Positions 1 through 64,000 of a stretch of DNA of 64,000 nt are shown here, piece by piece (the stretch's first letter is position 1; each line of letters starts with the position of its first letter). The DNA is from an uncultured Acidobacteriota bacterium (GTDB taxonomy: Bacteria > Actinomycetota > Acidimicrobiia > Spongiisociales > ZC4RG35), in NCBI GenBank assembly GCA_963828465.1, contig CAWHEU010000022.1, positions 288,001 through 352,000 of the forward strand, given 5' to 3'. The position numbers and the translations under genes are program-made. The notes beneath the pieces are model-generated. The model saw nothing but the letters and a program-made list of their open reading frames with translations. It made no database searches and was not told the origin of the DNA.

Positions 1-872
1 AGTAGGGCAGGCCACCCGGGACGAGGATCTGGCCGGGAGGCAGGGCGTCCAGGTCGACCCCGGTCGAGGCGTTGCCGGCAGCTGCGACCACCGTCACGTC
101 AAAGGACCGGGCGTAGTGAACCGCCGCCCCTACCGGTCCTTCGTCAGAAAGGATGGCACCGATCGAGAGATTGATGATCTCGGCGTGGTGGTCGACCGCC
201 CACATGATGCCGTTGGCGACGTCGGCACGTGCTGCAGCTTCCGTTGGAGCAGGCTCTCACCGCCATGATCCGGGCGTCGGGTGCGACGCCGGCCGTCCCG
301 ACACCGTTCTCGGGGGCGGCGATCACGCCGGCGACCATGGTGCCGTGTGCGTCATCCGAGCTCGTGCTGCCCGGGCTCGGATCGTCGTCACCGTCGACGA
401 AATCGACGCCCTGGGCAAAGATGCGGCCAACGAGATCGGGATGATTCAGCTCGACCCCGGAGTCGATCACCGCCACCACGATCGGGAAGCCCGTGGAGCG
501 CCCCCAGGCGGTGGGCGTGTCGATGTCTGCGTCGGCACTGCCCCCGCTCTGGCCCACATTGTGATGGTGCCACTGTTCGGGGAACAGCGGCTCGTCGACC
601 GGATCGAACTGCTCGAGTACCGCCTCCTCGAACACCGGCTCGCCTACCTCTTCCGACACCGCATCGAGGGTCTGCTCGACGGTCCCCTCCAGCGGCACCT
701 CGATCGTGACCCAGTGCTCCTCCGGTCCGCCTGCGGCTTGCTCGAGGCCATCCGCCTGGTCCAGAGCTAGAAGGGAGTCAGCCGGTACCACGACCTGGAC
801 TGTGTCGGGGGGCTCGGGTGCAGTGGTAGCTGCGATCGCGAGCATGACGAGGAGGGCTGGCAATGGAGACAT
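1..872 (-). CDS. S8 (subtilase) serine peptidase, secreted; frameshifted near 215-250 and running off the window start
   Basis: Signal-like N-terminus; VAVIDSGV (catalytic Asp), HGTMVAGVIAA (catalytic His), GVAPDA; INLS and VVAAAGN continue in another frame toward position 1. Confidence 0.9.
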
Positions 873-938
873 TTGCCCGGCTCATCTTCACAGACTCGTT
901 GGGGTAGGCAAGGTGATGGGTTACGGTGGTCGGGCTTG

Positions 939-2638
939 ATGACGCATCTGGCTGCCTTCGCCCTGCGCCATGAGCCTGTTCCAGGTGGCGGGTCCGACCC
1001 CTGGTGGCACCTTCATAGACGACGACGGACATGTTCTCGAGGGCGGTATCGAGGCGATTGCCGCTGAGGGCATCACATTCGGCTGCAATCCTCCGTTGAA
1101 CGACCGGTATTGCCCGGAGCGGGTGCTCACGCAGAGCACAGATGGCGGCGATGGTCGTCAGGGCCCAGGATCTCCCCGCCACATCGACGGATGCGTTCGT
1201 CGACGACGATGGTCATGTCCTCGAGGGTGCCATCAATCGTCTCGCTGCGGCCGGGATCACGTTCGGCTGTAACCCACCCGCCAACAACCGCTTCTGTCCG
1301 GACGACACCGTCACCCGGGCTCAGGCAGCAGGTTTCCTGGCACGTGCCCTCTCGATCCCGGCGTCGAGCACGAATCATTTCGTCGACGACAACGGACATG
1401 TGCTCGAGGGGGCCATCAATCGGATCGCCGATCGTGGGATAACTCTGGGCTGCAACCCCCCGACCAACAATCGCTTCTGCCCCAACGACGGAGTCACCCG
1501 GGCCCAGATCGCCGGGATGTTGACCAGGGCGCTCGGCCTGACCCCGATGCCCCCGCCGCCACGGTCCGCCCTTGCCTGGGCCACGGTCGTCGATGGACTG
1601 GAAGCGCCTATCCAGGTCCTGTCCCCGCCGGGAGAGAACCGGCTGCTGATCGCAGAGCAGGGCGGTGTCGTGCGGATCGCCCAGGGAGGCAACCTCACCG
1701 GGATCTTCTTGGACATCTCGGATGACGTCATCTTCAGTGGCGAGCGCGGTCTTCTCTCGATCGAGCTGCATCCGGACTACCCGGCCGATCGGCGTCTGTT
1801 CGCCTGGTACTCGGGCACTCTCCGATCCGGTGGGAGCGGCGACCACACCACCTATCTGGTCGAGTACGACATCGCACCCAATCTCCAGACCGCCTCGTCC
1901 CCACGCACCGTGCTGGCTGTCGATCAGCCGTTCAGCAACCACAACGGAGGATTTCTGTCCTTCGGCCCCGATGGTTATCTGTATCTATCCCTCGGCGACG
2001 GGGGCAGCGGCAACGACCCGGGTGGCCGGGCCCGAAACCTGAACACCCTGCTCGGGAAGATGATCCGGATCGATGTCGACGGTGCCCAGCCTTATGCCAT
2101 CCCTGCCGATAACCCATATGTCGGACGCTCGGGGCGCGACGAGATTTGGGCGTCGGGTCTCGCGCAACCCGTTCCGCTGGTCCTTCGACGGAGACCTGAT
2201 GTTCATCGGGGATGTTGGCCAGGGTGCCCGTGAGGAAATCGATGCCGTGCCGGTCACCCCGACCGGGTACGACTTCGGATGGTCCCGATTCGAAGGCACG
2301 GTGTGCAATCCCAACGACACCGATCCAAGTTGCTCCCGTGCGGGCCTCACCTTCCCCGTGGCCGAGTACGGGCAGGTCGGTGGGGAACACCGTCACCGGG
2401 GGAGTGGTCTATCGGGGCCCGACGGTGCGATCCCTCGATCAGTTCTACGTCTACGCCGACTTCGGAAGTGGCCGGCGTCCTCGCCTTTCGTTATCTCAAT
2501 GGTCGGGCTGTCGATGCCAAAGACCTCACGTCCCGGCTCGGCGATACAGGTTTGGTGTCATTCGAGACCGACAACGGTGGAGAGATGCTTGCCGTCGACT
2601 ACCTCGATGGTGTCGTTTACCGGCTGACCGGGGGTTGA
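939..2638 (+). CDS. Exported protein with 3 SLH-like repeats plus a PQQ-dependent glucose/sorbosone dehydrogenase-type beta-propeller; several frameshifts
   Basis: Joined from ORFs 970-1272, 1142-2233, 2073-2627 and 2279-2638; ERGLLSIELHPDY, NHNGGFLSFGPDGYLYLSLGDGG, LLGKMIRID, RNPFRWSFD, GDVGQ; start inferred (MTHLAAFAL...). Confidence 0.85.
1009..1540 (+). repeat. Three tandem ~183-nt SLH-like repeats
   Basis: F(I/V)DD(D/N)GHVLEG.I...A..GIT(F/L)GCNPP.N.R(F/Y)CP repeated from about 1018, 1202 and 1385. Confidence 0.85.
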
Positions 2639-2682
2639 CCGATTTCCTACAGGGTGGCCGGAAACCGGCCGATTCACGCGGG

Positions 2683-4509
2683 GTGAGACTCAGAAGGACG
2701 ATCTCTGTCTTTGTCGCGTCCCTGACGCTGCTGAGCCTGGCCGCGCCCGTCCTTGCCGCTGACGAGGAGTGGGAATTCGACGGTGGTGGCTGGGGTCATG
2801 GGGTCGGCTTGTCTCAGTTCGGCGCCCTCGGTCAGGCCCAGGACGGGCGTAACGCGACCCAGATCCTCCAGCACTACTACACCGGAACTTCGGTCGCATC
2901 GATGCCGAGCAGCCATTGGACCAGACAGCCCAATGCGCTCTGGGTGGGTCTGATCGAGAACACCACGGCGGTGAATCTCACCGCAGTCGGGGGCGCTCTG
3001 TCGATCTGCCAGCCGGCGGGAACCTGTCCACCGGCCGGTGGGTTCGCCGATGCCACGATCAACCCGGGCGAGACCTGGTTGTTCGAGGTCAACCCCCAGA
3101 ACCCGAACCAATGCCGATTTCGCAAGAAGGACGTGGGCAACACCGGATGGAAGGCATGTAACGGCCGGATCACCGGTCTCAGCCCGTCCAGCCGGGTTTC
3201 GATCAACGGCACCCAGTACGCGCGGGGAGAGATCCGCTTCGTCGACTCGGCGGCCGGATTCCATGTCGTGGCCACGGTCGGACTGGAGGCCTATCTGTTT
3301 GGGCTGGCCGAGGTTCCCTCGTCGTGGCCGGCGGAGGCGCTCAAGGCTCAGGCCATCATCGGTCGCAGCTACGCCGTCGCCACCGCGGTCCTGCGCGGCG
3401 GAGGTGATGGCTCCGGCAAAGACCCGGAGCTGTGGGTGTCATCTGAGGGACACCACCGCCGATCAGGCCTACGTCGGATGGAGTAAGGAGAGCCCGGCCG
3501 CGGGCAACTTCGGCGCCCAGTGGGTGGCTGCCGTCCAGGCCACCGACCGCGAGTGTCCTCATCCACCCCCAGTCCAACTATGCGCTGCGCATCGCCCGTG
3601 CCTTCTACTCCTCTTCGAACGGCGGTGCCAGCGAGGACGTCGAGTTCGTCTGGGGAGGAACAGCCTTCCCTGGCTGCGGTCGGTCGGTGACAAATGGTCG
3701 GCGGATCCCGACATCAACCCGCTGGCGAGGTGGACGGTCGTCGTCCGCGCCCCCAGGATCGCTGCTCACTTCGGATGGAACAGCGTGACAAACGTCAAGT
3801 CAAGTCGCCGGCCCACCCGGCGCCGTGATCGAGTTCACCGGGAAGAAGGGCGGTTCTACGGTCACCGCCAAGATGTGGGGGGAGAAGCTGAGGATCTTCC
3901 TGATCGACAACGCCTTCCGTCGGGACGGCGCCGAGGTGCGGGTCTCGCCCTACATCAGCGGGATCGGTTACCGGGGCCCATTCCTCGACATCGCCGGCAA
4001 CACGTTCGAGCCGGCCATCATCTGGCTCGCCCAGCAGAAGATCACGCTCGGTTGCAACCCACCGTTGAACAGCAACTTCTGCCCGGACAAGGAAGTCACC
4101 AGGGGACAGATGGCGGTGTTCATCTCCAGGGCTTTGAATCTGCCGGCCCCGGACTCGGATCATTTCACGGACGACGACGGGAAGTTCTACGAGGCCGCCG
4201 CCAACCAGCTCTTCGAGTTCGGCATCACGTTCGGCTGTCGGGCCGATCGATTCTGTGGCGACCAGCCGATACCGAGGGGGCAGATGGCCGCATTTCTGGC
4301 GAGGGCATATGGCCTGCCAGCCGGCCCCCGGGGATCGATTCATCGATGACTCACAGTCAGAGTTCCAGGGAGCGATCAACAAGATCGCGTCCGTCGGCAT
4401 CACACTCGGGTGCAACCCACCTACCAACGACAGGTTCTGCCCCGGGGACAGGGTCACGAGGGGACAGATGGCCGCATTCCTCAAGCGTGCCGCGGAGTGG
4501 GATTCCTGA
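2683..4509 (+). CDS. SpoIID/LytB-domain protein with 3 C-terminal SLH-like repeats; several frameshifts
   Basis: Signal peptide; GGGWGHGVGLSQFGA, ILQHYYTGT, LEAYLFGLAEVPSSWPAEALKAQAIIGRSYA, DTTADQAYVG; SLH repeats in ORFs 3825-4349 and 4255-4509. Confidence 0.85.
3979..4500 (+). repeat. Three SLH-like repeats
   Basis: ITLGCNPPLNSNFCP..VTRGQMA, ITFGCRADRFCG..IPRGQMA, ITLGCNPPTNDRFCP..VTRGQMA. Confidence 0.85.
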
Positions 4510-4528
4510 TCCTCCTACCATCTCGGCC

Positions 4529-5826
4529 GTGACAGACAGGGTCGAGAGCTTCTCCACGGATACGTGGACCGCCGGCGTGATCGGGCTCGGTTATGTCGGC
4601 CTGCCCCTTCTCGTCACTGCCGTCAGGTCTGGCCTGCATGCGATCGGATTCGATGTCTCATCGGAGCGGGTCGCCGACCTTTCAGCGGGGCGGTCCCATG
4701 TCGACGACGTGTCCGACGAAGCGCTGGCGGCGGCTATCGAGGCCGGAGCCCGATTCTCCTCCGACCCCGCCATCCTGGCGGAGGCCGACGCCATTTTCAT
4801 CTGTGTCCCGAGCCCGCTGGGACGCAATCGTCAGCCCGACCTCTCCTACATCGAGGCTGCCGCTGACACGGTCGCCCGGTTCGCTCGCCCGGGGCAATTG
4901 ATCAGCCTGGAGTCGACCACGTATCCGGGAACCACCGAGGACTTTCTGGTCCCTGCGGTGGCCGCCGCGGGGCTGACGCTCGATGAGGATGTCTGGGTGG
5001 CCTTCTCGCCGGAGCGGGTGTCTCCCGGCGACGAGATGAAGACAGCCGACATACCGAAAGTGGTGGGAGGAGTGACGACCGGTTCCGGTGACGTGGCCGA
5101 GGCCGCATACCGACGACTCGTGCCGTCCATTCACCGGGTGAGCTCGGCACGAGCTGCCGAGATGAGCAAGCTCCTCGAGAACACGTATCGGGCGGTGAAC
5201 ATCGGGCTGATCAACGAGATCGCGCAGCTCTGTCACGAGCTTGGTATCGACGTGTGGGAGGTGGTCGATGCCGCCGCCACCAAACCATTCGGTTTCCAAG
5301 CCTTCTATCCAGGCCCTGGGGTGGGCGGACACTGCATCCCGCTCGATCCCCAGTATCTCGCCTGGCGAGCCAGGGAGACCAATTTCACGACGCGGTTCAT
5401 CGACATCGCGGAGCAGGTCAACTCGAGGATGCCTGTCTACAGCGCCGATCGCATCGCCGAGATCCTCAACCGGCAAGGCCTCGCCGGTCCGGGGGACACA
5501 GGTGCTCGGGGTCGGTATCGCCTACAAGCCGGACATCGCCGACGACAGGGAGTCCGCCTCACTCCATGTCCTCGATGTCCTCAAGGAGCGAGGCGCTCAT
5601 GTCGCCGTCCTCGATCCGGTGGTCGGGTGCAACACGCATCGAGGCCCTCGGGTACGAGCCGGTCGGTCCCGATGACGACCTCAGTCGTTTCTCGATCGCC
5701 GCCGTGCTCACCGACCACTCGGATCTCGACTACAAGCGTCTCGCCGACCAGGTGCCCGCCGTGTTCGACGCACGGGGTGTCTACCGCCGTCTGGGTATCA
5801 CTGCCGAGAACGTCGAGGCCCTGTGA
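4529..5826 (+). CDS. Nucleotide-sugar dehydrogenase (UDP-N-acetylhexosamine 6-dehydrogenase, WbpA/WecC type); frameshifts near 5480 and 5630
   Basis: GVIGLGYVGLP, ICVPSP, LESTTYPGTT, FSPER, KLLENTYRAVNIGLINE, PGPGVGGHCIPLDP. Confidence 0.9.
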
Positions 5827-6933
5827 AGCCAGTCGTCCTGGTGTTGTCCACCGTGCACCGGCCGGACGACACCCGGATACGAGAGCGCCTGATCAGAACT
5901 CTGGCCCGTGACTTCGAGGTCGAGTACGCGACGAGAGAACCGGGGCCGTCCGAGACGTCGGGGCTGCGATGGGTGTCGCTCCGGGGTGGCCGGGCGGAGC
6001 GTTGGTTTCGTGGCCTCGGGCTGGTGATTCGTCGTGACTGGGACATCCTCGTCCTCCACGACCCCGAGACGATCCCGATCGGTCTCCTGGCGCGGACGCT
6101 GAAGCGGCGTCCGGTGGTTTTCGACGTCCATGAGGACATCCCGGCCACTGCGCTCACCCGTCCGTGGGTCCCCGGCCCTCTTCGCAGGCCGCTGGCCATG
6201 GTCAGCAGGTGGGCGCTTGGGCTGGCGGAGAGGTTCCTGACCATCACACTGGCCGAGGCCGCGTACTCCCATCTCTTCTCCAGGGACCACGTTGTTTTCC
6301 CCAATTACCCGGACACGTCCGCATATCCGGAGCCCGTGCGGGAGCCCCGGCAGGAGGCGATCCATGTCGGCGATGTCACCGTGATTCGCGGACTGGACGT
6401 CGCGATCGCGGGGTGCGCCCTGGCCGGATTGCCCTTGCGTCTGGTCGGGCCGGTGAGCCCGGATACCCGGGCGGAGTTGTCGAATCTGGCTACGAGCAAA
6501 GGGAGGCGAGGTCGTCTTCGATGGTCCTCGCCCCAATCCGGAGGCGATGACTATCGCCGCGGGCGCCGCAGTTGCGATCGTGCCATGGAAGAACCTGCCG
6601 AATTACCGGGACTCGGTGCCAACCAAGCTCTTCGAGTACCTGGCACTGGGGGTCCCCGTCGTTGCCTCCGACCTTCCGGGGATCAGGGGCGCCGGAGTGG
6701 AGGAGCTCGCCGTCGTCCTGGTCGAGCCGCAGAATCCTGAAGCCCTGGCTGCCGGGATCGTCGAGGCCCTCGATGGAGGACTGCGGGGGATGGCCGCCGC
6801 CGACGTCGGGAGGGTGCGAGACGGATATCGGTGGCCCGACCGTGAGGTCAGCGCGTTCTACCTCGGCTTGGCCGGCCAAGGAGGAACCCGAGACCCCAAC
6901 TCCAATGCATCGCTGCCAGGGCCGGAGGTATGA
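5823..6933 (+). CDS. GT4 glycosyltransferase; frameshift near 6500
   Basis: STVHRPDDTRI, HDPE, VFDVHED; second frame PTKLFEYLALGVPVVASDLPG. Confidence 0.85.
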
Positions 6934-7798
6934 GCAAGGCGCCAGGGCCGATGCGTCCCGAGCCGGCTCAGGCCGAACAGCACCAGAACGAGCAGGTAGG
7001 CCCCAACAGCGAGCCAGGCCCACGGCCACCACAGGCCGGCGATGATCGAAACGGCTGAGCCCGGCGACGAGGAGGGGTGGCGCCAGCTGACGTGGCCGCA
7101 GGGACCCGGGATGACGACGTGCGAATTCCCGCTTCCAACGCCCATAGTCGAAGTACTGACGGGCGAGCCCGGCCAACGATCCCCGCGGTCGATAGGCGAC
7201 TTCCAGTCCGGGATCGAACCAGACCGTGCCACCCGAGTCCCTGATCCGCTGGTTCAGCTCGTAGTCCTGATTGCGGTCGAAATGCTCGTCGTAGCCTCCC
7301 GAGGCGCTCCAGGGTCGACTTCAGGAAAACGCCCAGATAGACGGTGTCGGCCCGGCCAGGCTTGCCGCCGATTCGGTACCGGGCGTCGCCGGCTCCGAGC
7401 CGGGAGGACATGGCGGCGGCGATCGCTTTCTCCCATGCCGTCCTACCCACCGGCACTTGCATGCCGCCGACCACATCGGCGCCGGTATCGATCAGGATCT
7501 GCACGGCCCGGGCCAGATAGCCGGGAGGGATCACAGAATGGGCATCCACCCGGGCGATCACCTCAGCCGTGGTGCGGGCCAGGGCGAGATTGAGCCCGGT
7601 CGGTGTTCGGCCGCTCGGGTTGTCCACCACTACCGCGCCACAGTCGCGGGCTGCATCGGCGGTTCCGGAGTCCGAAGCCGCCACCACCACCGATCCGAGG
7701 AGGGGATACGTCTGACCTCTGACCGCTTCCAGTGCGGGCCGGATCGTGTCCCCGACGTCCTTGGCCGGCACGATCACGTCGACCGAGGGCTGAGCCAT
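6858..7798 (-). CDS. GT2 glycosyltransferase (ExoA-like); frameshifts near 7290 and 7050
   Basis: VDVIVPAKD, TPTGLNLAL, ARVDAHS, ADTVYLGVF; then LARQYFDYGRWK; 3' end inferred from ORF 6858-7232. Confidence 0.8.
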
Positions 7799-7811
7799 CA
7801 CGCTTGGATTC

Positions 7812-9258
7812 TCACATGCTTTCCGTTTGGCCACCGGAAGCACTGCCCCTGTTGTGCACCGCGGCCAGGACGAGGAACACGACCGTGACCGCCAGGTAAT
7901 GGGCCAGGATCCGGTTGCCGGAATCACCCGCCCCCACTCGCCATGCTCCTTCTCGGATGTACGGGAGCGCCCAATAGAGCAATGCGAAGCCAATGACCGG
8001 GATGGTCCACAGACGGCCGTCCGGTATGGACTCGACAACCAGGGCGACCAGCAGCAGGGCGATCGCGGCGACCCAGGTCAGCAACCAGAACCCGTCTCTC
8101 ACCAGGTTGCGCACTGTTGACTCGATGGATGTCCCAAAGACAGCCGGGTCGGTGGCTACGTAGAACACGAGCAAGAGGGCGAGGCCGACAACCCCGGCCA
8201 GGTCCAGCCATCGGGCCCAGGGCCGGGCACGATGCGCTCCGCTCACGAGACAAAGAGCGACGGCGAGACCAATGGCGACGAGACTTCCGAAGACCGGTGC
8301 GGTTGGCGAGATCTCGTCGCCACCTGCCGCGTAGCGCCACAGCCCGAGTCCGTACCAAAAGGCGCCGACGGCCAGAGTAGGGAGAGTCATGGCGAGTCTG
8401 ACCGACATGTTCGCCCGGCTGGCCGCAACGGTCACCAGGAGGATGGCGACGACCAGGGGAGCCTCGGGTCGGAAGAGGAGGGTCACTGCCAGGGCAAGAC
8501 CGGACGGTACGGCCCACCAGGACAGCCCTCGAGACACGGCGAGCCAGGTTCCGGCTACGGCGATCAACAGATACGAGGCCGTCTGAATATGCGTGTTGAT
8601 GTAGAACGAGTCGTAGACGAGGCGGTTGGACGACAGCAGAAACAGGGTGGCCGTCGCAACGAGAACCAGGCGGTTCCGCCGAGCCAGGGCCCCACGGGTT
8701 AGGTCGACGGCCAGCCAGACGAACAGTCCCAGCCCGAACGCTCCGAACAAGGGGCCGAGCGACGCCAGATAACGGCGGCCGACGAGATCGGACATGCTGT
8801 GCAGGGCCGGCAGCCCGATCTGGCGTGTCACCAGATCGACGGCGTTCATCTCGCGGAGTCCTTCGGTGAGCACGAGATGGTTGGACGCCAGCAGGTAGCG
8901 CAGCGAGTCCGGTGTCAACCTGGTGAGGTGCAACTGCCTCGCGGCGACGGCGGTCAACGCTGCAACTCCGACGCCGATCAGCATCCACAGCAGATCCTCC
9001 CGTCGAAGGCCATCCCCCTTGATCAGAGTGATCGCGGCCACCACCAAGCCGAGCCCCAAGGCGATCAAGGAGGGCGATCGCCGGGTCCAGGGTCCCGACG
9101 ATGACGAGGGAAACGAGGGCCACGATCGAATACAGGGCCGCTCCGATCGGTACCGACAGCCAGCACCTCGCCGCCGCGGTCACGTCTCTCCGGACGACGG
9201 TGAGCAAGGCGCTCCCGGAGATCGTCAACGCAACAGCGATGCCGACTTCGGTGATCAC
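7812..9258 (-). CDS. Polytopic membrane protein, possibly a GT-C-type glycosyltransferase or polymerase; frameshift near 9075
   Basis: More than 10 hydrophobic segments; LTPDSLRY in an early loop, FRPEA, GDSGNRILAH; lies in the glycan locus. Confidence 0.6.
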
Positions 9259-9773
9259 GAAGACACCGGCGCGGGTGCGACGGAGTTCGGGACTACCACG
9301 AACTCACCGCCGGGACGCTCGGCGAGCCACCAGAGGTCGTCGTCTCCAGCGACGATCGAGATGGTGACATCGCCCGATTCAGTCTCGAGCAACCAGCTCT
9401 CGGGGCTCTCGGGGATATTGGTTCCGCCGGCCCTCGGGTCGTAGTCGACCTCGACCACCTCAAAGCCGGCGAAGCCTTCCGCGAGCTCCGCATTGACGAA
9501 GGAGCCCTTCGGGACGACGAGGACCCCACCATCGGCGGCGTCGTCCAGCTCGAGGTAGAACCCGAATCGACGATCGACCGTCCGTTGCTCGGTGTGCACC
9601 AGCTCTGTCAGCGATCCGTCTCGATGCGTCCGAATCGGGGCGGCCGACCCGGGAAGGAACGGGGTCAGCGCAAGATTGACGACTGCGGTGGCGGCCAACG
9701 CTGCCGGAAGGAACCGGGTGTATATCCGCCCCAGACGCACACGCAACCTCTGAGGTGGATCCGGCTGCGGCAC
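9255..9773 (-). CDS. Hypothetical membrane-anchored protein
   Basis: One N-terminal hydrophobic segment and an acidic soluble domain; 4-nt overlap with the downstream gene; GTG start 6 nt after TATCGT. Confidence 0.6.
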   Translation of the reverse strand: MPQPDPPQRLRVRLGRIYTRFLPAALAATAVVNLALTPFLPGSAAPIRTHRDGSLTELVHTEQRTVDRRFGFYLELDDAADGGVLVVPKGSFVNAELAEGFAGFEVVEVDYDPRAGGTNIPESPESWLLETESGDVTISIVAGDDDLWWLAERPGGEFVVVPNSVAPAPVSS

Positions 9774-9865
9774 GCGGGGACGATACCGCTCCTTCGAACT
9801 TTGGCAGGTGCCCATCGTTGGTCGACATCCGCCTTGCTCCCGATTCGGCCTCTTATCGTGGGCCG

Positions 9866-10879
9866 GTGACAGTCACGCCGGAGGAAGAGCCGACACAGCG
9901 GCGAAGCCGATCGAGGCTCTACACGGTGGGCCGCTGGCTGATTGTGCTGACCTTCTTCGTTTTCATCGGTCGCAGTCTCGTGGTCAATTGGGACGAAGTC
10001 TCCAGGGCAGACCTCCACTTCGACCTTTGGTTGCTGCTCGCATCATTCGCCTTGCTCGGGCTCTGGATGGTCGGCCAGGCCCTCATCTGGCATCTGCTGA
10101 CGGTGAGCAGCGGAGCCCATATCCCGCTGCCCCGCGCCATGGCCGCCTGGTTCTACTCCCAGTTGGGCAAATACGTGCCCGGCAAGGTCTTCCTATATCT
10201 GGGGAGGGTCCACCTCTACACCAGGGAAGGCAAGGGCGCCGGCCCGATCACAGTGGCGTTTGGAGTGGAATTCGTGGGGAATCTCGCCGCCGCGGTGCTG
10301 ATGGTCCTCCTCGCCGCGCTCACCGCCGATGTGCCCGGCCTCGACGACTACCGGTGGCTGCTGGTGATTGCCCTGGTCGTGTTTCTGGTGGCCCTGCATC
10401 CCCGTTTCATCGGATGGGCGATCAAGCTCGCCGCTCGCGCCACGCGGCGGCGTCCGTTCGAGGTCAGCCTGACCTATCTCCAACTCCTCCGCTACGTCGG
10501 TCTCTACTTCGTGAACTGGATTCTCTTTGGCATCGCCCTCTACGTGCTCATCAGATCGTTCTACGCGCTCGACGCCGGCTCGATCCTCTACCTGGCGGGC
10601 GCATTCTCCTTCTCGAGCATCGTCGGAATCCTCGCCCTGTTCGCCCCATCCGGGCTCGGCGTCCGCGAGGGAATTCTTGCGGTGTTCCTCAACCGGATCA
10701 TGCCCACCTCGATCGCGCTGGTTGTGTCGGTCGTTTCCCGGCTCTGGCTGACCGTGGCCGAACTGGCCGCAGTCGGCGTGGTGTTTCTCCTGATGAAATG
10801 GGGGCGTCTCGACGTGACGCCCGGATCAGAGGCGGGGCACGTCCCTGCTGCCGAGGGCGGTCTCGAAGACCTCGAGTAA
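9866..10879 (+). CDS. Lysylphosphatidylglycerol synthase TM-domain (UPF0104, flippase-like) protein
   Basis: SQLGKYVPGKV, APSGLGVREG, SRLWLTVAEL; about 8 TM segments. Confidence 0.85.
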   Translation: MTVTPEEEPTQRRSRSRLYTVGRWLIVLTFFVFIGRSLVVNWDEVSRADLHFDLWLLLASFALLGLWMVGQALIWHLLTVSSGAHIPLPRAMAAWFYSQLGKYVPGKVFLYLGRVHLYTREGKGAGPITVAFGVEFVGNLAAAVLMVLLAALTADVPGLDDYRWLLVIALVVFLVALHPRFIGWAIKLAARATRRRPFEVSLTYLQLLRYVGLYFVNWILFGIALYVLIRSFYALDAGSILYLAGAFSFSSIVGILALFAPSGLGVREGILAVFLNRIMPTSIALVVSVVSRLWLTVAELAAVGVVFLLMKWGRLDVTPGSEAGHVPAAEGGLEDLE

Positions 10880-11950
10880 CCCGGCAGCAAGGGGGATCTC
10901 GTGGAAGCGGCTCCGGTAGGCCTCATACCCGGCGTCCGCAATCCGCCGTCTTCGATCGGCGTCCATGGCCAAGGATCGAATGGCGTCGGCCAGCGCCTCC
11001 GGGTCGCCGGGCGGCACGGTGACCACCTCGTCTTCCGAGAACATCGAACTGACCGCCGGTCCTTCTCTGGTGATCACCGGACGGCGCGTCGCCATGGCCT
11101 CGTAGGCCTTGTGGGGAATGACGCGGCCCGCCTTCTCCGATTCGCCGAACACCCCGAGGCAGATCCCGGCTCGGGCCAGGTGCTCAGGCAGCTCCTCGAT
11201 TGGGATCATGCCGTGCCGTTCCACCCCGACACCGGTTCGACCGATGGCTTCCTCGACGACATGCCGGTCGGGGCCGTCACCGATCATCACCGTCAGTATC
11301 CCCTCCTTCTCGACCATCGCGGCGGCCTCCACGATCGTCCCCACGCCGTGAAGGGGGATGAGCTTGCCGTAGTACAACACGAGATCAGCCTCCGACGTCT
11401 GGTCGGAGCGAGGGGTGAACAACTCATCGTCCGCCCCGACAGCGATCACCGCACCATCACTCCGCAGCGCGCCGGCGATCTGCCGATAGAACGCGAGTTG
11501 AGGCTCGGTGTCGGCGATCACGAAATCGGAGAGGCGAAGCGACCATCGATCGGCGGCAGCGGCAAGCCGAGCCACGATCGATGTGTCGCCGTGGAGCCCG
11601 CGATCCGAGATCATGGTGTCGAAGAGCGATAGGAAGGGGTCGAAGACCAGCGGCTTGCGCTTCAGCGACGCCACGAGGCGAACAATCGGCACATCGAGCC
11701 ATCCCGGGTAGGAGACGAGGTACAGGTCGGGCGCCGGTGCCATGAGCAGCCGAATCAGCAGTTTGGGGTAACCGATGAGGGCCCTCAATGCCACCAGGAT
11801 GCTCGGCCGCGAGGCCAGAGCGATCCTGTCGGACGCCCACACGTTCTCCCGGATGACACGCCATCGGATCCCCGAGAGATCCATCAGACGTGCCAGTTTT
11901 CGATTGCGGGAGAAGTCAGGGTCGAAGGTGCCGGTCCAGAGGACTCTCAT
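10826..11950 (-). CDS. GT4 glycosyltransferase
   Basis: YYGKLIPLHGV, ICLGVFG..EKAGRVIPHKAYEAMA. Confidence 0.88.
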   Translation of the reverse strand: MRVLWTGTFDPDFSRNRKLARLMDLSGIRWRVIRENVWASDRIALASRPSILVALRALIGYPKLLIRLLMAPAPDLYLVSYPGWLDVPIVRLVASLKRKPLVFDPFLSLFDTMISDRGLHGDTSIVARLAAAADRWSLRLSDFVIADTEPQLAFYRQIAGALRSDGAVIAVGADDELFTPRSDQTSEADLVLYYGKLIPLHGVGTIVEAAAMVEKEGILTVMIGDGPDRHVVEEAIGRTGVGVERHGMIPIEELPEHLARAGICLGVFGESEKAGRVIPHKAYEAMATRRPVITREGPAVSSMFSEDEVVTVPPGDPEALADAIRSLAMDADRRRRIADAGYEAYRSRFHEIPLAAGLLEVFETALGSRDVPRL

Positions 11951-12702
11951 TCACCCTCGGTTTGGTCGCCCGCCAGACGTCCGACCGCTACATATCCGAT
12001 GCCCTTCTCGGTGTCGTGGAAGGGCTTCTGGGCGAATGCTGCCGGGCGGAGAGCCAGTTCGACTGTTCGCCCCAACGCGGCCGGCGGCTGGAAGAATCGC
12101 CCGCTGCCCGCCGTGCCGACATCCTTGTCGAGTCTGCGCCGGGCCAGCACATTTCGCCCAGCCTCGAGCAGGTACCCGAGAGGCATGCCCCATGATTCGA
12201 TCGAGAGTGGCTCGAGCCCGGCGGATCGAAGCAGCGTGGCCATGCTGTCTCTCTCGTATCGGCGACAGTGGCCGGCCATCTCATCGCACGGCCCGAATCG
12301 ATCGGGATGGGCCGGGACGCTTATCAGGACATGGCCGCCGGGGTTGAGCCACCTGACCCAGCTTCGGAGCGTGGCCTGGTCATCCTCGATGTGCTCGAGC
12401 ACCTCGAATGCAACCAGCAAGTCGAAGCTGCGATCCGGCTCGTCGGGCACCGGCTCATTGCGGACGTCTCCCTTTCCGAGGCGGGCCAGACGCGCTGCAG
12501 CTTCGGCGTATGAGGTTGGATCGGGCTCGTAGCCCCGGTAGTCGAATCGACTGGCGAATCTCCAGGCCATCGCCCCCATGCCGCACCCCGCCTCCAGTAC
12601 CGACGAGGGCGCGATGCGCGTGAGCCAATTTTCGATCAGCGGAAGTCGCAAAGAGGCGCTGGGGCTCAAAGCCGGCGGACGGGTCTGTCCTTGGTCCGTC
12701 AC
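11947..12702 (-). CDS. Class I SAM-dependent methyltransferase
   Basis: VLEAGCGMG, FEVLEHIEDD, LNPGGHVLISVPAH; GTG start overlaps the upstream stop. Confidence 0.88.
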   Translation of the reverse strand: MTDQGQTRPPALSPSASLRLPLIENWLTRIAPSSVLEAGCGMGAMAWRFASRFDYRGYEPDPTSYAEAAARLARLGKGDVRNEPVPDEPDRSFDLLVAFEVLEHIEDDQATLRSWVRWLNPGGHVLISVPAHPDRFGPCDEMAGHCRRYERDSMATLLRSAGLEPLSIESWGMPLGYLLEAGRNVLARRRLDKDVGTAGSGRFFQPPAALGRTVELALRPAAFAQKPFHDTEKGIGYVAVGRLAGDQTEGE

Positions 12703-13619
12703 TCGATGGTCGCCGGCATCACGTCGTGTGGCCGCTTGTTCAACTGGACCAGCATGTCCGCAACCATTCCGATGAGGGCAAGAGCGAAGGCGACACCAAG
12801 GATCACGATTGTGTTCGTGGCGACCCTGAAGTCCTTGTCGACGAGGTCGTACACGAGTTTCCCCACGCCGACGATCGTTAGGAGGGCGGCTGGAGGGCCG
12901 AAGATCCGCATCGGTTCCCACATCAAGGTGAGCCTCAGCACTTGGAGGAGATAGCGCTTCGTGTCTTTCCACCAATGGAACTTCGATTCCCCGGCCCGTG
13001 GGGCGTAGTCGATCGGGATGTACTTGATGGAATAGCCGTTGGAGAGAAAGGCCATGGTGATGGTGGTCACGCAGGAGAACCCGCGGGGGAGCAGATGTAG
13101 GAACTGAAGGGCAACGTCCCGGCGAAAGGCCCGGAATCCGGAGTTGAGGTCCGGGATGCGGACTCCGGACAGATACGACGCAAGTTTTCGAATCAGCCAT
13201 TTGGCCGGTCCGCGGAGCAGACGCACCGTTCCCTCCTCGCTGGTGCGTGCACCTACCACCTGGTCGTATCCTCCGAGTTGGTCGAGCAGGTCGGGGATGC
13301 TGTCGTTTGGGTAGGTCATGTCGACGTCGGTCCAGACGATGATCGAGCCGTGTGCCGACTGCGTCCCGTATTTGCGGGCCGACCCGCTGCCTCGATTGGT
13401 GCCGAACCTGAGCAGCCGGATTCCCTCGATGTCCTTCAGACGTTGCCCCGATCCGTCGGTGGAACCGTCATCGACGACCACGATCTCGTAGCTGTAATCC
13501 GATTCGTCCATCGTCTTGCGAATCCGGTCGATCTCCTCTTCGAGGTGGCCGAGCTCGTTGTAGACGGGAAGGACGATCGAGACATCGACACCGTCGGGCG
13601 TGTGGGTCTGATCTGGCAT
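12699..13619 (-). CDS. GT2 glycosyltransferase (polyprenol-phosphate sugar transferase-like, 2 C-terminal TMs)
   Basis: SIVLPVYNE, VVDDGSTDGS, TDVDMTYP, DLNSGFRAFRR. Confidence 0.9.
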   Translation of the reverse strand: MPDQTHTPDGVDVSIVLPVYNELGHLEEEIDRIRKTMDESDYSYEIVVVDDGSTDGSGQRLKDIEGIRLLRFGTNRGSGSARKYGTQSAHGSIIVWTDVDMTYPNDSIPDLLDQLGGYDQVVGARTSEEGTVRLLRGPAKWLIRKLASYLSGVRIPDLNSGFRAFRRDVALQFLHLLPRGFSCVTTITMAFLSNGYSIKYIPIDYAPRAGESKFHWWKDTKRYLLQVLRLTLMWEPMRIFGPPAALLTIVGVGKLVYDLVDKDFRVATNTIVILGVAFALALIGMVADMLVQLNKRPHDVMPATIE

Positions 13620-13729
13620 TTTCGGCGATTATGGCAGTGGTGGTCGCTAGTCGGGTCGTTCCGATTGGTGGAATTCGATCCGCAGTCCCGCAGCTGTCAC
13701 CCCGTGTGGTTGCCATATGATCCCGCCCC

Positions 13730-14416
13730 GTGCCCGACGACCTGACCACCCTTGTCCGACCCGAGTTCGTCCTGGTGGCGTGGGCGGCCGGACTGGCCCT
13801 GGTCTCGGGATCGGTGGCGCTGGCGCGCGTGGTTGGGCCTGGTTTCACCTGGCTGGTGGCATCCATCGCCGCCGCGATCGGTGTTGTCGGTGTCTTTGCC
13901 GAGGACTCGTGGTGGGCCAGATTCGGTCTGATTCTGTTGGCCCTCGCCCTGATCTGGGCTCGCAATCGCCAGATTTCCGGGATCCTCCAGGTCTTTGCGG
14001 GAGTGGCTCTGCTCATCCAGGCGTCGTCCGGTGGATGGGCTCCTGCGATATCGGCCGCCCTTGCCCTCGGCGGCGTGACGGGGGAGATGGCTCTCGGGCA
14101 CTGGTATCTGGTGGATCCGAGGTTGCCGAGATGGATGTTGAGGACACTGGCGATTGTGGGCATCGGCGGTCTCGCCGCCGACTCGACGGTGCTTGTCATC
14201 GCCGGGCTCCCGCCCGGAGGAGGCACTATCGCATTCTGGGTGCTCATGGCGACCTCGGTGGTGCTCATGGCCGCCGTGATCGGGTCGCTGCGATACCCTG
14301 CTTATGCGGGGGTCATGGCCGCCACCGGTTTGTCATATCTGGCGGTGCTAACCACGCTTGGGGGGATGTTCCTCGGCCGGGCGCTCGTCGCCGGCCTAGG
14401 CCCGTTTGCCAGCTGA
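13730..14416 (+). CDS. Hypothetical integral membrane protein
   Basis: About 7 TM segments; MALGHWYLVDPRLPR and VMAATGLSYLA look like conserved motifs; 9 nt upstream of pepA. Confidence 0.7.
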   Translation: MPDDLTTLVRPEFVLVAWAAGLALVSGSVALARVVGPGFTWLVASIAAAIGVVGVFAEDSWWARFGLILLALALIWARNRQISGILQVFAGVALLIQASSGGWAPAISAALALGGVTGEMALGHWYLVDPRLPRWMLRTLAIVGIGGLAADSTVLVIAGLPPGGGTIAFWVLMATSVVLMAAVIGSLRYPAYAGVMAATGLSYLAVLTTLGGMFLGRALVAGLGPFAS

Positions 14417-14425
14417 ACAGGAGAC

Positions 14426-15856
14426 ATGGTGGAGATAAGGAACGCACCCGAAGAGCTCGACCTGACCGATGCGACCTTGATCGTCGGCGTGCTGGCCGAG
14501 AACGAGCCCGCCCCCGGCGCCGAGGATGCGTACGCCTCCGCCGACCCGGCCCTCCTCGAACTGGCCAAGTTCGAGGGGAAGACCGGCCAGGTGCTCACCC
14601 TGCCCCATTCCGAGGCGAAGGCGGTCGTCTTCGTCGGTTTGGGGGAGGAGGCGAGTTTCGAGACGATCAGGAGCGGCATCGGGAACGCGGCGCGTGTGGT
14701 GAAAACTGGCCGCGCCGTCACAAACCTCAACCAGATCCCTGTCGAGGGCGCGACACGGGCCGTCGTCGAAGGGGCGGCCCTCGGTGGTTATCAGTTCCGT
14801 GCCTACAAGACCGAGGGGGAGGGCCTGTCCTTGGAGACCCTGGAGTTGGTCGATGGCGACGAGGAAGCCCTCGCCGAGACGGTGGTTACTACCGAGGCCA
14901 CCAACCTGGCCCGGGACTGGGTCAACACGCCTGCTCTGGACAAGGCACCCGAGGCACTTGCCGAAACCATCAGGGCTGCAGCCGAGAGCGCAGGCCTGTC
15001 GGTCGAGGTGTGGGATGAGGATCGGATCATCGACGAGAAGCTGGGCGCTCTGCTCGGAGTCGCTGCCGGCTCCGATCGGCCCCCCCGACTCGTCGTTGTC
15101 GAACACCAGCCGGAAGATGCATTCGCTCATCTCGGCCTGGTGGGGAAGGGCATCACTTTCGACTCCGGCGGCCTTTCCATCAAGACCGCCCAACACATGG
15201 AGGAGATGAAGGACGACATGTCTGGGGCCGCCGTTGTCATCGCGGCAACGATTGCGATCGCTCGCCTGGGGCTGCCGGTTCGGGTGACCACCGTGGTCCC
15301 GCTCACTGACAACGCCGTGGGCGGGAAAGCGACGAGACCTGGCGATGTCCTCAGGCCGGTGTCGGGGCCCACCATCGAGGTGCTCAACACCGATGCCGAG
15401 GGTCGATTGATTCTCGCCGATGGCCTGGGGGTGGTTCGTCGGTACGAACCCGATCTGATCATCGATGTGGCGACCCTGACCGGCGCCGCCCATGTGGCGC
15501 TCGGCGACAAGATCGCAGCGGTTTTCGGCTCGGATTCCGACGTGGCCGCGCAGGTCCTGGACGCCGCCTCCCGGGCGGGGGAGCATTTCTGGGAGATGCC
15601 CCTGTTCGAGGACTACAAGAAGTCGATGGAATCTGACATCGCCGATCTCAAGAACATCTCGGGCGGGCGATATGGCGGGGCGATCACCGCGGCGTTGTTT
15701 CTTTCGAGCTACGTCGATGGAGAAAGGTGGGCTCACCTCGACATTGCCGGGCCCGCCCGATCGAGGGAAACCTCCGGCGAGCACGTCAAGGGCGCCTCTG
15801 GCGTGGGAGTGCGGACCCTGGTCGAGTTGGCCCGGGCTATGGCCGCGCCCGCCTGA
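14426..15856 (+). CDS. pepA: Leucyl aminopeptidase (M17)
   Basis: VGKGITFDSGGLSIK, MKDDMSGAA, NTDAEGRLILAD, ATLTGA, WAHLDIAG. Confidence 0.95.
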   Translation: MVEIRNAPEELDLTDATLIVGVLAENEPAPGAEDAYASADPALLELAKFEGKTGQVLTLPHSEAKAVVFVGLGEEASFETIRSGIGNAARVVKTGRAVTNLNQIPVEGATRAVVEGAALGGYQFRAYKTEGEGLSLETLELVDGDEEALAETVVTTEATNLARDWVNTPALDKAPEALAETIRAAAESAGLSVEVWDEDRIIDEKLGALLGVAAGSDRPPRLVVVEHQPEDAFAHLGLVGKGITFDSGGLSIKTAQHMEEMKDDMSGAAVVIAATIAIARLGLPVRVTTVVPLTDNAVGGKATRPGDVLRPVSGPTIEVLNTDAEGRLILADGLGVVRRYEPDLIIDVATLTGAAHVALGDKIAAVFGSDSDVAAQVLDAASRAGEHFWEMPLFEDYKKSMESDIADLKNISGGRYGGAITAALFLSSYVDGERWAHLDIAGPARSRETSGEHVKGASGVGVRTLVELARAMAAPA

Positions 15857-15885
15857 ATCGCCCGCCGCTTTCTAGCATCTGTCCT

Positions 15886-17169
15886 GTGCGTAGACGTTTC
15901 CTGATCCGCTCCAGTCTGAGCGACCTCGTATCGCTGGGCGCCGCCATGGTTGTGGCGTCCCTCTACGTCTTCGGGACGGTCCTCCCGTGGAACTCGGTCG
16001 AAGGAGGCACACGAACGATCCCGATGGTGGTCTACCTGACACTGTCGATGATCCTGTTCTCTTTGCTCACCGCACAGATGTCCGGGCCGGGCGTCCCACG
16101 TCCCAGCTACGGCCGGATGTTCGCCATCTTCCTCGGCACCGGCGGGCTGACCGCCTTGCTGCTCCTCTTCAGCCGCGATTACTTCTCGAGGCTGTTCTTG
16201 ATCACCATCGCTGTGTCCTGGCTGGTGCTTGCCACCGCCCATCGCATGGTGAGACGCCGAAGGCCCTGGACCGAGCGAATCGCTCTCATCACCGGTGAGA
16301 AGCAGCTCGCCGAGGACCTGATCGACTCGCCTCATGCGGAAGTCGTCTGGGTGCTCGACCCCAAGTCGGAGAGCGTTCCCGACTTGCCGGAAAGAGATGT
16401 AACGATGGCAGTCGACCTGAAAGTCGTCCTCTCCGAGCGCGTCGCCCAGTTCCTGTCGTCATCGGATGTAGCGGGCTACACGATCCGTCCGTTCACATCG
16501 ACCTACGAGGAGCACACTGGCCGGGTTCCACTCGTACACCTGGCCGAAGGGTGGGAGATCTCGGCGCCTTTGCTCGAAGTGGCGCCCTGGCTCCCCGGCA
16601 AGAGAGCGGTCGAGACGCTTGCCACTGTCATCACGGCGCCTATTTGGGCCACTCTCAGCCTCATCGTGGCGGCCTATCTGCGCCTGTCATCGTCGGGCCC
16701 CGTGTTGTTTCGTCAGGAGAGGGTGGGGTTGGGAGGAGCCCCCTTCATCATGTACAAGTTCAGGACCATGGGCCATGACGCCGAGAAGGACGGGCCCAGC
16801 TTCGCCAGCGAGCGCGACCACCGGATCATCCGGGGTGGCAGGTTCCTGAGGAAGTCGCGACTCGACGAGATACCGCAACTCTTGAACGTGCTCCGGGGCG
16901 AGATGAGCCTGGTCGGCCCGCGTGCCGAGCAGGTCCCGTTCGCCGATGTCTTCCGCAATCAGATTCCCTTCTATGCCCATCGCCATCTGGTTCGTCCCGG
17001 AATCACGGGTTGGGCTCAGGTCAATTACGGGTATGCCGATGATCAAGCTGACACTGTCGAGAAGCTGACCTATGACCTCTACTACATCAAGCACATGTCC
17101 CCGGTGATGGATCTCCGCGTGCTCTGGAAGAGCGTCTGGACGGTCCTGACCGGGTTCGGCGCCCGTTGA
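15886..17169 (+). CDS. Priming polyprenyl-phosphate sugar-1-phosphate transferase
   Basis: FRQERVG, YKFRTM, FLRKSRLDEIPQLLNVLRGEMSLVGPR, RPGITGWAQVN, YDLYYIK. Confidence 0.93.
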   Translation: MRRRFLIRSSLSDLVSLGAAMVVASLYVFGTVLPWNSVEGGTRTIPMVVYLTLSMILFSLLTAQMSGPGVPRPSYGRMFAIFLGTGGLTALLLLFSRDYFSRLFLITIAVSWLVLATAHRMVRRRRPWTERIALITGEKQLAEDLIDSPHAEVVWVLDPKSESVPDLPERDVTMAVDLKVVLSERVAQFLSSSDVAGYTIRPFTSTYEEHTGRVPLVHLAEGWEISAPLLEVAPWLPGKRAVETLATVITAPIWATLSLIVAAYLRLSSSGPVLFRQERVGLGGAPFIMYKFRTMGHDAEKDGPSFASERDHRIIRGGRFLRKSRLDEIPQLLNVLRGEMSLVGPRAEQVPFADVFRNQIPFYAHRHLVRPGITGWAQVNYGYADDQADTVEKLTYDLYYIKHMSPVMDLRVLWKSVWTVLTGFGAR

Positions 17170-18401
17170 CCGCCCCTGTGATCGAGGCCAATCCGAGAGG
17201 TTTCCGAGCACCTGGCACCACCTTCATGGTGGCCGGAGGATTGATCGGAGCCATTGGCGCGTACATCTTCCAGGCTTACGGAGGCCGTCAGCTCGGCACC
17301 GAAGCCTTTGCTCCCGTCGCCCAGTTGTGGACGGTGTTCTTCATCATCGCCACGGTGCTGCTGGTCCCTGTGGAGCAATACATCACCCGCGAGGTGGCCG
17401 GGGGCCGAAAGGTGATACCGGGAGACTTGGTGCCGGCGATGACTGTTGCTGGGCTAGGGGCGGTCGTCGGCGGCGGGTTCGTGTTCTTCACCCAGGACCG
17501 GCTGTTTGCCGGGACGTCGCAATACGTGATTCAGATCGTGCTCCTCATGGTCGGATACGGATTGCTCGTCGTGGGCAAGGGCGTCTACGCCGGCCGTCGG
17601 CAGTTCGCCAAGGTGGGGTGGGTCCTGATCGTCGAGAGTGTGGTGCGACTGGCAGCGGGCATCGTCGCCATCCAACTCGCCGGCTCCGCGGAGTCCTTGG
17701 GCTGGGCGATGGTGCTCGGTGGATTCTCGATCCTCGGGATGGGCTGGTGGCGTTACGACGAGGGACATATCCGCCCCCCGGCTGCGAAACCCACTCGCTT
17801 CCTCGGCGGTTATGTCGGCGGCACCGCCGCATCGCAAGTCCTGCTGGGAGCTGCGCCTGTCGCCGTCGCCCTGCTCGGGGGCGATCAGGCGATCCAATCC
17901 GTCGTGTTCGCCACGTTCACTCTGTTCCGCGCCCCGCTGACCCTGATCTTCTCACTCCAGGGCCGGGTACTTCCTTATCTGGTGGGAATGGCAGATTCCG
18001 GAGACCGCAAGGGTCTCGCCCAGATTGCCCGGCTCGTAGTGATCGGTGGGGTGGTTCTTGCCGGTCTGGGCGCCCTGGTTGGTTGGCTGGTCGGGCCGGA
18101 GGTCGTCAGCCTTCTCTTCGAACCCGATTTCGCTCCGTCTTCGACGATGGCCGCCCTAACCGCCGCTGGTGTGACGGCGGCGGCCACGGCCCAGATCGCC
18201 GGTCAGGTCCTGGTGGCCGAAGGACGAACGTCTCGACTGTCCATCGCCTGGATCGCCGGCCTCGTCACCGCAGTGCTGGCGCTTGTGCTCCTCGGGGGTG
18301 CTCCCGACGTTCGGGTTGCTCTCGCCTTCCTCATCGGTGAGACGGTTGCCTTGGTGGCGATGGCTTTCCTCTCCACCGGTGGCCCGATTCTCAAGTCGTA
18401 A
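17166..18401 (+). CDS. Polysaccharide flippase (Wzx/MOP-like) membrane protein
   Basis: About 12 TM segments, VEQYITRE motif, 4-nt overlap with the priming transferase. Confidence 0.7.
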   Translation: MTAPVIEANPRGFRAPGTTFMVAGGLIGAIGAYIFQAYGGRQLGTEAFAPVAQLWTVFFIIATVLLVPVEQYITREVAGGRKVIPGDLVPAMTVAGLGAVVGGGFVFFTQDRLFAGTSQYVIQIVLLMVGYGLLVVGKGVYAGRRQFAKVGWVLIVESVVRLAAGIVAIQLAGSAESLGWAMVLGGFSILGMGWWRYDEGHIRPPAAKPTRFLGGYVGGTAASQVLLGAAPVAVALLGGDQAIQSVVFATFTLFRAPLTLIFSLQGRVLPYLVGMADSGDRKGLAQIARLVVIGGVVLAGLGALVGWLVGPEVVSLLFEPDFAPSSTMAALTAAGVTAAATAQIAGQVLVAEGRTSRLSIAWIAGLVTAVLALVLLGGAPDVRVALAFLIGETVALVAMAFLSTGGPILKS

Positions 18402-18804
18402 TCCATCTCGAGTGCTCGGCCCCGAGGCTGGGTGGGAATCTCCATCGCATCTCCACCGGTACCACAGGGATGTGATCGAACACCACCAGCCCCGATGTCT
18501 CGGCCTTGACCAGGCCGACCCGAAGCAAGATCGGGAGGGTCCTGGGCAGCCGCACCCCCTCCCCCTTCTCGGCCGCCCGAACCAGGCGAAGCAGCTCGGC
18601 AACGGCGCTCGAGCCGATTGCGGCCACCCAGAACCGCCTGACATAGGGGTCCGAAGGCTCGAACCCACCGCGACGAGGCTCCAGCCGGACCGGGACCACC
18701 GGCCGGACCCTCGCCGTCGGCCGGACCGAAGCGCCCGGAGGCCCCACGGTGCGCAGATGCGGAGGACGAGCAGTCTGGCCACCCCCGGACACTTCGGTTC
18801 TCAT
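18391..18804 (-). CDS. Hypothetical protein, possibly winged-helix-like
   Basis: YVRRFWVAAIGSSAVAELLRL...IPVVP...FPPSLGAEHSRW reads as real protein, unlike the overlapping frames. Confidence 0.6.
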   Translation of the reverse strand: MRTEVSGGGQTARPPHLRTVGPPGASVRPTARVRPVVPVRLEPRRGGFEPSDPYVRRFWVAAIGSSAVAELLRLVRAAEKGEGVRLPRTLPILLRVGLVKAETSGLVVFDHIPVVPVEMRWRFPPSLGAEHSRWITT

Positions 18805-18931
18805 CCATTGAGATCTACCAGGGACTGTTAAACAACGTCAAGGGTCATAAACGCGAGTCGCGAAACAATTGCTCGGAGAAGCCCGGACAGGCGGAGGCGC
18901 ACAGGCCGTGCTGGCCGACCTAAGAACGGAC

Positions 18932-21532
18932 TCAGTCGTTGTCGGGCGGCGCGGTGGTCGTGGGGGACTCGGGTGGCGGCGGAGGCTCTTCCTCGAGCAC
19001 TCCGACAAGGGCCAGGACGTCGACCGCGCCCTGGACTTCGGTAGCCGGTGGTGGGTTGGTGGTGACGATGCGACCGACCAGCGCCGGGTCCGTGGTCCCG
19101 ATGTTCTCCTGGATGAGATTCACCCTGACTCCGGTGTCGTCTTCGAACGAGCGAACGATCTCGAGGGCCTCATCGAATGTCAGGCCGCTGAGGTTGGGCA
19201 GGGCACCGATGGGGATCTCACCGGTGGAGACGAAGATGGTGACAAACGAGCCCTGCCGCACCGTCGACCCGCCGCCTGGCGACTGGTTGACCACGATGCC
19301 TTCTGGCTCCAGCGACGGCACCTCTTCGACCGATGCATTGAGCTTGGCCTGGCGCAGCTCGGCTTCGGCGTCATCCTCGGAGAGCCCAACCACGTCGGGC
19401 ACAGTCGTTGGCGGCGGCACCAGCCACTTGTTGATGTTGCCCGGCTCCGGTGGAAAGTCGGTGACGGGAAGCCCGTCATGCACGTAGGTCATGAACTCAG
19501 CCCAGATCGGCGCCGGCACCGATCCACCGAACACCCGGTCGTAGTGCTGGCCGTTGATCACAACGTTCTCGAGCGGCACCTGTTGCGCCTCGTAACCAAC
19601 CCAGACCGCAGTGCTGAATTCAGGGGTGTAGCCCACATACCAGGCATCGAGGTAGGCCTGGTGGGTGCCGGTCTTGCCACCCTGAGGGATGCCGATGTTG
19701 GCCCGGGGGGCAGTGCCCGAAACCGGAACCACCTGCAGTGCCCGGTTGGCTGCGGCGAAGATGGCCGGGTCGGCGACCTGAGTGGTTTCCGGCTTGTGCT
19801 CGTAGACGGTTTCTCCGGCGCCATTGACGATCTTGGCGACTACGTAGTCGTCGGCGTGCATCCCGTATGTGGCGAAGTTCGAGTAGGCGTTCGCCATTTC
19901 CTTGGTGCTCACCGCCGAGCTGCCCAGGACGATGGAGAGCACGGGGTCGAGCGCCGACTCGTCGATGCCCATGCGCTTGGCGACGTCCACGACCTTCTCC
20001 GGTCCGACCTCGAGAGACAACTGAGCGTAGACGGCATTCACGGAGTTGTAGGTGGCCTCGGCCAGGTCGATGACCCCGAAGGAGGCGCCGGCGTTGCGAA
20101 CGGTCCAAATGTTGGAACCGTTGGGGGCACACGGGAACGGGCACTCGATCTTGATGGGGCTCTTACCGCTCCAACTGTGGCCCATGGTGAAGCCATTCTC
20201 CAGCGCCGCGATGAGACCGAACGGCTTGAAAGACGATCCTGGGTTCCTGCGGCCCTGCACCGCGAGGTCGAACTGGGAGAACTCGAACGGAAGGCCGGAA
20301 GCCATGACCTTCACCGCGCCGCTCCAGTTGTCGGTCATCGTCATAGCCCCGGTCGGTACGCATGAATGGGTTTCGGCGTAACGGGCGAGGAAGTCATCGG
20401 TCTCTTCGGGGAGGATTTCACGGCACTTGGCAAGGTTCTCCTCGTAGGGCGGCAAGGGGAGCCAGGTAGCCAGGATCTCATTGGCCTTCTGCTGCAACTC
20501 GAGGTCGATAGTGGTGAAGACCTGGAGACCGCCTCCGCCTTCGCAGGCGACGTCGTCGGCGGGACACCCGAATACTGCCTTCTTCCGCTCTTCGGGTGAA
20601 TCGCCCAGGAAGTCGAACTCAGGGTCGTTGAGCAACTGCCGCTTGACCTCGGCGACGACGTGGTCGGCTTGGCCCCGTCGCAGGGGAGCCTCGATGACAC
20701 CGATGGGTTCATCCGATGCGGCATTGGCCTGCGCCTCGGTTACCCACCCGTTCTCCTGCATCTCACGGATTACCTCGTCACGTCGATCCAGGGTCAGCTC
20801 GGGGCGATTGCGCGGGTTGTAAAGGGACGGGTTGCGGACCATGACGGCCAGAGTCGCCGATTCGGCGACACTGAGCTTGTCCATCGGCTTGTTGAAGAAC
20901 TCCTCGGCTGCGGTCTTGACCCCGTAAGCCCCGGCACCGAAGTACACCGAGTTCATGTAGAACTCGAGAATCCGCTCCTTGGGGAACCGGCGTTCTACCT
21001 CGGCGGAGACGAAAGCCTCGGTGATCTTGCGCTGGATGCTCACTTCGGTCCCGACGAAGGCGTTCTTGACGACCTGCTGGGTGATGGTCGAGCCGCCACG
21101 AGTGCGGTCGGTGATCAGGTTGTCGATTGCTGCGGAGACGATGGCCGAGAAGTCGATGCCCTCGTGCTCGAAGAATTCGCTGTCTTCGGCGGCGAGGATC
21201 GCATAGACCAGATTTTCGGGGACGTCCTTGTAGGCCACCGGCTCGGAGTTGCGACCGTCATGGAGTTCCGCCAGGACCTCACCCGAGTCGGCGTAGATCC
21301 GGCTGACACGGCTCAGGTCGGGAAGAGTGAGCTCCATCGACTTGGTGTCGGGCACCCATTCGTTCTTGACGCCCTCGAAGGTGCCGTATGCCGAGTTGGC
21401 GCCGAGAAATGCGAAGAGCCCCACCCATCCGGAGAGGAGCAGGGAGATCGATATGAGCGTGGCAAGGGCGCCGAACCATCGGCCGCGCCGTTCCCGCGCC
21501 TCGATTTGGTGGATCAGCGCTTTTCTGGCCAT
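18932..21532 (-). CDS. Class A penicillin-binding protein (transglycosylase + transpeptidase + PASTA repeats)
   Basis: [38 protein letters not shown]; C-terminal VPDVVG and LPNLSG PASTA-like units. Confidence 0.95.
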
Positions 21533-21609
21533 TGAGAGAGATGGACGTTGTTGAGGTCCTGGGAGTTCCCCACCTACACCGAAGGGAACGATGCAAGGAT
21601 ACCCGGTAC

Positions 21610-23172
<1,563 letters not shown>

Positions 23173-23187
23173 AGGAGCGGGAATGAG

Positions 23188-24546
23188 ATGAGCGACACTC
23201 GCAGACATCTGGTCATCATCGGTGGCGGCCCGGCGGGCACCCAGGCTGCTACCACAGCGGCTTCGAAAGGTGGGCGGGTCACGCTCATCGAAAAAGAGAT
23301 CGTCGGTGGCGCGGCCCATCTCTGGGACTGCATTCCGTCGAAGACGATGGCGGCCGCCGCCCTTCGCCACTCATCGGTCCGCAATGCCGCCAAGCTCGGC
23401 CTTGCCACCGAGCCGACCCGGGTCGACACAAGCGTGCTGTCAGGGCGGATCAAGGCGATAACCGGAGACATCAATCGCAACTGGTTGGAACTGCTCGAGT
23501 CACAGTCGGTGGAGGTGATCTACGGGCAGGGCCGTTTCGTGTCCGATCGGGAGGTCGTCGTCGAGACCGAGTCCGGTGAGCGACGGATCGGATTCGATCG
23601 GGCGATGGTCTCAACCGGCTCGGCGCCGCGTGTTCCCGAGTGGGCTCCGGTGGACGGTGAGAGAGTGCTCACGACGCGGGACTGTTACGACATGGTCGAT
23701 GTCCCCGAGCACATGGTCATCATCGGGTCCGGAGTGACGGGCGTGGAGTTCACCCACATCTTCGAGAGCCTCGGATCGAAGGTGAGCCTCGTGGTGTCGC
23801 GTCGCCAGATCCTTCCCCACCGCGACGCCGAAGTCGCCGCCGTCCTCGAGGAGGATTTCTTGGAGAGGGGTGTGCATCTCGCCATCGGCGCACGTGCCGA
23901 GAAGATCGACGTCGACGGATCCGGCGTCTCGGTTTTCTGTGACGACGGGCGGGTGTTGCACGGCTCCCACGCGCTGCTAGCGGTCGGATCCATCCCGCTC
24001 ACCGACGGTCTCGATCTCGACGCGGCGGGGGTCGCCGGTAGCGACGGTTACATCGAGGTGGACGAGTTTCAGCGAACGTCCGTCCCCCATATCTACGCGG
24101 CCGGCGATGTCACCGGTCAGATGCCCCTCTCGTCGGTGGCTTCGATGCAGGGGCGGAAGATCGCCCGTCATGCACTCGACCTCCCGGTGACGCCTCTCGA
24201 CTACTCCAAGGTGGCCGAAGCCATATTCACCGAGCCCGAGATCGCCTCGGTCGGGTTGGTCGATGTGGAGGCTGCCGCCCAGGGCCGAAAGGTCCGCACG
24301 ATGAAGGTGCCGTTCGCCGCGAACGCCCGATCCGTGCTCCAACATTTCACCAGGGGTTTCGTCAAGCTGACCTCCGACCCCGCCACAGGTGTGGTCCTGG
24401 GCGGGACCATTGTTGGCCACCGCGCATCCGAGCTAATAGGTGTCCTCACGCTCGCCGTTCAGGCGGATGTAACCGTCAAGGAACTGGTAGAAACCCTGAT
24501 GGTTCACCCCTCGATGACGGAAGCCATCTCCGACGCCGCCGAATAG
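23188..24546 (+). CDS. lpdA: LpdA-type NAD(P)H:quinone dehydrogenase (flavoprotein disulfide reductase family)
   Basis: IIGGGPAG, GGAAHLWDCIPSK (single Cys), IGSGVTGVEF, YAAGDVTG; next to the biotin carboxylase as in other actinobacteria. Confidence 0.8.
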   Translation: MSDTRRHLVIIGGGPAGTQAATTAASKGGRVTLIEKEIVGGAAHLWDCIPSKTMAAAALRHSSVRNAAKLGLATEPTRVDTSVLSGRIKAITGDINRNWLELLESQSVEVIYGQGRFVSDREVVVETESGERRIGFDRAMVSTGSAPRVPEWAPVDGERVLTTRDCYDMVDVPEHMVIIGSGVTGVEFTHIFESLGSKVSLVVSRRQILPHRDAEVAAVLEEDFLERGVHLAIGARAEKIDVDGSGVSVFCDDGRVLHGSHALLAVGSIPLTDGLDLDAAGVAGSDGYIEVDEFQRTSVPHIYAAGDVTGQMPLSSVASMQGRKIARHALDLPVTPLDYSKVAEAIFTEPEIASVGLVDVEAAAQGRKVRTMKVPFAANARSVLQHFTRGFVKLTSDPATGVVLGGTIVGHRASELIGVLTLAVQADVTVKELVETLMVHPSMTEAISDAAE

Positions 24547-24575
24547 GGACCCGTCACGCAGGTGCGCGGGTCGGC

Positions 24576-26306
24576 CTACTTCACGATGGCGATGACCTGA
24601 CCGGGGGTCACGGTGTCTCCGGGCTGGACCCTGAGGTCGACGACTTCGCCGGTAGCCGGGGAGCGAACCTCGTTCTCCATCTTCATGGCCTCGAGGACGC
24701 ATATCGGGTCGCCTTCGGTCACGGATGCCCCGGCGGCGACGTGAACCTTGACGATGGTGCCCTGCATAGGGGCCGTCACCATGCCGTCTGAAGCTGTGCC
24801 AGGCCCGGTCAACTGGAGCTTGGGGGGCCTCCTTCGGATGCTCCCCGTCAGGGGCTCCGGTGCCCAGTAGCTGACTGCGAAGCGGCGACCGCCGACCTCG
24901 ACGGTGATGTCCCGCCGAGCCAGGCTCTCCTCCTCGGGGAGCGATGGGGTGGCGTCGGGGTCGCCGCCCCCGAGGTCGACGTTCTCCTCCATCCACTTGG
25001 TGTGGTGTGTTCCGTTGATGAAGTCGGGGTGATTCAGCACCGCCAGGTGTGCGGGGATCGTCGATCCCACTCCTGTCACCCGGAACTCCTCGAGCGCTCG
25101 CCTCCCCTTCTGGATGGCCCGGGGCCTGTCGGGTGCCCAGACGACGAGCTTGGCCATGAGATTGTCGTAGTACTGGGAGACGTTGGTCCCTGGCCTGATC
25201 CAGGAATCGACCCGGACGCCCGGCCCTGCCGGCTCCTGCCACTCGACCACCTGTCCCGGGGTGGGGAGGAATTGGTTGAACGGGTCCTCGGCATTGATGC
25301 GGAATTCGATGGCGTGACCCCTCGGTTCGACGGTGTCGATCGTCAGTTCCTCGCCTGAGGCAATCCTGAGCTGCCACTCGACCATGTCGTGCCCGGTGAC
25401 CATCTCAGTGATGGTGTGCTCGACCTGCAGACGGGTGTTCATTTCGAGGAAGAAGAACTCGCCGGTGCGATCGACCAGGAACTCGACGGTCCCTGCATTC
25501 ACGTACCCGCAGGACTTGCCCGCAGCCAACGCAGCACGGCCCAGGGCCCGGCGTTGCTTGACGGTGAGACCCGGCGAGGGCGTCTCTTCGATCAGCTTCT
25601 GATGACGCCGCTGAACGGAGCAATCGCGCTCGCCGAGGAATACGCCTTTGCCCTGGGCGTCGAACAGCACCTGCGCCTCGACGTGCCGTGGTTCCTCCAG
25701 GTACTTCTCGACGTAGACCTCGGGGTTGCCGAAATAGGCATCGGCCTCGCGTCTGGCCCCTTCGAACCCTTCGTCGAGCTCATCGGGCCCACGAACCACC
25801 CGCAACCCCTTGCCGCCACCGCCGTGGGCGGCCTTGATGGCGACCGGGTAGCCGAACTGCTCGGCGAGGGAGGCCACCTTCTCGACCGAGGTGACCGGCT
25901 CGGTGACCCCGGGAACGGTGGGCACCCCGAACTTCTCAGCATTGCGTCTCGAGGTGATCTTGTCTCCCATGGCCTCGATGGCGCTGGCTGGCGGGCCCAC
26001 CCACACGATCCCCGCCTCACTGACCGCAGCAGCGAACCTGGCGTTCTCGGAGAGAAACCCGTATCCGGGGTGAATCGCTTCGGCGCCCGAGTCATGGGCG
26101 ATCTGCAGGATCTTCTGTTGATTCAGATAGCTGTCGGCGGCGGGGGCAGGGCCGGCGTTCCAGGCCTCGTCGGCCAGGTCGACATGGAGCGCATCGCGAT
26201 CCAGTTCCGAATACACGGCAATGGTGCGAATCCCCATCTCCCTCGCGGTGCGGATCACCCTGACCGCGATCTCGCCGCGATTGGCGACGAGGAGACTTTT
26301 CATCAC
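24576..26306 (-). CDS. Acyl-CoA carboxylase alpha subunit (biotin carboxylase + biotin carrier)
   Basis: ANRGEIAVR, HPGYGFLSEN, ERDCSVQRRHQKL, EMNTRLQVEH, EAMKMEN. Confidence 0.95.
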   Translation of the reverse strand: MMKSLLVANRGEIAVRVIRTAREMGIRTIAVYSELDRDALHVDLADEAWNAGPAPAADSYLNQQKILQIAHDSGAEAIHPGYGFLSENARFAAAVSEAGIVWVGPPASAIEAMGDKITSRRNAEKFGVPTVPGVTEPVTSVEKVASLAEQFGYPVAIKAAHGGGGKGLRVVRGPDELDEGFEGARREADAYFGNPEVYVEKYLEEPRHVEAQVLFDAQGKGVFLGERDCSVQRRHQKLIEETPSPGLTVKQRRALGRAALAAGKSCGYVNAGTVEFLVDRTGEFFFLEMNTRLQVEHTITEMVTGHDMVEWQLRIASGEELTIDTVEPRGHAIEFRINAEDPFNQFLPTPGQVVEWQEPAGPGVRVDSWIRPGTNVSQYYDNLMAKLVVWAPDRPRAIQKGRRALEEFRVTGVGSTIPAHLAVLNHPDFINGTHHTKWMEENVDLGGGDPDATPSLPEEESLARRDITVEVGGRRFAVSYWAPEPLTGSIRRRPPKLQLTGPGTASDGMVTAPMQGTIVKVHVAAGASVTEGDPICVLEAMKMENEVRSPATGEVVDLRVQPGDTVTPGQVIAIVK

Positions 26307-27853
26307 TGAGGACCGTTTCCGTGCTTCTTCGGGGGCAGGGTCTCTCGCTTGGTTCGAAGGACCTCGAGGGCGCGGACCAGCTTGTAACGGGTCTCACGAG
26401 GCTCGATCACCTCATCGACCAGCCCGAGCTCGGCTGCCACATAAGGGTTGTTGAAGCGCTCTTCGTAGTCGGCGATCAGCTCGGAGCGGACCCTGTCCGG
26501 CTCCTTGGTGGCGCTGATCTCCCGGCGATGGATGACGTTTACCGCCCCCTGGGCCCCCATCACCGCGATTTCGGCAGACGGCCAGGCAAAGACCAGATCG
26601 GCCCGTATCCCGCGGGCGTTCATGACGAGGTAGGCGCCTCCGTAGGCCTTTCGGGTGATGACGGTGACTCGTGGCACCGTGGCCTCGCAATAGGCGTACA
26701 GGAGCTTGGCGCCGTGACGAATTATCCCTTGATGCTCCTGCTCGACGCCAGGGAGGAAGCCGGGCACATCGACAAATGTGATGATCGGGATGTTGAAGGC
26801 GTCGCAGAACCGGACGAAGCGGGCCGACTTCTCCGATGCCTCGATATCGAGGGTGCCCGCCAGGACCGCAGGCTGGTTCGCCACGACCCCGACGGTATGC
26901 CCGTCGAGTCGTCCAAAACCCACGACGATGTTCCTTGCCCACATCTCGTGCACCTCGAGGAATTCGCCGCCATCGAGAATGGTCTCGACCAGCTCCACCA
27001 TGTCGTATGGCTGGTTGGCCGAGTCGGGGATCATCGAGTCCAGCGAGTCGTCGATGCGATCGGGGCGATCGGTGGGAGCGAAGTAAGGAGGCAACTCCAT
27101 GTTGTTGCGGGGCAGGTATGACATGAGATACCGCACGGCCTCGAGTGCGTCGATTCCGGTCGGGTAGACGAAGTGGGTGACACCCGACTTCGAGGCATGG
27201 GTGGCCGCGCCACCCAACTCCTCCATGGTCACCTCCTCACCGGTCACCGCCTTGATGACATCAGGGCCCGTGATGAACATGTGGCTGGTCTGGTCCACCT
27301 GGAACACGAAGTCGGTGAGGGCGGGGGAGTAGACGGCTCCGCCGGCGCACGGACCCATGATGACCGAGACCTGGGGGACCACCCCCGATGCTCTCACGTT
27401 GCGCTCGAAGATCCGCCCGTACCCGTCGAGGGAGGAGATGCCCTCCTGGATGCGCGCACCACCCGAGTCCTTGAGGCCGATGACCGGCGTCCCCGTGTCG
27501 AGAGCCATGTCGAGGACCTTGCAGATCTTGTCTGCCACGACCTTGCTCAGACTGCCGCCGAACACGGTGAAGTCCTCGGCGAATACGAAGACGGGTCTGC
27601 CGTCGATCGTGCCGTGGCCGGTGACGACTGCGTCACCGAGCGGACGTTTGTCCTCTATCCCGAAACCCGAGGACTGGTGTCTGACGAACTGGTCGATCTC
27701 CTGGAACGAGCCCTTGTCGAGGAGAGCATCGAGCCGTTCCCGGGCCGTCAGTTTCCCCTGCTCGTGCTGGCGGGCGATCGCTCGCTGACTTCCGGCATGC
27801 AGGGCCTCTTCGCGAAGCTCCCTGAGCCGCTCGATTCGCGCCTCGGTCCCCAA
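26303..27853 (-). CDS. pccB: Acyl-CoA (propionyl-CoA) carboxylase beta subunit
   Basis: GKLTARER, DSGGARIQEG, GPCAGGAVYSPALTD, VDVPGFLPG, KKHGN; GGAGGAG ribosome-binding site before TTG. Confidence 0.92.
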   Translation of the reverse strand: MGTEARIERLRELREEALHAGSQRAIARQHEQGKLTARERLDALLDKGSFQEIDQFVRHQSSGFGIEDKRPLGDAVVTGHGTIDGRPVFVFAEDFTVFGGSLSKVVADKICKVLDMALDTGTPVIGLKDSGGARIQEGISSLDGYGRIFERNVRASGVVPQVSVIMGPCAGGAVYSPALTDFVFQVDQTSHMFITGPDVIKAVTGEEVTMEELGGAATHASKSGVTHFVYPTGIDALEAVRYLMSYLPRNNMELPPYFAPTDRPDRIDDSLDSMIPDSANQPYDMVELVETILDGGEFLEVHEMWARNIVVGFGRLDGHTVGVVANQPAVLAGTLDIEASEKSARFVRFCDAFNIPIITFVDVPGFLPGVEQEHQGIIRHGAKLLYAYCEATVPRVTVITRKAYGGAYLVMNARGIRADLVFAWPSAEIAVMGAQGAVNVIHRREISATKEPDRVRSELIADYEERFNNPYVAAELGLVDEVIEPRETRYKLVRALEVLRTKRETLPPKKHGNGPQ

Positions 27854-27897
27854 GACTCCTCCGTAACCTCACAGATTCCGACTCGTCAGGAGACGAG

Positions 27898-28551
27898 ATG
27901 GCTACACCCTATTTGCAATTGTGGGCGGAAGAGGTCGCATCCACACAGGACCTGGCCCGCTCCGAACTGGACAGTCTTCCGGTGGTCGTCGCCGCCCAGC
28001 GGCAAACAGCGGGCCGGGGGAGGGGTGGAGCGCCCTGGTTGTCGGCGCCCCGGGCCCTCGCGGTCTCACTCGCTTTCCGCCCCCCAGACGACGATCTCCG
28101 CCCGTTCTCCCTGATGGCAGGTGTGGCGGCGGCTCGTGGGCTGGAAGGTGTCAGTCTGAAATGGCCGAACGACCTGCTGGCCGATGGGGCCAAGGTGGGT
28201 GGGATCCTCGTCGAGCGCGCCGACGAAGTGGTGATCGGGATGGGGGTCAACCTGTGGTGGCCCGATGCCCCTGAGGGCATGGGCGCACTTCACGAGGATG
28301 ACCCGGGTCCCGGGCTCCACGCCCAAATCGCAGGGCTCTGGGCGGCGGAGTTGATGATGCTCATCGAGTCGGACGGCTGGCCGATCGACGAGTACCGATC
28401 ACTGTGCTCCACGCTGGGCAAGGAGATCTCCTGGGAGCCGGAGGGTCAGGGAACTGCGATCGACGTCACAGGGGAGGGCGCTCTGGTGGTCGAGACCCCC
28501 GGTGGGCGACAAACCCTCACCTCGGGTGCGATCAGGCACCTTCGGCACTAG
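27898..28551 (+). CDS. birA: Biotin--protein ligase without HTH
   Basis: STQD, QTAGRGRGG..W, LKWPNDL, KVGGILVE, GMGVN. Confidence 0.92.
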   Translation: MATPYLQLWAEEVASTQDLARSELDSLPVVVAAQRQTAGRGRGGAPWLSAPRALAVSLAFRPPDDDLRPFSLMAGVAAARGLEGVSLKWPNDLLADGAKVGGILVERADEVVIGMGVNLWWPDAPEGMGALHEDDPGPGLHAQIAGLWAAELMMLIESDGWPIDEYRSLCSTLGKEISWEPEGQGTAIDVTGEGALVVETPGGRQTLTSGAIRHLRH

Positions 28552-29285
28552 CCGAGATCGACCTCGACCGCAGCCGGCAGCGTCGTCTTGAAGAACTCGA
28601 CGAGCCGGGGGTAGGCGTCGGCTGATGCGTCGGGGTCGTAGCCGTCTGCTTCGACGTCGAGGAATGAGTGGCCCGCATCTTCGTACAGAAGCCACTGGCC
28701 ATGGTCGTTCCGCCGTTGCGCCTCATCGACGGTCGATGGTGCGATCAATTCGTCGGTTGCTCCGTAGAGGCCGAGCACCGGCACAGGGAGGTTGTCCAGG
28801 TACGCGGCCACCTGGTATTCGCGCTCCTCGTCGCCGGTGAGGGGGGTGTATGCGACCGCCACGGACTTGACCCAGGACCGGGTAGAGGCGCCCACGATGG
28901 CGAAACGGCCTCCGACATCGATGCCGAGGATCCCGAGATCGCCGCTCACAGCCCACTGGACGTCGTCGGACACGACGAATTCGTGTATCTCGTCGAGATC
29001 CATCAATGCCCGACGATCGGCCAGGGCCTCGTACGCCTGGTTCGGATCCCCCTTCTGCCTGTAGAAGTCGAGGCCAATGGCGACCACCCCCCAGCGAGCA
29101 AACATGCGACAGAGATCCTTCTCGAGCCCGGAGAGGCCCTCGAGCGTGGGAAGCACCAGGACGACGGGGAACTGCCCGGCGACGTCGGGCCGAGCCAGGT
29201 ACTGCGTGCGGAGATTCGACCCGATGGGAAGGGGCCAGCCCCCATACATGATCGGATGGGTTCCTTCGTGCGCGAGTACGGCCAC
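28548..29285 (-). CDS. Dienelactone hydrolase-family alpha/beta hydrolase with atypical nucleophile
   Basis: GILGIDVGG elbow, PVLGLYGATD, YEDAGHSF. Confidence 0.85.
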   Translation of the reverse strand: MAVLAHEGTHPIMYGGWPLPIGSNLRTQYLARPDVAGQFPVVLVLPTLEGLSGLEKDLCRMFARWGVVAIGLDFYRQKGDPNQAYEALADRRALMDLDEIHEFVVSDDVQWAVSGDLGILGIDVGGRFAIVGASTRSWVKSVAVAYTPLTGDEEREYQVAAYLDNLPVPVLGLYGATDELIAPSTVDEAQRRNDHGQWLLYEDAGHSFLDVEADGYDPDASADAYPRLVEFFKTTLPAAVEVDLG

Positions 29286-29370
29286 GGCGAGCAGATTAGG
29301 CCAGCGAGGCCCCGGCGATTGCCAAAGTTTCGAGGAACCCCTGCCTAGCCTGACGACGTCTCATCCGAAG

Positions 29371-30642
29371 ATGGCCTCGTCCTCCCCACGACACCTTGCG
29401 CCCCGTCGCGGGCTGCCCAAATGGCTGAAGATCACGATCCTCGGTCTCTTGGTGGCTGCCACCCTGGGCGCGCTGGCCGTGTTCTGGGCCCTGGATACCG
29501 GCCAGGACGTCCTCGCCCTCGCCAACAGCGATGAAAAGGTCGTCAGCGAGCTGAGTGAGGCGACCGGGGACGCCTTGACATTCCTCGTCGTTGGAAGCGA
29601 CTCCCGCGAGGGCCTCGATGACCTGGCTTTCTTCGGCCGGGCGGGTGGAGAGCGGGGCGATGTGATCATGCTCGTACAGCTCGACCAGGCAAGAGGTGAG
29701 GCCCGGATGCTCTCCATCCCTCGAGATCTCTGGGTGGACATCCCGGGAAATGGCGAGGGCAAGATCAATGCGGCCTATTCCTACGGCGGCCCTTCTCTGA
29801 TGGTCCAGACCATCAGAGAGAATCTCGGGATCGACGTCAATCACTATGTCGAGGTGGACTTCCTCGGGTTCATCGCCATGGTGGATGAGTTGGGTGGCGT
29901 CGAGATGTCGTTCCCCTACCCAGCGAGGGACGCCAAATCCGGGCTCAGTGTCGAGGCTGGAACTCAGACACTCGACGGCGAGCAGGCCCTCGCCTACGCC
30001 CGCTCGCGGAAGTATGAGGAGTACCAAGACGATCGGTGGGTGAGCGTCGATGCCAGTGACCTGGGCCGGACCCAGCGCCAACAGGAGGTGGTCCGCGCCA
30101 TCCTCACCGAGATGAAGAGCCCGGGCTCGATAGCCGAGGCGGGGGACATCGCAGGTTCTATGGCGAAGCATATGACCATCGACGCCACGCTCGCCGACTC
30201 CTCGGTGGCCTCACTGGCATGGGACTTCCGCAGTCTCGTAACCGGGAGCATCGACGGTCAGACACTCCCCGTCTACGGCGACACGGTCAACGGCGCTTCT
30301 GTGGTGCGGGCGTCAGAGCCGGAGGCAGCTGCGACCATCGACGGTTTTCTCTCCGGCGTTATGACTGTGGAATCGGCTCCGTTGCGGATTCAGGTCCTGA
30401 ACGGCAATGGCGTTGCGGGGGCGGCCTCGGCCATGTCAGAGAGGCTGGCCGAGTCTGGTTTCGAGGTCGCCGGTGTTGGAAACGCCGACGACAAGGACTA
30501 CGCCACCACAACGATCTTGGTCCCGGATGGGAGCATGGCAGGGGATCAAATCGTCGGGCAGATCGGTTTCGGTGTAGTTCAGATCGGTACCGTCGATAAC
30601 GGTTATGACGCCGTTGTGATCGTGGGTGCCGACGCCTCCTGA
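29371..30642 (+). CDS. LCP (LytR-CpsA-Psr) protein with LytR C-terminal domain
   Basis: LVVGSDSR, RGDVIML, LSIPRDLWV, KINAAY, ALAYARSR, DLGRTQRQQ; IQVLNGNGVAGAA. Confidence 0.93.
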   Translation: MASSSPRHLAPRRGLPKWLKITILGLLVAATLGALAVFWALDTGQDVLALANSDEKVVSELSEATGDALTFLVVGSDSREGLDDLAFFGRAGGERGDVIMLVQLDQARGEARMLSIPRDLWVDIPGNGEGKINAAYSYGGPSLMVQTIRENLGIDVNHYVEVDFLGFIAMVDELGGVEMSFPYPARDAKSGLSVEAGTQTLDGEQALAYARSRKYEEYQDDRWVSVDASDLGRTQRQQEVVRAILTEMKSPGSIAEAGDIAGSMAKHMTIDATLADSSVASLAWDFRSLVTGSIDGQTLPVYGDTVNGASVVRASEPEAAATIDGFLSGVMTVESAPLRIQVLNGNGVAGAASAMSERLAESGFEVAGVGNADDKDYATTTILVPDGSMAGDQIVGQIGFGVVQIGTVDNGYDAVVIVGADAS

Positions 30643-30664
30643 TCGCAACGCCTAGCGATCTACC

Positions 30665-31951
30665 ATGGCGGATTCAATGGACATAGCAATCATCGGGGCC
30701 GGTTACGTCGGTCTCGTCACCGGGGGTGGGCTCGCCAGTCTCGGCCATCGAGTGCGTCTCGGCGAAGCGAACGCAGAACGAGTCGAGCTCCTTCGCAATG
30801 GTGGAATACCCATATACGAGCAAGGCTTGCCAGACCTCTTGTCACATGCGACCGGGCGCGGCCTTCTCAGCTTCCACACCTCGAACAAAGAGGCAGTTCA
30901 CGGGGCCGGCTTCGTCTTTCTCGCACTGCCCACTCCGGAAGGGGAGGACGGCCGGGCCGACCTCAAATACGTCCATGCGGTGGTGGACGAGCTTGCCAAC
31001 GAGGTCGGGGAGGACACCACCTTTGTCGTCAAGTCCACTGTGCCTCCGGGCACCGTTGCGTCGTTGCGTAAGCGGTTGGCGGACCTCGGCAGCTCGGCAC
31101 GCATCGTCTCCCACCCCGAGTTCCTCCGTGAGGGGAAGGCGGTCGACGACTTCCTCGAGCCGGACCGAATCGTGGTCGGCGCCTGGGAAGAGGCCGATGC
31201 AAAGGCGGTGGCTGATCTCTACCGCAGCCTCGACGCGCCAGTAGTCATCACCGACCCCACATCAGCGGAGATGATCAAGTACGCCTCGAACGCCTACCTG
31301 GCGGCCAGGCTCACCTTTGTCAACACCCTGTCCAACGTCTGCGAGGCGGTCGGCGCCGACATCCTCGATGTCGTCCGTGGCCTGGGGATGGACCATCGGG
31401 TCGGGCCTCATTTCCTCCAGCCGGGACCCGGTTACGGAGGCTCCTGTTTCCCCAAGGACACGCAGGCTTTGATCGCCGTCGCTCAGGACGCCGGCTATGA
31501 CTTCGAGCTGCTCCGGGCGGTCATCGAAGCAGATGAGGAGCAGCGTCGGCGGGTGGCGGACAAAGTTCGACAGGCAGCCGGGGGTGGTCTGCGAGGGCGG
31601 CGCATCGGCATGTGGGGCGTTGCATTCAAGGCCGGCACCGACGACGTCCGGGAGTCACCGGCCGTCCGGATCGCCTCCCTGCTCCAGGCCGATGGCGCCG
31701 AGGTGGTGGCATACGACCCCGAGGCGACGACCGATCTGCTCACCATGGCACCCGATCCGATCACCGCGGTCACGGATGCTGATGTGCTCCTCATCGCCAC
31801 CGAGTGGCCCGAGTTCTTGACGGTGGACATGTCCCAGGTGTCCAACGTGATGCGGGGTCACCGCGTGGTGGACGCCCGCAACATCCTCGATCCGAAGAAA
31901 GTCCGGGCCGTCGGTCTCGACTATTGGGGTCTGGGCCGTCCCGGCGCCTAA
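30665..31951 (+). CDS. ugd: UDP-glucose 6-dehydrogenase
   Basis: IIGAGYVGL, KSTVPPGT, PEFLREG, AEMIKYASNAYLA, GYGGSCFPKD, FKAGTDDVRESP. Confidence 0.93.
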   Translation: MADSMDIAIIGAGYVGLVTGGGLASLGHRVRLGEANAERVELLRNGGIPIYEQGLPDLLSHATGRGLLSFHTSNKEAVHGAGFVFLALPTPEGEDGRADLKYVHAVVDELANEVGEDTTFVVKSTVPPGTVASLRKRLADLGSSARIVSHPEFLREGKAVDDFLEPDRIVVGAWEEADAKAVADLYRSLDAPVVITDPTSAEMIKYASNAYLAARLTFVNTLSNVCEAVGADILDVVRGLGMDHRVGPHFLQPGPGYGGSCFPKDTQALIAVAQDAGYDFELLRAVIEADEEQRRRVADKVRQAAGGGLRGRRIGMWGVAFKAGTDDVRESPAVRIASLLQADGAEVVAYDPEATTDLLTMAPDPITAVTDADVLLIATEWPEFLTVDMSQVSNVMRGHRVVDARNILDPKKVRAVGLDYWGLGRPGA

Positions 31952-31969
31952 GAGGGGTAGGTGGCAGGC

Positions 31970-32668
31970 CTACCTGAACATGTCCTCATCGGGCGGCCTG
32001 ACCAGGTCTTTGCCCCGTCCTTCCCCACGCGGCCCCTCGTAACCACGGATCAGAGCGGCGGGAATCCCGTCCGCCTTTCCCATCACGAGATCGGCCGCTG
32101 CGGCCAGCTCGTCGGCGACCGCGATCTCAGTGACCTCGAGCTCACGGCCCGCCCAGTCGCTGGTGCCCCTCAGATCGATCACGGCTTCGATGCCCGACAC
32201 ACCGACAGCGACATCGGTGAGGCCCCGCCGCCACGGTCGTCCGAAGGTGTCCGAGATGACTACGGGGATGTCGATCCCGAACGAGCGATGGAGACGGGTT
32301 CGAATCCGATTCGCAGATCGGTCCGGGTCCTCCGGGAGAAGGATCATGGTCCCGGGCTCGGCATTCGACCTGTCGACGCCGGCGTTGGCACAGATGAACC
32401 CGTGCTTCGTCTCGGCGATTATCAGATCGCCCCGTCGCCTCACCACGGAGACGGCTTCGGATTCAACCAAAGCACGTCTGAATATCTCCTCGTCGCCTTC
32501 GATCGTGACAACCCTTCCCTCTGCCTTGGAGACGATCTTGTGGGTGACGACCAACACGTCCCCGCCCTTCGGCGCCAAGGGCTGCAGAGCAGTGGTCAGG
32601 ATCTCGGTGAGCTCGTCGCCCGGGTGAACGGGGCCGATCCCGGTCAGCGCAAAGATCTGAAGGGTCAC
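31970..32668 (-). CDS. cofE: Coenzyme F420-0:L-glutamate ligase, single domain
   Basis: THKIVSKAEG, ANAGVDRSN, LLPEDPDRSA, SDTFGRPWRRG, DELAAAADLVMGK. Confidence 0.93.
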   Translation of the reverse strand: MTLQIFALTGIGPVHPGDELTEILTTALQPLAPKGGDVLVVTHKIVSKAEGRVVTIEGDEEIFRRALVESEAVSVVRRRGDLIIAETKHGFICANAGVDRSNAEPGTMILLPEDPDRSANRIRTRLHRSFGIDIPVVISDTFGRPWRRGLTDVAVGVSGIEAVIDLRGTSDWAGRELEVTEIAVADELAAAADLVMGKADGIPAALIRGYEGPRGEGRGKDLVRPPDEDMFR

Positions 32669-33576
32669 AGGCTCAGTATTGCCCGGGCAAGACTGGCGGC
32701 ACTGGCCAGGGCGGCGATATGGGTCTCCAGTGCCACGACGGTGACACCATCGATGTCCCCTGCATCGTCGCTATCCGTGTTGTCGACCACCAGCGTGTCA
32801 ATCAGGCCCTGGTAGGAGGCGACTACGGCATTCGACCCGGATCCGAGACCCAGATCGGCCATCACGACATCGGCCGGCCCTTTCAGTGCGCGACCGCCGA
32901 TCAGTGGGCTGACCGCGATCACATGAGGGTGCCGCCGGACGGCCTGCTCTATCGACTCGATTGCGAGGATCGGCCAGATCGACAGTGGGGGATTGGATGG
33001 CCCGATCACCAGGAGGTCGGCGCCGTCGATCGCCTCGATGACGCCGGGGGCGGCGGTGGCGTCCGCATCGCCTTCGAAATCCAGCTTCTTCACGTGGTCG
33101 CGGTGACGTCGATCTACGAAATACTCCCGGAAGGTGAGCCTGCTCCCGTCCGTCGTCGTGATCATTGTCCGAAGCTGGTCATCGGACGCAGGCAGCACCT
33201 TGGATCGAATCGCGAAGCCTTCGCGGACGGAGTCGGTCACCTCGGTCAAGGTGTGACCCTGGGCCAGGCGGTGGCTGCGATAGATCTTGAGAGCCAGGTC
33301 GAGATCGCCCAGTTGAAATTGGTTCTCGACACCGAATCGGGCCAGTTCGGTATTGGCAACGAAGGTGTCGTCGGCCCGCCCCCAGCCCTGCGGGCCTTCG
33401 ATTCCCGCCAGCGTGTAGACCATCGTGTCGAGGTCGGGTGACACATACAGTCCATGGATGGGGAGGTCGTCCCCGACATTCACCACAAGGGTGAGATCGA
33501 CATCCTCGAGCGAGTCGAGCCCGCGTCCGAGTCGGGCGCCACCCACCCCGCCGGAGAGCTCAACGACCCTGGTCAC
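32665..33576 (-). CDS. cofD: 2-phospho-L-lactate/PEP transferase (F420 biosynthesis, FbiA)
   Basis: LSGGVGGA, VNVGDD, SPDLDT..YTLAG, LGDLDLA, GPSNP..SI.PIL, VSPLIGG. Confidence 0.95.
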   Translation of the reverse strand: MTRVVELSGGVGGARLGRGLDSLEDVDLTLVVNVGDDLPIHGLYVSPDLDTMVYTLAGIEGPQGWGRADDTFVANTELARFGVENQFQLGDLDLALKIYRSHRLAQGHTLTEVTDSVREGFAIRSKVLPASDDQLRTMITTTDGSRLTFREYFVDRRHRDHVKKLDFEGDADATAAPGVIEAIDGADLLVIGPSNPPLSIWPILAIESIEQAVRRHPHVIAVSPLIGGRALKGPADVVMADLGLGSGSNAVVASYQGLIDTLVVDNTDSDDAGDIDGVTVVALETHIAALASAASLARAILSL

Positions 33577-33626
33577 GACGTTCGATATTGCTCAGTGGCG
33601 CGCTCCGGTTCACAATGTCCTCCCGC

Positions 33627-36378
33627 ATGACAAGTGTTTCAGCACCGCAGATCGCGGACGAATCGACACCTCTGGTGCCACCGGACGCGCCCCGCGTGAA
33701 AGTGATCGTCACCCTGGTTGAGGGCGCCGACCTCGAGGCAGCCCTGGCCACCGTGGACCGGCAAGTGTATGAGGGCATTCACGACGTCGTGGTCATCACT
33801 GACGAGAATCGTGACGTGCCGGTTGGAGTGAGCCGGATGGCGACACTGGAGGAGGCCATCGCACTCACGGGAGCCGAGGTGGACTATCTCTGGATCCTGC
33901 ACTCCGACGCCAGGCCCCGGCCCGATGCTCTGGCGGCTCTGGTCTCGGAACTCGATCGGAACGAAGCGTCCCTCGGCGGGTCCAAGTTGCTCCTGGCTGG
34001 GACCCGGGACGAGTTGGAGTCGATCGGGAGCGCCACAGACGTGTTCGGCGACCCATTCACAGGTCTCGACGAAGGTGAGATCGATCTCCAGCAGTACGAC
34101 GTCGTGCGTGAGGTTGCCTTCGTGTCCTCGGTATCGATGCTCGTACGACGGGACCTCGCCCAGGGGCTGCGCGGCCTCGACGTCCTCCTCGAGCCGGTGG
34201 CTGCCGGGCTCGACTTCTCGCAGCGGGCCCGTCTTGCTGGAGGACGGGTGATCACCGTCCCTTCGTCGGAGGTCTATCACCAGGCCCGATGTGAGGAGAG
34301 AGCAGGCGGATGGCGGGAGGAAGCCGGCCGTTTGCGGGCCATGCTCAAGGCATATCGCCCGATCACTCTGCTCTGGGTCGTCCCCTTCGAGATCCTCGTT
34401 TCGGTTGTCGACTCGCTGGCCAACCTGATCCTTTTCCGCTGGAGGGTGGGCGCGCGCCACCTGATGTCCTGGCTTTGGAATCTCAGGCATCTGCCTTCGA
34501 CGATCGGCGAGCGCCGGCGCTTCCGGCAGGTTCGGGCCGTTGGTGACGAGGAGCTTTTCAGGTTCCAGTCGAGGGGCTCGGTACGACTGCGAGAGGTCGG
34601 TTCTGAGATCACCGATCGTGTGCTCTCCGTCTTCGACGACGACCAGGCCCTTGCCCGCGGGACCAGGAGGATCTGGTCGAGCCCCGGCATCTGGGGCGCC
34701 CTCTTCGCCGCTGCCGTCGTCCTGATCGCTTCGTGGTCGATCTTCTTCAATGGGGTTCCCAACGCCGGCTTCAACTTCCCATTCGAGCCTCCGACAGTGG
34801 CCCTCGACCGCTTCTTCGCCGGATGGAACGACTCCAGTCTGGGCTCGCCTGATGCGGTGCACCCCGCCTCCGGGTTCAGCGGGCTGATCTCCCTGGTCTG
34901 GTTCGGCGCAGAGGGTGCCGCTCGGACCATCGCCACCATCCTCTTTGCCGTTTTGGCCGTCCTGGGCATGGGCCGGCTGGCTGGTCGTCTCGGATTCAGG
35001 GGACCGGGTCGCTATCTCGCCGGCCTCGTGCTCCTCGCCGGCCCGGGAACGGCGCTCATCGTCGGAGCCGGATCCTGGCTCGCCCTGGGTGCGGCCGCCT
35101 TGTTGCCCTGGGCGGTTCGCTCCGTGGTCCTCCACCCCGACGACCGCGGGAGGAGTTGGTTGACCCATATCGGCTGGGTCCTGGTCTGGACGATCCTGCT
35201 CATGGCCGTCTCGCCCGTGCTCGGCGTCGTTCCGATCATCGCCGCGGTCCTGTGGCGCCTGTTGGGTGGGAGTCGGTCCTCCCTTCGCCTCGGCCTGGTC
35301 ACGCTCCTGGCCGGGGTCGTGGCTGTGGGATTCGTGTACGACGACCAGGGGTGGCTGCTCGATTTCGATCGTCGGCTGCGTCTGATCATCCCCGATTGGT
35401 GGCCGGTCCTCATCGCCCTCACCGCAATCCCACTGATGCTGATCGCCGGCCGCACCCGTCGGTTCGGCCTCTTCGGAGCCCTCATCGGCCTCGGCGGCAT
35501 GTTTGCCGTGAGGGTGCCGTTGGGGGGGACCCGGCATCGAAGAAGCGGGCCTGGTCCTGGCTTCGTTCGGCTCGGCCTTGCTGGTTGCCGCCGCTCTCGA
35601 CCGGCTCAGCATCGAACCCCGTCGACTCCTGGCGTCGATGGGCGCTGCTGTCATGATCCTCCTCTCGGCGGCAGGGTTGATGAATGGGCGTCTCGGTTTG
35701 CCCGCTGGTGACATCAACGACCGGTTCGGTTTTGCCTCGACGCTGGCAGAGCAGGGGAATCCAGGGCGCGTGTTGGTGATCTCGGCCGATCGCGGGCTGA
35801 TCCCTGGCGAGGCGCGGCCCGGGCCGGGCATCTGGTACCGGACACTGGACGGTCAGGGAACAACTCTCGATGAGGTTTGGCTGCCCGAGCCGCAGCCGGG
35901 TGACGACCGCCTCGCCGATGTGATCGACCGCATCGCAAGTGGTGCGGATCTCCGGCCCGGGGCGCTCCTGGCCGAATTCGCCATCGATTGGGTTGTGGTC
36001 GAGGGCACCGAGACCCCGTTGGACCCGATTCTCGACTCCCAGGTGGACCTCACCCCGACCCCGCTGATCACCGGGGCCAAGGTGTTCGAGAACCCCCAGT
36101 CTGCCGAAATGGCGGCTGTCGACGAAGACCTGGTCTGGCATCGGGAAGGAACTGGCTTCGCGGGCGCTCCCTCGTCGGACCCTCTCTCGATACGGGTCAA
36201 CTACTCGGATGGATGGGCACCGCAACCAGGGCAGAGCGACTGGTTCACTGCCGTGTCTGCGGTGGACGGGCAGGCGAGCTTCTCGGCCTCGGGATACCTG
36301 TCCTACGCTCCCTACGCCGCCGCACTGCTCTTCGTTTTGGCAATTGGCCTCGTTTCCTGGGGAAGGGCGCGACGATGA
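33627..36378 (+). CDS. GT2-like glycosyltransferase with large membrane domain; frameshift at the G7 run near 35523
   Basis: LWILHSDARPRPDAL, EIDLQQYD, LDFSQRARLAGGRV; many TMs; continues in ORF 35578-36378; usual position before DUF5719. Confidence 0.82.
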
Positions 36379-37667
36379 TGAAGGCTCTTCTCGCCATCCT
36401 GGTTGCGGCCCTAACCGTCGGCGTTTTGCTGATCCCGAGACCCGAGCCGCCTCAGGCCGACGAAGTTGCTGCCGTCAACGCGCCGGCCGTTGCCGTGTGC
36501 CCGGTGGAGGAGGGGAGTGGTCGGACCACGACCATCGGGGTGGCATCCGGGGTCAACGGCGAGGGCCGCTTCACCGCCTTCGCCGCCGGCGTGCCGGCGG
36601 GCTCGGTCACGTTCTCGACCGGAGAGTCTGGCTCGGCTGCGATTCCTATTGCCGAGGTTGCCCCGCTGGGCACGGGGGCCGGTCTCGCCGAATTGCCGGG
36701 GCAGGACGTGGCTGCGGCATCTGTCTTCGTGGGGGCCCAAACGGCCGCCGTCGAGGGCTGTCTCCGCACACCCACACAGCAATCGTTGCTCGCCGGCGGA
36801 TCCACGGTGAGCGGCGAGAGATTCCAGGTACAGCTGATGAACCCGTATGCGGGTGAGGCGATTGTGGATCTGATCGTCCAGTCGGAGTCCGGTCTCGAGG
36901 CCGCTCCGCAGCTGCGAGGGATTTTGGTGCCGTCACGCTCATCCGTAGTGATCGACCTCGCCGAGCTCTTGCCCGGAAGACAGTCACTTTCCATTGCCAT
37001 CGAGGTGGCGAGTGGAAATGTCATGACGGTCGGCCGCTTCGATGCCGGCGCAGACGGCGCTCTCTGGCATTCGGTGGCGCCGGCGTCCGATTGGTACGTG
37101 CCGGTGCCAGGTGGGGGTCTCGAAGGCGAACTCATCGTCTCGACGGGTGTCGCCGCCGAGATGACATTTCAGGTCGATGTCTATGGGGCGCAAGGCGTGA
37201 TCGAGGGGTTCCGGGAGGGCGTCGTGCCGAGCAGGGGAGCGACGAGCGTGCCGCTTGCCGATATGGAGCTCCAGGGTGCGTCTGCATTCAGGGTGATCAC
37301 GACTCAGCCGGCGGCGGTCTTCCTGCGAGATATTTCCGATGCGGGCGTGGCGATCACAAGTGGAGCGACGACGACGGCGTCGACATGGCTCCTCCCCGGT
37401 GCCGGATTGGCTCCCGGCGGGAGGGGTAGCGCTGTCATCCTCAATGCGGGACTCGAGGAGGCTTCCGTCGTCCTCACGGCTCGACGAGCGCAGTCTGCCA
37501 CTAAGGAACTGACCGTCCCGGCCGGAACCGTCGTCCAGGTGCAGGCGGTCGAGGGTCGCGCCAGCGCCTACACGGTCGAGGGATCCGGCGACCTGGTGGC
37601 GCTGTGGGTGACGAATACCGACACCGGCAAAGCTGAGAGCATCGGCGTGCCGATCATCGATGAATGA
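36375..37667 (+). CDS. DUF5719-like secreted protein
   Basis: Signal/TM, CP motif, LAGGST, LMNPY, GILVPSRSSVVIDL; synteny with the GT2 gene. Confidence 0.75.
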   Translation: MMKALLAILVAALTVGVLLIPRPEPPQADEVAAVNAPAVAVCPVEEGSGRTTTIGVASGVNGEGRFTAFAAGVPAGSVTFSTGESGSAAIPIAEVAPLGTGAGLAELPGQDVAAASVFVGAQTAAVEGCLRTPTQQSLLAGGSTVSGERFQVQLMNPYAGEAIVDLIVQSESGLEAAPQLRGILVPSRSSVVIDLAELLPGRQSLSIAIEVASGNVMTVGRFDAGADGALWHSVAPASDWYVPVPGGGLEGELIVSTGVAAEMTFQVDVYGAQGVIEGFREGVVPSRGATSVPLADMELQGASAFRVITTQPAAVFLRDISDAGVAITSGATTTASTWLLPGAGLAPGGRGSAVILNAGLEEASVVLTARRAQSATKELTVPAGTVVQVQAVEGRASAYTVEGSGDLVALWVTNTDTGKAESIGVPIIDE

Positions 37668-38019
37668 GGTCTGGCTCCGGCTGGCGATCGTCATTGCGGC
37701 CGTTGCCGTCTCCCTCCTGATCGTTGCAATGCTGCGACGTCGGCCGGCGGCCTCGGGCAGCCGCGATGGTGGTGCGCTCGCCCCCGGCGTCTACCTCTTT
37801 ACGTCCTCAACGTGCATCGACTGCATCGGGGCTCGGGAGCGCCTGGAGGACATGCTGGGCAGCGCCGGATACATCGAGATCGGGTGGGAGGACGACCCCG
37901 GTTTGTTCACACATTTGGGCATCGATGCCGTGCCTTGCACCGTCGTCGTCGGCGATGACGGCTCTGCCTCGCTCTACCTGGGCATGCCCGACGGGGCGCT
38001 CGGGGGCTTGAATCCTTGA
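37660..38019 (+). CDS. Membrane-anchored thioredoxin-like protein
   Basis: N-terminal TM, LFTSSTCIDC, GIDAVP (cis-Pro position). Confidence 0.75.
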   Translation: MNEVWLRLAIVIAAVAVSLLIVAMLRRRPAASGSRDGGALAPGVYLFTSSTCIDCIGARERLEDMLGSAGYIEIGWEDDPGLFTHLGIDAVPCTVVVGDDGSASLYLGMPDGALGGLNP

Positions 38020-38044
38020 ACAGGGAAGGCCCAACACCTACCGT
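38016..38044 (+). promoter_or_regulatory. Sigma-A-type promoter for a leaderless DUF3499 gene
   Basis: TTGAAC (38016-21), 17-nt spacer, TACCGT (38039-44), ATG 7 nt later. Confidence 0.6.
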
Positions 38045-38051
38045 TTCCGGC

Positions 38052-38273
38052 ATGATTCTCAGTTGTGCCCGTTGTGGCTCGCCGGCTGCCGCCGTTATGA
38101 CCTTCTCCTACCCGGACAGTTCGGTCTGGATGGACGACCTCGTCAACGGCGTCGAGCGACGCGGGTACGCCATGTGTGCCGATCATGCCGATCGCATGAT
38201 CCCCCCTCTCGGGTGGACGTTGACCGACCGTCGGACCGTCACCCGGCTGTTCGCCCCGCTTTCCGTGGCCTGA
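38052..38273 (+). CDS. DUF3499-family protein
   Basis: CARCG..A...MTFSY....VW..L.......YAMCADHADRM.PP.GW. Confidence 0.8.
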   Translation: MILSCARCGSPAAAVMTFSYPDSSVWMDDLVNGVERRGYAMCADHADRMIPPLGWTLTDRRTVTRLFAPLSVA

Positions 38274-38551
38274 TGTCCCTCGACCGCGATCTGCTCGATG
38301 CGGTCAAGGATCTCGACGAGCACGATCTTCGTCGGCTGCTCATCCTGACCCGAGCCCAGCTTCAGGGCTCAGGTGCCCTCGGGGCGGATGACCACCCCGA
38401 AGTGCATCTACGGCAGCAGGCGGTGCGATGCGGGAAGTCGGGTTGCACCCGTTGTCCGCACGGCCCTTACTGGTACGCCTATTGGACCGAGAACGGGCGG
38501 AGGCGGAGCCGCTATGTGGGCCGTCTCCTGGACGAGGAGGCGTTGTTGTAG
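38273..38551 (+). CDS. DUF6788-like small protein
   Basis: RCGKSGCTRCPHGPYWYAYW..NGRRRSRYVG; TGATG overlap with the upstream stop. Confidence 0.75.
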   Translation: MSLDRDLLDAVKDLDEHDLRRLLILTRAQLQGSGALGADDHPEVHLRQQAVRCGKSGCTRCPHGPYWYAYWTENGRRRSRYVGRLLDEEALL

Positions 38552-38596
38552 GGCCTCGACGGTCGTACCATGTGCCCACCCCAGTTTCGAGACGAG

Positions 38597-38773
38597 ATGA
38601 ACTGTCCACAGTGCTCAAAACCTGATGTGATCGAGATCGAGCACGTCCTCCCCGACGGGACCCAGGTCCTGTTCTTCGCATGTCACAACTGCGAGGAGAG
38701 GTGGTGGAATCGGGATGGCGAGGACATCGACATCTCGCAAGTTCTGGAGATCGTCCGACAGCATCGCGCGTGA
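38597..38773 (+). CDS. Small zinc-ribbon protein
   Basis: MNCPQC...FACHNCEERWW..DGE; 58 aa; stop overlaps the next start (GTGA). Confidence 0.7.
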   Translation: MNCPQCSKPDVIEIEHVLPDGTQVLFFACHNCEERWWNRDGEDIDISQVLEIVRQHRA

Positions 38774-41110
38774 CAACTCCACGGTCTCTTCTGCGGGGCA
38801 ATCCCTGGCCGATCGTCCTCACCCTCGCCGGCATCTCCCTCGTCATCCTCGTGGTGATGAACCCGTGGTGGATCGTGTCGTCCACGACTCCGACCGGCGG
38901 CGATATGGGGGCTCACGTCCTTGGTCCCGCATTCCTGAGAGACAGCCTCCTACCTGAAGGCAGGATCCAGGGGTGGTCCAACGATTGGTTCGCCGGCTTT
39001 CCGGCCTTCTACTTCTACTTTCCCCTGCCCTCATTGACCATTGTCTTCCTGGACCTGTTCCTGCCCTACGGCGTCGCCTTCAAAGTCGTCACCGTCATGG
39101 GTCTCCTGGCCACACCACCGGCCGCCTACTACCTGGCCCGCTCCATGCGGCTCGGGAAGCACATCTCCCTGGTGGCGGCAGGCGCGGGGGTCGTGTTCGC
39201 CTTTTTCGAGAGCTATTCCATCTACGGGGGCAACATTGCCTCGACTCTCGCCGGCGAGTTTGCCTACTCCTGGTCCTTCGCCCTATCTCTGCTCTATCTC
39301 GGCTTGCTCATCCGGGCGGTCCGAGACGATCGGAGATATCTCAAGTGGGCGGCTGTCGCCCTGGCCGCCACCGCGCCTATCCCATGTCCTGACGACGATC
39401 GTCGTCATCTTCGCCTCGCTCTTCGTCCTGCCCTGGCGGAAGGGCTTCTGGCGCACTCTCGCCATCTGGCTCTGGGGATTCGCCATCGCCGCCTTCTGGG
39501 CCCTGCCGCTCATCGCTCGCATCGGGTTCAGCTCGGACATGTCATGGACTCCGCTGTCCCGGTGGGAGGAGATCTTCCCGGTCGAGTTGTGGCTCCTGCT
39601 CCCACTGGCCATCCCGGGGGCAGTCTGGATCAGCCGTCGCACTTCGCGGGCCGCGCCCTTGCTGGCAGCGACGATCCTGCCCGTCCTCTACTTCCCGCTC
39701 CCTCACATCATGCCCGAGCTCTTCCCGACCGTGTTCGGCGGGGAGCGTTGGAAGCTGTGGAACGGCCGCCTTCTCCCTTATTGGTATTTCGGAGTCGCCT
39801 TCTTCGCCGCTGTCGGCGTCGGGGCGGCGATCGTCTGGCTGTCGAGACGATTGCCCTCCCGGATCTCGGCGTATTGGCCGCGGGCATTGATTGCCGTCAT
39901 CACGGTGGTTGCCTGCTCGTTGGTCATCGATTCGACCGAGTTCCCGGCATGGGTGGCGATCCCGGTCGGCGTGGCCGGGGCTCTGATCATCGGGCTCACG
40001 TTCTTATGGGGGTCGAACCTCTCCACCCGCACGTTCCTCACCGGGGCCACGGTTTCCATCGTGGTTCTTGGCGCCCTCACCGGTGTGACCTTTGTCGACG
40101 GGTGGGCCAAATGGAACTACGCAGGGTACGAGAACAAGGACAAGTGGCCCGAGTACGAGGCGCTCATGGCCGAGATCGACACCCTTCCGGAGGGAAGAGT
40201 CCATTGGGAGGCTGCAAACAAGGAGCTCGGTGTCTATGGGACACCCATGTCCCCGATGCTGATCCCGTACTGGACCGAAGGCTCCCACCCCTCGATGGAG
40301 GGGCTCTTCTTCGAGTCTTCGCTGACCACCCCGTTCCATTTCATCAACTCGTCCGAGATGTCGGAGCGTCCGTCGAACCCGATACCGGGTTTGCAGTACC
40401 ACACGGGTGAGATGGAACGCGGGCTCAAGCACCTCGAGCTGTTCGGCGTCGACTACTACGTGTCGGTGACGCCTGAGGCCACGGAGCGCGCTGACGGGAT
40501 CTCGGAGATGTCGAAGCTGGCCACGACCGGGCCGTTCAGCATCTACCAGCTCCCCGAGACGGAGTTGGTCGAGGTGGCGTCGCACCTTCCGTCGGTCTAC
40601 GAGGTCCCGGAGCACGGCCTGCTCGACTCGCTGACGGGCTCAGATACAGTCACCGGATCGGATGGCGAGGAGCTGCCGAGCTTCTTCGACATGGCTCTCA
40701 CCTGGTACGAGGACGTCGACAATCTCGACAGATTGGTTGTGACCGACGGCCCCGTGGAATGGCCTCGCATCGAGTCCGTCGATGAGAGACCCGATGTCGC
40801 GCTGAATGCTCCGGCGGATGCGGTCAGCGACATCGTCGTCGAGAACCACAAGATCTCGTTCACTACCACTGCGGTGGGTATGCCTCACCTGGTCAAGGTT
40901 TCCTATTTCCCGAACTGGACCGCGACCGGTGCCGATGGCCCCTGGCGAGCGACGCCGTCTCTGATGGTGGTCGTGCCCACCAGCGAGCAGGTCGTTCTCG
41001 AGTTCCAGGACACGTGGGCTGAGACCGGAGGGAAGATCACCACCCTGGTCGGGGTCTTGGGTCTAGTCGGTGTCGGGATCTGGGGCGTGCGCCGCCGCCA
41101 GGCGTCGTGA
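38770..41110 (+). CDS. YfhO/PTPS-related polytopic membrane protein (putative GT-C glycosyltransferase); frameshift near 39370
   Basis: TGGDMGAH, GWSNDWFAGFPAFYFYFPLP, GNIASTLAGEF; C-terminal LVKVSYFPNW and PSLMVV. Confidence 0.8.
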
Positions 41111-41800
41111 CTCGTCGGCCAGCGTCCGGCGAATGCGCAGCAACCCGTTGATCGTTCTCGGCACCCGCTTCACCAGCGAGGAACGCGCCACCCTCATCTC
41201 CTCGACAACGACCGGCACCTCCTCGATCCGATAGCCGGCCCGCTCAGCCCGGATCACCAACTCGGTATCGAAGAGGTCCTGACGACTGAGAACCGACGGG
41301 GTGACCGTGGCGACGAGATCACGACGGAAGGCCTTCATGCCGTGGGTGTCGCTCACCTTCGAGTCGAGGATGGTGCGCAACAACAGGTTGAAGACCCAGG
41401 TGGCAATCCTTCTGAGCAGTGGTCGCCTGTCCTCCGATCCGGGATCGCGCTTCGAGGCGATGACCAGGTCGACGTCGTCCAAGGCGAGAACTCGCTTCAG
41501 AAAGTCGGCCGAGAAGTAATCGATGTCGAAGTTGACTACCCAGTCGCCGTCGCCAGCGAGGAACCCATGCCGCATGGCCGCCCCGTAGTCGGGGACGTCG
41601 AGGGACAACACCGTCACCGGGTGATTTTCGGCGACCTGTTGAGCCACGGATGCGGTCCCGTCGGTCGAGCCGTTCTCGACGAGGAAGATCCGGTACGGCT
41701 CGCCGATGCTCTCCATCTGCTCGATGAGCGTCGGAACGGCTTCCGGGATGAATTCGGCCTCGTTGTACACGGGGACCACTATCGAGAAGGTGGGGCGCAT
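41063..41800 (-). CDS. GT2 glycosyltransferase (polyprenol-phosphate glycosyltransferase-like)
   Basis: SIVVPVYNE, VENGSTDGT, FDID, DTHGMKAFRR, FDTELV. Confidence 0.88.
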   Translation of the reverse strand: MRPTFSIVVPVYNEAEFIPEAVPTLIEQMESIGEPYRIFLVENGSTDGTASVAQQVAENHPVTVLSLDVPDYGAAMRHGFLAGDGDWVVNFDIDYFSADFLKRVLALDDVDLVIASKRDPGSEDRRPLLRRIATWVFNLLLRTILDSKVSDTHGMKAFRRDLVATVTPSVLSRQDLFDTELVIRAERAGYRIEEVPVVVEEMRVARSSLVKRVPRTINGLLRIRRTLADESRRLAAAHAPDPDTD

Positions 41801-41858
41801 CCGGGTCGCAAGTGTAGAAATGAGCATGGGATAGGCCCACCTCTAGACTCCGCCGCCG

Positions 41859-43202
41859 ATGAGCCCCGATTCCGTGTTCAAGGCCTATGACGTGCGCGGG
41901 CGCACGGACAACGGCGAAATCACGCCGGATCTGTACCGGAAGATCGGTGGAGCGTTCCTTCTACTGGTCGAGGCCGACGAGGTGGCGGTGGGTCGGGACT
42001 GCCGCAAGTCGTCAGATCCGTTGTTCGAGGCGCTGGTGGAGGGGCTCACAGCCGCCGGCGCCAACGTCGTCGACCTGGGGCAGGTGCCGACCGATCTGGT
42101 CTATTTCTACTCGGGCAAGCACTCGGTCCCGGGTGCGATGATCACCGCATCCCACAACCCTCCCGAATACAACGGGTTGAAGCTTTGCCGGGCCGGAGCG
42201 GCTCCCGTGGGCGCGGATACGGGGCTGGATGACATCAAGAAGGCGGTGATCGAGGGCGAGACACGTCAGTCTGCATCTCCCGGCACGATTCGCACCGTGG
42301 ACGCCGTCGACGACTACATCGATCACCTCCTCGACATAGTCGATGGGTCAACGATCGGCCCGTTGCAGGTGGCCGTCGACGCCGGGAACGGGATGGCTGG
42401 GGTGACCATCGAGAAAGTCTTCGCCCGTGTCGAGGCCACGCTGGACGGCATCTACCTGGAGCCCGACGGCACCTTTCCCAACCATCCGGCGGACCCCATT
42501 CAGCCCGAGAATCTGCGTGATCTGATCGAGAAGGTGGCCGACGGTGGGCACGACATTGGTGTCGCCTTCGACGGTGACGCCGATCGCGCCTTCTTCATCG
42601 ACGACAAGGCCGAGGCAGTGAGCGGGAGCACCGTCACCGCGCTCATCGCCCGGTGGATGCTCGAACGACACCCTGGTGCCTCGATCATCCACAACCTGAT
42701 CACCTCTCGCGCCGTCCCGGAGACGATCAGAGCCGCCGGGGGGACTCCGATTCGAACCAGGGTCGGTCATAGCTACATCAAGCAGGTCATGGCGGAGTCG
42801 GGCGCTGTCTTCGGAGGTGAGCACAGCGGCCACTACTACTTTGCCGACAACTTCCGGGCGGACTCGGGGATGCTGGCAATGCTGATCCTCCTGCGCGTGA
42901 TCTCAGAAGCCGGTCGACCTCTGTCGGTCCTCCGTCGCGACGTGGAGCCATATCGGGCATCAGGGGAGATCAATTTTGTCGTCTCCGACGTCGATGTGGC
43001 CATGAAACGTGTGGAGGCGATGTATCCCGACGCCGGCGTGGACCACATCGACGGGATGACGATCGATCTGGGGGACGTTTGGTTCAATCTGCGGCCGTCG
43101 AACACCGAGCCGCTGTTGAGACTGAATGCCGAATCTGCCGACGATCGTGCCCTGAAAGCGACGGTGGACCAGTTGGTAGCCACCCTCGAGGAGGAGAAAT
43201 GA
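41859..43202 (+). CDS. manB: Phosphomannomutase/phosphoglucomutase
   Basis: FKAYDVRG, ITASHNP, FDGDADR, GGEHSGHYYF, RPSNTEP. Confidence 0.95.
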   Translation: MSPDSVFKAYDVRGRTDNGEITPDLYRKIGGAFLLLVEADEVAVGRDCRKSSDPLFEALVEGLTAAGANVVDLGQVPTDLVYFYSGKHSVPGAMITASHNPPEYNGLKLCRAGAAPVGADTGLDDIKKAVIEGETRQSASPGTIRTVDAVDDYIDHLLDIVDGSTIGPLQVAVDAGNGMAGVTIEKVFARVEATLDGIYLEPDGTFPNHPADPIQPENLRDLIEKVADGGHDIGVAFDGDADRAFFIDDKAEAVSGSTVTALIARWMLERHPGASIIHNLITSRAVPETIRAAGGTPIRTRVGHSYIKQVMAESGAVFGGEHSGHYYFADNFRADSGMLAMLILLRVISEAGRPLSVLRRDVEPYRASGEINFVVSDVDVAMKRVEAMYPDAGVDHIDGMTIDLGDVWFNLRPSNTEPLLRLNAESADDRALKATVDQLVATLEEEK

Positions 43203-43378
43203 GCCTGATCGATCCGCAGCTGGCCGCCATTCTGGTTTGCCCTGTCGACAAGGCTGACCTCACAGAGGATGAGGCGGCCTCCCGGTTGGTCTGCTCGGAA
43301 TGTGGCCGCAGGTATCCCGTCCGGGATGGGATACCTGTGATGCTGGTAGAGGAAGCAGAAGGTGGCCCCGATGAGTGA
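43199..43378 (+). CDS. Trm112-family protein
   Basis: ILVCPVDK..L......LVC.ECGRRYPVRDGIPVML. Confidence 0.9.
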   Translation: MSLIDPQLAAILVCPVDKADLTEDEAASRLVCSECGRRYPVRDGIPVMLVEEAEGGPDE

Positions 43379-44372
43379 GATGCTCGACATGATCCGGACC
43401 CTGGGAGACCAGATCCGCTGGGCACGCGACCTCGAGGTGCCCGATCTCCCCGCCAATGATGAGATTCTCGTTGGCGGCATGGGGGGTTCAGGCATAGCGG
43501 GCGACTTTGGGGCTGCCCTGGCCACGGGAACCCTCGGGCGGGTCGCGGTCCACAAGGGCTATTCGCCCCTGCCCGGATGGGCGCGGCGTGTCAAGCCGAC
43601 CGTGGTTGCTGCCTCGTACTCCGGGAACACCGAGGAGACCCTGGATCTGGTCGAAGCTGCGGCTAGCGCCGGACTCCCGATCGTGACCGTGACCACCGGT
43701 GGGCGTCTGGCCGAGCTGTCGGCCGGCAATGCGTGGCCCACGATCGCAGTTCCGGCAGGGCTCCAGCCGCGTGCTGCTGTCGGCTATTTGGCCGGCGCTC
43801 TGGCGAGACTCTTGAACACGCTCGGTGTCGTGCCCGATCAGACCGCTGCTCTCGATGAAGCGGCCGATCTCGTCGACGCCGCCACTACCGAGGGCTCGGA
43901 AACCTGGGATATGGCACAGGGGCTGGCCAAGGCGCTCGTCGGCAGGGTCACCGTCGTCTACGGCGGCGGTCCCATCAGCTCCACGGCCGCCCAGCGATGG
44001 AAGACCCAGATCAACGAGAATGCCAAGATGCCGGCCTGGTGGTCGGTTCTTCCCGAGCTCGACCACAACGAGATCGTTGGGTGGGAGACGCTTCCGTCGA
44101 TGACACGGGAATCGATCGGCGTCGTGGCATTGACCGACGTCGCCGACCACGAGCGTGTTCGGGCAAGACTCGACCACACCTCACAGCTGACCGAGTTCGC
44201 GGTGCCGTGGCTCGGGGAGGTGTCGGCGCGGGGCGAGTCGGAACTCGCTCGTTTGATGTCACTCACGGTCAGCGGGGACCTGGTGTCCTACATGCTGGCC
44301 GGCGAGGCGGGTGTCGACCCGGTACCGGTCGAGACCATCGAGAAGCTGAAGAAACTACTGGTGAAGGACTGA
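43371..44372 (+). CDS. Bifunctional phosphoglucose/phosphomannose isomerase (SIS family)
   Basis: [42 protein letters not shown]. Confidence 0.92.
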
Positions 44373-44373
44373 G

Positions 44374-45624
44374 ATGAATTACGACATTGCCAACCCCGCA
44401 CTCGCCGAGGCCGGCGCCCGAAGAGTCGAATGGGCAGGGCGCCGCATGCAGGTGCTGGCCACCGTGCGGGAGCGGTTCGCCAAGGAGAAGCCGCTCGACG
44501 GGCTGGTCGTCGCCGCCTGTCTTCACGTGACGGCCGAGACAGCCAATCTGATGCTGGCCCTCCGGGACGGCGGGGCAGATCCTCTGCTCTGTGCCTCAAA
44601 CCCGCTCTCGACCCAGGACGATGTCGCCGCTGCACTCGTCGCCGAGGGCATCCCTGTGTTCGCGATACGGGGCGAGGACGCCGATACGTATTACAAGCAC
44701 ATCCACGCCGTGCTCGACCACGCACCAGCCATCACGATGGATGACGGAGCTGACCTGGCCACGCTGCTCCACACCGATCGGCGGGACATCGAAGTCATTG
44801 GCTCCACCGAGGAGACGACCACCGGTGTCATCCGTCTCAAGGCGATGGCGGCCGACGGCACCCTTCGAGTCCCGGTGGTGGCAGTCAACGACTCAGCCAC
44901 CAAGCATCTGTTCGACAATCACTACGGGACCGGCCAGTCGGCGATCGACGGCATCATCCGCGCCACCAACATCCTCCTGGCCGGACAGAACCTCGTCGTG
45001 ATCGGTTACGGCGATTGCGGGCGCGGCGTGGCCAACCGGGCCGACGGGCTGGGGGCAAACGTGATCGTCGTCGAGATCGACCCTGTGCGGGCGTTGGCGG
45101 CGGCGATGGACGGGTTCCGCGTCATGACCGGTGCCGACGCCGCTCGAGTCGGCGATGTCTTCATCACCCTGACAGGAAACAAGCACGTGCTGAGGATGGA
45201 GCATTTCGACGTGATGAAGGACGGCGTGATCCTGGCCAACGCCGGTCATTTCGACATCGAGCTGGACCTGGCTTCACTGCGAGCGGCATCGGTGGCTCGT
45301 CGTGAGATCCGGGACAATCTCGAGGAGTTCGAGGTCCAGGACGGCAGACGGCTCCTGGTCATCGCAGAGGGGCGGTTGGTCAACCTGGGAGCCGCCGAGG
45401 GACATCCAGCAGACGTCATGGATATGTCCTTCTCCAACCAGGCGCTCGCTGCCGAATACTTGGCGTTGAACGTGGATGACCTCGAGGCGAAGATCTACAC
45501 GTTGCCCACCGAGATCGACGCCGAAGTGGCCCGGATCAAGCTCGAGCATCTCGGCGGGGGAGTCGACAGCCTCACCGAGGACCAGGTGGCATATCTCTCC
45601 GGATGGCAGGAAGGAACTGCATAG
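44374..45624 (+). CDS. ahcY: Adenosylhomocysteinase
   Basis: [52 protein letters not shown]. Confidence 0.97.
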
Positions 45625-45628
45625 TTTC

Positions 45629-45650
45629 TGTCCCGGACCATCGATACGGT
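45629..45650 (+). promoter_or_regulatory. RecA-NDp/PafBC-like promoter upstream of comF
   Basis: TGTCCC-GGACCATCGA-TACGGT (TGTC..-N10-TANNNT). Confidence 0.5.
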
Positions 45651-45658
45651 CGATGGTG

Positions 45659-46222
45659 ATGCTTTGCCAGGCGTGTCATACCGCCGGCCGCGGGTTCCTC
45701 TGCCCCCGGTGCCGCGCCCAGTTGCGTCCTGCGCCGGAACGGATACTCGATGGCGGCATCCGGCTGGTGGCGGCGTTCGAACACGAGGGTGTGGCCCGTG
45801 AGCTCGTGCACGGGCTCAAATACAGGGGCATGACCTCGTTCGCCGATCTGGTGGTCGCCTCGGTCTCCTCTCGAGTGCCGCCTCTTCCAGTCGTGCCCGT
45901 GCCCAGGACTTGGTCACGTCAAGTCCGCTACGGCATCGACCCGGCCCGTGAGATCGGTTTGCGGCTCGCACGGGCCAAGGGTGTGCCGCTGATCGACCTT
46001 TTCTCGGCGCCCCTTCATGCTCCTCGGCGGGCAGGCGGTGACCACAACCGCCCGCCCCCGGAACTCAAGGCGGCGAAGGCCTTGTTGGGACCCGTGGTCC
46101 TTGTCGACGATGTTGTCACGACCGGGGCCACGATCACCTCTGCCGTGAAGACATTGGGATCTGAGCGAATCGCGCTTGTGCTGGCGGCCACTTTGGCCGA
46201 TACGGTGTCTAGTCCCCAATAA
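45659..46222 (+). CDS. comF: ComF-family protein
   Basis: CQAC...CPRC, LVHGLKYRG, VVPVP, VVLVDDVVTTGAT. Confidence 0.85.
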   Translation: MLCQACHTAGRGFLCPRCRAQLRPAPERILDGGIRLVAAFEHEGVARELVHGLKYRGMTSFADLVVASVSSRVPPLPVVPVPRTWSRQVRYGIDPAREIGLRLARAKGVPLIDLFSAPLHAPRRAGGDHNRPPPELKAAKALLGPVVLVDDVVTTGATITSAVKTLGSERIALVLAATLADTVSSPQ

Positions 46223-46278
46223 ATCCAACCTGGAGAACCCATGAATTATCGACATCTTTCGCCTCGAGGCTTGCGCTG

Positions 46279-46929
46279 ATGGCCTCTGTGGTGATAGTCG
46301 ACGACGCCGAGCTGTTTCGCGAGGCGTTGCGCGCCGCGTTCGTCCAGGAGGGCTTCGAAGTCAAAGCGGTGGCGGCCGATGCGATGCGTGCCATCGACAT
46401 GGCCAAGGTGCACCAACCCGACCTGGTGATGCTGGACCTGCTCATGCCCGGCATGTCCGGGGTGGAGGTGGTCGGAACGATCATCAAGGCATGTCCCAAC
46501 ACACGGGTCGTGCTGCTCACATCGAGCGAATCGGCCAAGGACCTGCTGGCAGCCGTCAAGGCCGGAGCCTCCGGTTACCTGACGAAGGACACACCGCTGC
46601 CCCGCCTCGTGGCAGCCATGCACGATGTCGTTGCCGGGGGCGCCGCCATCTCTCCGGCGATGGGCGGCAAACTGTTCAGTGCCCTACGTGACCTGCTCCG
46701 GCACCACGGAGAAGCCGTGGCCCGTAGCCCTGAGCTGACGGGGCGCGAGCTCGAGATCCTGGGCTATGTAGGTGCCGGCAAGACCTCGAAAGAGATTGCG
46801 GCCGAGCTGTACATCTCCGAGAACACCGTTCGCAACCACGTGCGCAACGTCCTCGACAAGCTGGGCCTCAAATCCCGGTTCGAGGCCGTCACCTGGGCGC
46901 AGCGCGAAGGCCTCATCGAGGTCCGCTGA
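46279..46929 (+). CDS. Orphan NarL/LuxR-family response regulator
   Basis: IVDD, MLDLLMP, GYLTKD, LTGRELEIL, LYISENTVRNHV. Confidence 0.93.
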   Translation: MASVVIVDDAELFREALRAAFVQEGFEVKAVAADAMRAIDMAKVHQPDLVMLDLLMPGMSGVEVVGTIIKACPNTRVVLLTSSESAKDLLAAVKAGASGYLTKDTPLPRLVAAMHDVVAGGAAISPAMGGKLFSALRDLLRHHGEAVARSPELTGRELEILGYVGAGKTSKEIAAELYISENTVRNHVRNVLDKLGLKSRFEAVTWAQREGLIEVR

Positions 46930-46990
46930 CCGGGCTCGTCTCCATTCAGGAAGTGGGTCAACTCGGGCCCACCGGTAGCATGAAATCCCA

Positions 46991-49597
<2,607 letters not shown>

Positions 49598-49605
49598 GCG
49601 TTCCG

Positions 49606-50739
49606 ATGTCCTACGAGACCTCCGACCCGAAAGCCACGCTGGCCGAGCTACGTCAACGGCTGGTTGAGGCGCGTCGCTTTCTCGACCTCGAGACCAAGGA
49701 GAAGGAGCTCGAGGACCTGAGGGAGCGGGCCTCGGCCCCGGACCTGTGGGACGACCCCGACGAGGCACGGACGGTCAGTCAGCGTCTCGCCCGATACGAG
49801 GGCCTGTTCGACATGGTCAGCGGTCTCACTGCCAAGATCGATGACGCCGAAGTGCTGCTGCAGCTGGCCGACGAGGCCGGCGACGACGTGGCACGCAAGG
49901 AAGCGCTGGAAGAACTTGCTGAAGTCTCAAGCGAGCTCGATGCGCTGGAGCTCGAGTCGCTCTATTTCGACGAGTACGACGAGTCCGACGCCATCCTCAG
50001 CGTGCATGCCGGCGCCGGGGGAGTAGATGCCCAGGATTGGGCCGAAATGCTGGCCCGGATGTATCAGCGCTTCCTCTCCGACTCCGGGTTCACCTACACA
50101 GTCGAGGAAGTAACCGAAGGTGAAGAGGCGGGGATCAAGTCGGCGACCCTCTCGGTGAAAGGTGACAGGGCGTACGGGACGTTGGAGGCAGAGAGAGGGG
50201 TGCACCGTCTCGTACGGATCAGCCCCTTCGACTCACAGGCCCGCCGGCACACCTCCTTCGCCGGCGTCGTCGTCGTCCCCGATCTCGGCGATCAGGCCAA
50301 GGTGGAGATCGACGAGGACGACCTACGTATCGACACCTATCGCTCGCAGGGAGCAGGCGGACAGCATGTGAACACCACCGATTCGGCGGTGCGTATCACT
50401 CATATCCCCAGCGGGATCGTGGTGCAATGCCAGAACGAGCGGTCCCAACTCCAAAACAAGGCGAGGGCGATGGCGATCCTCCAGTCACGTCTCGCCGAGC
50501 GGGCGCGCCAGGAAAGACAGGCTCATCTCCAAGAGCTCAGGGGAGATCAGGGAGAAGCCGCCTGGGGCCGCCAGATCCGTTCCTATGTCCTCCAGCCCTA
50601 CCAGATGGTCAAGGATCTGCGCACCGAGCATGAGGTGGGGAATGTCCAGGGAGTGCTCGACGGGGATCTGATGGGCTTCGTGGAGGCTTATCTACGTTGG
50701 CGACGGGCTCTCCACGAGGCGGGCACTGATTCCGCGTAG
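49606..50739 (+). CDS. prfB: Peptide chain release factor 2 (no programmed frameshift)
   Basis: GVHRLVRISPFD, GAGGQHVN, QIRSYVLQPY; continuous ORF. Confidence 0.97.
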   Translation: MSYETSDPKATLAELRQRLVEARRFLDLETKEKELEDLRERASAPDLWDDPDEARTVSQRLARYEGLFDMVSGLTAKIDDAEVLLQLADEAGDDVARKEALEELAEVSSELDALELESLYFDEYDESDAILSVHAGAGGVDAQDWAEMLARMYQRFLSDSGFTYTVEEVTEGEEAGIKSATLSVKGDRAYGTLEAERGVHRLVRISPFDSQARRHTSFAGVVVVPDLGDQAKVEIDEDDLRIDTYRSQGAGGQHVNTTDSAVRITHIPSGIVVQCQNERSQLQNKARAMAILQSRLAERARQERQAHLQELRGDQGEAAWGRQIRSYVLQPYQMVKDLRTEHEVGNVQGVLDGDLMGFVEAYLRWRRALHEAGTDSA

Positions 50740-50811
50740 GTCCGGCCGGGCCGTTACCGTTCCCAGGTCCGTGACTCAGCCAAACGAGGCTGCGACACTC
50801 CCTTTGTCCCC

Positions 50812-51501
50812 ATGATTCGGCTCGAACACGTAACCAAGGTCTACGAGGGCGGCACCGTCGCCGCCCATGACATCTCCCTCGACATCCAGAAGGGAGAGTT
50901 CGTGTTTCTCGTCGGGCCTTCGGGCTCTGGCAAGTCCACCTTGATCCGTCTGATGCTGAGGGACGAAGGGGTCACCCGGGGCAAGGTCTGGGTGGCCGGC
51001 AAGGACATCACGACTCTGCCCAAGTGGAAGATCCCCTACCTCCGACGGTCGGTTGGCACGGTGTTCCAGGACTACAAGCTTCTCCCGAACAAAACCGTAG
51101 CGGAGAACGTCTCGTTCGCCCTCGAAGTACTGGGGCGGCCTCGCTCGGTGATCGGGCCCCAGGTCGACCAGGTGCTCGACCTCGTCGGTCTCGCCGACAT
51201 GGGCGGGCGCTATCCGAAACAGCTCTCCGGTGGCGAGCAACAACGTGTCTCGGTGGCCCGGGCATTCGTCAACAGACCGCCGATCATGCTTGCCGACGAG
51301 CCGACCGGGAACCTCGACCCCAAGACGTCGGTCGGGATCATGAAGCTGCTCGACCGTATCAACCGCACCGGCACCACCATTGTCATGGCCACCCACGACT
51401 TCGCCATCGTCGACGCCATGCAGCGGAGGGTCGTCGCCCTCGACAAGGGCGTTGTCACCAGGGATGAGCACTCGGGCAAGTACGACCAGGGCCAGGCGTG
51501 A
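50812..51501 (+). CDS. ftsE: Cell division ATP-binding protein FtsE
   Basis: GPSGSGKST, VFQDYKLL, LSGGEQQRV, ADEPTGNLDP. Confidence 0.95.
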   Translation: MIRLEHVTKVYEGGTVAAHDISLDIQKGEFVFLVGPSGSGKSTLIRLMLRDEGVTRGKVWVAGKDITTLPKWKIPYLRRSVGTVFQDYKLLPNKTVAENVSFALEVLGRPRSVIGPQVDQVLDLVGLADMGGRYPKQLSGGEQQRVSVARAFVNRPPIMLADEPTGNLDPKTSVGIMKLLDRINRTGTTIVMATHDFAIVDAMQRRVVALDKGVVTRDEHSGKYDQGQA

Positions 51502-52424
51502 GCCGGTTCTTCTTCCTCCTCAGAGAGGCGCTGGTCAACCTCAAGCGGAACTTCCTGGTCGTCGCCGGTGCCGTTCTAGCGGTGTTCATCTCCCTGAGCC
51601 TTGCCTTTGGCGCCTTGGTAGTGAATGAGATCCTGCGCCTCAACACTCTGGCCTGGCAGGAGGGGGTGCACGTCATCGCCTTCCTGCAGGACGAGGGGTC
51701 AAATGGGGTTCCACCAGGTGCCCACCTGGCCCTGCTGGATGAGGTCGAGACCTGGGAAGAGGTGAACGGCGCCTTCTACGTCGACAAGGCGCAAGCCTGG
51801 GTCGAATACCAGGAGATCTTCGCCGGCCAGGACGAATTGCTCGAAATCGACCCCACCATCCTTCCGGCCTCGATCCGCATCGAACTGGTGGCCATCGAGT
51901 TGCACCAATCGGTCAAGTTCAAGCTGGAGCAACAGCAGCAGGTGGTGCGGCGGGTCGACACCGCCGCCGAACAGATCGAACAGTTGCAGAACCTCTCGAG
52001 TGTGCTCAACGTGCTCGGCATCGGGATGGCCGTTGTCCTCGGCGTTTCGGCCGTTGTCCTCATCGCCAACACCATCCGTCTCGCCATCTACGCCCGCCGT
52101 GACGAAGTCGAGATCATGAAGCTGGTGGGGGCATCCAACTGGTACATCAGGATCCCGTTCCTCTTGGAGGGTCTTATCGAGGGGGTGGTCGGCGCGGCTC
52201 TCGCTGTGTTCACCGTGTGGTTGGGTGCATCGCGATTGGCCGAGGCGAGCCAGGGCTTCGCTCTGTTCCGGCTCGATGTCAGCAACCAGTTCTTCTTCCG
52301 TTGGGGCTTGCTCTTCATCATCTTTGGTGCGGCTGCCGGCGTTATCGGCTCCCTCCTCGGATTGAGCCGTTACCTCCGTGAGGCCGACGGGACCGGGGAA
52401 GAGATCCCGACCGGAGCGGCCTAG
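51498..52424 (+). CDS. ftsX: Cell division permease FtsX
   Basis: LPASIRI, IANTIRLAIYARRDEVEIMKLVGAS.WYIRIPFLLEG. Confidence 0.95.
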   Translation: MSRFFFLLREALVNLKRNFLVVAGAVLAVFISLSLAFGALVVNEILRLNTLAWQEGVHVIAFLQDEGSNGVPPGAHLALLDEVETWEEVNGAFYVDKAQAWVEYQEIFAGQDELLEIDPTILPASIRIELVAIELHQSVKFKLEQQQQVVRRVDTAAEQIEQLQNLSSVLNVLGIGMAVVLGVSAVVLIANTIRLAIYARRDEVEIMKLVGASNWYIRIPFLLEGLIEGVVGAALAVFTVWLGASRLAEASQGFALFRLDVSNQFFFRWGLLFIIFGAAAGVIGSLLGLSRYLREADGTGEEIPTGAA

Positions 52425-52909
52425 TGGCGGGCTCGGCGCAGACCGAGCGGGTCAAGGCCGTGGCCAGCAACCGGAGGGCGCGACGCAACTACATGGTTGT
52501 CGAGACGGTCGAGGCGGGTCTCGCCCTTCTCGGATCCGAGGTCAAATCCTTGCGTGAGGGGCGTCTCGACCTCAAGGACTCCTACGCACTGATCAAGGGC
52601 GGCGAGGCCTTTCTGGTCGGCGCCTATATCGCTCCCTATGAGTTCGCCCGGGATGGTGGCCACGAGCCGGAACGGGAGCGAAAACTCCTGCTCCACCGGC
52701 GCGAGATCGACCGGATCGGGGGTCAGATCGCCGAGAAGGGCCTCACCCTCGTCCCGCTCCAGGTGTACTTCAAGCAGGGGAAGGCCAAGGTCGAGCTTGG
52801 CCTGGCCAAAGGCAAGACGTCCTATGACAAGCGGGAGACGCTCAAGGAAAGGGACGCGGATCGTGAGATCGAACGCGCCCTCCGGAGGCGTTCCAATAAT
52901 CCCGGATGA
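52424..52909 (+). CDS. smpB: SsrA-binding protein
   Basis: NRRARRNY, EAGLAL.GSEVKSLR, RKLLLHRREI, GKTSYDKRE. Confidence 0.97.
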   Translation: MAGSAQTERVKAVASNRRARRNYMVVETVEAGLALLGSEVKSLREGRLDLKDSYALIKGGEAFLVGAYIAPYEFARDGGHEPERERKLLLHRREIDRIGGQIAEKGLTLVPLQVYFKQGKAKVELGLAKGKTSYDKRETLKERDADREIERALRRRSNNPG

Positions 52910-52948
52910 GAAAGTCGGGCCTAAGCGTTAGTCTCAACGTATCCCATT

Positions 52949-53296
52949 GGGGGTGAAACGGTTTCGACGTTGAGTGTTGAGGCGTTGGAAGCGAGCCGGG
53001 GTCTCCGGGGCCCCGTCAATAAACCGGAAAAACCAATAAGTGCCGAAGATAACTTCGCACTGGCTGCCTAATTAAGTAGCCCGTCCGCCCGACCGAATCC
53101 CGCACGGTCGGGGCCGGGCGCCGCAAAGCGGGACGCCCCCCACGGGGTTTCGGGACCGTGGGGCCAAGCCAACTCCGGATAGGCGCAGGGAAACTCGTCG
53201 TCAGAGTTCCTGTGGCCGAAAGCTCGCTGACGACTGCGCTCGGAGATGCCGGCGCCGACGGCTCGACGGACCGGGGTTCGACTCCCCGCACCTCCA
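52949..53296 (+). ncRNA. ssrA: tmRNA; tag peptide (A)AEDNFALAA encoded at 53042-53071
   Basis: 5' GGGGGTGAAACGGTTTCGAC; 3' T-arm GGGGTTCGACTCCCC and CACCTCCA; follows smpB; CCA not encoded. Confidence 0.97.
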
Positions 53297-53298
53297 CT

Positions 53299-53324
53299 TT
53301 GTCCCGCCTCACGAGGCGGGACAA
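53299..53324. terminator. Hairpin between the convergent ssrA and tetR genes
   Basis: TTGTCCCGCCTC-AC-GAGGCGGGACAA, perfect 12-bp inverted repeat. Confidence 0.75.
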
Positions 53325-53327
53325 GCT

Positions 53328-54003
53328 TTATTCGTCCCTTTCCCTTCGTGCGCTGCCGGATGCACGCTCGATCCCATCGAGCAGCCAGTCGATCCCGGCC
53401 CGGAAGGTCTCATCATCCGGAGCCCTCGCCAGGGGTTCCGCGAGACTCCTCACCTCCTGATACTCCTCACGCGGCAGGCTGCGAAAAGCGGACTCGCCTC
53501 GGTGGGATCTCTCCTCATCATTCTGTCGGGGTGCCTGAAAGGCGGCGTAGCCGAGTGAGAAGATCAGGAGGATCCGAAAAGCGCCGACCACGTCCTCGCC
53601 CTCGAGGCCTGCCTTGCGCAGAGCCAGGATGGTCACCTCACCCAGTCTCGCCGCGTTTGGGCCCGGCACTCGGTCGAGTGAGGAACACGTCTACCAATTG
53701 GGGATGAGACAACAACAGTCGACGCGAGTCGTCCATGATCTTGGTGAGCCCCTCCCGCCAGCCCATCGACTCGAGACCCTCGGTCTCTATGTCGCCCAGC
53801 AATGAATCGAGCAGGGCATCGAGCAGGGCATCCTTGGTGGGGTAGTAGGTGTAGAGAGCGTTTGGCATCACATCGAGCGCATCGGCGAGCCGTCGCATCG
53901 TCAAAGCCGCCACGCCCTCCTGATCGGCAATCGCTCGGGCCGCAGCGAGGACAGATTCCGCGGACAAACCGGCCTTTTGCCCTGCATGGCGTTGCTCTTG
54001 CAT
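53328..54003 (-). CDS. TetR-family regulator (TetR_C-type C-terminus); frameshift near 53657
   Basis: LTMRRLADALDV.PNALY.YYPTKDALL; C-terminal FRAGIDWLLDGI in ORF 53328-53669. Confidence 0.9.
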
Positions 54004-54058
54004 AACTCAATTGTACAGTGTACAGTAGCTGTACAGCGTACAGCAACAACCAAGGAGG
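53998..54058. promoter_or_regulatory. Divergent promoters with two tandem palindromic operators
   Basis: TGTACA-G-TGTACA (54012-24) and CTGTACA-G-CGTACAG (54029-43); plus strand TTGCAT-N17-TACAGT and AAGGAGG; minus strand TACAAT 6 nt before the tetR ATG. Confidence 0.8.
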
Positions 54059-54065
54059 CATTGTC

Positions 54066-54830
54066 ATGAGTGCGCATGTTTTGATCCCCGGCGCGTGGCT
54101 CGGAGGCTGGGCGTGGGACGACGTATCTGCGGTGCTTCGAGCCCACGGGTCTGAGGTCTTGGCGGTGACCTTGCCCGGGCTGGCGGATCGGGAAGCCGAG
54201 GCCACATCCGATACAGGCATCGAGGACTATGTGACCGACGTTGTCGATCGGATCGTCGGCGAGGATCTGGACGATGTGATCCTGGTCGGTCACAGCTTCG
54301 GTGGCGCTGTCGCCGGAGGCGTCGCCGATCGGATCGCCGAACGTCTCTCCGCCGTGGTCTATGTCGACTCGGGGCCGATGCCAAGCGGTTCCTCGTACAT
54401 GGATCTGCTCGAGGGCCCGCAACTCGAGTTCATCCGGCGCATCGTCGATGAGCGCGGTGATGGATGGCTGGTCCCGATGCCAACTTGGGAGGAGTTCGGT
54501 GCCGATTTCCAGGCGAGCCTCGAAGGTGTGGGCAGGGTCGAACTCGATCGCATGAGGACCATGGCAACGCCGCAGCCGTTGGGGACATGGACTCAGCCAC
54601 TGGTGAGGCGACAGGCCGGGACCGTGGCAAAGGTTCCGAAGGTCTTGATTGCCACGAGCCTTCCCTTGGCGGTGGTCGAGCAGCTCATTGCCGGTAGCCA
54701 TCCCTGGTTCGCAGAGTTGAGCAGCCCTGAATGGAGGTTCGAGGAGCTGCCCACCGGTCACTGGCCGATGTTCTCTCGTCCCGACGAGCTCGCAGAGCTC
54801 CTACTCAAGGTCCCGGCGAAAGTCGATTGA
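54066..54830 (+). CDS. Alpha/beta hydrolase (esterase, Abhydrolase_6-like)
   Basis: LIPGAWLGGWAW, LVGHSFGG, LPTGHWPMFSRP. Confidence 0.9.
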   Translation: MSAHVLIPGAWLGGWAWDDVSAVLRAHGSEVLAVTLPGLADREAEATSDTGIEDYVTDVVDRIVGEDLDDVILVGHSFGGAVAGGVADRIAERLSAVVYVDSGPMPSGSSYMDLLEGPQLEFIRRIVDERGDGWLVPMPTWEEFGADFQASLEGVGRVELDRMRTMATPQPLGTWTQPLVRRQAGTVAKVPKVLIATSLPLAVVEQLIAGSHPWFAELSSPEWRFEELPTGHWPMFSRPDELAELLLKVPAKVD

Positions 54831-54841
54831 ACGACCGGGTG

Positions 54842-55159
54842 CTAGCCACCCGTGTTCTCGTCGATCCAGGCGAGATATGGGTGGCTGCCCTCGTCCATCT
54901 CGATCATCAGCACCGGTGGCACTTCATAGGAGTGCATCTCCGTGACAGTGGCTTGGATGGCCTCGAAACGATCACGTCGGGTCTTGACCAGCATCAGCCA
55001 CTCCTGATCCTCGATGATCTCGCCTCGCCATCGATAGATGCTCTCGATCGGGAGGATCTGTGCTCCAGCGGCCAGCCCCGATTCGACTAGTTGTTTGGCG
55101 ATGCCCCTGGCCTCCGCCGGGTCACCGCACGTGATCATCACGAGGGCGTGTCCGTCCAT
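54842..55159 (-). CDS. cutA: Divalent-cation tolerance protein CutA
   Basis: LVESGLAAGAQI..IESIYRWRG, HSYEVP, YLAWI. Confidence 0.92.
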   Translation of the reverse strand: MDGHALVMITCGDPAEARGIAKQLVESGLAAGAQILPIESIYRWRGEIIEDQEWLMLVKTRRDRFEAIQATVTEMHSYEVPPVLMIEMDEGSHPYLAWIDENTGG

Positions 55160-55196
55160 TCAGGGACTCGATGGTATTCCTGCGTACCGTAGGTGA

Positions 55197-55745
55197 ATGG
55201 GTCTCGCCTCTCATCTCGGCTACCGGCCAGGCGACCAGAACATGATCCAGCGTTGGGTCATCGCCCTGGCCTCGACCCGCGTGGTGTCGGCATTGAGCCG
55301 CAAAGTACTGCCCTCACTCGACCGGTTCGCACTCCGGATGACCGGGGGTAGATCGACTGTCACGTCCGTGACGAGCGGATTGCCCGTGCTGTGGCTGACG
55401 ACACGCGGGGCCAAGTCCGGCACCGATCGAACTGTCCCCTTGATCGGATTTCCGCTGAATGACGATCTTGCGATCCTCGGCACCCATTTCGGTTCCGAGA
55501 CGACGCCGGGATGGGTGCACAATCTCGAAATCAATCCCGGCGCAAGGGTCGCATTCAGGGGGATGGAAAGACCGGTGCGCGCACGGCCAGCCGACCCTCG
55601 AGAGGAGTCGGAGACTTGGGACCGGGCTGCCACCTCCTATCCCGGGTATCGGCACTATGCCGGCCGGGCATCTCATCGCACGATCAGGGTGTTTGTCCTA
55701 GAGCCATTGGAGATTGATGAGTCGCCACCCGGGGTAGGGTCATAA
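55197..55745 (+). CDS. Deazaflavin (F420)-dependent nitroreductase family protein (Ddn-like)
   Basis: LTTRGAKSG..RTVPL, PGWVHNL..NP, YPGY..Y, RTIRVFVL. Confidence 0.88.
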   Translation: MGLASHLGYRPGDQNMIQRWVIALASTRVVSALSRKVLPSLDRFALRMTGGRSTVTSVTSGLPVLWLTTRGAKSGTDRTVPLIGFPLNDDLAILGTHFGSETTPGWVHNLEINPGARVAFRGMERPVRARPADPREESETWDRAATSYPGYRHYAGRASHRTIRVFVLEPLEIDESPPGVGS

Positions 55746-55776
55746 TGACGGCACTTTCGAGACGAGGTGAAAAGAA

Positions 55777-56079
55777 GTGGCCGACAAGACCAAGCTGATG
55801 GTTTGGATCGATCAGGACCTGTGCACGGGCGACGGGATCTGCGAAGAGATCACACCGGACGTCTTCGTGGGTCGTGACGACGGCCTGTGGGTGGTGAAAG
55901 AAGAGTCGAAGCATTTCGGGCGCACCGTGGTATTCGACGGGGAGCAGGCGCCCGAGGGCGCCCGCGGCGTGGCCAGGGTCCCCGATGCCCTGATCGAGGA
56001 CACCATCGAGTCGGCTGAGGAATGTCCTGGCGAGTGCATCATGATCGAGCCCTACAGCGAGGACGCGGTTCATGCCTGA
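55777..56079 (+). CDS. Single-cluster ferredoxin
   Basis: VWIDQDLCTGDGICEEITPDVF ... AEECPGECI. Confidence 0.9.
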   Translation: MADKTKLMVWIDQDLCTGDGICEEITPDVFVGRDDGLWVVKEESKHFGRTVVFDGEQAPEGARGVARVPDALIEDTIESAEECPGECIMIEPYSEDAVHA

Positions 56080-56398
56080 GATGGCCGGCGCCCGGCTTCG
56101 CCCGATCGAGCGGGTCGTGATGAGGCTGCACGATGAAGGCTGCTCTCTGGCCGATATCGGCAAGAAGGTCGGGAAGAAACCCGGCACGGTCACCCGGATC
56201 ATGCGAATGACCGAGTACAAGCAGGATGATCTGCCGGACCAGACCGCCAGTGACCACACGCTGCGACCCGTAGAGCGTGTGGTGCTGAAGTTGCGCAACA
56301 AAGGCGAGACCTACAGCCAGATCGGCAACCGGCTGGCGCGCAGTGGCCGACGCATCCAGTTCATCGAGGGTCTCGCCGAGTTCAAGCAAAGCGGCTGA
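56072..56398 (+). CDS. Small protein made of two tandem sigma-70 region-4-like HTH repeats
   Basis: LRPIERVVMRL..EG.SLADIG...GKKPGTV and LRPVERVVLKLR..GETYSQIG...ARSGRRIQFIE. Confidence 0.75.
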   Translation: MPEMAGARLRPIERVVMRLHDEGCSLADIGKKVGKKPGTVTRIMRMTEYKQDDLPDQTASDHTLRPVERVVLKLRNKGETYSQIGNRLARSGRRIQFIEGLAEFKQSG

Positions 56399-56431
56399 TC
56401 GGACCGAGGGTTTGCGGTTACCGTCTCTTCC

Positions 56432-57343
56432 GTGAGTGCTCTGCCCTCGCGGGTCGTCATCACCGAGTCATCCTCTCGTGACGGTCTCCAATCTCTGGGC
56501 GCATTCGTGCCCACCGCTGCCAAGTCGGGCCTGATCAACGATCTCGCCGATGCCGGGCTCCGCAATTTCGACGCAGTGTCCTTCGTGAGCCCCAAGGCGG
56601 TGCCCCAGATGGCAGATGGTGCGGATGTGCTGGCCGGTGTCGATCGTCGAGAGGGGTTGAGTCTGTTCGGGCTGGTGCCGAACGCAAAGGGACTCGGTGC
56701 GGCTGTGGCGGCCGGTGTGGACGGCATTGGCGTCCTCACCGCTGCATCCGACACCTTCAACGAGCGCAACATCAACGCCACGGTCGACGAATCCATGCAC
56801 CGAATTCGTTCGATTCTCCTCGATGCCCCCGAACATTTGGTGGTGAGGGGCTATATATCCACCGCCACGCATTGTCCTTACGAGGGGGAACAGGATCCCG
56901 ATTGGGTGGCCCATCTTGCCGAGACACTCGTGGAGTGGGGGGCTCACGCCGTCTTCCTCGGTGAGACCATCGGCAGGGCGACACCGGCCCACGTCGAGCG
57001 TCTGCTCGATGAGGTGCTGCAACGCGTGCCGGTCGAGATGGTGGGTGTTCATTTCCATGACACTTATGGGCAGGGCGTCGCCAATACCGTGGCCGCCCTT
57101 CACCGCGGCGTCGCCATGATGGATTCGTCGGCGGGCGGCCTGGGTGGGTGTCCCTACGCTCCCGGGGCGACGGGGAACGTGGCTACGGAGGACATTCTCT
57201 ATCTCCTCGACGGCCTCGGAATCGAACATGGCATCGACATCCTCGATGTAGCCCGGGTCGCCCAACGATTCTGTGCCGACCACAATCTGACCTACAACAG
57301 CGCCGCTGGGAAGGCGGTGTTGGCCTCCAGGGATGGGGAATGA
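56432..57343 (+). CDS. Hydroxymethylglutaryl-CoA lyase
   Basis: RDGLQS, SFVSPKAVPQMAD, CPYEG, HFHDTYG, GLGGCPYAPGATGNVATED. Confidence 0.92.
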   Translation: MSALPSRVVITESSSRDGLQSLGAFVPTAAKSGLINDLADAGLRNFDAVSFVSPKAVPQMADGADVLAGVDRREGLSLFGLVPNAKGLGAAVAAGVDGIGVLTAASDTFNERNINATVDESMHRIRSILLDAPEHLVVRGYISTATHCPYEGEQDPDWVAHLAETLVEWGAHAVFLGETIGRATPAHVERLLDEVLQRVPVEMVGVHFHDTYGQGVANTVAALHRGVAMMDSSAGGLGGCPYAPGATGNVATEDILYLLDGLGIEHGIDILDVARVAQRFCADHNLTYNSAAGKAVLASRDGE

Positions 57344-58482
57344 CCAAGTCGATCTACATCAGTGATGATCTCGCGGCGATTCGCTCGCAGACCCGGGAAT
57401 ACGTCGAGAAGGAAATCGTGCCCCGAGCCGCCGCATGGGAGACCGGCGGCGTACCGCGCGACGTTCTCGACGACATGGCGAAACTCGGATTCTTTGGGCT
57501 GCGCGTGCCCGAGGAGCACGGCGGCATCGGACTCGGTGCGCTTGCATCAGTGCTGTTCGCCGAGGAGTTGGGCCGTTCGACATTTGGCGGATTCAGCATC
57601 ACGGTGCTTGTCCACACCGACCTCGCCATGCCGTATCTGACCAACTTCGGGAGCGAGGAGCAGAAGGCGCGTTGGCTGCCGGGAATGGTCACGGGTGAGG
57701 TGCTCACCGCCATTGCAGTGACCGAGCCCGACGCGGGCTCGGACGTTGCGGCCATGAGAACGACAGCGCAGAGGGAGGGCGACGGCTTCGTCATCAACGG
57801 CACCAAGATGTTCATCACCAACGGCGGGATCGCTGACCTGGTGTTCGTCGCCGCCAGGACCGACCCGGCCGCCAAGGGCTCTCGCGGCATCTCGATTTTC
57901 GCCGTGGAGAAGGACAGCCCTGGCTTCAAGGCCAGCCGAGCCCTGGAGAAGATGGGATGGCACTCGTCGGACACGGCCGAGCTCGTATTCGAGGATGTCT
58001 GGGTTCCGGAGTCCAATCTGGTCGGCGAGGAGAACCAGGGCTTCTACTACATCATGTCGAACTTCCAGAATGAACGGCTTGCCATCATGGGCCAGGGGCT
58101 GGGGGAGTCCCAGCGGGCGCTGGAGCTGACCATCGAGCATGTGAAACAACGGAGCGCATTTGGCAGCCCGTTGTGGGACAAGCAAGCGATCCGACAGCGG
58201 GTCGCCCTCCGGCAGGCCGAGATCGACGCAGGGCGGGAGCTCACCTATCACGCTGCCTGGCTCATCGACCAGGGTGAGGACGCCACCCGGCAGGTCTCGG
58301 AGGTGAAGGCGTACGTTGGGGAGATGGTCAACCGGGTCCTCTATGACTGCGTCCAGTTCCATGGCGGCATGGGTTTCATCGCCGAGACCGCCGTCGAGAG
58401 GCTCTATCGGGACGTAAGGATCGCCTCGATCGGCGGCGGCGCCACCGAGGTCATGCTCGACGAGATCGCCAAACGTCTCTAG
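57340..58482 (+). CDS. Acyl-CoA dehydrogenase
   Basis: AVTEPDAGSD, NGTKMFITNG, KMGWHSSDTAEL, QFHGGMG, IGGGATEVM. Confidence 0.95.
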   Translation: MTKSIYISDDLAAIRSQTREYVEKEIVPRAAAWETGGVPRDVLDDMAKLGFFGLRVPEEHGGIGLGALASVLFAEELGRSTFGGFSITVLVHTDLAMPYLTNFGSEEQKARWLPGMVTGEVLTAIAVTEPDAGSDVAAMRTTAQREGDGFVINGTKMFITNGGIADLVFVAARTDPAAKGSRGISIFAVEKDSPGFKASRALEKMGWHSSDTAELVFEDVWVPESNLVGEENQGFYYIMSNFQNERLAIMGQGLGESQRALELTIEHVKQRSAFGSPLWDKQAIRQRVALRQAEIDAGRELTYHAAWLIDQGEDATRQVSEVKAYVGEMVNRVLYDCVQFHGGMGFIAETAVERLYRDVRIASIGGGATEVMLDEIAKRL

Positions 58483-58886
58483 CCGGCGGCCCGTTCCGCC
58501 GCTTCAGCCGCTTCCTTGTCCTCGAGGGGGTGCCAGGAGAGCTCCAGGGCCATCCACAGCGTCTTGGACAACGGATAGAAGAGAATCGGGAGGATGGCCA
58601 TGGTCCCCAGGGTCACCGCCGCCAGCGCTCCCCAGGGCACCTCGGGCCAGAAGACCAGCATCCCGCCGACGAAGAGGACGAGGAACGATCCAAACACCAC
58701 GGCCGTATTGATTACCAGTGCGCCAACCCAGTAACCCTCCTCACGCTCGAACCGGAGCCCACACTCCGCGCAGTGCTCACGAAGGGTGAAATAGGAGGAG
58801 AAGGCCTTGCCCCCGCACCTCGGGCAACGGCGTCGCGCTGCCCGGCCGATCATGGTGAGAGTCGATGCGCTCGGGTCTCGGCTCAC
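58479..58886 (-). CDS. DUF983-family membrane protein
   Basis: CPRCG....F..YF....C.ECGLRFEREEGYWVGA plus two TMs. Confidence 0.8.
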   Translation of the reverse strand: MSRDPSASTLTMIGRAARRRCPRCGGKAFSSYFTLREHCAECGLRFEREEGYWVGALVINTAVVFGSFLVLFVGGMLVFWPEVPWGALAAVTLGTMAILPILFYPLSKTLWMALELSWHPLEDKEAAEAAERAAG

Positions 58887-58893
58887 CCGCCTG

Positions 58894-58903
58894 AGGCTAT
58901 CGT
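58894..58903. promoter_or_regulatory. Overlapping back-to-back -10 boxes (bidirectional promoter)
   Basis: Plus TATCGT (58898-903) 7 nt before GTG 58911; minus TAGCCT (58899-894) 7 nt before GTG 58886. Confidence 0.55.
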
Positions 58904-58910
58904 CAGACGA

Positions 58911-59555
58911 GTGATCGAGGACCAGGTGGCTCAGCTTCGCCGCGAGTACGAGGCGATCGGTCTGAGCGAGGGCGACATGGCCCCCGACCCGATCACCCAG
59001 TTCAAATCGTGGTTCGACGGAGTCATCGAGGCAGGTCTGGAAGAGCCGAACGCCTTCGTCCTGGCCACTGCCGACGCCAAAGGGGTGCCGTCGGCAAGGG
59101 CAGTCCTGATGAAGGGAATCGACGACGAGGGGTTGGTGTTCTACACGAATCTGGCCAGTCGAAAGAGCGAAGAGTTGCGGGTGAACCCGCTCGCGGCGGC
59201 GACGTTCGTGTGGATCCCGCTGCATCGCCAGGTCAGGTTCGAGGGAAGGATTTCGATGGTCGCCGGAGAAGAGGCAGATAGATACTTCGATGCCAGGCCC
59301 AGGGGAGCCCAGATCGCGGCTCATGCATCGGCACAGAGCCAGATCGTGGCGTCCCGTGACGAGCTCGAACAGGCTTTTGAAGAGCTCGACGCCAGATTCA
59401 AAGGGGTGAAGGTGCCCCGGCCCAGGGCATGGGGTGGCTGGAGGCTGGCGCCGGAAACGGTCGAGTTCTGGCAGGGGCAGCCCAACCGGTTTCACGACCG
59501 TGTTCGTTATGTCCGGGACGGCGCCGGGTGGCGCAAAGAGAGGTTGGCACCGTGA
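58911..59555 (+). CDS. pdxH: Pyridoxamine 5'-phosphate oxidase
   Basis: LRREY, EPNA..LAT, RAVLMKG, FYTN..SRK, RQVRFEG, EFWQGQPNRFHDR. Confidence 0.95.
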   Translation: MIEDQVAQLRREYEAIGLSEGDMAPDPITQFKSWFDGVIEAGLEEPNAFVLATADAKGVPSARAVLMKGIDDEGLVFYTNLASRKSEELRVNPLAAATFVWIPLHRQVRFEGRISMVAGEEADRYFDARPRGAQIAAHASAQSQIVASRDELEQAFEELDARFKGVKVPRPRAWGGWRLAPETVEFWQGQPNRFHDRVRYVRDGAGWRKERLAP

Positions 59556-60292
59556 AGGTCAATGTCGTTGGGTCGTCGGGGACCTTTCCCGTGGCCGGTC
59601 GCCCCGCTTCGGGGTACATGGTGGAGCAGGCGGGGACAAGGGTCTGGCTGGATGCCGGGCCGGGCACATTCGTGAATCTGCCAGTCGATTCCTACATGAT
59701 CGATGCCGTCGTGATCTCGCATCAGCACCCGGATCACAGTGTGGACATCTTCACCGCATTCCATGCCTGGACCTATTGCCCGGATCCGAGAAAGGGCGTC
59801 CCGTTGTACGCCCCCCAGGAGGTGTGGGATCGAGTATCGGGCTACCTGGACGGTGGCCAGGGCTCGCGGCTGACCGAGACGTTCGAATTCACGCCGGTCT
59901 GGACGGGCGACCGCATCGACATCGGTGACATCTCCGTTTCGTTCGTCGAGATGGATCACTCGGTGCCCACCGTGGGATCCCGATGGGAAGCGGAGAACCG
60001 CACGTTTTTCTACACGGGAGACACCGGGCCGAAGGGGAACTGGCGCGATTCGGCGCGTGACGTCGACTTCATGCTGTGCGAAGCGGCGTATCAGGAGCGG
60101 GGCGACGGCGACTACCCGCATCATCTGACTGCCACCGAGGCGGGTCAGATCGCCCGCGAGGTTGGAGCACGCAACCTGGCGCTGACCCATATACCCCCGT
60201 ATCTCGATGTGAGCCGGTCGATCGACGAGGCCGAGACGGCCTTCGACAGACCGGTCTCGCTGGCCATGCCTGGTGTGAGTTTCGATGTCTGA
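59552..60292 (+). CDS. MBL-fold metallo-hydrolase (Rv1339-like)
   Basis: LDAGPG, ISHQHPDHSVD, YTGDTG, HLTA, LTHIPP; directly upstream of rph. Confidence 0.88.
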   Translation: MKVNVVGSSGTFPVAGRPASGYMVEQAGTRVWLDAGPGTFVNLPVDSYMIDAVVISHQHPDHSVDIFTAFHAWTYCPDPRKGVPLYAPQEVWDRVSGYLDGGQGSRLTETFEFTPVWTGDRIDIGDISVSFVEMDHSVPTVGSRWEAENRTFFYTGDTGPKGNWRDSARDVDFMLCEAAYQERGDGDYPHHLTATEAGQIAREVGARNLALTHIPPYLDVSRSIDEAETAFDRPVSLAMPGVSFDV

Positions 60293-60990
60293 TCGTCCCT
60301 TCGATCAGCTCAGAGATGTCAAGCTCGAGATCCCTTACACCTCATCCACTCCCGGTTCGGTCCTGATATCGATGGGAAGGACCAGAGTTCTATGCACGGC
60401 ATCGGTCCAGTCTGACGTGCCGCGATGGATGAGGGAGTCGGGCAAGGGATGGATCACCGCCGAGTACGCGATGCTGCCGGGATCCTCGCCGGAGAGAGTG
60501 CGGCGTGACCATGTCTCGGGTGGTCGAGCCAAGGAGATCTCCCGGCTCATCGGCCGGTCGTTGCGGGCGGTGGTCGACCTCAAGGCCATGGGCGAGGACG
60601 ATGGCGATGGTCGACTGTGATGTGATCGAGGCGGACGGCGGGACCAGGACCGCTGCGGTCACCGGCGCCTGGATAGCGCTCCATGAGGCGCTGGCGGACG
60701 CGGTCGACAAGGGTCAATTGCCTTCGATACCAATCCTCGACGAGGTGGCGGCCGTATCGGTTGGCATCGTTGAAGGCACGCCGATGTTGGACCTCGACTA
60801 CGAGAAGGATGTCGCGGCCGAGGTCGACATGAATGTGGTCATGAGCGGACGGGGTCTCCTGGTCGAAGTGCAGGGAACGGCCGAGCGCGCACCTTTCACG
60901 AGAGACGAGCTCGACCAGCTTCTCGATCTGGCCGCTTCCGGGATATCCGAGCTCCACGATCTGCAGCGCCGAGCGGTGGCCGCCGAGTGA
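60285..60990 (+). CDS. rph: Ribonuclease PH; frameshift near 60595
   Basis: [36 protein letters not shown]; [26 protein letters not shown]. Confidence 0.95.
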
Positions 60991-61568
60991 TCCCTCGTTT
61001 GGTCGTCGCCTCGAAGAACCCCGACAAGATCGCGGAAATAGAGGATGTGCTGAGGGAGGTGGGTCTTGCCGGTGAGATCGTCCGGGGCCTCGACTGGCCG
61101 GATGTCGAGGAGACAGGAGACACGCTCGAGGACAACGCCCTTCTGAAGGCGCGTGCTGTGGCGGAAGCCGTGGGGCTTCCCGCCTTGGCTGACGACACCG
61201 GCCTGGAGGTGGATTCCCTCGGCGGTCTCCCCGGGGTGAGGACGGCGCGATTCGCCGGACCGGGAGCGTCCTACCGGGACAATGTCGAGCTCCTGTTGGA
61301 GACGTTGGATGGAGTGGATGATCGACGGGCCCAGTTCCGGACAGCTGTGGCCCTGGTCATGCCTGACGGGTCTGAGATCGTGGTCGACGGTGCGCTCGAT
61401 GGGGTGATCACCGAAACCCCCAGGGGCGACGGCGGGTTCGGCTACGACCCCGTGTTCGAGGTCGAGGATCGGACATTGTCAGAGATGGGAGTGGCCCAGA
61501 AGAACACCCTGTCTCATCGGGCCCGGGCACTGCGAGCGTTGGCGGAGGCGCTCGGGATCGAGCGGTGA
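60987..61568 (+). CDS. rdgB: Non-canonical purine NTP pyrophosphatase
   Basis: [35 protein letters not shown]. Confidence 0.95.
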
Positions 61569-62825
61569 CGGAAGGGCCTCTCCGCGTCGTCATCGTCGGT
61601 GCTGGTTTTGCGGGTCTCAATGCTGCCAAGGCGCTGCGCCAGGAACCGGTTCACATCACGATCGTCGATCGGCGGAACTTCCATCTCTTCCAGCCGCTTC
61701 TCTATCAGGTGGCGGCGGCGGCGCTGAATCCGAGCGACATCGCCTATCCGATTCGCTCGATCTTCCGCCGACAGGAGAACGTCAGGAGCGTCCTCCTCGC
61801 CGAGGTCACGGGGATCGACCTCTCGGATAAGACCGTGAGCCTGGACGATGCCTCGGTCCTGCCCTACGACTATCTGATCCTCGCTACCGGGGCGACCCAT
61901 TCCTACTTCGGTCACGACGACTGGGAACAGATGGCACCCGGGCTGAAGACCCTCGAGGACGCGCTGCTTCTGCGGCAGCAGGATCCTGGCCGCTTTCGAA
62001 GAGGCAGAGCGCAACCCGGACGATGCCGATCGCCTGCTCACATTCGTCGTGGTCGGTGGCGGGCCGACCGGGGTGGAGTTGGCGGGGGCACTGATCGAGA
62101 TCGCAGTCCACTCACTGGGGAAGGAATTCGACGTGATCGACCCGACCCGGGCACGCGTTCTTCTGGTGGAGGGAGCGCCGCATGTGCTGCCCGTCTATCC
62201 GGAGGACCTTTCGGACAGCGCCCGACGTCAGTTGGAGACCCTCGGCGTGGAGGTGCTGACGGGAACCATGGTCAGCGAGATCGACGAAGGGGGAGTCACC
62301 CTCAGTGACGGCCGACGGATCGAGTCGGGACTGGTGCTGTGGGCCGCCGGTGTCCAGGCATCGAAGCTTGGGGACATGCTCGGGGTGGAGACGGACAGAA
62401 CCGGTCGGGTGCCGGTCGAGGGCGATATGTCGGTCCCGGGGCACCGAGAGGTGTTCGTCGTCGGTGACCTCGCCACGGTTCCAGGTGTCCCTGGTGTCGC
62501 CCCAGCGGCGATGCAGATGGGCCGGCACGCCGGTCGCATGATCGAGGCCGACCTTCGGATGCGATCGAGGTTCCCATTCCACTATCGGAACAAAGGCGCC
62601 CTCGCCACCATCGGGCGGGCGAGGGCGGTGGCGGATTTCGGTCAGGTCAGGTTCGGCGGTTTCCTGGCTTGGCTGGCGTGGCTGGCCATCCACATCTTCT
62701 ATCTGATCGGCTTCCGCAACCGGGTCCTCGTGCTGATCTCGTGGGCCTGGAGCTATCTCACCTTCCGCCGCGGAGCGCGGATCATCACCGGAGTGCCACG
62801 ACTGCCGGAAAAGGGCGAGCCGTGA
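61565..62825 (+). CDS. ndh: Type II NADH dehydrogenase family; frameshift near 61980
   Basis: VGAGFAG, FQPLLYQVA, APGLKTLEDA, VGGGPTGVELAG, WAAGV, KGALATIGR, HIFYLIGFRNR. Confidence 0.9.
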
Positions 62826-62913
62826 TGGTGCGGGTGAGAGGATTTGAACCTCCACGACCTTTCGGTCACAGGGACCTAAACCCTGCGCGTCTGCCAAGTT
62901 TCGCCACACCCGC
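62826..62913 (-). tRNA. tRNA-Leu(TAG)
   Basis: GCGGGTG/CACCCGC acceptor, CAGGG-TTTAGGT-CCCTG anticodon arm, long variable arm, encoded CCA. Confidence 0.96.
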
Positions 62914-62938
62914 GTGTGGTGGAACATTGTCCCATGAC

Positions 62939-62967
62939 ACAAGCCCTCGGTCTGACCGAGGGCTTGT
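62939..62967. terminator. Hairpin downstream of tRNA-Lys
   Basis: ACAAGCCCTCGGTC-T-GACCGAGGGCTTGT, perfect 14-bp inverted repeat. Confidence 0.7.
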
Positions 62968-62969
62968 TG

Positions 62970-63043
62970 TAGGCCGCGTGGGACTCGAACCCACAACACC
63001 CGAGTTAAGAGCCCGGTGCTCTAGCCAATTGAGCTAGCGGCCC
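62970..63043 (-). tRNA. tRNA-Lys(CTT)
   Basis: GGGCCGC/GCGGCCT acceptor, CCGGG-CTCTTAA-CTCGG anticodon arm, GGTTCGAGTCC T-arm; CCA not encoded. Confidence 0.96.
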
Positions 63044-63054
63044 GCGCTGGAAGG

Positions 63055-63771
63055 TTAATACCGGTAGTCGGGAAGGCTCAGACGGTCTGCTACGACCTCG
63101 ATCCAAACGATCGTTCGCTGCCATGCATCGGAGCACCGCCGCATCTTGACGGTGCAAACACCGTGTCGGAGATGGTTTTTTCGGTGCCCGGTGCCTTTCG
63201 GCTTGATGAAGGTCTTGTGGAAGTTGGCATTGTTCAGACCAGTCTCTGCGCGCCAATAGGACCTCGCTGCGCCTTCATCATTGCCCTCGTGCAGATGGAG
63301 TTGGAGCGAGAAGTCGGCAGCGGGATCCAGATAGGTCCGGATCCAGTAAATGAACAGACGCAGGGCGCGGGGATCGGCGTTCGCCAGCGTGAGATGATTT
63401 CGGGTCTTCGCACCTTCGGCCCAATAGAGGACAGCACCTGCAACCCAGAGAGGGTCTGTCATGAGGTCAGGAGTCTGAGAAAGTGCAGCGACACGCACGA
63501 GCGAGATCTCGGTGCGTCGTTTCCTGTTCGTATCCCGCGGTATGCCCTCCCGCGACCCGGACCGCGCCCGGATCGCTTGCATCTTTTCCTCCGACAACCT
63601 CACATCGCGACACCAAGTCGCAAGGGTCGATTTTGGCACCGGGATCAGGTCCATGATCTCGCCATAGGAGAGCCCGAGACGCCGTAGGTCCTTCCCCAGC
63701 TCGGACCGCTCCCATCTCGACAGTCCGTCCCACCCCTCGATCCGGGCCCGAAATTGGATCCCCAGCTCCAT
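63055..63771 (-). CDS. HTH + LAGLIDADG-like domain protein (putative homing-endonuclease relative)
   Basis: N-terminal LRRLGLSYGEI...IPVPKSTLATWC; central AGAVLYWAEGAK...LTLANADPRALRLF; basic C-terminal part. Confidence 0.7.
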   Translation of the reverse strand: MELGIQFRARIEGWDGLSRWERSELGKDLRRLGLSYGEIMDLIPVPKSTLATWCRDVRLSEEKMQAIRARSGSREGIPRDTNRKRRTEISLVRVAALSQTPDLMTDPLWVAGAVLYWAEGAKTRNHLTLANADPRALRLFIYWIRTYLDPAADFSLQLHLHEGNDEGAARSYWRAETGLNNANFHKTFIKPKGTGHRKNHLRHGVCTVKMRRCSDAWQRTIVWIEVVADRLSLPDYRY

Positions 63772-63777
63772 AGTTCG

Positions 63778-63799
63778 ACCATATGAGTGAGGTGGGACA
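63778..63799 (-). promoter_or_regulatory. RecA-NDp/PafBC-like leaderless promoter
   Basis: Minus strand TGTCCC-ACCTCACTCA-TATGGT-CGAACT-ATG. Confidence 0.5.
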
Positions 63800-63831
63800 G
63801 GAATCGGGACGCAAGTACGCTGACCCGATCA

Positions 63832-63905
63832 CGGGCTGTGGCGCAGCTTGGTAGCGCGCTTGCTTTGGGAGCAAGAGGCCGTCGGTTCGAATCCGACCAG
63901 CCCGA
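63832..63905 (+). tRNA. tRNA-Pro(TGG)
   Basis: CGGGCTG/CAGCCCG acceptor, CTTGC-TTTGGGA-GCAAG anticodon arm, GGTTCGAATCC. Confidence 0.96.
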
Positions 63906-63929
63906 CCGGGGCTTTACAATGACGTGTCC

Positions 63930-64000
<71 letters not shown>

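Follow-up and report, generated by a model that had tools for sequence, protein, structure and literature searches.

Organization of the locus

We identified, on the minus strand of the window (the whole 64,000-nucleotide stretch of DNA analysed here), an ORF that occupies 63055..63771 including the stop codon, begins with ATG and encodes a protein of 238 aa with an HTH region followed by a single LAGLIDADG-type domain. An 11-nt spacer (63044..63054, minus strand) separates its stop codon from the 5' end of tRNA-Lys(CTT), which lies directly downstream (62969..63043, minus strand) and is hypervariable in the genus; tRNA-Leu(TAG) follows on the same strand (62826..62913). Upstream, a divergent intergenic region of 60 nt (63772..63831) extends from the start codon to tRNA-Pro(TGG) (63832..63907, plus strand), the first gene of a divergent Pro-Gly-Arg-His cluster. 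This region is 100% identical in the closest relative, G012a, and the promoters of both transcription units are presumed to lie there; a scan of the locus for consensus sigma-70 promoters and for terminators found none.

These coordinates agree with the first-pass annotation, which had described a 238-aa ORF in the gap between tRNA-Lys and tRNA-Pro, ending 11 nt before the former. The two protein strings that it had singled out, AGAVLYWAEG and LTLANADPRALRLF, lie at residues 111-120 and 127-140. It had also reported the gene to be free of intron, intein, integrase and terminal repeat. Consistent with this, the locus contains no integrase, intron or intein, and a repeat search there returned neither direct repeats nor an inverted repeat bracketing the ORF. 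Two DNA sequencing runs contain the ORF nearly unaltered. Coverage in two RNA runs was confined to the tRNA parts and is without bearing on expression of the ORF.

A large and unannotated protein family

The ORF is a true gene and not a chance frame, because it has homologues, dN/dS values of 0.09-0.28 between intact copies, which indicate purifying selection, and a confident AlphaFold2 (AF2) model (pLDDT 94.2). The window protein has 866 homologues at E<=1e-3, and a separate search returned 3250 homologous cluster representatives. The family is large, bacterial and jumbo-phage in distribution, homing-endonuclease-like and unannotated. It is labelled LAGLIDADG or homing endonuclease in none of the annotation sources, and the ESM Atlas matches of the window protein were to 'hypothetical' or HTH clusters only. 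Searches of Pfam, NCBIfam and PDB sequences with the single window protein gave nothing significant, PHROGs and PADLOC held no match for it, and tblastn with it found none in phage and plasmid collections. The literature, searched exclusive of supplements (which might hold annotations), yielded no paper on the family or on any LAGLIDADG gene located within the leader of a bacterial tRNA.

Predicted fold, active site and dimer

The N-terminal region (residues about 5-71; 63559..63759, minus strand) is helical, with AF2 helices at 5-12, 19-31, 36-42, 47-53 and 61-71. Structural comparison with VIA matched it to the HTH folds of KorB (Z 6.2), Spo0J (Z 5.7) and SETMAR (Z 4.2), values that, as with all VIA scores given here, fall under 8, where the tool warns that a match may reflect a common arrangement. 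The Pfam HTH match of the window protein was below significance (MerR-DNA-bind, E 0.054), and its relatives match the Pfam domain HTH_23. The N-terminal HTH of the first-pass annotation is thus backed by the HTH_23 of relatives and by the KorB and Spo0J fold matches, not by the window protein's own Pfam result.

The LAGLIDADG-type domain spans residues about 101-235 (63067..63471, minus strand) and is assigned from VIA matches, a profile match to I-DmoI and a predicted homodimer. What links the sequence to LAGLIDADG is not Pfam but a family profile searched against the sequences of the PDB (E 1.3e-3): built from 57 relatives, it matched seven PDB sequences at E<=0.01, all of them I-DmoI (E 1.3e-3 to 2.5e-3), and the E117A mutant chain of I-DmoI scored worse with it (E 0.12 vs 0.002). 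The family motif LYWAEGxK, which reads LYWAEGAK at residues 115-122 of the window protein (63406..63429, minus strand), aligns to the second catalytic motif of I-DmoI, LYVAEGDK (E117 and K120), and contains the putative catalytic residues E119 and K122. No variation occurs at E119, G120 or K122 among 57 diverse relatives, and EGxK is present in the sequences of all 118 relatives (118/118). In the AF2 model the motif helix, residues 107-119, ends in E119-G120, the acidic-Gly ending characteristic of the superfamily, and K122, through its alignment to I-DmoI K120, corresponds to the superfamily's conserved basic residue.

LAGLIDADG proteins account for 11 of the best 16 rows among the VIA matches (Z 4.7-7.2, again under 8, with 73-90 residues aligned). 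Together with the I-DmoI profile matches on the catalytic E and K, they support the earlier description of the protein as LAGLIDADG-like. No PDB structure was matched by Foldseek at E<=1e-3; its best rows were OmpA-like domains (E about 0.03), and I-DmoI appeared at E about 0.2-0.3. None of the Pfam LAGLIDADG models (LAGLIDADG_1/2/3) matched the window protein at E<=10, and LAGLIDADG_3 reached E 0.027-0.082, below threshold, in 2/10 relatives. By DSSP, a single strand separates helices 1 and 2 of the model, and residues 166-177 form an additional helix; this extra predicted helix, between the second and third strands, counts against the LAGLIDADG reading.

A homodimer was predicted with a score of 0.77 (best of three controls, 0.00), its interface formed by helix 104-119 against itself. 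Three runs shared at least 95% of their contacts, with a partner pLDDT of at least 84. The score mark is reached by 20/30 known one-chain pairs and by 1/23 known single chains, and the pass of the present protein may stem from resemblance to solved LAGLIDADG dimers. Natural tandem forms of double length also exist (e.g. P0188, P0197 and P0205); the two domains of the superfamily would be supplied either by the predicted homodimer or within such tandem forms.

The family shares with I-DmoI and other LAGLIDADG homing endonucleases the E-G-x-K motif helix, the occurrence of tandem fusions and, by prediction, a symmetric dimer via the motif helix, and its best structural matches are LAGLIDADG proteins. 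The I-DmoI group is archaeal or organellar and encoded in introns or inteins, whereas the present gene is free-standing and resides on bacterial chromosomes. Its product, a putative nuclease, further differs in having one domain after an N-terminal HTH, an extra predicted helix and Pfam scores below threshold. One domain per chain and a two-fold dimer (here predicted) are features in common with I-CreI, I-MsoI and I-CeuI, to which VIA gave low scores (Z 4.2, 4.7 and 5.1, respectively). The genes of these three enzymes reside in group I introns of organellar rRNA genes, and the enzymes are not known to have an HTH.

The first-pass annotation had offered a tRNA-locus regulator as its alternative. 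Such a protein, domesticated like WhiA, would bind the divergent promoter region or a tRNA gene and tune the tRNA operon and itself without cutting. The presence of an HTH, the purifying selection on intact copies and the location beside the 60-nt divergent promoter region of two tRNA operons are all compatible with this, and WhiA is among the best structural matches (WhiA/DUF199, which share the LAGLIDADG fold and an HTH; Z 6.5 and 5.4). WhiA has two LAGLIDADG domains and then a C-terminal HTH, and has lost its catalytic residues, whereas in the present family a single domain follows an N-terminal HTH, E and K are invariant and the distribution is patchy. The Pfam WhiA model did not match the window protein, and the order of its domains is not that of WhiA. 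According to PMC3384342, the catalytic residues of I-DmoI are E117 and K120, and their equivalents are absent from WhiA. Because the E and K absent from WhiA are invariant here, we disfavour a WhiA-like regulator and consider it unlikely.

Linkage to tRNA genes

The linkage to tRNA genes seen at first in the window extends to the family. A tRNA lies within 100 nt in 110/118 loci from many phyla, downstream on the same strand in 97 of them; the corresponding control in the window's genome was 16/5279 ORFs. Similarly, of 118 distinct near-full-length proteins, 107 have a tRNA on the same strand -80 to +150 nt downstream. The partner tRNAs comprise 17 species by anticodon across clades, a breadth that is difficult to reconcile with a WhiA-like regulator. 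Protein clades largely track tRNA identity in the tree, and paralogues of one genome adjoin different tRNAs.

Across relatives, the distance from stop codon to tRNA is anywhere between about -75 and about +50 nt. Many of them have the stop codon of the ORF inside the tRNA, with overlap classes of 7, 12 and 35 nt. This arrangement, in which gene and tRNA are probably on one transcript, would suit a function at the RNA level, either as a maturase-like protein or as a nuclease to which the linked tRNA is immune, with co-evolution driving the variation of the tRNA. RNA maturase activity of some LAGLIDADG proteins is established knowledge and is also mentioned for PMC2647301. Known LAGLIDADG centres cut DNA, however, and the retained E and K and the predicted I-CreI-like dimer are suited to DNA cleavage; we regard a role at the RNA level as improbable.

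Sites of this kind also house other nuclease-type genes. Specifically, G023 has an HNH endonuclease gene 7 nt upstream of an inverted tRNA-Pro, and G036 has a DUF559-type gene upstream of tRNA-Lys. Including the present family, three unrelated nuclease-type genes are found in this setting, as would be expected if the leader were a safe, well-expressed niche for hitch-hikers. The tRNA variation described below would then have other sources, for example toxins that cut tRNA or anticodon nucleases of phages, and the recombination would be incidental.

Hypervariable tRNAs and replaced blocks

Genes for tRNA are a textbook case of slow, vertical evolution. Within the genus, tRNA-Lys has a mean pairwise identity of 0.819, compared with 0.941-0.995 for five neighbouring tRNAs (0.947 for tRNA-Leu(TAG) and 0.941 for tRNA-Pro(TGG)), and in six families without the gene the order is reversed (tRNA-Lys 0.874 vs tRNA-Leu 0.804). 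The adjacent tRNA is the most variable of the cluster, contrary to the first-pass proposal of an element that targets conserved tRNA flanks. Compensatory changes were found in 8/20 pairs of the genus tRNA-Lys. Streptomyces tRNA-Gln(TTG) occurs as 13 types at one syntenic locus, with a mean identity of 0.726 and compensatory changes in 14/21 pairs. The tRNA changes preserve the cloverleaf, and in two distant lineages the protein-coding DNA around the locus is better conserved than the tRNA beside the gene.

Divergence is concentrated in sharply bounded blocks that resemble conversion tracts and run from mid-ORF into the tRNA. Relative to G012a, the hyper-divergent block of the window covers 62998..63637, from the anticodon stem of tRNA-Lys through ORF codons about 45-238. 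A sliding-window comparison of the window's locus (L001) with L020 gave identities of 40-77% within the block and of 80-100% beyond it, with an island of identity at the D-arm and 5' acceptor (63017-63043). Streptomyces pairs with flanks that are 90-100% identical have 33-80% identity from mid-ORF to the 3' end of the tRNA, with the minimum at the 3' end of the ORF and the 5' half of the tRNA. We infer a nuclease-made break as the cause of these divergent blocks.

Compensatory change with a conserved cloverleaf would also be expected from RNA-level co-evolution, and recognition of RNA alone does not predict blocks that reach hundreds of nucleotides into the ORF. A WhiA-like regulator leaves both the hypervariable tRNA and the replaced blocks unexplained. 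The coupling between nuclease and tRNA is loose, as the nuclease-domain tree requires 20 changes of tRNA type (19 for the N-terminal part) vs a shuffled mean of 27.7, and the domain-only tree tracks tRNA type no better than the N-terminal part does. Nearly identical nuclease domains can adjoin different tRNA types (L052/L056), and therefore a simple pairing of one nuclease with one immune tRNA fails. Loose coupling of this kind could be accommodated by a hitch-hiking gene, as could the three anticodon-stem variants of tRNA-Pro on the gene's other side. Nevertheless, strong acceleration in the cluster is limited to the gene-adjacent tRNA, the effect recurs with another tRNA in a distant genus, and the identity minimum lies at the 3' end of the ORF and the 5' half of the tRNA as if breaks fall there. 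We conclude that a hitch-hiker is quite unlikely, and that the tRNA linkage and the unusually variable tRNA point to a selfish nuclease with tRNA genes as its target.

We considered and rejected several other sources of the divergence. An integrative element that uses the tRNA as its attachment site was dismissed, given that there is no integrase, that the flanks are conserved right past the 3' end of the tRNA, and that the whole tRNA varies rather than its 3' part alone. Decay of a pseudogene is not the source of the divergent block, as both ORFs are intact in the Streptomyces pairs. Constraint relaxed by redundancy was also set aside, as tRNA-Lys(CTT) is single-copy among the 49 tRNAs of the window's genome.

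Among chromosomes that are nearly identical, the tRNA beside the gene is shuffled. Against a homing reading stands the insertion point, about 40 nt away from the anticodon stem, a distance at which the resident tRNA would not obviously escape cutting.

Distribution, decay and descent

Family members were found in 48/201 Acidimicrobiia genomes and in 17/24 genomes of the window's genus. Of 101 Streptomyces genomes, 62 have a full-length copy, 8 a partial copy and 31 none (70/101 carriers). Frameshifted, stop-bearing and deleted copies occupy the same site as intact ones, and empty spacers of 90 and 99 nt are present at this site in G025 and G035. The search for empty sites suggested at the outset was thus productive: between the same tRNAs the site may be occupied, decayed or empty, a presence/absence polymorphism of the kind associated with homing. 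All of the Streptomyces 'empty' alleles inspected (5/5) are deletion derivatives and not virgin sites.

Descent in the window's order is largely vertical. The FastTree gene tree broadly agrees with taxonomy, the genus and one additional MAG (L136) group in one clade (support 93), and the position between tRNA-Lys and tRNA-Pro is fixed in 27/28 loci. Given this agreement and the fixed position, much of the local pattern is explained by vertical inheritance over long periods combined with loss. Strictly vertical inheritance, which, if coupled with a lack of nuclease or DNA-binding activity, the first-pass annotation had named as grounds for abandoning its proposal, is approached in this order, whereas empty and decayed copies, as well as the distribution of Streptomyces tRNA types on the flank tree (also FastTree; 30 changes vs a shuffled mean of 31.0, i.e. 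random), speak against it. Mostly vertical descent at a fixed position is also what a WhiA-like regulator would show, and its counterpart is that the family is patchy even inside genera and decays frequently.

Purifying selection on intact copies would not be expected for a purely selfish, already fixed gene without recurrent transfer. It would be expected, as would allele shuffling at the tRNA, if the gene benefited its host by initiating recombination, its breaks diversifying an essential tRNA and allowing, for example, escape from tRNA-directed attack. The yeast HO enzyme is a precedent, being a host-adopted LAGLIDADG enzyme (PMC3384342). Loss and decay are frequent, however, the surroundings of the locus showed no silent donor cassettes, and a host gain from tRNA diversity is hypothetical. 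Thus, we consider a host-beneficial initiator very improbable.

Proposed mechanism and implications

Given the analyses presented above, we favour, with modest confidence, the interpretation that the gene encodes a free-standing homing-type LAGLIDADG endonuclease with an N-terminal HTH, which lives in tRNA leaders and drives the replacement of tRNA alleles. The anatomy of the locus suggests that the gene would be co-transcribed with the tRNA and that RNase P would free the tRNA, at small cost to the host. The protein is predicted to dimerise via the LAGLIDADG helix, pairing two E119/K122 centres. We propose that the nuclease would cut the tRNA gene, or the junction of leader and tRNA, in alleles unlike its own neighbour, and that repair from the nuclease-bearing copy would co-convert the nuclease gene together with some or all of the tRNA. 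Such co-conversion may be what yields the bounded blocks, the random assortment of alleles and the quick compensatory change of stems that we observe. Once fixed, copies decay and are deleted, as the remnants and empty sites found here show.

More tentatively, we suggest that active homing endonucleases directed at tRNA genes may constitute a gene drive that crosses phyla. A leader and RNase P would here stand in for self-splicing, and cut-and-repair would make single-copy, essential tRNA genes, of 17 species by anticodon and also in the tRNA arrays of jumbo phages, change fastest and be exchanged most within their neighbourhood. The palindromic stem-loops of tRNAs would then be a natural target for a symmetric dimer, and a selfish nuclease would rank, so far unrecognised, among the major forces behind tRNA sequence evolution.

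If the nuclease is causal, RNA leaders that are removed by processing represent a new niche for selfish genes, and thousands of proteins annotated as 'hypothetical' or 'HTH domain' in Streptomyces, Acidimicrobiia, Patescibacteria and others would be explained. The family would also provide a natural library of compact nucleases whose targets are diverse and readable. By the same reasoning, tRNA sequences and tRNA flanks may mislead phylogeny and strain typing.

The proposed mechanism is that of SegB of phage T4. As described in PMC2330249, SegB is encoded by a free-standing nuclease gene in a tRNA cluster; the conserved T-psi-C motif of a tRNA gene forms part of its recognition site, and in crosses SegB propagates both itself and the tRNA genes nearby. 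SegB has an unrelated GIY-YIG fold and belongs to T-even phages, whereas the present family is mainly chromosomal, extends over many phyla, occupies the leader of one tRNA and has a hypervariable tRNA partner. The present family too has a phage member in a tRNA array, which we found inside an array of 17 tRNAs on IMG/VR contigs, one of them 260 kb in length.

Locus and gene family

The ORF lies at 63055..63771 on the minus strand and encodes 238 amino acids from an ATG start. tRNA-Lys(CTT) (62969-63043) lies beyond its stop across an 11 nt gap, and a divergent tRNA-Pro(TGG) (63832-63907) lies 60 nt from its start. The ORF coordinates, the flanking tRNAs and both sequence strings quoted in the first-pass annotation were all recovered. 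A repeat search at the locus revealed neither direct repeats nor an inverted repeat bracketing the ORF. The ORF is a real gene, present in one copy in its own genome. We identified 866 homologues of its product at E<=1e-3, the majority about 238 aa long and labelled 'hypothetical', and 3250 matching cluster representatives (1237 at E<=1e-10); dN/dS between intact copies is 0.09-0.28, with dS saturated. Searches of Pfam, NCBIfam and PDB sequences with the window protein alone gave no significant match. Members are named 'hypothetical', 'HTH domain-containing', 'terminase gpP N-terminus-related', 'resolvase' or 'transposase', and no source gives any of them a LAGLIDADG or homing endonuclease name. 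A literature search, with supplements outside its scope, found no earlier description of the family.

Nearby, the tRNA-Lys/tRNA-Leu spacer contains a perfect 14-nt inverted repeat with a 1-nt loop (62939-62967); the window locus' closest relative, G012a, has a hairpin at the equivalent position that differs in its loop and at the base of its stem. A type II NADH dehydrogenase-like gene (61565-62825) is seemingly split into overlapping frames (61565-62308 and 62049-62825), reflecting either a frameshift or an assembly error.

Protein fold and active site

The AlphaFold2 model of the window protein, built with 57 relatives (pLDDT 94.2), has a helical N-terminal part and an alpha/beta C-terminal domain whose first helix (107-119) terminates at E119-G120. 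Foldseek returned nothing for this model at E<=1e-3. In an exhaustive structural search with VIA-align, LAGLIDADG proteins made up 11 of the 16 best rows, including the TliVMA intein endonuclease domain (Z 7.2), WhiA (6.5), I-DmoI (6.2), E-DreI (5.9) and I-Vdi141I (5.7), with Z 4.7 for the lowest of the 11. These values are middling and insufficient by themselves to assign the modelled domain to LAGLIDADG. Three HTH proteins matched residues 2-58, and relatives have significant HTH_23 matches at the N-terminus.

At the sequence level, the decisive link to LAGLIDADG is the profile match to I-DmoI. The profile from the 57 relatives gave seven matches in the PDB at E<=0.01, every one of them I-DmoI (E 1.3e-3 to 2.5e-3), and aligned the family motif LYWAEGxK, together with the strand and helix that follow it, to LYVAEGDK, the second motif of I-DmoI. 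A mutant I-DmoI chain, E117A, scored much more poorly (E 0.12). In the portions of a review used here (PMC3384342), E117 and K120 of I-DmoI are catalytic and WhiA is without their equivalents; the family, in contrast to WhiA, keeps both as E119 and K122. E119, G120 and K122 are invariant across the 57 diverse sequences, and all 118 of the 118 proteins taken from loci carry EG.K. Both the domain make-up of the family and its conserved E/K centre are established.

The protein is predicted to form a LAGLIDADG-type dimer. Residues 96-238 scored 0.77 as a homodimer (best control 0.00), above a mark reached by 20 of 30 solved same-chain pairs versus 1 of 23 solved single chains, although this pass may echo likeness to solved LAGLIDADG dimers rather than provide independent evidence. 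Contacts agreed by at least 95% over three runs, partner pLDDT was at least 84, and the predicted interface packs the motif helix against itself. Double-length relatives (396-576 aa; P0188, P0197, P0205, P0216 and others), with two LAGLIDADG-type domains per chain, resemble monomeric two-domain homing endonucleases.

Association with tRNA genes

The family is near-universally adjacent to tRNA genes. Among relatives of the window genome, 27 of 28 loci have the gene or a remnant between tRNA-Lys(CTT) and a Pro-Gly-Arg-His cluster, or adjoining one of these at a contig end. A degenerate motif pattern search of named genomes found at least 120 loci, in Streptomyces, Micromonospora, many lineages of Patescibacteria, Chloroflexota, Armatimonadota, Gemmatimonadota, Omnitrophota and others. 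Among the matches listed, HMMs confirmed 118 of 120 as true homologues, and 110 of these 118 have a tRNA within 100 nt, as the proposed tRNA linkage predicted; a same-strand tRNA follows immediately downstream in 97 and a tRNA lies on the upstream side in 11, the other 8 loci being mostly fragments or at locus edges. By comparison, a control set of 5279 ORFs (>=200 aa) from the window's genome contains 16 with a tRNA correspondingly placed on the same strand. In a separate set of 118 distinct near-full-length proteins, to which the relatives' loci also contribute, 107 are followed by a same-strand tRNA at -80 to +150 nt downstream, and 17 tRNA species are partnered.

Many members lack their own stop codon; the ORF enters the tRNA and terminates within it, and overlaps of 7, 12-13, 19-20 and 35 nt recur. 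Examples are L086, L100, L122 and L123 (among loci L032-L148), where RNase P cleavage would take the stop codon off the message. Small Patescibacteria genomes encode two or three paralogues with a different adjacent tRNA for each. In a FastTree phylogeny of 87 proteins, clades match tRNA identity, and the nearest relative of the window protein is that of G018; once 31 of the 41 Streptomycetaceae rows had been removed, the 17 tRNA states required 17 label changes, a count made with no shuffle control.

Distribution, decay and empty sites

The distribution is patchy. Matches occur in 48 of 201 high-quality Acidimicrobiia genomes (35 of 113 genera), in 17 of 24 other genomes of the window's genus and in 70 of 101 Streptomyces species (62 near full length, 8 only fragments, 31 none). 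Within the window's genus, decaying copies are frameshifted (G015, G012 contig 19), stop-bearing (G009, G012 contig 16), internally deleted (G007) or reduced to short remnants (G004, G006, G008). Empty sites, which had been suggested as a check on the element, were found between tRNA-Pro and tRNA-Lys in other families of the order, with spacers of 90 nt (G025) and 99 nt (G035). The syntenic locus is kept in all five examined Streptomyces genomes scored as having no match; we regard these as deletion alleles because remnants of the gene survive in some, such as about 330 nt of its 5' end in G052 and 38 nt of its 3' end in G064. Four unpublished genomes (G018, G038, G027 and G302) enter the genus, locus, tree, tRNA-identity, six-family and Acidimicrobiia counts as single rows; our conclusions are independent of them, and the genus tRNA-Lys pairing analysis was run without G018.

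Two further arrangements were seen. In G030, an inverted tRNA-Pro (L013, 2255-2331) precedes the gene in the same orientation, and the Lys-Pro gap of G028 (L006, 319-1968) is 1.65 kb, exceeding the gene size.

Hypervariability of the linked tRNAs

tRNA-Lys(CTT), a single copy among the 49 tRNAs of the window's genome, is hypervariable within the genus (mean pairwise identity 0.819, minimum 0.69, 17 distinct of 19). The corresponding means are 0.947 for tRNA-Leu, 0.995 for tRNA-Gly, 0.979 for tRNA-Arg, 0.957 for tRNA-His and 0.941 for tRNA-Pro, the other flanking tRNA, which is far more uniform. The tRNA-Lys cloverleaf is preserved, with double-sided changes in 8 of 20 pairs and three to four pair types at each anticodon-stem pair. 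In six families of the order where the gene was not found the order is reversed (Lys 0.874 versus Leu 0.804, in a small sample of related genomes).

Compared with G012a, the window's own locus has flanks of 94-100% identity, the other five tRNAs among them, around a block of 40-77% identity that begins near ORF codon 45 and extends to the stop codon. Within tRNA-Lys, replacement is complete for the anticodon stem and variable loop; the remainder is identical except for one D-loop base. Because the G012a ORF is decayed, this pair is weaker evidence than the Streptomyces pairs, in which both ORFs are intact.

Streptomyces repeats the pattern with another tRNA. Here the gene adjoins tRNA-Gln(TTG) at a single syntenic locus (common flank downstream in 47 of 48, upstream in 40 of 48) whose flanks are 73-88% identical, while the tRNA falls into 13 types (mean identity 0.726, minimum 0.53) with compensatory changes in 14 of 21 pairs. 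In the genome pairs L098/L114 and L044/L047, flanks are 90-100% identical and the sharply bounded replaced block (33-80% identity) starts some 600 nt upstream of the tRNA and runs through its 3' end, with identity lowest at the ORF 3' end and tRNA 5' half. tRNA types assort randomly over the downstream-flank tree (30 changes versus a shuffled mean of 31.0, minimum 28) and cluster partially on the protein tree (20 versus 26.5). In the window's order the gene has been inherited for the most part vertically, a counterpoint to the homing reading. The loose coupling of tRNA type with nuclease-domain type is another.

Proposed mechanism

The I-DmoI profile match, the E/K centre and the tRNA adjacency uphold the original interpretation of a tRNA-linked, homing-type LAGLIDADG element. 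The best description of the family is a new lineage, so far unannotated, of homing-like LAGLIDADG-type genes that reside in tRNA leaders and encode putative endonucleases. We propose that gene and tRNA share one transcript, from which RNase P would free the tRNA, and that non-matching alleles would be cut at the tRNA gene or the leader-tRNA junction. Repair would then co-convert the nuclease gene and the tRNA, which would be selected for escape from cutting. The closest working analogue, as far as the parts of PMC2330249 used here describe it, is T4 SegB, a GIY-YIG enzyme encoded in a tRNA cluster that recognises the tRNA T-psi-C motif and spreads its own gene with neighbouring tRNA genes. The hypervariability of the linked tRNA is new and testable.

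Other nucleases and phage at tRNA leaders

In G023, from the window's genus (L158, 1761-2390), a 152-aa HNH endonuclease ORF (phrog_2255, E 2.7e-29) is separated by 7 nt from an inverted tRNA-Pro(TGG) downstream of it, and the original plus-strand tRNA-Pro survives as a 3' fragment immediately before tRNA-Gly; a decayed counterpart occurs in G020 (L166, 1741-2321). The tRNA-leader position is therefore exploited by a second nuclease family, which appears to have carried in or duplicated its own tRNA. A soil metagenome contig from a related organism joins the base beside the tRNA-Lys 5' end (63044) to the base after the tRNA-Pro 3' end (63908) on opposite strands, a G023-like layout with tRNA-Pro inverted.

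The site held elsewhere by the LAGLIDADG-type gene is occupied in G036 by a 300-aa gene (L181, 2081-2983) with AbiEi_4 HTH and DUF559/REase_MTES_1575 nuclease-like domains, 92 nt upstream of tRNA-Lys(CTT) on the same strand. Nuclease genes representing three or more folds therefore occupy the site immediately 5' of a tRNA. In G031 (L183), an ABC-ATPase-like ORF fills the gap that holds the DUF559 gene in G036.

Two IMG/VR contigs (60 kb and 260 kb) encode a family member that stops inside tRNA-Ser(TGA) (L200, 4689-5547; L201, 13244-14141), within a phage array of 17 tRNAs in 14 kb; the family is therefore present in phage too. This member has no match in PHROGs. Its neighbours include DprA-like and RF-1-domain genes.
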